Position numbers and translations under genes: made by a program. From a virus (lineage: Duplodnaviria > Heunggongvirae > Uroviricota > Caudoviricetes), in the IMG/VR virus record IMGVR_UViG_2671180821_000008, positions 1 to 23,022 of that record: a stretch of 23,022 nucleotides of DNA. One strand, given 5' to 3'. How positions within the stretch are numbered: the first letter of the stretch is position 1; each line of letters begins with the position of its first letter. Below are positions 1-23,022 of the stretch, one piece after another. Below the pieces are notes generated by a model that worked only from the letters and a program-made list of their open reading frames with translations, made no database searches and was not told the origin of the DNA.

Positions 1-504
1 TTATTGATAGTGTTTTATGTTCAGATAATGCCCGATGACTTTGTCATGCAGCTCCACCGATTTTGAGAACGACAGCGACTTCCGTCCCAGCCGTGCCAGG
101 TGCTGCCTCAGATTCAGGTTATGCCGCTCAATTCGCTGCGTATATCGCTTGCTGATTACGTGCAGCTTTCCCTTCAGGCGGGATTCATACAGCGGCCAGC
201 CATCCGTCATCCATATCACCACGTCAAAGGGTGACAGCAGGCTCATAAGACGCCCCAGCGTCGCCATAGTGCGTTCACCGAATACGTGCGCAACAACCGT
301 CTTCCGGAGACTGTCATACGCGTAAAACAGCCAGCGCTGGCGCGATTTAGCCCCGACATAGCCCCACTGTTCGTCCATTTCCGCGCAGACGATGACGTCA
401 CTGCCCGGCTGTATGCGCGAGGTTACCGACTGCGGCCTGAGTTTTTTAAGTGACGTAAAATCGTGTTGAGGCCAACGCCCATAATGCGTGCAGTTGCCCG
501 GCAT
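1..504 (-). CDS. insB: IS1 InsB reading frame (transposase catalytic part, expressed as InsAB' by -1 frameshift)
   Basis: 167-aa ORF ...[45 protein letters not shown]... typical of IS1 InsB; stop at 1-3. Confidence 0.88.
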
Positions 505-698
505 CCAACGCCATTCATGGCCATATCAATGATTTTCTGGTGCGTACCGGGTTGAGAAGAGGTGTAAGTGAACTGCAGTTGCCATGTTTTACGGCAGTGA
601 GAGCAGAGATAGCGCTGATGTCCGGCAGTGCTTTTGCCGTTACGCACCACCCCGTCAGTAGCTGAACAGGAGGGACAGCTGATAGAAACAGAAGCCAC
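423..698 (-). CDS. insA: IS1 InsA (transposition repressor / N-terminal part of InsAB')
   Basis: 91-aa ORF beginning [24 protein letters not shown]..., zinc-finger CxxC...CxxC plus HTH; recognised IS1 InsA sequence. Confidence 0.9.
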
Positions 699-768
699 TG
701 GAGCACCTCAAAAACACCATCATACACTAAATCAGTAAGTTGGCAGCATCACCTCATTCGTCTGTTCC

Positions 769-1275
769 TTAAATCTTCCAGGAAATTTCTGCATTGCCGT
801 CAGCATCACCGGCACCTGTGAATTCAGCGTTGGTCAGCACCACGTTTTTGCCACTGACTGACGTGGACATGAATCCACCCAGCGGCACTTTGATGGATTC
901 ATCAGTGGAGACGACAACGTATACCGGATCGCCTTTTTTGATAGTGCTGGCATCAAAATCAGAACCGAGATTAACGGTCACGTAGCCACGCTTCATGGCG
1001 TCGCCCGGGAAGTTCTTGCCTGTTCCCACCTGGCGAACCATGTCCGGCTGCGACGTGGTCGGATAAGGGCGCACGTAGATCCCCTTCACCTTGTCTGCGG
1101 TATCACCATCTGCCAGCGGCACGAAAAAACCGTCATCATCGTATTTACCAGCCAGGCCATAGGCAGCGAAGGCGTTATCGGATTTAAGGACCACCGGTTC
1201 GACGGTTAAGTCCTGCGGGCGAGAGACAGCCCCGGCAATGCCAACAGGCATCCGGTACAGAAATACATTATTCAT
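769..1275 (-). CDS. phage head-associated structural protein of unknown role (possible decoration/scaffold protein)
   Basis: 168-aa ORF directly downstream of the protease/scaffold-like gene in the same operon (3-nt spacing, AAGGG SD); stop lies 16 bp from the IS1 end. Function inferred from position only. Confidence 0.45.
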   Translation of the reverse strand: MNNVFLYRMPVGIAGAVSRPQDLTVEPVVLKSDNAFAAYGLAGKYDDDGFFVPLADGDTADKVKGIYVRPYPTTSQPDMVRQVGTGKNFPGDAMKRGYVTVNLGSDFDASTIKKGDPVYVVVSTDESIKVPLGGFMSTSVSGKNVVLTNAEFTGAGDADGNAEISWKI

Positions 1276-1278
1276 TTT

Positions 1279-2499
1279 TTACCCTTTACGGTTTGCCCAG
1301 AATTCAGCGTTTTGTTTGTTCAGGGAAGCGATACTGGTCATGCCCATGTTTAGGCGCTGTGCATCGCCGGTGGTGGCGCGGGTGTTTCGCCCTTTGGCAA
1401 CCTCAGACACGGCATTAAACGCCATGTCGACCGATTGTTTCGGTAATTTGCGGATATCCGCATCACCGACTATCTGGCGAACCAGCGTTTTGTCAGCAGA
1501 AGCCAGAACCTCGCGTTTGAACGCGGTCGGTTTCATCTTACGGCTCAGATCGATACCCGGAACGATAACTTCGGCACGCCAGGCTGAGTCACCAGTAATC
1601 GTGGTTTCCTCTTCATCGTCCTCGCCGTCACCGGTCGGATTATCGTCAGGCTTATTATCGTTATCGCCCGTGGCATTTCTTTCCAGCTTAGCCAGCAGGG
1701 CTTTCAGTAATGTTTTGAGGTCATCATCACTGTCGCCGGTTGGATCTCCGCCCATCTCTGGTGCTTTGTCCGGTAGTGGTTGCTGCGGGGACAGGTTGAT
1801 GTTGAGATTAACGCCCTGCGGCAAATCCCCCTCATCTCCTGTAACCGATGCGGGAGCCGACTCCACCAGTTCGTTCATGGTGTCGGCATCTCCTGTCTTG
1901 ATGGCCGCACGCATGCGGTTCCACCAGTTTTTCTTTTGATTTGCCATTGTGTCTCTGTCTCCAATTGCACAACGATTTCCGGCTCTGCCTTTAGGGACAA
2001 GAGCCACATGGTTTCCGGTAATATCGACCTGCTCGGCTTTACCTGGCTCGGTCTGCTCGTACTCCGCGTCATAGCCGCACGACACTTCGCGCAGGCCATC
2101 TTCGATAAGCTGAATGGCGCTTTCGTCTTTGACGATAAGGTCAGCCAGCATCAAATCAGACTGCTCACCCGTCCCGCGCCGGACATTCTGGAGGTGCCCG
2201 ACAGCAAGCTCTTTCCAGTTCTCGGGATTTACCAGCCGCACATTCCCGTTTTCATCTTCAGGATGCAGGATCGTGATGCTCATCCCTTCGAATGAGGCAA
2301 GCGTGGCCGGATGGAATACCTGCTCAGGAGAACGCGTGACGACTATTTCACCGAACTTATCGGGTTTCAGTTTTGGCAGGTCATCAGCACCATAGAGCTG
2401 CTTACCTGTTCGTCCTATCGGCACGTCTTTGCACAGCAACGAGCCGTCAGCCAGGCGGTATCGGGTTTCCCCGAGCCTGGTCTCAAAAAAGTATTTCAT
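1279..2499 (-). CDS. putative prohead protease / scaffolding-like protein (DUF2213-like, from memory)
   Basis: 406-aa ORF with a long acidic low-complexity linker (…DSDDDLKTLL…GDGEDDEEETT…) typical of scaffold proteins; lies between the Mu F-like head gene and a structural gene. Confidence 0.5.
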   Translation of the reverse strand: MKYFFETRLGETRYRLADGSLLCKDVPIGRTGKQLYGADDLPKLKPDKFGEIVVTRSPEQVFHPATLASFEGMSITILHPEDENGNVRLVNPENWKELAVGHLQNVRRGTGEQSDLMLADLIVKDESAIQLIEDGLREVSCGYDAEYEQTEPGKAEQVDITGNHVALVPKGRAGNRCAIGDRDTMANQKKNWWNRMRAAIKTGDADTMNELVESAPASVTGDEGDLPQGVNLNINLSPQQPLPDKAPEMGGDPTGDSDDDLKTLLKALLAKLERNATGDNDNKPDDNPTGDGEDDEEETTITGDSAWRAEVIVPGIDLSRKMKPTAFKREVLASADKTLVRQIVGDADIRKLPKQSVDMAFNAVSEVAKGRNTRATTGDAQRLNMGMTSIASLNKQNAEFWANRKG

Positions 2500-2502
2500 G
2501 GG

Positions 2503-3285
2503 TTATGCTGCCCTTTTCATTGCGAATGGAACGCGAACAAACACGATCTCTTTATAGCAGCGGCAGTTTGGCAGCTCGCCCGCGTGGCCGGTCATGCCGT
2601 CCAAAGTTGGAGGTGAATCCCAGCGGACGAATTTACCTTTCATGTGATCGTGGGAATCTCGGACATCGCCATCATCGGCTGTACGCCAAATATAACCATC
2701 CGAGCCAATAGCTATCGCTCGGGCCATATCCAGCGCGCCCGTTGCTCTTCCCAGTTCCGTTCGGGCAATCAGATCGGCCCTAGACTTAGCAACATCGCCG
2801 GTAGATGCAATCTCTTTAGCAAACTGCTCCGCCCGACCACCGGTGACAACAGCCTCTATCGCTTTGTTCTGGATGTCGTACACCCTGTCTGCGGCCTCGA
2901 GAGGCAGAGATTTGATGTACTTGACCTGTTCGGCGATGATGGATTGCATCACCTGGCCCACAGGAGCGCTTTCCACAAGATTGCGGAGCTCGCGACTGAT
3001 GTTCTTGCTGTGTTGCCGCCAAACTTTCTCGTTCTGCCGGGTTAGGTCCGCAGTAAAGTTTTCCGCGACCTTTGTCGCCCAGGGGGTGATGATTTCACTG
3101 TAACGCTCCAGCGCCGCAATAATTTCCGTGATACTGTCATTTGAACCATCGTAGCGACCATTTACGATGTCTCCGACCGCCCTCGCTATCCTGCGTAGGC
3201 TGGTTCGATACCGGATTTCCGCCTGACGGCTCCTGCGGTTCGTCATCAGGTTCGCCGATGCCGGGCGGCGCTTCATCTTCGGCAT
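2503..3285 (-). CDS. phage head morphogenesis protein (Mu F / SPP1 gp7 family)
   Basis: 260-aa ORF immediately after the portal gene; C-terminal ...DSHDHMKGKFVRWDSPP...NCRC motif region resembles Mu F-like minor head proteins. ORF start overlaps the portal 3' end by 149 nt, so the true start may be internal. Confidence 0.6.
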   Translation of the reverse strand: MPKMKRRPASANLMTNRRSRQAEIRYRTSLRRIARAVGDIVNGRYDGSNDSITEIIAALERYSEIITPWATKVAENFTADLTRQNEKVWRQHSKNISRELRNLVESAPVGQVMQSIIAEQVKYIKSLPLEAADRVYDIQNKAIEAVVTGGRAEQFAKEIASTGDVAKSRADLIARTELGRATGALDMARAIAIGSDGYIWRTADDGDVRDSHDHMKGKFVRWDSPPTLDGMTGHAGELPNCRCYKEIVFVRVPFAMKRAA

Positions 3286-4603
3286 TCTCGATGTCCTCGT
3301 CGGTAATGGATGCCCCGATGCCGGTTACGTCAGAATTTTCTCGCAAATCAGTCATAGCGGCTTTCAGTGTCATCAGACCATCACCCAGCGCCGTACTGAT
3401 TGCGTTGGTGGTGTTTAACGCCACCGTTGAGCGATCGACATCAGACATTTGCCAGAGCGGGTTAAACTCAAACGTGAAATCGTCCGGCAGCGGCTTGCCA
3501 AGTTCCGAACGATGCATGATGTCCAGTATCCGCCGCACCGGAAGACGTAAACGCCTCTCCTGCAACGAACTGATGCGATCGTAATAGTTGGCAAGGTCTG
3601 CATCACCGGTAGAAAATCCTTTCGGGGACTGTCCGAACAACCGCACCAGTGGGATACCAACAGCGCCACTAATCTGTTCTACAAACTGCGAAAGGATGTC
3701 ATCCAGACCACTGAAGCTGTACTGATGGGTTTCAAACTTATCCCGCGAGTCCATGAGCGTCATGCCTTCATTACTCTGGAACTGTCGAATCAGGTCGATA
3801 TTCTTCAGCAACGCTTCATACGCAGGACCACCAAGTGCGATAAGCTCGCGTAGCTTCTCCACGCTGTAGGTACGCAAATGCGCCTTGTAGACCAGCTGCG
3901 CCGCGCCGACAGTAGCGCTGTCGAACGCGGTAAGACGATCCCAGATACGCTCTACAACCGACATTCCCCATTCGTTCTCGGTCATCTTCTGCTGAAATGG
4001 CAACGTGACGCCATCAAAGCGAATCAGGCGACTGTGATGAATGCGCCAGGCAGGAATTCCCGTTGCTGTGGTCACCACATCGTAAAACTCAGGTTTACCC
4101 AGGTCCGGCCCCATATCTTTAATGCGGCGGGTCAGTGCCGGGTCGACCATCCAGCGGTCGAGCGGGAGAATCCCCTTAAACTTGCCCTTACCGATGGTTT
4201 CGGGTCGCAGCGGGGTCATTGGTGCCTACCCCTCAATCATGATGAAACCCACCGCGCCGCCGTAGAGGCGCGACCATTTCAGCACGTCATTCAGCGCATC
4301 CCAGATTTGCAACTCATCCAGTTGTGATTCGAGAATGCCACGATCTTTTGCATCAATTTCCGAAGTGATGCGAATGCCTTTGCGGGTCATATCATCCGGG
4401 ATAGCATCGACTGCTTCGCCGATGATCTAGGATGAACGATAGGACCATTCCACCAGCATGCGGTTACGACTGGTGAAATTAGCCCGGTAGGTGGATGCTG
4501 AGTGCTGGTTAGGTGTCTGCATCCCTACGCGGGCAATAAAATTCTCATAACCATCAGCTGTGGCCTGCACAGTTCGCCGCAGGGCTTGTTTGTTTCGTGC
4601 CAT
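3137..4603 (-). pseudogene. portal protein gene interrupted by two in-frame amber codons (intact C-terminal ORF 3137..4219)
   Basis: ATG at 4603..4601 overlaps the large-terminase stop (ATGA). The frame stays open and protein-like (MARNKQALRR...EWSYRSS * IIGEAVDAIPDDMTRKGIRITSEI...GFIMIEG * APMTPLRPE...) apart from TAG at 4429..4427 and TAG at 4228..4226; no frameshift. Position between terminase and Mu F-like gene indicates portal. Confidence 0.65.
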
Positions 4604-6114
4604 CAGGCCTGTCTCCCCAGCTGTTCCCAGATATCCAGCGATGTATCGATTGGCGCGAAGGCCATAATGAATGCATCAGCAACGTTTGGTGACGGTATCT
4701 CGCGTTTTGCGAGGTCTTTTTTACTTTCGACCATCACACGTCCGTTACGGTCGAAATCACGATGAGGTGTTGTCAGTTCCAGTTTCAGCTTTTCAAGCAA
4801 CGGACAACGAGAATCTATGCTGATCAGCTCATCCACAGGATACTGTTCTCCGTTGTTAATGGCGTTAAACGTATTTCTGAAACGGTCAGCCACCAGCCAC
4901 CATGCCTGAGCCTTAAGATTTGCGAAAAAGTCTTTGTTGGGGATGCCGTTGTACTCGTCATCTGGCTCATGCACACCAGCACCGGCGTTAAACCTCTGGT
5001 AATTCACACGTCGCGCGTATGCGTTCTCGCTCTTCCGGTCAGCGTTAATTTCAGAGAATTTAGCACCGGCAGACGCACCAACACCGATAGAGTCGTAAAC
5101 AATATCTGCTTCACGCTCCAGCGCCGCCTGATAAGTACGCTGGCAGCTCTTCAGTAATTCATCTTCTTTGGCCTTCCATTCGTCGGCCCAGAAAACAACG
5201 GATCCGTGACGGTAAACGTTAGCGCACTTATCTGTACCACTGTCAGCCACGTCAAAGCCAATACGCTTTCTTCCACTGGGTTCGAAATTTAACGTTTTGT
5301 GCGCATCCACTGCGGCTTCTATCCAAGACAGTTTGATGATTGCCGCATCATCATCAGACTCCGGAACGCCCTCATACACATGTTTAAAACCATCCGGATC
5401 ACGGCGTCGCGCCGCGTCGATAACCTTAAGCATGGTGTCAGACAGAAACGGATTTTCGTCATAGTTAATTTTGCGGATGAGAGTGCCTTCGGGCGGATCA
5501 ACAACGAAGTTGCGCCAGACGAAATCAGTAACAAGTCCGGGGTTGAATATGAACCAGCATTCCGAACCCTCTTTACGGATCGTTGGCTCCAGAATTTTCC
5601 ACTGGTATTCCGTCAGTGCGTGGGCTTCTTCCAGCCACAACACATCGATCCCCTCCAGTGACTTAATTTCTTCGATGTTGCGCCATAATCCATAAAAAAC
5701 AAATTCCGAGCCAGTAACCCGGTTAATGATTTTGTTGTTCAGAATACGGAAACGGTGCCGCAGACCAAACCTGTCTATCTGAATTTTGAGCAGGGTATAC
5801 ACCGACTCTTCGATTTTATTCTGGATCTGACGGGCACAACAAAAACGCAGGGTGTATTTATTCGACAGAAATATGGCAATGCCAGCGGCATCCCATGATT
5901 TTGACGATGACCGACCACCATAAAGCACTTTGTTACGTGCCCGCATAGTCCAGAAACTACGTAAAGCCGGATTCAGCGTCGGTTTGGATGTCAGAGTAGA
6001 AGTCATTGAGGTCACGCTCTCCATTGCCATCATCAATACCTGCATCACGGCGAAGACGATCAGCCTCCAGAGACACCTTATCAGTGGCGGCCTTGCGGTA
6101 GGCTGTATCAGCAA
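4603..6114 (-). CDS. terminase large subunit (PBSX/Terminase_3-like, headful-type)
   Basis: 503-aa ORF with ...RARNKVLYGGRSSSKSWDAAG... (deviant Walker A) and a nuclease-like C-terminal half. ORF start overlaps the small terminase gene by 158 nt; internal ATGs at 6033 (AGGT SD) or 6006 are more likely true starts. Confidence 0.85.
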   Translation of the reverse strand: MLIQPTARPPLIRCLWRLIVFAVMQVLMMAMESVTSMTSTLTSKPTLNPALRSFWTMRARNKVLYGGRSSSKSWDAAGIAIFLSNKYTLRFCCARQIQNKIEESVYTLLKIQIDRFGLRHRFRILNNKIINRVTGSEFVFYGLWRNIEEIKSLEGIDVLWLEEAHALTEYQWKILEPTIRKEGSECWFIFNPGLVTDFVWRNFVVDPPEGTLIRKINYDENPFLSDTMLKVIDAARRRDPDGFKHVYEGVPESDDDAAIIKLSWIEAAVDAHKTLNFEPSGRKRIGFDVADSGTDKCANVYRHGSVVFWADEWKAKEDELLKSCQRTYQAALEREADIVYDSIGVGASAGAKFSEINADRKSENAYARRVNYQRFNAGAGVHEPDDEYNGIPNKDFFANLKAQAWWLVADRFRNTFNAINNGEQYPVDELISIDSRCPLLEKLKLELTTPHRDFDRNGRVMVESKKDLAKREIPSPNVADAFIMAFAPIDTSLDIWEQLGRQA

Positions 6115-6721
6115 ATATTTTTCCTACCGTCGCAAGCGTGCCAACGATGGACTCAATACGAACTGTATTGCGCATCATTGCTTTCTCGGCGGCGCTGATA
6201 TTTTCAATCAGCATCTTCCTTTCCTGGTCCCCATTAGCATCTTCCAGCGACACCAACCACCGACCAATATTCTCTGCAGCGACAAGGTTGTTAGCACGAA
6301 GGCGAAATAATTCGTCCTCGAGCGTCAACGCTTTAGCGTCCTCTATCACCTCATCTTTGAGCAGAAGGCGACGGGCATAACCACCGTGTTTTAATGCCTG
6401 CTGGTTACCGGGTTGGAATGGGTTAGTCGGGGGATCGGTACGCATTCCGCGTATCGGTTTCGTATCCGGTGTAGATTCTGTTTTTAGTTGCGTACTTTTT
6501 TGTGTAAGGCCAGTAATGGCAGGCTTTCTGCTGGTACGCACTTTCCTTTTTTGCGTACCATTTTTGCAAACCTGCGTACCGCCACTGCGTGCCCAACCAA
6601 GCTTTTTGGCCCTCTTCCTGATAGCCCCTTCTGTAACGCCGTATTTCTCGCCTATATCACGGAGGCTAAGGACTCCGGCCCGGTATGCCGATTCGATGGC
6701 CTCCCAGTCCGGTTTTGCCAT
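5957..6721 (-). CDS. terminase small subunit
   Basis: 254-aa ORF directly upstream of the large terminase; N-terminal HTH-like segment (LSLRDIGEKYGVTEGAIRKRAKKLGW) and basic region; TAG stop. Confidence 0.6.
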   Translation of the reverse strand: MAKPDWEAIESAYRAGVLSLRDIGEKYGVTEGAIRKRAKKLGWARSGGTQVCKNGTQKRKVRTSRKPAITGLTQKSTQLKTESTPDTKPIRGMRTDPPTNPFQPGNQQALKHGGYARRLLLKDEVIEDAKALTLEDELFRLRANNLVAAENIGRWLVSLEDANGDQERKMLIENISAAEKAMMRNTVRIESIVGTLATVGKIFADTAYRKAATDKVSLEADRLRRDAGIDDGNGERDLNDFYSDIQTDAESGFT

Positions 6722-6918
6722 GATTATGCTTCCTGTGATTTACTGTTATCGCTGCCTGTCACAATAGGTTGCTTTAATTCTTCCTCATCACTCACTCCTG
6801 CGACGCTCCGTGGCAGGGCCCCCCACAGGAGTACCTTGTAAATGTAAGGTGTTTAAGCCTAAATTAAGTCGTATCACGGTTAAATAGCAAAGAAAAATTC
6901 ACAGAAGGAAAGACATTG

Positions 6919-7428
6919 ATGGAGTGGATAAATGCTTTGATGAACTATTTTGTACTTCATCCATATCGCCTATGGGGGCTTCTTTTTATAATAGCGTTCA
7001 CAAAATCCACTTTACTCATTTCGGCGATATTGCCACCAGCATCAATTATGATGGCCACTGTAATTACAGTCAGCAAGACGACTCTTTCACCATGGGAAGC
7101 TGGAATCACGGTCATGAGTGGCGCATGGTGCGGTACTATCGTTAATTACCATCTTGGTATAATAATTGGGCATATCCCTCAACTTGCATGTATAATATCA
7201 AGCCGTTCCAATACAATAGAACGGGTTCGCCTTCAGTTGCAAAATAACTCTGTGTCAATACTTTTCACTTCGCGCTTTATCGCCGTGCTGCGTTATATTG
7301 CTCCTTTGGTGGCAGGAATGTTGCAACTTCATCCAGTGAAAGTGTATACAGTGAGTCTGATTTCAGCTGCTAGCTGGTCAGCACTTTATGTTGGTAGTTT
7401 TAGCTTCGTGTTGCCTTTTTTTAGCTAA
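6919..7428 (+). CDS. YqaA/DedA-superfamily-like inner membrane protein (phage moron)
   Basis: About 169 aa, multi-pass hydrophobic; motifs ...SGAWCGTIVNYHLGIIIGH... and ...FTSRFIAVLRYIAPLVAGMLQL... follow the pattern I recall for E. coli YqaA. GAAGGAAAG SD 8 nt before ATG 6919. Opposite strand to the flanking phage genes, in a visibly AT-rich segment. Confidence 0.5.
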   Translation: MEWINALMNYFVLHPYRLWGLLFIIAFTKSTLLISAILPPASIMMATVITVSKTTLSPWEAGITVMSGAWCGTIVNYHLGIIIGHIPQLACIISSRSNTIERVRLQLQNNSVSILFTSRFIAVLRYIAPLVAGMLQLHPVKVYTVSLISAASWSALYVGSFSFVLPFFS

Positions 7429-7516
7429 ACTGCCCATAAAAAGCTCTTGCGAATCCAGCTTCCCCCATTCCTCTGACAACAGAATCTGATTTGAAGGATA
7501 ATGAGTAAAATTACCG

Positions 7517-7987
7517 CTACCCCCCAAGGCATTGGATCCTGATGTACTCCTGAAGCATTCTCAATGCTGTCTGGTCGCTGATGATTCCGTCCCGGATACC
7601 GAGAACGTTTCGTCCAGCAACTGGAGAGAGTTCGACGGTGGCATCATTGCCCATGCCGGAGGCGCTGGAGGTTTCGGCTGAGGATGGCACAGGGCATTTT
7701 CCTTTGACGAGCACCCGACCACCATTATCAAGCTTGCGCCGAAGAGCATCATTTTCAGCTTTCGCATCAGCTAACTCCTTCGTGTATTTAGCATCGAGTG
7801 CATCAGCATCACGCTGGCGCTGCTGCATGTCAGTAATGGTTGCGTTCGCCAGCTTCAGTTCTCTTGCGTTTTTGTCGCGCTGCTCTTTGTAGGTAATGGC
7901 GTTATCACGGTAATGATTAACAGCCCATGACAGGCGGACGATGATGCAGATAACCAGAGCGGAGATAATCGCGGTGACTCTGCTCAT
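7517..7987 (-). CDS. Rz: Rz i-spanin
   Basis: [49 protein letters not shown]... closely matches lambda Rz N-terminus; ATG overlaps the endolysin stop (ATGA). Confidence 0.85.
7561..7767 (-). CDS. Rz1: Rz1 o-spanin lipoprotein, embedded in the +1 frame of Rz
   Basis: [21 protein letters not shown]... with lipobox VVGC and proline-rich segment [11 protein letters not shown], like lambda Rz1. Confidence 0.75.
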
Positions 7988-8481
7988 TGCTGCCCCCACA
8001 AACAGACTTCACGCTCAATCTCACGACGGGTCATCAGCCCTTTCCATTGCTTACCGCCAGCATATGTCCAGCGACATAGCTGGTCACATGCGCCTTTGAT
8101 ATAGCCCTGGTTTATTTTGCGAAGAAGCGTCGATGTTCTGAAATTGCCAGCGCCCACGTTGTAAACGAACGAGTAAAGAGCGCCGCGCGTTGTTTCCGGT
8201 ATATCGACTTTGATGTACGGGTTAATTTGTCTGGCGACAGTGGCAAGGTCTTTATTCAGGAGAGCTTTGCATTCTGCTTCGGTATACGTTTTACCAGGCA
8301 TGATGTCTTTTCCGGTGTGTCCGTGACATACAGTCCATACACCAATGATATCTTTGTATAGTATGTAGCTGACACCTTCCAGACCATCGTTACCACCTGG
8401 GCCAGTGATTAACACAGATGCTATAGCAACAGCCCCGCCACCAATAGCAACTGCAACAGCCTTGCGTAATGATGGCGACAT
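7984..8481 (-). CDS. R: SAR endolysin (phage 21 R-type lysozyme)
   Basis: 165-aa [42 protein letters not shown]... with N-terminal signal-anchor-release segment and lysozyme core; near-identical to phage 21 R as recalled. Confidence 0.9.
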
Positions 8482-8594
8482 TATTCACCTCTCGCAGCCT
8501 TACTAGACTGGCCCCCTGAATCTCCAGACAACCAGTATCACTTAAATAAGTGATAGTCTTAATACTAGTTTTTAGACTAGTCATTGGAGTACAG

Positions 8595-8960
8595 ATGATT
8601 GATGTCTTAGGGCCGGAGAAACGCAGACGGCGTACCACACAGGAAAAGATCGCAATTGTTCAGCAGAGCTTTGAACCGGGGATGACGGTCTCCCTCGTTG
8701 CCCGGCAACATGGTGTAGCAGCCAGCCAGTTATTTCTCTGGCGTAAGCAATACCAGGAAGGAAGTCTTACTGCTGTGGCCGCCGGAGAACAGGTTGTTCC
8801 TGCCTCTGAACTTGCTGCCGCCATGAAGCAGATTAAAGAACTCCAGCGCCTGCTCGGCAAGAAAACGATGGAAAATGAACTCCTCAAAGAAGCCGTTGAA
8901 TATGGACGGGCAAAAAAGTGGATAGCGCACGCGCCCTTATTGCCCGGGGATGGGGAGTAA
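8595..8960 (+). CDS. insC: IS2 OrfA (InsC)
   Basis: [56 protein letters not shown]...; recognised IS2 InsC. Confidence 0.88.
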
Positions 8961-9823
8961 GCTTAGTCAGCCGTTGTCTCCGGGTGTCGCGTGCGCAGTT
9001 GCACGTCATTCTCAGACGAACCGATGACTGGATGGATGGCCGCCGCAGTCGTCACACTGATGATACGGATGTGCTTCTCCGTATACACCATGTTATCGGA
9101 GAGCTGCCCACGTATGGTTATCGTCGGGTATGGGCGCTGCTTCGCAGACAGGCAGAACTTGATGGTATGCCTGCGATCAATGCCAAACGTGTTTACCGGA
9201 TCATGCGCCAGAATGCGCTGTTGCTTGAGCGAAAACCTGCTGTACCGCCATCGAAACGGGCACATACAGGCAGAGTGGCCGTGAAAGAAAGCAATCAGCG
9301 ATGGTGCTCTGACGGGTTCGAGTTCTGCTGTGATAACGGAGAGAGACTGCGTGTCACGTTCGCGCTGGACTGCTGTGATCGTGAGGCACTGCACTGGGCG
9401 GTGACTACCGGCGGCTTCAACAGTGAAACAGTACAGGACGTCATGCTGGGAGCGGTGGAACGCCGCTTCGGCAACGATCTTCCGTCGTCTCCAGTGGAGT
9501 GGCTGACGGATAATGGTTCATGCTACCGGGCTAATGAAACACGCCAGTTCGCCCGGATGTTGGGACTTGAACCGAAGAACACGGCGGTGCGGAGTCCGGA
9601 GAGTAACGGAATAGCAGAGAGCTTCGTGAAAACGATAAAGCGTGACTACATCAGTATCATGCCCAAACCAGACGGGTTAACGGCAGCAAAGAACCTTGCA
9701 GAGGCGTTCGAGCATTATAACGAATGGCATCCGCATAGTGCGCTGGGTTATCGCTCGCCACGGGAATATCTGCGGCAGCGGGCTTGTAATGGGTTAAGTG
9801 ATAACAGATGTCTGGAAATATAG
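8918..9823 (+). CDS. insD: IS2 OrfB (InsD) transposase catalytic domain
   Basis: 301-aa ORF with DDE-type integrase fold (…WCSDGFEF…DNGSCY…) overlapping insC in the -1 frame. Confidence 0.88.
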
Positions 9824-9834
9824 GGGCAAATCCA

Positions 9835-18845: not shown

Positions 18846-19202
18846 ATGGAAATAAAACCAGAAGATGAGTTAAGCAATATCGTTTTATTTCCGGTAAAAG
18901 AGGATGACCCTCGTAATCAGGTTAATTTTCTTTATGAGCCATCGGAAAGACCATATTGCCATCACGCCTCTGTACGGGTTGACGAAAAAGAGCGTCAGGT
19001 CCGCTGTAAAATCTGCGGTGCGGTTGTGGAGCCGTTTGACTGGATGCTCTCTGTGGCAAAAAGAGAAACCAGACTGGCAGATGATGTAAGGCTATTGCGC
19101 CAGGAGGAACAGGAAAGGCGGAGAAATATAGAAAAGCTGATACAGATTGAGCGTAACGCGAAAGCGCGGATACGCAGGGCGACAAAATCCAGAACTGAAT
19201 AA
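18846..19202 (+). CDS. hypothetical phage protein with zinc-ribbon-like motif and basic coiled-coil tail
   Basis: AAGGAGAGG SD before ATG 18846 (the ORF frame is open from 18789); C-HH...C-KIC cysteine/histidine cluster; C-terminal RLLRQEEQERRRNIEKLIQIERNAKARIRR. Confidence 0.45.
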   Translation: MEIKPEDELSNIVLFPVKEDDPRNQVNFLYEPSERPYCHHASVRVDEKERQVRCKICGAVVEPFDWMLSVAKRETRLADDVRLLRQEEQERRRNIEKLIQIERNAKARIRRATKSRTE

Positions 19203-19349
19203 TTAAATTTAGCACTGTTAAAAATTTAATCCTTAACCGGAGGGATTTCTGCACCCTCAAATCATCAGGAGACCACCCGAAAGGGCGGGGAGCAGTCACA
19301 CATCTGTTTCCGATAGCCCCGTTCTAATGCTACACTCTTTGATATTTTT

Positions 19350-20036
19350 ATGACCCCAATAAACATATTTATGACAGTTGCTGATTTCAAACGGCCCAAA
19401 TTGGAGCTCCCAAACGGGGCAAACAAACTACTACTGCACTCTTGCTGTGCTCCATGTTCCGGTGAGGTGATGGAGGCGCTTCAGGCCTCGGGAATCGACT
19501 ACACCATCTTTTTCTACAACCCGAACATTCATCCTCAGAAAGAGTATTTAATTCGTAAGGATGAGAATATTCGCTTTGCTGAACAACACGGCGTGCCGTT
19601 TATTGATGCTGATTACGACACAGACAACTGGTTTGAACGAGCCAAAGGAATGGAATGGGAGCCCGAACGAGGGATCCGTTGCACCATGTGTTTTGACATG
19701 CGTTTTGAGCGGACAGCGCTGTACGCCGCTGAAAATGGTTTCAGTGTGATCAGCAGTTCACTGGGCATTTCACGCTGGAAAAATATGCAGCAGGTTAACG
19801 ACTGTGGGCGGCGAGCCGTCGCGCATTATCCGGGCATGGTGTACTGGGATTATAACTGGCGCAAGCAGGGCGGCTCGTCCCGTATGATTGAAATCAGCAA
19901 GCGCGAAAAATTCTATCAGCAGGAATATTGTGGCTGTGTGTATTCTCTGCGCGATACCAATCTACACCGCAAATCTCAGGGACGCCCTCTTATCAAAATT
20001 GGTCAACTCCACTACGGTAAAGAAGAGAAGGAGTGA
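19350..20036 (+). CDS. queH: QueH-like epoxyqueuosine reductase (DUF208 family)
   Basis: Motifs [40 protein letters not shown] and C-terminal EYCGCVYS match the QueH/DUF208 signature as I recall it; start codon uncertain (19350 or 19371). Confidence 0.6.
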
Positions 20037-20221
20037 TTTTATGGGGCACCTTTCTGATTGATTTCATATTGGCGAGGTAAGTAGAATGACTGCGGGTGCT
20101 TGAGGCTATCTGCTTCAGGCATGAACACCAAAAGGCAGATAGAGAAAAGCCCCAGTTAACATTACGCGTCCGGCAAGACGCTTAACATTAATCTGAGGCC
20201 AATTTCATGCTTTGCACATGT

Positions 20222-20250
20222 AGGTTAGCCTCTTACATGCCGAAAGGCAA
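20222..20250 (-). promoter_or_regulatory. candidate antisense (sok-like) promoter opposite the hok leader
   Basis: On the minus strand: -35 TTGCCT (20250..20245), 17-nt spacer, -10 TAACCT (20227..20222); its transcript would cover the upstream in-frame ATG at 20207. Confidence 0.3.
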
Positions 20251-20263
20251 GGAGAAGCAGGCT

Positions 20264-20419
20264 ATGAAGCAGCAAAAGGCGATGTTAATCGCCCTGATCG
20301 TCATCTGTTTAACCGTCATAGTGACGGCACTGGTAACGAGGAAAGACCTCTGTGAGGTACGAATCCGAACCGGCCAGACGGAGGTCGCTGTCTTCGTAGA
20401 CTACGAATCCAGGAAGTAA
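20264..20419 (+). CDS. hokD: Hok/Gef-family membrane toxin (HokD/RelF-like)
   Basis: 51 aa MKQQKAMLIALIVICLTVIVTALVTRKDLCEVRIRTGQTEVAVF..., near-identical to HokD as recalled; AGGAGA SD. Confidence 0.85.
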   Translation: MKQQKAMLIALIVICLTVIVTALVTRKDLCEVRIRTGQTEVAVFVDYESRK

Positions 20420-20496
20420 GAGTGACCGGGCGGGGAGCTGATCCCATCCCCGCCCACCTCTGATGTGTCAGGCATCCTCAACGCACCCGCACTTAA

Positions 20497-20539
20497 CCCG
20501 CCCATCGCTGTGATCTCTCAGCGTTTCGGCGGGTTTTTT
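20497..20539 (+). terminator. rho-independent terminator downstream of hok
   Basis: Stem CCCGCC (20497-20502) / GGCGGG (20528-20533) with inner GCTG/CAGC helix, followed by TTTTTT (20534-20539). Confidence 0.5.
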
Positions 20540-20559
20540 GTTGTTTATTTCCGGTGAAT

Positions 20560-20587
20560 TTGATTCGCGCACCTTCGCAGATAGAAT
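20560..20587 (+). promoter_or_regulatory. candidate sigma70 promoter (TTGATT, 16-bp spacer, TAGAAT)
   Basis: Near-consensus hexamers at 20560-20565 and 20582-20587, upstream of a 14-codon uORF and the 95-aa ORF. Confidence 0.4.
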
Positions 20588-20668
20588 CGACTCACTTAAG
20601 TAGCGCGCAGGGAGAAGAGGGATGGACCCCGAACAGGGGAGAGCTATTTATCTGGAAGGATTCTGAAG

Positions 20669-20956
20669 ATGAAAATCGAAGAATTGCGTGAAATTTTTAG
20701 TGAAAATGGCCTCTATGCTGTGCGCGTTGAGAATGGAGCGATTGTCAGCCATTGCCGCATTAGATGTTTGCAATCTCAACAAAGGAAGAGCGGTGCTGTG
20801 TTATTTTATTTTTGTAATGGACTTCTGACGGACGGTTTTATTTTGCGTGAGGACGAATTTGTCACATCATTACGGGTTTTGAAAGAGATTGGTTTTAAGG
20901 CTGGTTTTCTGCTTTTGCTGAAGAATAAACTCATCTACAATCTTGAGCAGGATTGA
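20669..20956 (+). CDS. hypothetical protein (position corresponds to rem of Qin-like prophages)
   Basis: 95-aa ORF with GGAAGGA SD; preceded by uORF 20622-20666 (MDPEQGRAIYLEGF) ending 2 nt before its ATG; no recognisable motif. Confidence 0.4.
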   Translation: MKIEELREIFSENGLYAVRVENGAIVSHCRIRCLQSQQRKSGAVLFYFCNGLLTDGFILREDEFVTSLRVLKEIGFKAGFLLLLKNKLIYNLEQD

Positions 20957-20994
20957 ACTCCTGCTGTGTAACACCGTGCCACCGGAGAAAGCCG

Positions 20995-21301
20995 ATGGCA
21001 CATATACAACTGGTCAAACAAACCTCTTCCGGATTACTTCTCCCGGCGACGCCGGAGAGTTGCGATTTTCTGCATCAAATCAAAATAGGTGAGTGGATAC
21101 ACGCAGACTTTAAGCGTGTGTGTAACTACGCATTCCACAAGCGTTTTTTCAAACTCCTGCAACTGGGTTTCGATTACTGGACTCCGGTCGGTGGGGCGAT
21201 CACGCCTCGCGAACGAAAACTGGTGTCCGGTTTCGTTGATTACCTGTGTGAATCAGTAGGCCGGGAACATACGCCAGCTCTGAGCGAAGCCGCAGAGCAA
21301 T
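20995..21301 (+). pseudogene. hypothetical nin-region protein, 3' end truncated by IS600
   Basis: GGAGAAAG SD before ATG 20995; MAHIQLVKQTSSGLLLPATPESCDFLHQIKIGEWIHADFKRVCNYAFHKRFF...; reading frame runs straight into the IS600 end at 21302. Confidence 0.45.
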
Positions 21302-21344
21302 TGAGGTGTACTGGCAATAGCGGACACTACCATTTGTTCTTTTT

Positions 21345-22163
21345 TTAAGCAGCCATCTGATGATATTTTTCCCTGAAGGCTGCCGGGGAGATATTCCCCA
21401 GACGAGAGTGACGACGCTGACGATTGTAGAAAATCTCAATGTATTCCCGTATTACTGAGATGGCTTCATCCCGGTTATTAAAACGATAGTGGCTCAGGCT
21501 CTCATTTTTCAGCGTTCCCCAGAAGCTTTCCATCGGAGCGTTGTCGTAACAGTTACCTTTACGCGACATTGATGTTTTCAGACCAGACTGCTCCTGTATG
21601 ACCCGGTAATCGTATGCGCAGTACTGTGAACCTCGATCAGAGTGGTGGATTAGCCCGGCAGGTGGGCGCTGGCTCCTGAGCGCCATAAACAGGGCTTTAC
21701 CTGTCAGCTCTTTTGTCATGCGCTCTCCCATGGCGTAGCCGACAATTTCGCACGTATAAACATCTTTGATGCCAGCGAGGTACAACCATCCCTCCTGTGT
21801 GGCAACATACGTCAGGTCCGCCACCCAGACCTGATTTGGTGCTGTAGGAGCGAACGTCTGGTTCAGCAGATTTGGCGCAACTGGCAGATTGTGGTTCGAG
21901 TTCGTAGTCGCTCTGAACTTGCGTTTCTGCTTACAGCGTAGCCTTAGCTCCTTACGAAGACGTGCCAGTCGGTCACGACCAACGATGATGCCATTCTCTG
22001 CCAGCTCCGTCTGGAGCCGCCGGGTTCCATATGTTTCGCGAGTGCGGATATGTGCCACCTTAATCTCCAGTTTTAGCCGCTCATCACTTTGTTTTCTGTC
22101 TGAGGGTTCATGCTGTACCCAGTTGTAATAACCGCTCCTGGATACACCAAATACCTGACACAT
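21345..22163 (-). CDS. insK: IS600 OrfB (DDE transposase domain)
   Basis: 272-aa ORF identical in translation to the 15701-16519 copy. Confidence 0.88.
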   Translation of the reverse strand: MCQVFGVSRSGYYNWVQHEPSDRKQSDERLKLEIKVAHIRTRETYGTRRLQTELAENGIIVGRDRLARLRKELRLRCKQKRKFRATTNSNHNLPVAPNLLNQTFAPTAPNQVWVADLTYVATQEGWLYLAGIKDVYTCEIVGYAMGERMTKELTGKALFMALRSQRPPAGLIHHSDRGSQYCAYDYRVIQEQSGLKTSMSRKGNCYDNAPMESFWGTLKNESLSHYRFNNRDEAISVIREYIEIFYNRQRRHSRLGNISPAAFREKYHQMAA

Positions 22164-22198
22164 CGCTTCAATGGGAAATTGTTGTCGCCATTGTTCGA

Positions 22199-22501
22199 TT
22201 AACGCGTATTTTTCAGCGACTCCTGTGCAAAATACGCTGTTGCTTTTTTTAATATATCTCGCTCAAGGCGAGCTTCATTTAACGCCTTACGCAGTTGCAG
22301 AATTTCAGATTCCAGTTCAGCCACCGTGCGGGAACCAGGAGTACCGAGCCCTTTTCTGGCGGCGGTAACCCATTGTCCTAAAGTGCCTTCAGGAAGAGAT
22401 AATCGGGAAGCGCCTTCACTGATCGAAAGTTGATTTTCAGGAACCGTTCTGACAGCTTCGGCTTTGAACTCTTTAGAGTAACGTTGGGTTTTTCTGCTCA
22501 T
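22199..22501 (-). CDS. insJ: IS600 OrfA (L20P variant)
   Basis: 100-aa ORF MSRKTQRYSKEFKAEAVRTVPENQLS... Confidence 0.88.
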   Translation of the reverse strand: MSRKTQRYSKEFKAEAVRTVPENQLSISEGASRLSLPEGTLGQWVTAARKGLGTPGSRTVAELESEILQLRKALNEARLERDILKKATAYFAQESLKNTR

Positions 22502-22566
22502 TATTAGCTCCTTCTGATGCCATTCTATTTCAGGAAGGAGTGTCCGTTAAACTCAGGCTACCTCAG

Positions 22567-23022
22567 TTCGGCCTTTGCATGGATCTTGCACTGGTAACAG
22601 GACAGCGCGAAGGAGATCTGGCGGCTATGAGATGGGAGGATATAAGAGATGGCAGGCTATACGTGGAACAACAAAAAACAGGGGCAAAAATTCGCATTTC
22701 TCTCCCCACCACGATTTCCAGATTGAATTTAACACTTGCCGATGTACTGGATAACTTGAAAAAAATAAACGGTAAAAACGAAAAGTTACTCGGAGGGAAG
22801 ACAGCCAGGACAATCGCAGCACAGTTCAGGATTGCCCGAGACACATCCGGATTGAAATGGGAAGGTGACCCACCGCCATTTCATGAAATCCGAAGTTTAT
22901 CCGGTCGCCTGCACTCAGCAGAAAAAGGCGGTGATTTCACTCAGGCGCTCCTTGGACATCGTTCATCCAGCATGACGGATAAATACCGTGACGGACGAGG
23001 GAGGGAATGGAAAGACATTTAA
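22567..23022 (+). pseudogene. int: lambda-type tyrosine integrase, C-terminal catalytic fragment only
   Basis: ...LALVTGQREGDL...LYVEQQKTGAKIRI...GDPPPFHEIRSLSGRL...LLGHRSSSMTDKYRDGRGREWKDI-stop parallels the lambda Int C-terminus (R-H-R-H-Y catalytic positions present); N-terminal two thirds absent, frame enters from the IS600 end. Confidence 0.8.

What the first reader, a model, noticed from the sequence alone, without database searches (positions are those of the whole stretch)
3137..4603. Portal gene is intact in frame but carries two amber (TAG) codons
Seen in sequence: the portal frame starts at ATG 4603 (ATGA overlap with the terminase stop) and stays in one frame for about 488 codons, interrupted only by TAG at 4429..4427 and 4228..4226. 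Protein-like sequence continues on both sides of each TAG, with no indels. Inference: either two recent nonsense mutations in a decaying prophage, or a gene readable only in an amber-suppressing host. Two stops of the same type in one otherwise clean gene are unusual for random decay.
Basis: partly seen in the sequence, partly recalled or inferred. Interest (0 to 1): 0.45.

Follow-up and report, generated by a model that had tools for sequence, protein, structure and literature searches.

The report
Dead portal gene in Shigella prophage
The two amber stops are real, but they are ordinary knock-out point mutations in the portal gene of a wrecked, IS-riddled prophage remnant that Shigella sonnei genomes carry, not a sign of stop-codon suppression.

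Summary
The minus-strand frame 4603..3137 is a 488-codon phage portal gene (Pfam Phage_portal_3, E = 5.8e-104). Its only interruptions are TAG at 4429..4427 (codon 59) and TAG at 4228..4226 (codon 126).

Every intact homolog examined has TGG (Trp) and CAG (Gln) at those codons. The closest homolog (99.8% identical) differs in this gene by only these two bases plus one missense change (A308V). All three changes are G:C>A:T transitions derived in the window's lineage.

The same sequence is present in all nine in-register complete Shigella sonnei-type chromosomes examined. The exact truncated ORF is indexed in 2,576 blocks of public assemblies, so this is not a read error.

The surrounding prophage cannot make particles:
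- An IS1 replaces the major-capsid and tail genes.
- An IS2 splits the holin gene.
- The early region is inverted between IS600 copies.
- The integrase gene is truncated.
- The tRNA block is missing.

"Both amber" is not unusual. In this gene, 57% of stop-creating G:C>A:T changes give TAG. W59* also lies exactly on a Dcm (CCTGG) 5-methylcytosine deamination site, the classic amber hotspot.

Nothing supports suppression. Related prophages carry no tRNA with a CUA anticodon, TAG ends genuine genes in the same operon, and no other gene carries an in-frame TAG.

Verdict: an ordinary pseudogene of low interest.

The parts
3137..4603 (-). Portal pseudogene: 488 codons plus TGA, Phage_portal_3 / TIGR01555 family, interrupted by two TAG codons.
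   Evidence: PF06381, 5.8e-104. (TIGR01555, 1.1e-75, for the intact ortholog). (solved portals: Pam3 8hds 2.2e-37, E217 gp19 1.1e-14).
4427..4429 (-). Amber codon 59. The ancestral codon is TGG (Trp), changed by G>A at window 4428. It lies within the former Dcm site CCTGG (now CCTAG, window 4431..4427), and the mutated G pairs with the methylated C of the other strand.
   Evidence: All outgroups (L001-L004, L025, L026) have the ancestral base.
4226..4228 (-). Amber codon 126. The ancestral codon is CAG (Gln), changed by C>T at window 4228. The context GGGGCAGGC is not a Dcm site.
3680..3682 (-). Codon 308 GTA (Val). The ancestral codon is GCA (Ala), changed by C>T at 3681. This is the third and last lineage-specific change in the gene.
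3137..4219 (-). The 360-aa residual ORF that gene callers report, annotated 'putative bacteriophage protein [Shigella sonnei]' (Q3Z426_SHISS).
4603..6006 (-). Terminase large subunit gene (PBSX family), in frame and without indels. Its TGA shares one base with the portal ATG.
   Evidence: annotation of the 99.8% relative; collinear block with 0 gaps; PF04466.
769..3246 (-). Remaining head genes downstream of the portal: Mu-F-like head morphogenesis (2503..3246), DUF2213/Pa193_gp24 (1279..2499) and cement protein Gp24 (769..1275).
1..753 (.). IS1 copy abutting the cement-protein gene. In complete chromosomes identical to this window it is followed directly by chromosomal genes of the lactonase, LysR, aconitase and pectinesterase families, so the major-capsid and all tail genes are gone.
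   Evidence: L011 is 100% identical to window 1..14219.
8504..9834 (.). IS2 (1331 bp) inserted in the holin gene, flanked by a 5-bp target duplication CTTAC.
10043..11492 (.). IS110-family element (transposase 10270..11466) inserted just upstream of the holin gene.
   Evidence: (PF01548/PF02371).
13986..21301 (+). Prophage early region (cI/cro-like, ydaT, ydaV, DUF977, QueH, hokD, part of DUF1367). It is inverted relative to the late genes and split by IS600 (15658..16921).
21302..23022 (.). A second full IS600 (21302..22565) abutting only the 3' part of the integrase gene (22566..23022).

Best explanation
The portal gene of a cryptic myovirus-type prophage of Shigella sonnei was inactivated by two independent G:C>A:T point mutations: TGG>TAG at codon 59 and CAG>TAG at codon 126. 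The prophage sits at the ybhA / pgl region. It is now a neutral pseudogene inside a remnant that cannot make particles. Translation should stop at codon 59, and no full-length portal is made. The first mutation most likely arose by deamination of 5-methylcytosine at a Dcm site (CCTGG>CCTAG). The second is an ordinary C>T transition in the commonest Gln codon. What is shown: the identity of the gene, the ancestral codons, the derived polarity, presence in every S. sonnei chromosome examined, and the loss of other essential phage functions. What is inferred: the deamination mechanism, the absence of expression, and the neutrality of the changes.
For: 1. Gene identity: Pfam Phage_portal_3 at 5.8e-104 spans both stops. 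The intact ortholog matches TIGR01555 and solved portal proteins. The gene sits between terL and the Mu-F head-morphogenesis gene.
2. Ancestral codons: six intact relatives all have TGG and CAG. They are E. coli FDAARGOS_944, FDAARGOS_943, VL40, A34 and PEC148, and phage vB_EcoM-606R2. The nearest differs in this gene by only 3 of 1467 bases, all G:C>A:T and all derived in the window.
3. Spread: nine complete chromosomes have an identical frame. They include HE616528 (S. sonnei 53G, lineage II) and CP019689 (S. sonnei 75/02, lineage IIIc). The exact ORF is indexed in 2,576 blocks of assemblies and is named as an S. sonnei protein.
4. The remnant is dead: IS1 replaces the capsid and tail genes, IS2 splits the holin gene, an IS110-family element and three IS600 copies or fragments are present, the early region is inverted, the integrase gene is truncated, and there are no tRNAs.
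5. Relaxed constraint: the five securely or probably window-derived substitutions in the 7.75-kb late block all change the protein. They are the three in the portal plus lysozyme D127Y and R136C.
6. Amber bias: 28 of the 49 stop-creating G:C>A:T sites in this gene give TAG. W59* falls on one of only two Dcm positions that can create a stop. Dcm methylates the second C of CCWGG, and these sites are deamination hotspots (PMC3527292). Shigella carries dcm and methylates these sites (PMC12215381).
7. Independent decay elsewhere: the same prophage family is broken in other ways in other strains. These are IS2 in terL and an internal stop in the head-morphogenesis gene in FDAARGOS_943, a frameshift in FDAARGOS_944, and an IS1 truncation of the portal in S. 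dysenteriae Sd197.
Against: Two nonsense changes among so few lineage-specific substitutions is a mild excess: P(>=2 of 3 in the gene) is 0.004-0.008, and P(>=2 of 15 in the block) is 0.10-0.18. The rest of the 7.75-kb late block has no indel and no other stop, so point-mutation decay is very shallow. Only one of the two ambers is at a Dcm site. No expression data are available, the host genome could not be scanned for suppressor tRNAs, and dcm activity in S. sonnei itself was not tested.
Confidence: 0.93

Rival explanations
1. The portal is still functional because the host, or the phage, supplies an amber-suppressor tRNA, so TAG 59 and TAG 126 are read as amino acids. This would be a natural conditional-lethal amber phage.
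For: Both stops are of one type. The frame is otherwise clean, with a single extra missense change. From my own knowledge, natural coliforms carrying amber suppressors have been reported (Marshall & Levy, Nature 1980); this was not checked here.
Against: The window has no tRNA. The tRNA blocks of three related prophages have anticodons CAT, TCT, TGT and TCC or TAC, and none has CTA. TAG is the genuine stop of 3 of 35 annotated genes in the intact relative, including Rz and the gene just before terL. All intact homologs have sense codons at these positions. A restored portal would have nothing to assemble with, because the major-capsid and tail genes are deleted and the holin gene is split. A same-type pair is expected about 40% of the time anyway.
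Confidence: 0.02
2. The two TAGs are sequencing or assembly errors, or a laboratory-made amber mutant.
For: No evidence found here supports this reading.
Against: The same 1467-nt frame occurs in nine complete chromosomes from different projects. The exact product is indexed in 2,576 blocks of assemblies, including at least 1000 contigs named S. sonnei.
Confidence: 0.01
3. Portal inactivation was favoured by selection rather than being neutral decay, for example to stop abortive packaging or particle release while other prophage genes were kept. This would explain two hits in one gene while its neighbours stay intact.
For: There is a mild excess of nonsense changes in this one gene. The other late genes in the 7.75-kb block are free of stops and indels. 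Portal or packaging genes are also hit independently in related prophages: IS2 in terL of FDAARGOS_943, a 7-bp deletion in terL in several Logan contigs, and IS1 in the portal of Sd197.
Against: One knock-out is enough, so selection does not explain a second stop. The excess is weak and was noticed after the fact. One site is a known mutational hotspot. Lesions in the relatives hit many different genes. IS-mediated deletion removed far more than the portal.
Confidence: 0.04

Closest known systems
Cryptic, defective prophages of E. coli K-12 and Shigella (Rac, Qin, DLP12, e14) and IS-driven pseudogene formation in Shigella
   Same: This is a resident prophage at a fixed chromosomal site that is losing morphogenesis genes through IS insertion, IS-mediated deletion and inversion, and point mutations. 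The remaining ORFs are annotated as 'putative bacteriophage protein'. The window shows all of these features.
   Different: Nothing essential differs. This remnant is a lambdoid-early / E217- or Pam3-like-late mosaic at the ybhA / pgl region, not one of the named K-12 elements.
Amber hotspots at Dcm sites in lacI (Coulondre, Miller, Farabaugh & Gilbert 1978; cited from my own knowledge)
   Same: The change CCTGG>CCTAG is at the base paired with the 5-methylcytosine and creates TAG, which is exactly the hotspot chemistry (Dcm and VSP background in PMC3527292).
   Different: Only W59* fits this pattern. Q126* (GGCAGG) is not at a Dcm site. The hotspot origin is inferred from sequence context and was not measured.
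Laboratory amber mutants of phage morphogenesis genes (lambda, P22 or T4 'am' alleles grown on supE or supF hosts)
   Same: These also carry in-frame TAGs in an essential head gene whose frame is otherwise intact.
   Different: The mutations here are natural and present in every examined S. sonnei chromosome. There is no sign of a suppressor, and the rest of the phage is deleted, so there is no conditional phenotype to rescue.
Stop-codon-recoded phages (for example crAss-like or Lak phages that read TAG as Gln and carry suppressor tRNAs)
   Same: The only similarity is the presence of in-frame TAG in a late structural gene.
   Different: Recoded phages have many in-frame TAGs across the late genes, avoid TAG as a terminator and encode a suppressor tRNA. 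Here only one gene is affected, homologs have TGG and CAG, TAG terminates genuine genes, and there is no CUA tRNA.

Membership tests
Phage portal protein (Pfam PF06381 Phage_portal_3 / TIGR01555 HI1409 family) | Profile HMM score above the curated cut-off | tested here: met
   PF06381 scores 348 bits against a cut-off of 33.8, covering residues 55-402 of the stop-masked product. TIGR01555 scores 255 bits against a cut-off of 196 for the intact ortholog.
Phage portal protein (Pfam PF06381 Phage_portal_3 / TIGR01555 HI1409 family) | Sequence similarity to experimentally solved portal proteins | tested here: met
   Pam3 portal 8hds at 2.2e-37, 9jlf at 8.8e-23 and E217 gp19 8fvh at 1.1e-14.
Phage portal protein (Pfam PF06381 Phage_portal_3 / TIGR01555 HI1409 family) | Gene order: immediately after the large terminase gene and before the head-morphogenesis and scaffold or capsid genes | tested here: met
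   terL 4603..6006, portal 3137..4603, Mu-F-like gene 2503..3246.
Phage portal protein (Pfam PF06381 Phage_portal_3 / TIGR01555 HI1409 family) | An uninterrupted reading frame giving a full-length protein | tested here: not met
   There are two in-frame TAGs, so this is a pseudogene of the family and not a functional member.
Nonsense pseudogene in a degraded prophage | Intact orthologs have sense codons at the stop positions, and the stop is the derived state | tested here: met
   TGG and CAG in six relatives, including outgroups at 96-98% identity.
Nonsense pseudogene in a degraded prophage | Other functions essential for phage production are also lost | tested here: met
   Capsid and tail genes are replaced by IS1 followed by chromosomal genes, the holin gene is split by IS2, the integrase gene is truncated, and the early region is inverted.
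Nonsense pseudogene in a degraded prophage | The lesion is stably inherited in the host lineage and is not an assembly error | tested here: met
   Present in 9 of 9 in-register complete chromosomes and in 2,576 index blocks. The chromosomes include S. sonnei lineages II and III.
Amber-suppression-dependent or TAG-recoded phage gene | A suppressor tRNA (anticodon CUA) in the phage or the host | tested here: not met
   The window has no tRNA, and the tRNA blocks of three relatives have no CTA anticodon. The rest of the host genome could not be scanned with these tools.
Amber-suppression-dependent or TAG-recoded phage gene | TAG avoided as a genuine terminator, with in-frame TAGs recurring across genes and conserved in homologs | tested here: not met
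   Three of 35 CDS in the intact relative end in TAG. Only the portal has in-frame TAGs within the 7.75-kb block. Homologs have sense codons at both positions.
Dcm (5-methylcytosine) deamination hotspot mutation | CCWGG context, with the change at the second C or at the G paired with it | tested here: met
   Met for W59*, where ancestral CCTGG became CCTAG. Not met for Q126*, whose context is GGCAGG.
Dcm (5-methylcytosine) deamination hotspot mutation | An active Dcm methyltransferase in the host lineage | not tested
   This is documented for S. flexneri (PMC12215381) and for E. coli (PMC3527292). It was not checked for S. sonnei here.

The most novel reading that the evidence does not exclude
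The most novel reading not excluded is that portal or packaging knock-outs in this prophage family are recurrent and favoured in Shigella and enteroinvasive E. coli lineages. Under this reading, the Dcm-site amber W59* arises repeatedly, and the mixed haplotypes seen in short contigs reflect real recombination or parallel mutation rather than assembly chimeras.
Probability: 0.05. Interest if true: 0.35.

Novelty: already known. Interest (0 to 1): 0.08.

Why it matters
It matters little. This is a textbook example of prophage decay in Shigella, where IS expansion does most of the damage and a few G:C>A:T point mutations do the rest. Its only practical use is for annotation. The three ORFs of 58, 54 and 360 aa, deposited as separate 'putative bacteriophage proteins', should be merged into one portal pseudogene. 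It also illustrates that a same-type pair of stops is not evidence for suppression in E. coli or Shigella, because codon usage (CAG, TGG) and Dcm hotspots bias nonsense mutations towards amber.

Tried and rejected
1. Order of the three mutations from exact-sequence look-ups of hypothetical intermediates. Contigs with W59* only, Q126* only, both stops with A308, and an intact gene with V308 all exist, making 7 of the 8 possible haplotypes. Every one is a mosaic of just two parental haplotypes. X is the S. sonnei type (4529C, *, *, V, 2351G, 2210A). Y is an intact type (4529A, W, Q, A, 2351T, 2210T). Three of these contigs also share the same contig boundary and the same 7-bp terL deletion. I therefore treat them as recombinants, or as bubble-popped chimeras of two co-resident copies, and do not use them to order the events.

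2. A shared amber in S. dysenteriae Sd197. This was rejected. Sd197 has CAG at codon 126, and its portal is cut by IS1 at about nt 307 at a different chromosomal site. The identical 360-aa ORF length is only a gene-caller start choice.

3. My first count of '15 window-specific substitutions'. Outgroups corrected it: three of them (6263, 5725, 1292) are derived on the relatives' side, and most of the lysis-region differences cannot be polarised.

4. My first attempt to polarise position 1292 by coordinate arithmetic was out of register. It was redone by BLAST mapping.

5. I considered a genome contigs or metagenome scan for supE- or supF-type tRNA alleles but did not run it. S. sonnei is unlikely to be a species representative in that collection, so the scan would not settle the question.

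Full report
**1. The observation**

Reading window 4603..3137 on the minus strand gives 488 codons and a terminal TGA. There are exactly two internal stops, both TAG: codon 59 at 4429..4427 and codon 126 at 4228..4226. The mechanical ORF list breaks the frame into 58 aa, 54 aa and 360 aa, the last starting at ATG 4219.

With the stops masked, the product matches Pfam Phage_portal_3 (PF06381) at E = 5.8e-104 over residues 55-402. Both stops therefore lie inside the portal domain. The intact ortholog also matches TIGR01555 and solved portal proteins: Pam3 8hds at 2.2e-37 and E217 gp19 at 1.1e-14.

This is not an ATGA overlap (annotation).

**2. What the TAGs were**

The gene has 382 matching E. 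coli genomes and 7 matching phage records. The closest are FDAARGOS_943, FDAARGOS_944 and VL40 at 99.8% identity, and they are annotated with an intact 488-aa protein, WP_000113499.1.

A base-by-base comparison shows only three differences in 1467 nt:
- G>A, making TGG(W)>TAG at codon 59.
- C>T, making CAG(Q)>TAG at codon 126.
- C>T, making GCA(A)>GTA(V) at codon 308.

More distant intact copies also have TGG, CAG and GCA. These are E. coli A34, PEC148 and phage vB_EcoM-606R2, at 96-98% identity. All three changes are therefore derived in the window's lineage. There are no indels.

**3. Where the window comes from, and how widespread the stops are**

The exact 360-aa ORF is indexed in 2,576 blocks of public assemblies. 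Its source names are 'putative bacteriophage protein [Shigella sonnei]' and Q3Z426_SHISS, on at least 1000 contigs.

Ten complete chromosomes were fetched. Nine are in register and have a 1467-nt frame identical to the window, with both TAGs and V308. The tenth has a 1-base offset upstream. CP022457 and CP019689 are 100% identical to window 1..14219. HE616528 is S. sonnei 53G (lineage II) and CP019689 is S. sonnei 75/02 (lineage IIIc) (PMC5447701).

The stops are therefore real and present in every S. sonnei chromosome examined. They are not read errors.

**4. The context is a dead prophage**

Compared with the same prophage in FDAARGOS_943, FDAARGOS_944 and VL40, the window shows the following. 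In FDAARGOS_943 the prophage lies next to ybhA/modC.

| Window coordinates | Content |
|---|---|
| 1..753 | IS1 |
| 754..8503 | Late block, cement protein to holin; 0 gaps and 16 mismatches against FDAARGOS_944 |
| 8504..9834 | IS2 with a CTTAC target duplication, splitting the holin gene |
| 10043..11492 | IS110-family element |
| 13274..13985 | IS600 fragment |
| 15658..16921 and 21302..22565 | Two full IS600 copies |
| 13986..21301 | Early region, inverted relative to the late genes |
| 22566..23022 | Only the 3' part of the integrase gene |

The relatives' tRNA block is absent, and the window has no tRNA gene.

In all ten complete chromosomes, the IS1 next to the cement-protein gene is followed directly by chromosomal genes of the lactonase, LysR, aconitase and pectinesterase families. 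The major-capsid gene and every tail gene are deleted. Even a repaired portal would have nothing to assemble with.

**5. Mutation pattern**

The late block differs from the FDAARGOS_944 / VL40 pair at 15 positions. Outgroups show the following:
- Three of them (6263, 5725, 1292) are derived on the relatives' side.
- The three portal changes are derived in the window.
- Two lysozyme changes (D127Y at 8103 and R136C at 8076) are window-specific even against a closely related Logan contig.

All five window-side changes alter the protein, and four of the five are G:C>A:T. This is consistent with unconstrained decay under the usual mutational bias, but the numbers are too small for a formal test.

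**6. Is 'two ambers' surprising?**

I enumerated every single-base change in the ancestral gene.

| Mutation model | Share of stop-creating changes giving TAG | P(both amber) | P(same type) |
|---|---|---|---|
| Uniform rates | 50% | 0.25 | 0.38-0.40 |
| E. coli-like or observed spectrum | about 54% | 0.29 | 0.38-0.40 |

Among G:C>A:T changes alone, 28 of the 49 stop-creating sites give TAG: 17 by CAG>TAG and 11 by TGG>TAG.

The ancestral context of codon 59 is TCC TGG, which is CCTGG, a Dcm site. The mutated G pairs with the methylated cytosine, so CCTGG>CCTAG is the signature of 5-methylcytosine deamination. The gene has only three CCWGG sites, and only two positions in them can create a stop. 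Both of those give TAG.

Dcm specificity and the hotspot behaviour are described in PMC3527292. Dcm methylation in Shigella is described in PMC12215381. The lacI amber hotspots (Coulondre et al. 1978) are cited from my own knowledge. Q126* is not at a Dcm site.

What is mildly unusual is two nonsense hits among so few substitutions: P is about 0.004-0.008 for 2 of 3 in the gene, and 0.10-0.18 for 2 of 15 in the block. This was noticed after the fact, in a genome rich in pseudogenes, and one of the sites is a hotspot.

**7. The suppression hypothesis**

- The window has no tRNA.
- The tRNA blocks of three related prophages carry anticodons CAT, TCT, TGT and TCC or TAC, never CTA.
- TAG is the genuine terminator of 3 of 35 annotated genes in the intact relative, including Rz and the gene just upstream of terL.
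- No other gene in the block has an in-frame stop.
- Homologs have sense codons at both positions.

I could not scan the rest of the host genome, so suppression is not formally excluded. It explains nothing that decay does not, and the missing capsid and tail genes make it irrelevant.

**8. Related loci**

The same phage family decays independently elsewhere:
- FDAARGOS_943 has IS2 in terL and an internal stop in the head-morphogenesis gene.
- FDAARGOS_944 has a frameshifted head-tail gene.
- S. dysenteriae Sd197 carries another remnant at a different site, with its portal cut by IS1 at about nt 307 and CAG intact at codon 126.

Exact look-ups of hypothetical intermediates found nearly every allele combination in short Logan contigs. 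All of them are mosaics of two parental haplotypes, so recombination or assembly chimerism is enough to explain them. I draw no firm conclusion about the order of events. The one exception is that a 360-aa ORF with ancestral A308 is recorded on a 184-kb contig of S. dysenteriae 155-74, which suggests the codon-126 stop is older than A308V.

**9. Verdict**

This is a real but ordinary feature: a portal pseudogene made by two transition mutations in a heavily degraded S. sonnei prophage. It is already present in public annotation as split 'bacteriophage protein' ORFs. Interest is low.

Noticed in passing
window 1..753 and 754..1275; L005-L014 13450..15637: An IS1 abuts the cement-protein gene at the position where relatives have the start of the major-capsid gene. 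In complete S. sonnei chromosomes it is followed by pgl-like and ybhD-like chromosomal genes. This is an IS1-mediated deletion of the whole capsid and tail module.
   Followed up: yes
window 8499..9839: IS2 (1331 bp) is inserted in the class II holin gene with a 5-bp target duplication CTTAC. The holin 5' part (9835..10032) is left fused into IS2 sequence.
   Followed up: yes
window 13986..22565: The prophage early region is inverted relative to the late genes and bracketed by IS600 copies. S. sonnei 53G (L008) keeps the collinear hok-Rem-DUF1367-YbcO-Q arrangement upstream of the holin gene, so the rearrangement and the loss of the Q and tRNA region are specific to a sublineage within S. sonnei.
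   Followed up: partly
window 7717..7936 (Rz / lysis gene): Five differences from FDAARGOS_944 and VL40 cluster within 220 bp. Four are non-synonymous and three are A:T>G:C. They are shared with Logan contig L023 and partly with FDAARGOS_943. This looks like an imported allele or recombination patch rather than new mutations.
   Followed up: partly
window 8076 and 8103 (rrrD lysozyme): Two window-specific missense changes, R136C and D127Y, are absent even from the closest Logan relative. They may be further decay of the lysis cassette.
   Followed up: partly
window 6916..7428 (+ strand): A DedA / VTT-domain membrane-protein gene sits on the opposite strand between the lysis cassette and the terminase genes. 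It looks like a moron, and it is conserved in all relatives.
   Followed up: no
L015 7211..9083 (S. dysenteriae Sd197, CP000034): This is an independent remnant of the same phage family at a different chromosomal site. The portal is truncated by IS1 at about nt 307, the DUF2213 and cement-protein genes are split, and the major-capsid gene is still present. Gene callers give the same 360-aa ORF length as in S. sonnei for an unrelated reason.
   Followed up: yes
L018-L024 (Logan contigs ERR6005182, ERR6006227, SRR1184664, SRR1185284, SRR17313989, SRR1185302, ERR6005742): Seven of the eight possible haplotypes at portal codons 59, 126 and 308 occur, together with a 7-bp terL deletion (window 4896..4902) or a 17-bp deletion in the cement-protein gene (912..928). 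All are mosaics of two parental haplotypes. Whether they are real recombinants or chimeric assemblies of two copies is unresolved.
   Followed up: partly
L025 (FDAARGOS_943) 11805..16644; L001 (FDAARGOS_944) 17421..17974: The closest 'intact-portal' relatives are themselves defective in other genes: IS2 in terL, an internal stop in the head-morphogenesis gene, and a frameshifted head-tail gene. The same prophage is decaying along different paths in sister lineages.
   Followed up: partly
cluster members (for example P0019, P0030, P0064): NCBI names several partial N-terminal fragments of this DUF1073 / portal family 'anti-CBASS protein Acb1 family protein', yet the full-length protein scores as a portal (Pfam, TIGR01555, solved portals). 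This is probably an annotation-rule artefact.
   Followed up: no
window 3137..3246: RefSeq relatives annotate a 110-nt overlap between the portal 3' end and the Mu-F-like head-morphogenesis gene. Other annotations start that gene about 200 nt later. The true start is unclear.
   Followed up: no

Follow-up and report, generated by a model that had tools for sequence, protein, structure and literature searches.

The substrates of DedA proteins are currently being assigned, and a core of Glu/Asp and Arg residues is central to the proton-driven mechanism proposed for them. The acidic residues are likely to bind protons, and the arginines are likely to bind phosphate (PMC10127716). In UptA, R118 is paired with E32, and the binding of C55-P requires R112 and R118 (PMC11474028). 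In YqjA, neither D51A nor R136A restores growth at pH 8.5, and the double mutants E39A/D51A and R130A/R136A are treated as non-functional (bioRxiv 10.64898/2026.09.20.752871). The UndP-related activity of YabI is only weak in the published assay. The absence of carboxylates in COG0398 proteins has been taken to indicate scramblase-type action not driven by the PMF (PMC10127716).

Among DedA proteins, Xanthomonas XdfA, Burkholderia DbcA, Klebsiella DkcA and P. aeruginosa PA4029 have been connected either with Mg2+ homeostasis or with polymyxin resistance and the modification of lipid A. At low Mg2+, Xanthomonas needs XdfA both to grow and to take up Mg (PMC10470534), and Klebsiella DedA proteins are tied to divalent-cation homeostasis (PMC10846249). 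All of these are chromosomal and, going by their description in the cited literature, they belong to COG0586 and have the usual acidic residues.

In lambda, the slot between Rz and the terminase genes is occupied by bor, which encodes a lipoprotein of the outer membrane, and in DLP12-type prophages the same slot holds cargo on the opposite strand. The locus described here resembles both, in that a single opposite-strand gene of deviant base composition lies between Rz/Rz1 and the terminase genes and is missing from sister phages. It differs from lambda bor in that its product is unrelated, in that a predicted activator-dependent promoter appears to have been captured with it from a chromosomal locus, and in that no intrinsic terminator was found downstream of the ORF. 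What is newly reported is the clade with a Lys variant to which the product is assigned, the link of that clade to mgtE, the published induction of an inferred ortholog, and a putative conserved promoter. The DNA analysed, referred to as the window, is a stretch of 23,022 nucleotides (IMG/VR record IMGVR_UViG_2671180821_000008), and its relevant features are:

4603-6114, - strand, PBSX-type large terminase gene
5957-6721, - strand, small-terminase-like gene (terS-like) with HTH N-terminus, the left flank; overlaps the large terminase gene
6724-7472, whole segment missing from sister prophages (~0.75 kb), with junction pieces 6724-6843 and 7439-7472
6844-7438, + strand, core transferable module (putative promoter region, 5'UTR and ORF), delimited by DNA identity to other copies
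6850-6866, + strand, PhoP-box-like direct repeat TGTTTA-AGCCT-AAATTA, 3 mismatches to (T/G)GTTTA-N5-(T/G)GTTTA
6880-6885, + strand, -10-like hexamer TTAAAT, 13 nt after the repeat, without the usual A at position 2
6905-6909, + strand, Shine-Dalgarno sequence AAGGA, 9 nt before the ATG; orthologs have a GGAG-type sequence in the same position
6919-7428, + strand, ORF of a DedA/VTT-family inner-membrane protein of the Lys-variant clade, 169 aa
7517-7999, - strand, Rz i-spanin gene, the right flank
7561-7767, - strand, Rz1 lipoprotein ORF, embedded in Rz
7984-8481, - strand, lysozyme gene
9748-10032, - strand, P21-type holin gene

A preliminary description of the locus had reported a 169-codon ORF with its own Shine-Dalgarno sequence, antisense to the flanking phage genes and more AT-rich than its neighbours, and all of these observations hold. 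The ORF is intact on the + strand, and every flanking phage gene is on the - strand. The ATG is the start conserved in orthologs; the alternative TTG at 6916, which is the RefSeq choice 3 nt earlier, gives 170 aa. In 300-nt windows, the GC content is 41-44% across 6750-7500 and 48-53% on either side. The ORF itself has a GC content of 42.0% and a GC3 of 38.5%, compared with a GC3 of 46-57% in the neighbour genes and a GC content of 50.6% in the window as a whole.

The host prophage is a lambdoid, Shigella-type element that is riddled with IS copies and decaying: the holin gene has an IS2 within its 3' end, there are four further IS copies, and only a truncated portal gene is left. While the adjoining phage genes are broken, the DedA-type ORF is intact, and exactly the same protein is present on at least 1000 public contigs, mainly from Shigella flexneri. 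The gene is missing from 5420 of the 5426 complete E. coli genomes. The dN/dS values for the ORF are 0.15-0.23 against the Citrobacter and Kosakonia copies, with 0.23 against the closest copy, which is the phage one. Because of these low values and the many identical copies, the ORF is not a chance reading frame, and by the dN/dS measure the gene evolves under purifying selection.

That the gene is a moron between the terminase and lysis genes, in the slot used by lambda bor, had been proposed earlier, and comparison with other prophages bears this out. Sister prophages whose terS is ~98-99% identical have terS directly after the lysis genes, and their slot is empty. Identity with these prophages ends at 6723, and identity with the DLP12-like prophages that share Rz begins at 7473. 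Judged from these junctions, the gene is a true phage moron. The core module has 77-82% DNA identity to the copies in a Citrobacter youngae prophage, in C. meridianamericanus (L007) and on the IMG/VR contig L105, and the Kosakonia copy is alignable only from 6914, i.e., without the promoter region. The C. youngae prophage is an unrelated lambdoid element with a GpA terminase, and its 78%-identical copy is in the same slot and orientation. L105, which is classed as 'viral' in IMG/VR and has a 73% identical copy adjoining the end of a Mu-like prophage, was considered as a third phage capture and rejected, the gene being just beyond the repressor end of that prophage. DarTG and SMEK-type defence genes are found nearby on L105. 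Among 50,697 deposited phage records, no megablast match to the gene was found, and tblastn returned no close homolog, the DedA genes that it did match being 24-30% identical and located in doubtful records.

The product is a minimal inner-membrane protein with a single DedA/VTT domain. Of the DedA/YqaA-like identity put forward in the preliminary description, the DedA part is substantiated by a profile search, in which the match to Pfam PF09335 (VTT/DedA) reaches 52.4 bits (E 9e-14), over the gathering score of 33.9, and spans profile positions 3-121 of 123. The existing annotation of the gene is already "DedA family protein". Phmmer and BLASTP searches of K-12 match YabI, DedA, YqjA, YohD and YghB, the phmmer E-values being 2e-13 for YabI, 5e-11 for DedA and 1e-9 for YqjA. 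By these scores, the nearest K-12 paralog is YabI (25% identity), on a COG0586-like branch. The YqaA part of the identity has been dropped, as YqaA of K-12 gave no phmmer or BLASTP match at E ≤ 10 and the residue pattern of COG1238 is the opposite. YqaA is likewise a short single-domain member of the superfamily, of similar size (142 aa), but COG1238 has an acidic helix 1 and no basic helix-2 residues (PMC10127716), and the phage-borne protein has the reverse, with two helix-2 arginines kept. The protein falls far below the NCBIfam cut-offs for UptA (NF052604 and NF052605, 19.9 and 16.3 bits vs. 250 and 300) and for the DedA equivalog (31 vs. 236). The earlier idea of an action on lipid carriers does not carry over from the family as a whole, because such action is shown only for UptA/DedA-type members, and this protein scores only 20 bits against the 250 of UptA and has no proton-binding carboxylates.

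With the COG0586 proteins (YabI, DedA, YghB, YqjA, YohD and B. subtilis UptA), a subfamily of putative PMF-driven UndP flippases, the phage-borne protein shares the VTT domain, both arginines of reentrant helix 2, the P39, P129, G133 and W153 positions, and a Ser equivalent to YqjA S52. It differs from them in having Lys for the E39-equivalent Glu, Ser/Thr for the 'GD' Asp, PP for PG in hairpin 1 and AV for GP in hairpin 2; at 169 aa vs. 192-254 aa, it is without the C-terminal helix that follows the core domain. It contains no Asp at all, and the position equivalent to YqjA D51 is Ala.

These differences are characteristic of a group of sequences rather than of one protein. Among 1.84 billion (1.84e9) proteins, only 12 representatives are found at E < 1e-30, after which the E-values drop to ~1e-19 to 1e-21. 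All members carry PF09335. Residue 29, at the position of YqjA/YghB E39 on the tip of reentrant helix 1, is Lys in 40 of 40 clade rows and Glu in 129 of 129 neighbouring DedA hits. Position 73, that of the 'GD' Asp, is Ser or Thr in 33 of 33 clade rows and Asp in 120 of the 129 neighbours. R119 and R125, which align with R130 and R136 of reentrant helix 2, are Arg in 27/30 and 29/29 clade rows, respectively. The phage-borne copy retains all clade-defining residues and, on this alignment, belongs to a small and distinct DedA clade. Its nearest relatives outside the clade include DedA-PAP2 fusions, which link this branch to lipid phosphates. The COG0398 proteins (YdjX/YdjZ, and the eukaryotic TMEM41B/VMP1 scramblases) are likewise without proton-binding carboxylates in reentrant helix 1. 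However, their similarity to the phage-borne protein is marginal (YdjX, BLASTP E 0.09), and they are without one or both arginines, while the Lys-variant clade retains both.

The sequence upstream of the gene suggests regulation by an activator. The repeat at 6850-6866 corresponds in position to boxes of better quality in the promoters of 34 orthologs. In all 34 distinct upstream sequences from Enterobacter, Lelliottia and Citrobacter, a repeat with 2-3 mismatches is followed after exactly 12 nt by T(T/C)(A/T)AAT, at -62 to -70 relative to the ATG. This arrangement fits the geometry of PhoP promoter 'architecture I', in which the direct repeat is 11-13 nt upstream of the -10 hexamer (PMC3335776). 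Based on these 34 sequences, a conserved activator-type promoter probably precedes the ortholog genes. The window repeat is the weakest of the set, having 3 mismatches and a 13-nt spacer, and matches of its quality are at chance level within the window (62 seen, 46 expected). The gene is not listed in the published Sf301 PhoP-box screen, which allowed ≤ 2 mismatches, and a simple sigma-70 scan gave no promoter upstream of the ORF. The repeat is absent from the Kosakonia, Morganella, Hafnia and Arsenophonus copies. Other candidates for this region were dropped. A PmrA/BasR box (TTTAAG-N5-ATTAAG, 6853-6869) is not matched by the Citrobacter and Enterobacter copies; motifs for sigma-54 and further sigma factors, inspected by eye, have the wrong spacing; and for an RNA element in the conserved 5' region, Rfam gave no credible match over 6600-7600.

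Most genes of the clade are ordinary residents of the chromosome, located next to mgtE and an SDR gene and outside defence islands. Orthologs in Enterobacter, Lelliottia, Arsenophonus and Hafnia are near an mgtE gene controlled by an M-box riboswitch (112 and 108 bits). The mgtE gene is adjacent in 27 of 33 loci of the Enterobacter/Lelliottia group (L035-L065 and L083), in tandem with the ortholog in five Arsenophonus loci, and 3 kb apart in Hafnia; it is not adjacent to the phage, Citrobacter and Kosakonia copies. In E. hormaechei, MgtE, DedA and SDR (N5F16_08425, 08430 and 08435) were up 19.6×, 23.1× and 3.1× in a colistin-resistant isolate with mgrB deleted, and 7.7×, 11.9× and 2.4× in a CSA-13-resistant isolate (PMC10434160). 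The same gene order is found in the E. hormaechei loci examined here, and from the species and gene order, N5F16_08430 is presumably the E. hormaechei ortholog. If so, it resembles the Mg2+- and polymyxin-related DedA proteins above in its tie to the polymyxin response, being among the envelope genes most induced in colistin-resistant isolates.

Taken together, the evidence points to a role in PhoPQ or low-Mg2+ envelope stress rather than one in exclusion. Our preferred reading, to which we give about an even chance, is that of a moron DedA with a captured activator-dependent promoter, which moves a phosphate-headed lipid without proton coupling, remodels the envelope under PhoPQ conditions, and has been retained as a conversion gene. 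The phage would have acquired the gene along with its predicted activator-dependent promoter, and a promoter captured in this way would cause the lysogen to express the DedA protein under low Mg2+, acid or cationic-peptide stress. The core of Lys and two Arg without a carboxylate would most likely bind a phosphate-headed lipid (undecaprenyl phosphate or an anionic phospholipid), and these residues suggest that the lipid may be moved across the inner membrane without proton coupling. Such movement would aid envelope remodelling in PhoPQ-inducing conditions, which would make the gene a lysogenic-conversion gene, kept by Shigella during prophage decay. That the prophage supplies its host with an envelope-remodelling gene is plausible, and the gene would presumably function in Shigella. 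A bolder version, which seems to us rather improbable, is that the Lys-variant clade is a new functional kind of DedA: a flippase or scramblase that would carry undecaprenyl phosphate or a different anionic lipid independently of protons and be turned on by PhoPQ when Mg2+ is low. In this version, a lambdoid phage took up the gene with a PhoP-dependent promoter, and the gene would now contribute to the resistance of Shigella flexneri and related E. coli to cationic peptides, or to their intracellular fitness.

The same association with mgtE may be read differently, the protein being an accessory of Mg2+ homeostasis that helps Mg2+ uptake or retention directly, as XdfA may, and is perhaps a partner of MgtE instead of a lipid mover. 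Synteny with M-box-controlled mgtE is kept in three families in differing arrangements, the inferred ortholog is co-induced with mgtE, and there are the precedents of XdfA at low Mg2+ (PMC10470534) and of the Klebsiella DedA proteins and divalent cations (PMC10846249). However, mgtE is not a neighbour of the phage, Citrobacter or Kosakonia copies, a core of Lys and two Arg without carboxylate is ill-suited to cation binding, and neighbouring DedA proteins are fused to PAP2 lipid phosphatases. To our knowledge, MgtE is absent from E. coli and Shigella, and therefore a role as its partner would be impossible in the present host. We consider this explanation rather improbable.

It is unlikely, if somewhat less so, that the gene is a neutral passenger or silent in Shigella, kept by the fixation of a cryptic prophage, with its captured promoter decayed. 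The heavy degradation of the prophage described above, the poor repeat and 13-nt spacer of the window copy, the rarity of the gene among complete E. coli genomes, and the AT-richness of the segment, for which silencing by H-NS is plausible, would all be expected of such a passenger. The dN/dS of 0.23 even against the closest copy, the intact ORF identical on at least 1000 contigs amid broken phage genes, and the retention of every clade-defining residue would not. Superinfection exclusion, as the preliminary description had speculated, or another anti-phage defence through an altered envelope or blocked DNA entry, is very improbable: the slot and the opposite-strand layout are typical of lysogenic-conversion and exclusion genes, and the L105 homolog is near defence genes (DarTG and SMEK-type) next to the Mu-like prophage end, but the gene has no PADLOC match, most relatives are ordinary chromosomal neighbours of mgtE and SDR genes, and the deposited phages contain no close homolog.

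If the gene is a regulated conversion gene, as we prefer to read it, its capture with a promoter into the bor slot is a compact case of a regulated host gene turned lysogenic-conversion gene, and its retention in Shigella despite prophage decay is part of the same example; should it be inactive in Shigella, it would just add to the list of annotated DedA paralogs. A natural, selected clade in which the charge of the Glu is reversed, the Asp is dropped and both Arg are kept offers a ready-made test of the proposed mechanism. The association with mgtE and the PhoPQ-type induction in Enterobacter connect this clade to the polymyxin and low-Mg2+ responses.

The multi-pass hydrophobic character noted in the preliminary description agrees with the high hydrophobicity of the protein (GRAVY 0.87) and with an AF2 model from a 66-sequence alignment (pLDDT 80.9, pTM 0.76), which is all-helical and multi-pass. 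The model has helix-break-helix hairpins at residues 15-52 and 111-134 and long helices at 58-84 and 139-168. An earlier run from a 20-sequence alignment was unusable (pLDDT 54.5). The PDB gave no match to the protein by sequence or by fold, there being no solved structure of a DedA protein. The best viral fold matches, at weak E-values only, are 'SNARE associated' proteins of giant viruses.

The ORF under study is a genuine gene, read from the + strand, and all phage genes neighbouring it lie on the - strand. The features of this part of the window are as follows.

4603-6114, - strand: large terminase, PBSX-type
5957-6721, - strand: terS-like gene
6919 (ATG)-7428, + strand: DedA-moron ORF, 169 aa, with a TTG at 6916
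AAGGA, + strand, 9 nt upstream of this ATG
7517-7999, - strand: Rz, with Rz1 embedded
7984-8481, - strand: lysozyme
8550-9823, + strand: IS2 copy (InsC/InsD-like ORFs), between the lysozyme and holin genes
9748-10032, - strand: holin, P21-type

In 300-nt windows the GC content is 41-44% in the segment of the ORF versus 48-53% on either side; the ORF itself has a GC of 42.0% and a GC3 of 38.5%, and the whole window a GC of 50.6%. These values confirm the preliminary description of a 169-codon ORF with its own Shine-Dalgarno sequence, on the strand opposite to the flanking phage genes and in an AT-rich segment. RefSeq already names the product "DedA family protein" (WP_011069285.1), with the CDS starting at TTG 6916 (170 aa). 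The 169-aa product is likelier, because ATG 6919 is conserved across the orthologs and the codon before it is not. At least 1000 public contigs, most of them from S. flexneri, encode the identical protein, and the dN/dS of 0.15-0.23 against the Citrobacter and Kosakonia copies indicates that the ORF is under purifying selection.

As had been proposed, the gene is a DedA-family moron, inserted in the bor slot (the Rz-to-terminase interval of lambdoid prophages). A related terS is present in 209 of 5426 complete E. coli genomes, and the DedA gene in only 6 of the 5426. In sister prophages with a 98-99% identical terS, terS directly follows the lysis genes and the slot is empty. The match to these sisters ends at 6723, and that to Rz-sharing DLP12-like prophages begins at 7473; the slot of the latter holds other cargo on the opposite strand, a difference for which the preliminary description had suggested looking. 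A Citrobacter youngae prophage carries a 78%-identical copy in the same slot and orientation, and its lysis genes (GH19, holin_8) and terminase genes (DUF1441/GpA) are unrelated to those of the window. The DNA homology among the copies spans 6844/6849 to about 7438, starting exactly at a conserved promoter motif and ending ~10 nt past the stop codon. The remaining copies are chromosomal, and no close homolog was found in deposited phages.

No relative of the junction pieces (6724-6843 and 7439-7472) could be detected in either the sister prophages or the Citrobacter copies. A GC-rich inverted repeat (CTCCTG...CAGGAG) occupies about 6795-6832 of the left piece. The 42 nt at the terS 5' end (6682-6723) match many E. 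coli genomes (BL21, E2348/69 and others) with 95% identity, at sites without an annotated feature.

The protein matches Pfam VTT_dom with 52.4 bits (cut-off 33.9), which upholds the DedA part of the earlier label "YqaA/DedA-like"; scores against the NCBIfam equivalog models for DedA and UptA are weak, far under the cut-offs. The best K-12 paralog is YabI (phmmer 2e-13, 25% identity), followed by DedA, YqjA, YohD and YghB, with YdjX marginal and YqaA giving no match. These matches place the protein, by sequence, in the COG0586-like branch as defined by Todor et al. (PMC10127716), and the YqaA-type identity is rejected. The AlphaFold model (66-sequence alignment, pLDDT 80.9) consists of long helices and two helix-break-helix hairpins, which fits a DedA core, and has no extra C-terminal helix. 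Searches of the PDB gave no matches, because, to our knowledge, a solved structure is not available for any DedA protein.

When 1.84 billion representatives were searched exhaustively with a profile, only 12 scored below 1e-30, and scores next fell to about 1e-19 to 1e-21, which delimits the clade of the protein. The clade is distinct from neighbouring DedA proteins in its residues.

Residues in the clade and in neighbouring DedA hits
Position 29 (YqjA/YghB E39): clade Lys, 40/40; neighbours Glu, 129/129
Position 40 (hairpin 1): clade Pro (PP); neighbours Gly (PG)
Position 73 ('GD' Asp): clade Ser/Thr, 33/33; neighbours Asp, 120/129
Positions 119 and 125 (R130, R136): clade Arg, kept; neighbours Arg
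Positions 122-123 (hairpin 2): clade Ala-Val; neighbours Gly-Pro

The window protein contains no Asp at all. The acidic residues of COG0586 proteins are presumed to bind protons, and the arginines likely bind the UndP phosphate (PMC10127716); R118 of UptA pairs with the Glu (PMC11474028). Growth at pH 8.5 is not restored by YqjA D51A or R136A, and two double mutants, E39A/D51A and R130A/R136A, are regarded as non-functional (bioRxiv 10.64898/2026.09.20.752871). Read against these roles, the clade retains the phosphate-binding half of the COG0586 signature and has lost the proton-binding half, partly with charge reversal: both arginines are shared with YqjA, YghB and UptA, but the Glu and the 'GD' Asp are not. 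DedA-PAP2(-LssY_C) fusions are found among the nearest non-clade relatives and link the branch of the clade to lipid phosphates; in all three hits checked (P0040, P0041 and P0043), an N-terminal DedA domain is fused to a PAP2 lipid phosphatase and/or LssY_C. Many of the nearest non-clade matches, these three included, are long (530-740 aa).

The related-loci search yielded 64 genome loci, from Shigella/E. coli, Citrobacter, Kosakonia, many Enterobacter species, Lelliottia, Hafnia, Morganella and Arsenophonus. A divergent mgtE lies beside the gene in 27 of the 33 Enterobacter/Lelliottia-group loci; in five Arsenophonus loci the gene is followed in tandem by mgtE, and in Hafnia the two genes are separated by 3 kb. 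Rfam scans of two mgtE-linked loci (L022 and Arsenophonus L024) identified a genuine M-box riboswitch at mgtE in each (112 and 108 bits). In published RNA-seq of E. hormaechei 4236, three adjacent genes are induced in the colistin-resistant (mgrB deleted) and CSA-13-resistant isolates, by 19.6x and 7.7x for N5F16_08425 (MgtE), 23.1x and 11.9x for N5F16_08430 (DedA family), and 3.1x and 2.4x for N5F16_08435 (SDR) (PMC10434160). N5F16_08430 is taken as the clade ortholog because the E. hormaechei loci analyzed here have the same MgtE/DedA/SDR order.

The upstream regions examined, 34 distinct sequences from Enterobacter, Lelliottia and Citrobacter, all carry the same arrangement at positions -62 to -70 relative to the ATG, namely (T/C/G)GTT(T/G)A-N5-NATTNA, exactly 12 nt, and T(T/C)(A/T)AAT, within variable flanking sequence. 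The geometry equals that of PhoP "architecture I" promoters, and the half-sites of footprinted PhoP boxes, e.g. those of pagC and pipD, resemble the repeat (PMC3335776). Regulation in the orthologs is supported by these comparative and published expression data. PhoP control of the window copy in Shigella is only plausible, because its repeat (TGTTTA-AGCCT-AAATTA, 3 mismatches, 13-nt spacer) is the weakest among all copies, matches as good occur at chance level within the window, no consensus promoter was detected for the ORF, and the gene is absent from the published Sf301 PhoP-box list. The hexamer, TTAAAT, does not have the usual A at position 2, and no terminator was detected for the ORF. 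In L060 (E. intestinihominis) and in L035 and L041 (Lelliottia), a second, better PhoP box is located some 103 nt upstream of the ATG, between mgtE and dedA (TGTTTA-GGTAT-GGTTTA in L060, 0 mismatches); it may serve mgtE or be a second activating site.

The most likely mechanism, in which we place middling confidence, is that of a lysogenic-conversion gene captured along with a stress-responsive promoter. Its product would be an inner-membrane DedA-type lipid transporter, in which an all-basic core (K29, R119, R125) would hold a lipid by its phosphate head and transport it independently of protons; such transport would aid remodelling of the envelope when PhoPQ is induced. Family, clade signature, insertion and selection are established by the data above, and the lipid substrate, the energetics and any activity in Shigella are inferred. 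In the literature searched, no description was found of the clade residue signature, the mgtE/PhoPQ context or the promoter-included phage capture.

The prophage is heavily degraded, and the DedA gene in it is intact. The holin ORF (94 aa) runs into IS2 and ends in foreign residues, so that the lysis cassette is probably disabled. The portal ORF (3137-4219) is truncated at the N-terminus, since only profile positions 84-355 match. Four further IS copies (10270-11466, 12067-13271, 15701-16857 and 21345-22501) comprise one IS110-family element and three IS3-family elements, and two of these three are near-identical. Such decay would suit a silent passenger, which we regard as rather unlikely. 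A direct role in Mg2+ homeostasis, for which XdfA is a precedent, is less likely again, and phage exclusion is very improbable: the superinfection exclusion contemplated in the preliminary description found no match in a PADLOC search.

The prophage early region also contains a QueH (epoxyqueuosine reductase) gene (19350-20036, + strand), annotated also in the E. coli relative L001, which is possibly another cargo gene. An IMG/VR contig (L105; flanking regions 1145-5101 and 8424-12316) has a 73%-identical copy that adjoins a Mu-like prophage (MuA, MuB, Mu repressor) at its repressor end, with an island of SRAP, SMEK and DarT/Macro (DarTG-like) genes on the other side of the copy. The six E. 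coli carriers (e.g. NZ_CP119441.1, an O121 strain, O121 being an EIEC serogroup) and L028, whose genome measures 4.44 Mb, are possibly enteroinvasive strains or resemble Shigella.

Follow-up and report, generated by a model that had tools for sequence, protein, structure and literature searches.

The window analysed here, a stretch of 23,022 nucleotides, carries an intact queH gene within the remains of a lambdoid prophage. We infer, with a probability of roughly 0.8, that this gene encodes a working, B12-independent second reductase of epoxyqueuosine (oQ) to queuosine (Q), and that it is kept as prophage cargo to the benefit of lysogens. In the proposed mechanism, QueH would act on tRNA-Asn, -Asp, -His and -Tyr, reducing oQ to Q at position 34. 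Its gene forms a self-contained cargo of about 0.74 kb in lambdoid (Rac/Qin-type) prophages of Escherichia and Shigella, where it occupies the ren/nin-like region. By analogy with MetE, which backs up MetH, the enzyme would most likely allow lysogens to complete Q formation when corrinoids run short. The gene find is ordinary, since family and chemistry of the enzyme are known and RefSeq already names this exact protein. Little attention has been paid to lambdoid prophages as the source of a compact, conserved and selectively maintained queH cassette in Escherichia and Shigella, present in about a fifth of strains.

The original prediction had placed a QueH-like ORF of 228 aa at positions 19350 to 20036 of the plus strand, and this ORF is present as claimed. 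The four motifs quoted for it were all found in the translation (228-aa numbering): the N-terminal cysteine motif at residues 27-37, FFYNPNIHP at 54-62, RCTMCF at 110-115 and EYCGCVYS at 192-199. The true start of queH is most likely the second in-frame ATG, 21 nt downstream of 19350, which defines the following feature:

19371 to 20036 (stop codon included), plus strand: queH coding sequence, 221 aa (PF02677, PGAP start and name, AlphaFold2 model).

This assignment is based on four observations. PGAP places the start at 19371 in a 100% identical copy from E. coli FDAARGOS_944, where the product is named "epoxyqueuosine reductase QueH" (WP_012421537.1). Codons 2-6 are variable, and hold 4 of the 12 amino-acid-changing codons detected among 84 Escherichia-clade copies. 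The first ATG (19350) is missing from the Enterobacter and Scandinavium copies and, finally, the alignment of chromosomal homologues begins at residues 8-10 of the 228-aa ORF. The start-codon context itself is repeated at a spacing of 21 nt, as ATTTTTATGAC and ATATTTATGAC.

The assignment of this ORF to QueH/DUF208 was supported by a full-length Pfam match, by the seven cysteines of the family and by the predicted fold. The HMM search proposed with the original prediction was significant: PF02677 (QueH) was matched at E=1.9e-65 and 220.6 bits, for a gathering cut-off of 23.5 bits, over profile positions 1-174 of 175. Such a match is far beyond chance, which is excluded. With phmmer, Thermotoga maritima QueH (7lc5) was matched at E=5e-22 with the whole domain spanned, at an identity to the window protein of about 30%. 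The window protein was also aligned with T. maritima QueH and 80 diverse representatives, taken from the 150 cluster representatives that scored best in a library search (4755 clusters matched at E<=0.001). The conserved cysteines were kept on this alignment. All seven are present (C32, C33, C36, C111, C114, C194 and C196 in the 228-aa numbering), following the family pattern of metal-binding motifs, with an N-terminal CCxxC(D), a central CxxC and a C-terminal CxC. The majority residue was also found at R110, N57 and N59, and the same holds for every strongly conserved position tabulated.

C36 occupies the position of Asp13 in T. maritima QueH. A deviant active site at this position was considered and rejected, since most of the family has Cys there (68 of 82 aligned sequences).

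The AlphaFold2 model of the protein (mean pLDDT 78, pTM 0.80) was compared to the PDB with Foldseek. The top five matches were all T. maritima QueH entries, with target-normalised TM scores of 0.82-0.86 and rmsd values of 2.5-3.0 Å. The next matches, TtuA and LarE, which have the adenine-nucleotide-alpha-hydrolase fold, displayed E-values weaker by 6-7 orders of magnitude. Foldseek also returned a weak match to 3bl5, and QueC and QueH have the adenine-nucleotide-alpha-hydrolase-like fold class in common. The structures of T. maritima QueH are PDB entries 7LC5, 7LC7 and 9DEU.

An NCBIfam HMM scan of the protein returned no family at E<=0.001. This null result appears to be uninformative and the library to be without a QueH HMM, because PGAP still names the protein QueH; the RefSeq name rests on evidence other than an NCBIfam HMM.

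At the level of sequence and structural model, family, catalytic cysteines and predicted fold confirm the ORF as an intact QueH. It shares with QueH (DUF208, PF02677, COG1636) the end-to-end domain, the cysteine set and, as predicted, the fold. It differs from the T. maritima enzyme in having Cys for Asp13, and in a C-terminal tail of about 25 residues that is common to its enterobacterial relatives. Its setting also departs from that of a usual queH, as it resides on lambdoid prophages and not in the core chromosome, and alongside QueG instead of replacing it. As cited in PMC5372724 and PMC6461909, QueH was defined as a cobalamin-independent epoxyqueuosine reductase by Zallot et al. (2017).

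The genes surrounding queH are phage genes, in agreement with the prophage location first proposed, and the gene indeed lies between replication genes and hok. The window is an IS-scrambled, decayed copy of a lambdoid/Rac-like prophage, probably from Shigella, with which its IS load agrees. An intact twin of this prophage was found in E. coli FDAARGOS_944, adjoining ybhA. The blocks of the window correspond to the twin locus (L001) as follows:

754-8503: head and lysis genes; 32208-24459 in L001, inverted.
13983-15658: immunity region; 15893-17568 in L001.
16921-21301: replication genes, queH, hok and DUF1367 gene; 17564-21952 in L001.
22566-23021: integrase; 8968-8513 in L001, inverted.

The insertion sequences found between these blocks include IS3-family elements and one IS110-family element. 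Two direct IS copies, 99.8% identical over 1266 bp by self-BLAST, bracket the replication-queH-hok segment, and homology to the intact prophage stops at 21301. The features of this segment other than queH are:

15657 to 16922, minus strand: IS3-family IS, left copy, with OrfA of 100 aa and OrfB of 272 aa (Pfam rve, HTH_Tnp_1).
17605 to 18351, plus strand: ydaV, DnaC/IstB-like replication ATPase (Pfam IstB_IS21, Bac_DnaA; PGAP).
18366 to 18788, plus strand: DUF977/Ren-like gene (Pfam DUF977, E=1e-33; PHROG 142, Ren-like exclusion protein).
18846 to 19202, plus strand: small hypothetical phage gene with a zinc-ribbon-like CxxC...CxxC pattern (WP_001343130.1; phrog_1621, unknown function).
20094 to 20419, plus strand: hok/sok type I toxin-antitoxin, with sok at 20094-20269 and the hokD coding sequence at 20264-20419.
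21301 to 22566, minus strand: IS3-family IS, second copy, truncating the DUF1367 gene that starts at 20953.

A DUF977 homologue was found upstream of queH in most Escherichia-clade loci for which upstream DNA was available. The small gene at 18846-19202 separates the DUF977 gene from queH in this prophage lineage only, a subset of the loci. The addiction module was identified by Rfam for sok (RF01794, 117 bits, E=1.8e-27) and by Pfam HOK_GEF and the PGAP name hokD for hok. A tRNA scan of the window found no tRNA genes; those carried by the intact twin were lost from the window copy. With PADLOC, neither QueH nor any of its three small neighbours matched a defence-system family.

Comparison of loci showed that queH moves between lambdoid prophages as part of a discrete block:

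19300 to 20042, plus strand: queH cassette, about 743 bp, a homology block moving together between lambdoid prophages.

The left homology boundary falls at exactly 19300 in 64 of the 84 Escherichia-clade loci, and the right one at 20042 in phage HannyBb. The chromosomal copy of Enterobacter hormaechei matches window positions 19307-20043. From these boundaries, the mobile unit comprises about 743 bp, namely queH and about 70 bp upstream of the ATG at 19371. The order DUF977-queH-hok recurs with differing immunity and replication modules, which is the mosaic pattern of lambdoid phages. In Escherichia and Shigella, a DUF977 gene almost invariably lies upstream of the cassette, with hok downstream in most cases; outside Escherichia, phage neighbours were absent around queH in the loci compared. 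The closest non-Escherichia relatives, from Enterobacter, Scandinavium and Kluyvera, are 86-92% identical, and the next ones (80-86%) come from Erwinia, Serratia, Providencia, Proteus and Photorhabdus. In Enterobacter hormaechei, the one species in which the chromosomal setting was inspected, queH has as neighbours the budRAB operon and a gene for a small tyrosine recombinase. As the nearest relatives of the cassette are enterobacterial copies without phage neighbours, sequence comparison suggests that an Enterobacteriaceae chromosome was the source from which it was captured, native promoter included.

The cassette is not flanked by terminal repeats, direct or inverted, of the kind expected for an integron cassette or a transposon. 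Its base composition displayed no island-like contrast, with a GC content of 0.46-0.52, like that of the flanking genes. E. coli B carries the cassette, and BL21(DE3) has the same prophage with a clean 1,361-bp deletion. Compared with the cargo genes of the lambdoid nin region ('morons' or auxiliary metabolic genes), the cassette is likewise a discrete insert between conserved modules, variably present, and it has a candidate promoter of its own. It differs from them in having neither its own terminator nor a compositional contrast. Moreover, its cargo is a tRNA-modification enzyme, a type not found for phages in the literature searched.

The candidate promoter was recognised by its conservation upstream of queH:

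19328 to 19336, plus strand: putative extended -10 element TGCTACACT (TGn + TACACT), 43 nt upstream of the ATG at 19371.
19340 to 19348: second element, TGATATTTT.

The TGCTACACT element is present in all 84 Escherichia-clade loci (84/84). The chromosomal copies of Enterobacter, Scandinavium and Kluyvera, and those of some Erwinia, Sodalis and Acerihabitans, keep TGCTACACT, TGCTACAAT or TGCTATATT at positions -37 to -44, with diverged flanking bases. A promoter and terminator consensus scan of positions 18700-20700 revealed no terminator and no -35/-10 pair, and gave no more sites than shuffled sequence, with none ahead of queH; the putative -10 element went unflagged in this generic scan because it lacks a good -35. 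An Rfam search at a permissive threshold over positions 18700-20800 detected sok only, with neither a preQ1 nor a cobalamin riboswitch upstream of queH. From the conserved element we infer that the cassette carries an ancestral promoter, from which lysogens may transcribe queH without recourse to the phage early promoter. Transcription could also proceed from the phage early-right promoter only, since there is no -35, no terminator and a base composition like that of the neighbours.

The reading frame of queH is intact in all 84 Escherichia-clade copies, which comprise 21 nucleotide alleles and 8 protein variants; the amino acid changes in 12 of their 56 variable codons. Nei-Gojobori estimates for the window allele were as follows:

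Window allele against other prophage alleles: dN/dS 0.00-0.06, at dS 0.09-0.18.
Window allele against Enterobacter, Scandinavium and Kluyvera: dN/dS 0.02-0.04, at dS of about 0.9-1.5.

The low dN/dS among diverged prophage alleles shows that queH has been under strong purifying selection during prophage residence.

The cassette was detected in 995 of 5426 complete E. coli genomes (18%), almost always as a single chromosomal copy labelled QueH by PGAP. Carriers include O104:H4 C227-11, an O157:H7 strain, APEC O1, strain 042 and E. coli B, and the identical protein is recorded from Shigella sonnei Ss046 and other Shigella. The same 5426 E. coli genomes all contain queG (5426/5426), which bears out the earlier statement that enteric hosts use QueG. 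Thus, queH in E. coli is always a second reductase and never a replacement.

Among viral sequences, 187 IMG/VR contigs contain the cassette. A tblastn search of 50,697 GenBank phage records left HannyBb, a temperate E. coli phage of 45 kb, as the only credible cultured carrier. The other matches of this search were not counted, being either fragments of faecal metagenomes that lack annotation or 280-380 kb records resembling bacterial DNA. Phage annotation has not followed that of the bacterial copies. Indeed, the protein is QueH in RefSeq, yet the HannyBb copy is labelled "hypothetical protein" and the corresponding PHROGs family, phrog_3217, is of "unknown function". The profile of this family starts at residue 34 of the 221-aa protein and omits the CCAPC motif. 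Hutinet et al. (2019) reported no QueA, QueG or QueH homologues among the viruses they analysed (PMC6884629), and our full-text literature search retrieved no article that treats QueH from prophages of E. coli or Shigella.

What a second reductase could bring to these hosts is suggested by the known pathway. QueA converts preQ1-tRNA to oQ-tRNA, and QueG or QueH then reduces oQ to Q (PMC10570037, PMC9508795). That tgt, queA and the preQ1 pathway supply the substrate in both Shigella and E. coli is established (PMC9508795, PMC10570037). According to Frey (1988) and Miles (2011), both cited in PMC4646009, QueG requires cobalamin, and QueH has been described as a counterpart that works without it (PMC5615194, PMC11906303). 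QueG (YjeS; cobalamin and [4Fe-4S]) is expected to perform the same reaction as the window protein, from oQ34-tRNA to Q34-tRNA (PMC4646009, PMC10570037), whereas the fold and cofactor of QueH are unrelated to its own. Since oQ accumulates in K-12 queG mutants (PMC4646009), K-12 has no backup enzyme. A precedent for the possession of both enzymes exists in S. aureus, which keeps QueG and QueH and expresses them differently, apparently for cofactor-dependent flexibility (PMC13443448). In E. coli, queG is a core gene (5426/5426) and queH an accessory one (995/5426).

QueH is an iron-sulfur enzyme, and E. coli has no de novo cobalamin synthesis. Because the host QueG requires B12 that E. coli does not make, a B12-sparing benefit would be expected for carriers of queH. 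This argument is weakened by the ability of gut E. coli to import corrinoids. Moreover, we know of no fitness difference between oQ- and Q-tRNA in E. coli, and the benefit is conjectural for that reason. The loss of the cassette from BL21(DE3) without obvious harm was also counted against a benefit.

Other explanations can be considered for the presence of queH on these prophages. A working enzyme might serve the phage itself, the gene being transcribed with the early-right operon after induction or infection and the enzyme topping up Q on host tRNAs, to the advantage of the translation of NAU/NAC-rich phage mRNAs. This would fit the position of queH, which is co-oriented with and immediately downstream of cro, the replication genes and the DUF977 gene, with no terminator between them. 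A viable phage, HannyBb, carries the gene, and the tRNA genes found in some queH prophages suggest an interest in translation. However, the extended -10 element is also present in chromosomal copies outside phages, which argues for autonomous transcription, and queH is intact in a dead, IS-scrambled prophage incapable of a lytic cycle. In addition, queH is absent from cultured lytic phages, and the gain would be small, as most tRNA is already modified within one lytic cycle. We thus regard this explanation as unlikely, the promoter-like element and the retention in a dead prophage making a lytic-phase role the less likely one. It is very improbable that queH is a passenger without current function, that is, a recently captured chromosomal fragment hitch-hiking beside the hok/sok stabiliser. 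The host already possesses QueG, the gene adjoins an addiction module, and BL21(DE3) lost the cassette by its clean 1,361-bp deletion, all of which would be expected of a passenger. A passenger would, however, hardly account for 84 intact copies out of 84, with dN/dS of 0.00-0.06 at dS of 0.09-0.18, nor for the retention of all catalytic cysteines and the conservation of the promoter-like element upstream.

The original prediction had offered two roles for the gene, tuning of host tRNA modification and feeding of a 7-deazaguanine pathway; the former is favoured by our analysis and the latter is unsupported. Phages do modify their DNA with enzymes of the Q pathway (PMC6884629), and QueH shares the fold class of QueC, in line with the weak 3bl5 match. 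QueH could on this basis feed a phage DNA modification of the dPreQ0/dG+ type, or counter a 7-deazaguanine system of the host. The companion genes that the original prediction had proposed to look for were found neither in the intact twin (53 annotated features) nor among the scanned ORFs of the window. The twin contains no genes for a DpdA/Tgt-like transglycosylase, FolE, QueD, QueE, QueC or QueF, and the Pfam scan of the window ORFs revealed no DpdA/Tgt-like or preQ0-synthesis genes. It is the lack of DpdA, Tgt, QueC, QueD and QueE in the prophage that leaves a role in DNA modification unsupported, and for a role in a defence system there was no PADLOC match. To our knowledge, oQ occurs only on tRNA; its formation requires QueA acting on preQ1-tRNA. 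Known phage 7-deazaguanine clusters (DpdA, FolE, QueD, QueE, QueC; Hutinet et al. 2019) likewise borrow enzymes of the queuosine pathway. These clusters contain the early, preQ0-forming steps and a DNA transglycosylase, but never QueA, QueG or QueH; no phage with such a system was found to have any of the three (PMC6884629). The prophage of the window has, in contrast, the last, tRNA-specific step alone. A function in 7-deazaguanine DNA modification or its counteraction is therefore hardly credible.

Altogether, we favour a B12-independent second reductase carried for the lysogen. Taken further, temperate lambdoid phages may spread B12-independent Q maturation in E. coli and Shigella, a lysogenic conversion of host tRNA modification, and QueH may be the first enzyme carried by a virus that is specific to the tRNA branch of queuosine synthesis. 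We put this forward tentatively, as a possibility that falls somewhat short of even odds. The advance is incremental, with family and chemistry known and the RefSeq name already correct. If the proposal is true, lysogens would make fully reduced Q-tRNA under corrinoid limitation, as in B12-poor niches, during gut competition or inside host cells. The translation of NAU/NAC-rich genes could then change, including those of Shigella virulence regulators such as VirF. Q status is known to affect Shigella virulence via VirF translation (PMC10570037), and the probable Shigella setting of the window is suggestive in this respect. E. coli B, which has queH, and BL21(DE3), with its clean deletion, form a natural pair. 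An active enzyme would set about 18% of sequenced E. coli, along with several lineages of Shigella, apart from K-12 in a basic property of tRNA modification, and would make the oQ-to-Q step in these carriers independent of vitamin B12. The trait would be one moved by phages, and the known kinds of prophage cargo would then include an enzyme of tRNA modification.

The start-codon context of queH occurs twice, 21 nt apart, as ATTTTTATGAC and ATATTTATGAC (window 19344-19354 and 19365-19375). Because of this repeat, the Escherichia copies, and only these, carry an extra in-frame ATG at 19350, upstream of the queH start. The repeat looks like a small duplication, and the resulting 7-codon N-terminal extension appears to be spurious.

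The annotation of queH in phage resources was also considered. Its PHROGs family, phrog_3217, is labelled "unknown function", and the queH of the cultured temperate phage HannyBb is annotated as "hypothetical protein". Compared with window 19371-20033, the phrog_3217 profile begins at QueH residue 34. Therefore, many phage gene calls for QueH seem to begin at an internal methionine (MEALQ...), without the CCAPC metal-binding motif. A tblastn search of 50,697 phage records returned QueH homologues in GenBank records filed as 'Acinetobacter phage MD-2021a' (328-379 kb) and 'Staphylococcus phage SA 1306 Kay' (283 kb). Among the phage-filed records with homologues, several are very large or unannotated; these resemble pieces of bacterial chromosome, or prophages together with flanking sequence, and need checking before they can be counted as phage-borne QueH.

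The prophage carrying queH is rearranged. Its intact twin in E. coli FDAARGOS_944 lies next to ybhA. Compared with this twin, the gene order of window 754-23021 is scrambled, the head/lysis block and the integrase are inverted, and neither the Q-antiterminator region nor any of the four prophage tRNA genes (Ile, Arg, Thr, Gly) is present. At least five IS insertions, from the IS3 and IS110 families, were detected. This combination of scrambling, insertions and lost regions fits the pattern of a Shigella genome. The elements surrounding queH are as follows:

13274-13986, third IS3-family copy, partial (713 bp), upstream of the two full copies
15657-16922, minus strand, IS3-family element, copy 1 (1,266 bp)
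20094-20419, complete hok/sok type I toxin-antitoxin locus (Rfam sok match, 117 bits)
21301-22566, minus strand, IS3-family element, copy 2 (1,266 bp)

The two full IS3-family copies are in direct orientation, 99.8% identical to each other, and flank on both sides a 4.4-kb segment containing replication genes, queH and hok. This layout resembles that of a composite transposon; recombination could equally be a route to loss of the segment. The hok/sok locus contains the hokD coding sequence and an overlapping mok-like ORF from 20207. It lies directly 3' of queH at most Escherichia loci, and in HannyBb hok/sok and queH are kept apart by an additional insert of about 370 bp.

The closest non-phage queH (92% identity) is in Enterobacter, in E. 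hormaechei, with homology limits at window 19307-20043, as for the prophage cassette. It is located directly downstream of a small tyrosine recombinase gene (234 aa; Pfam Phage_integrase). The pair (7181-8690 of the E. hormaechei locus, CP170191.1), which may form a mini-island, has an FAD-oxidoreductase gene on one side and the budRAB acetoin operon on the other.

Finally, queH is present in the Qin-like prophage of E. coli B, adjoining rspB (strain B-DolR, NZ_CP117044.1). Compared with this strain, BL21(DE3) (NC_012892.2) has cleanly lost 1,361 bp (8662-10022 of the B-DolR locus; junction around 31543/31544 of the BL21(DE3) locus), comprising the end of the DUF977 gene, a methyltransferase fragment and queH, with flanks 100% identical to those in B-DolR. 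E. coli B and BL21(DE3) constitute a natural queH+/queH- pair.
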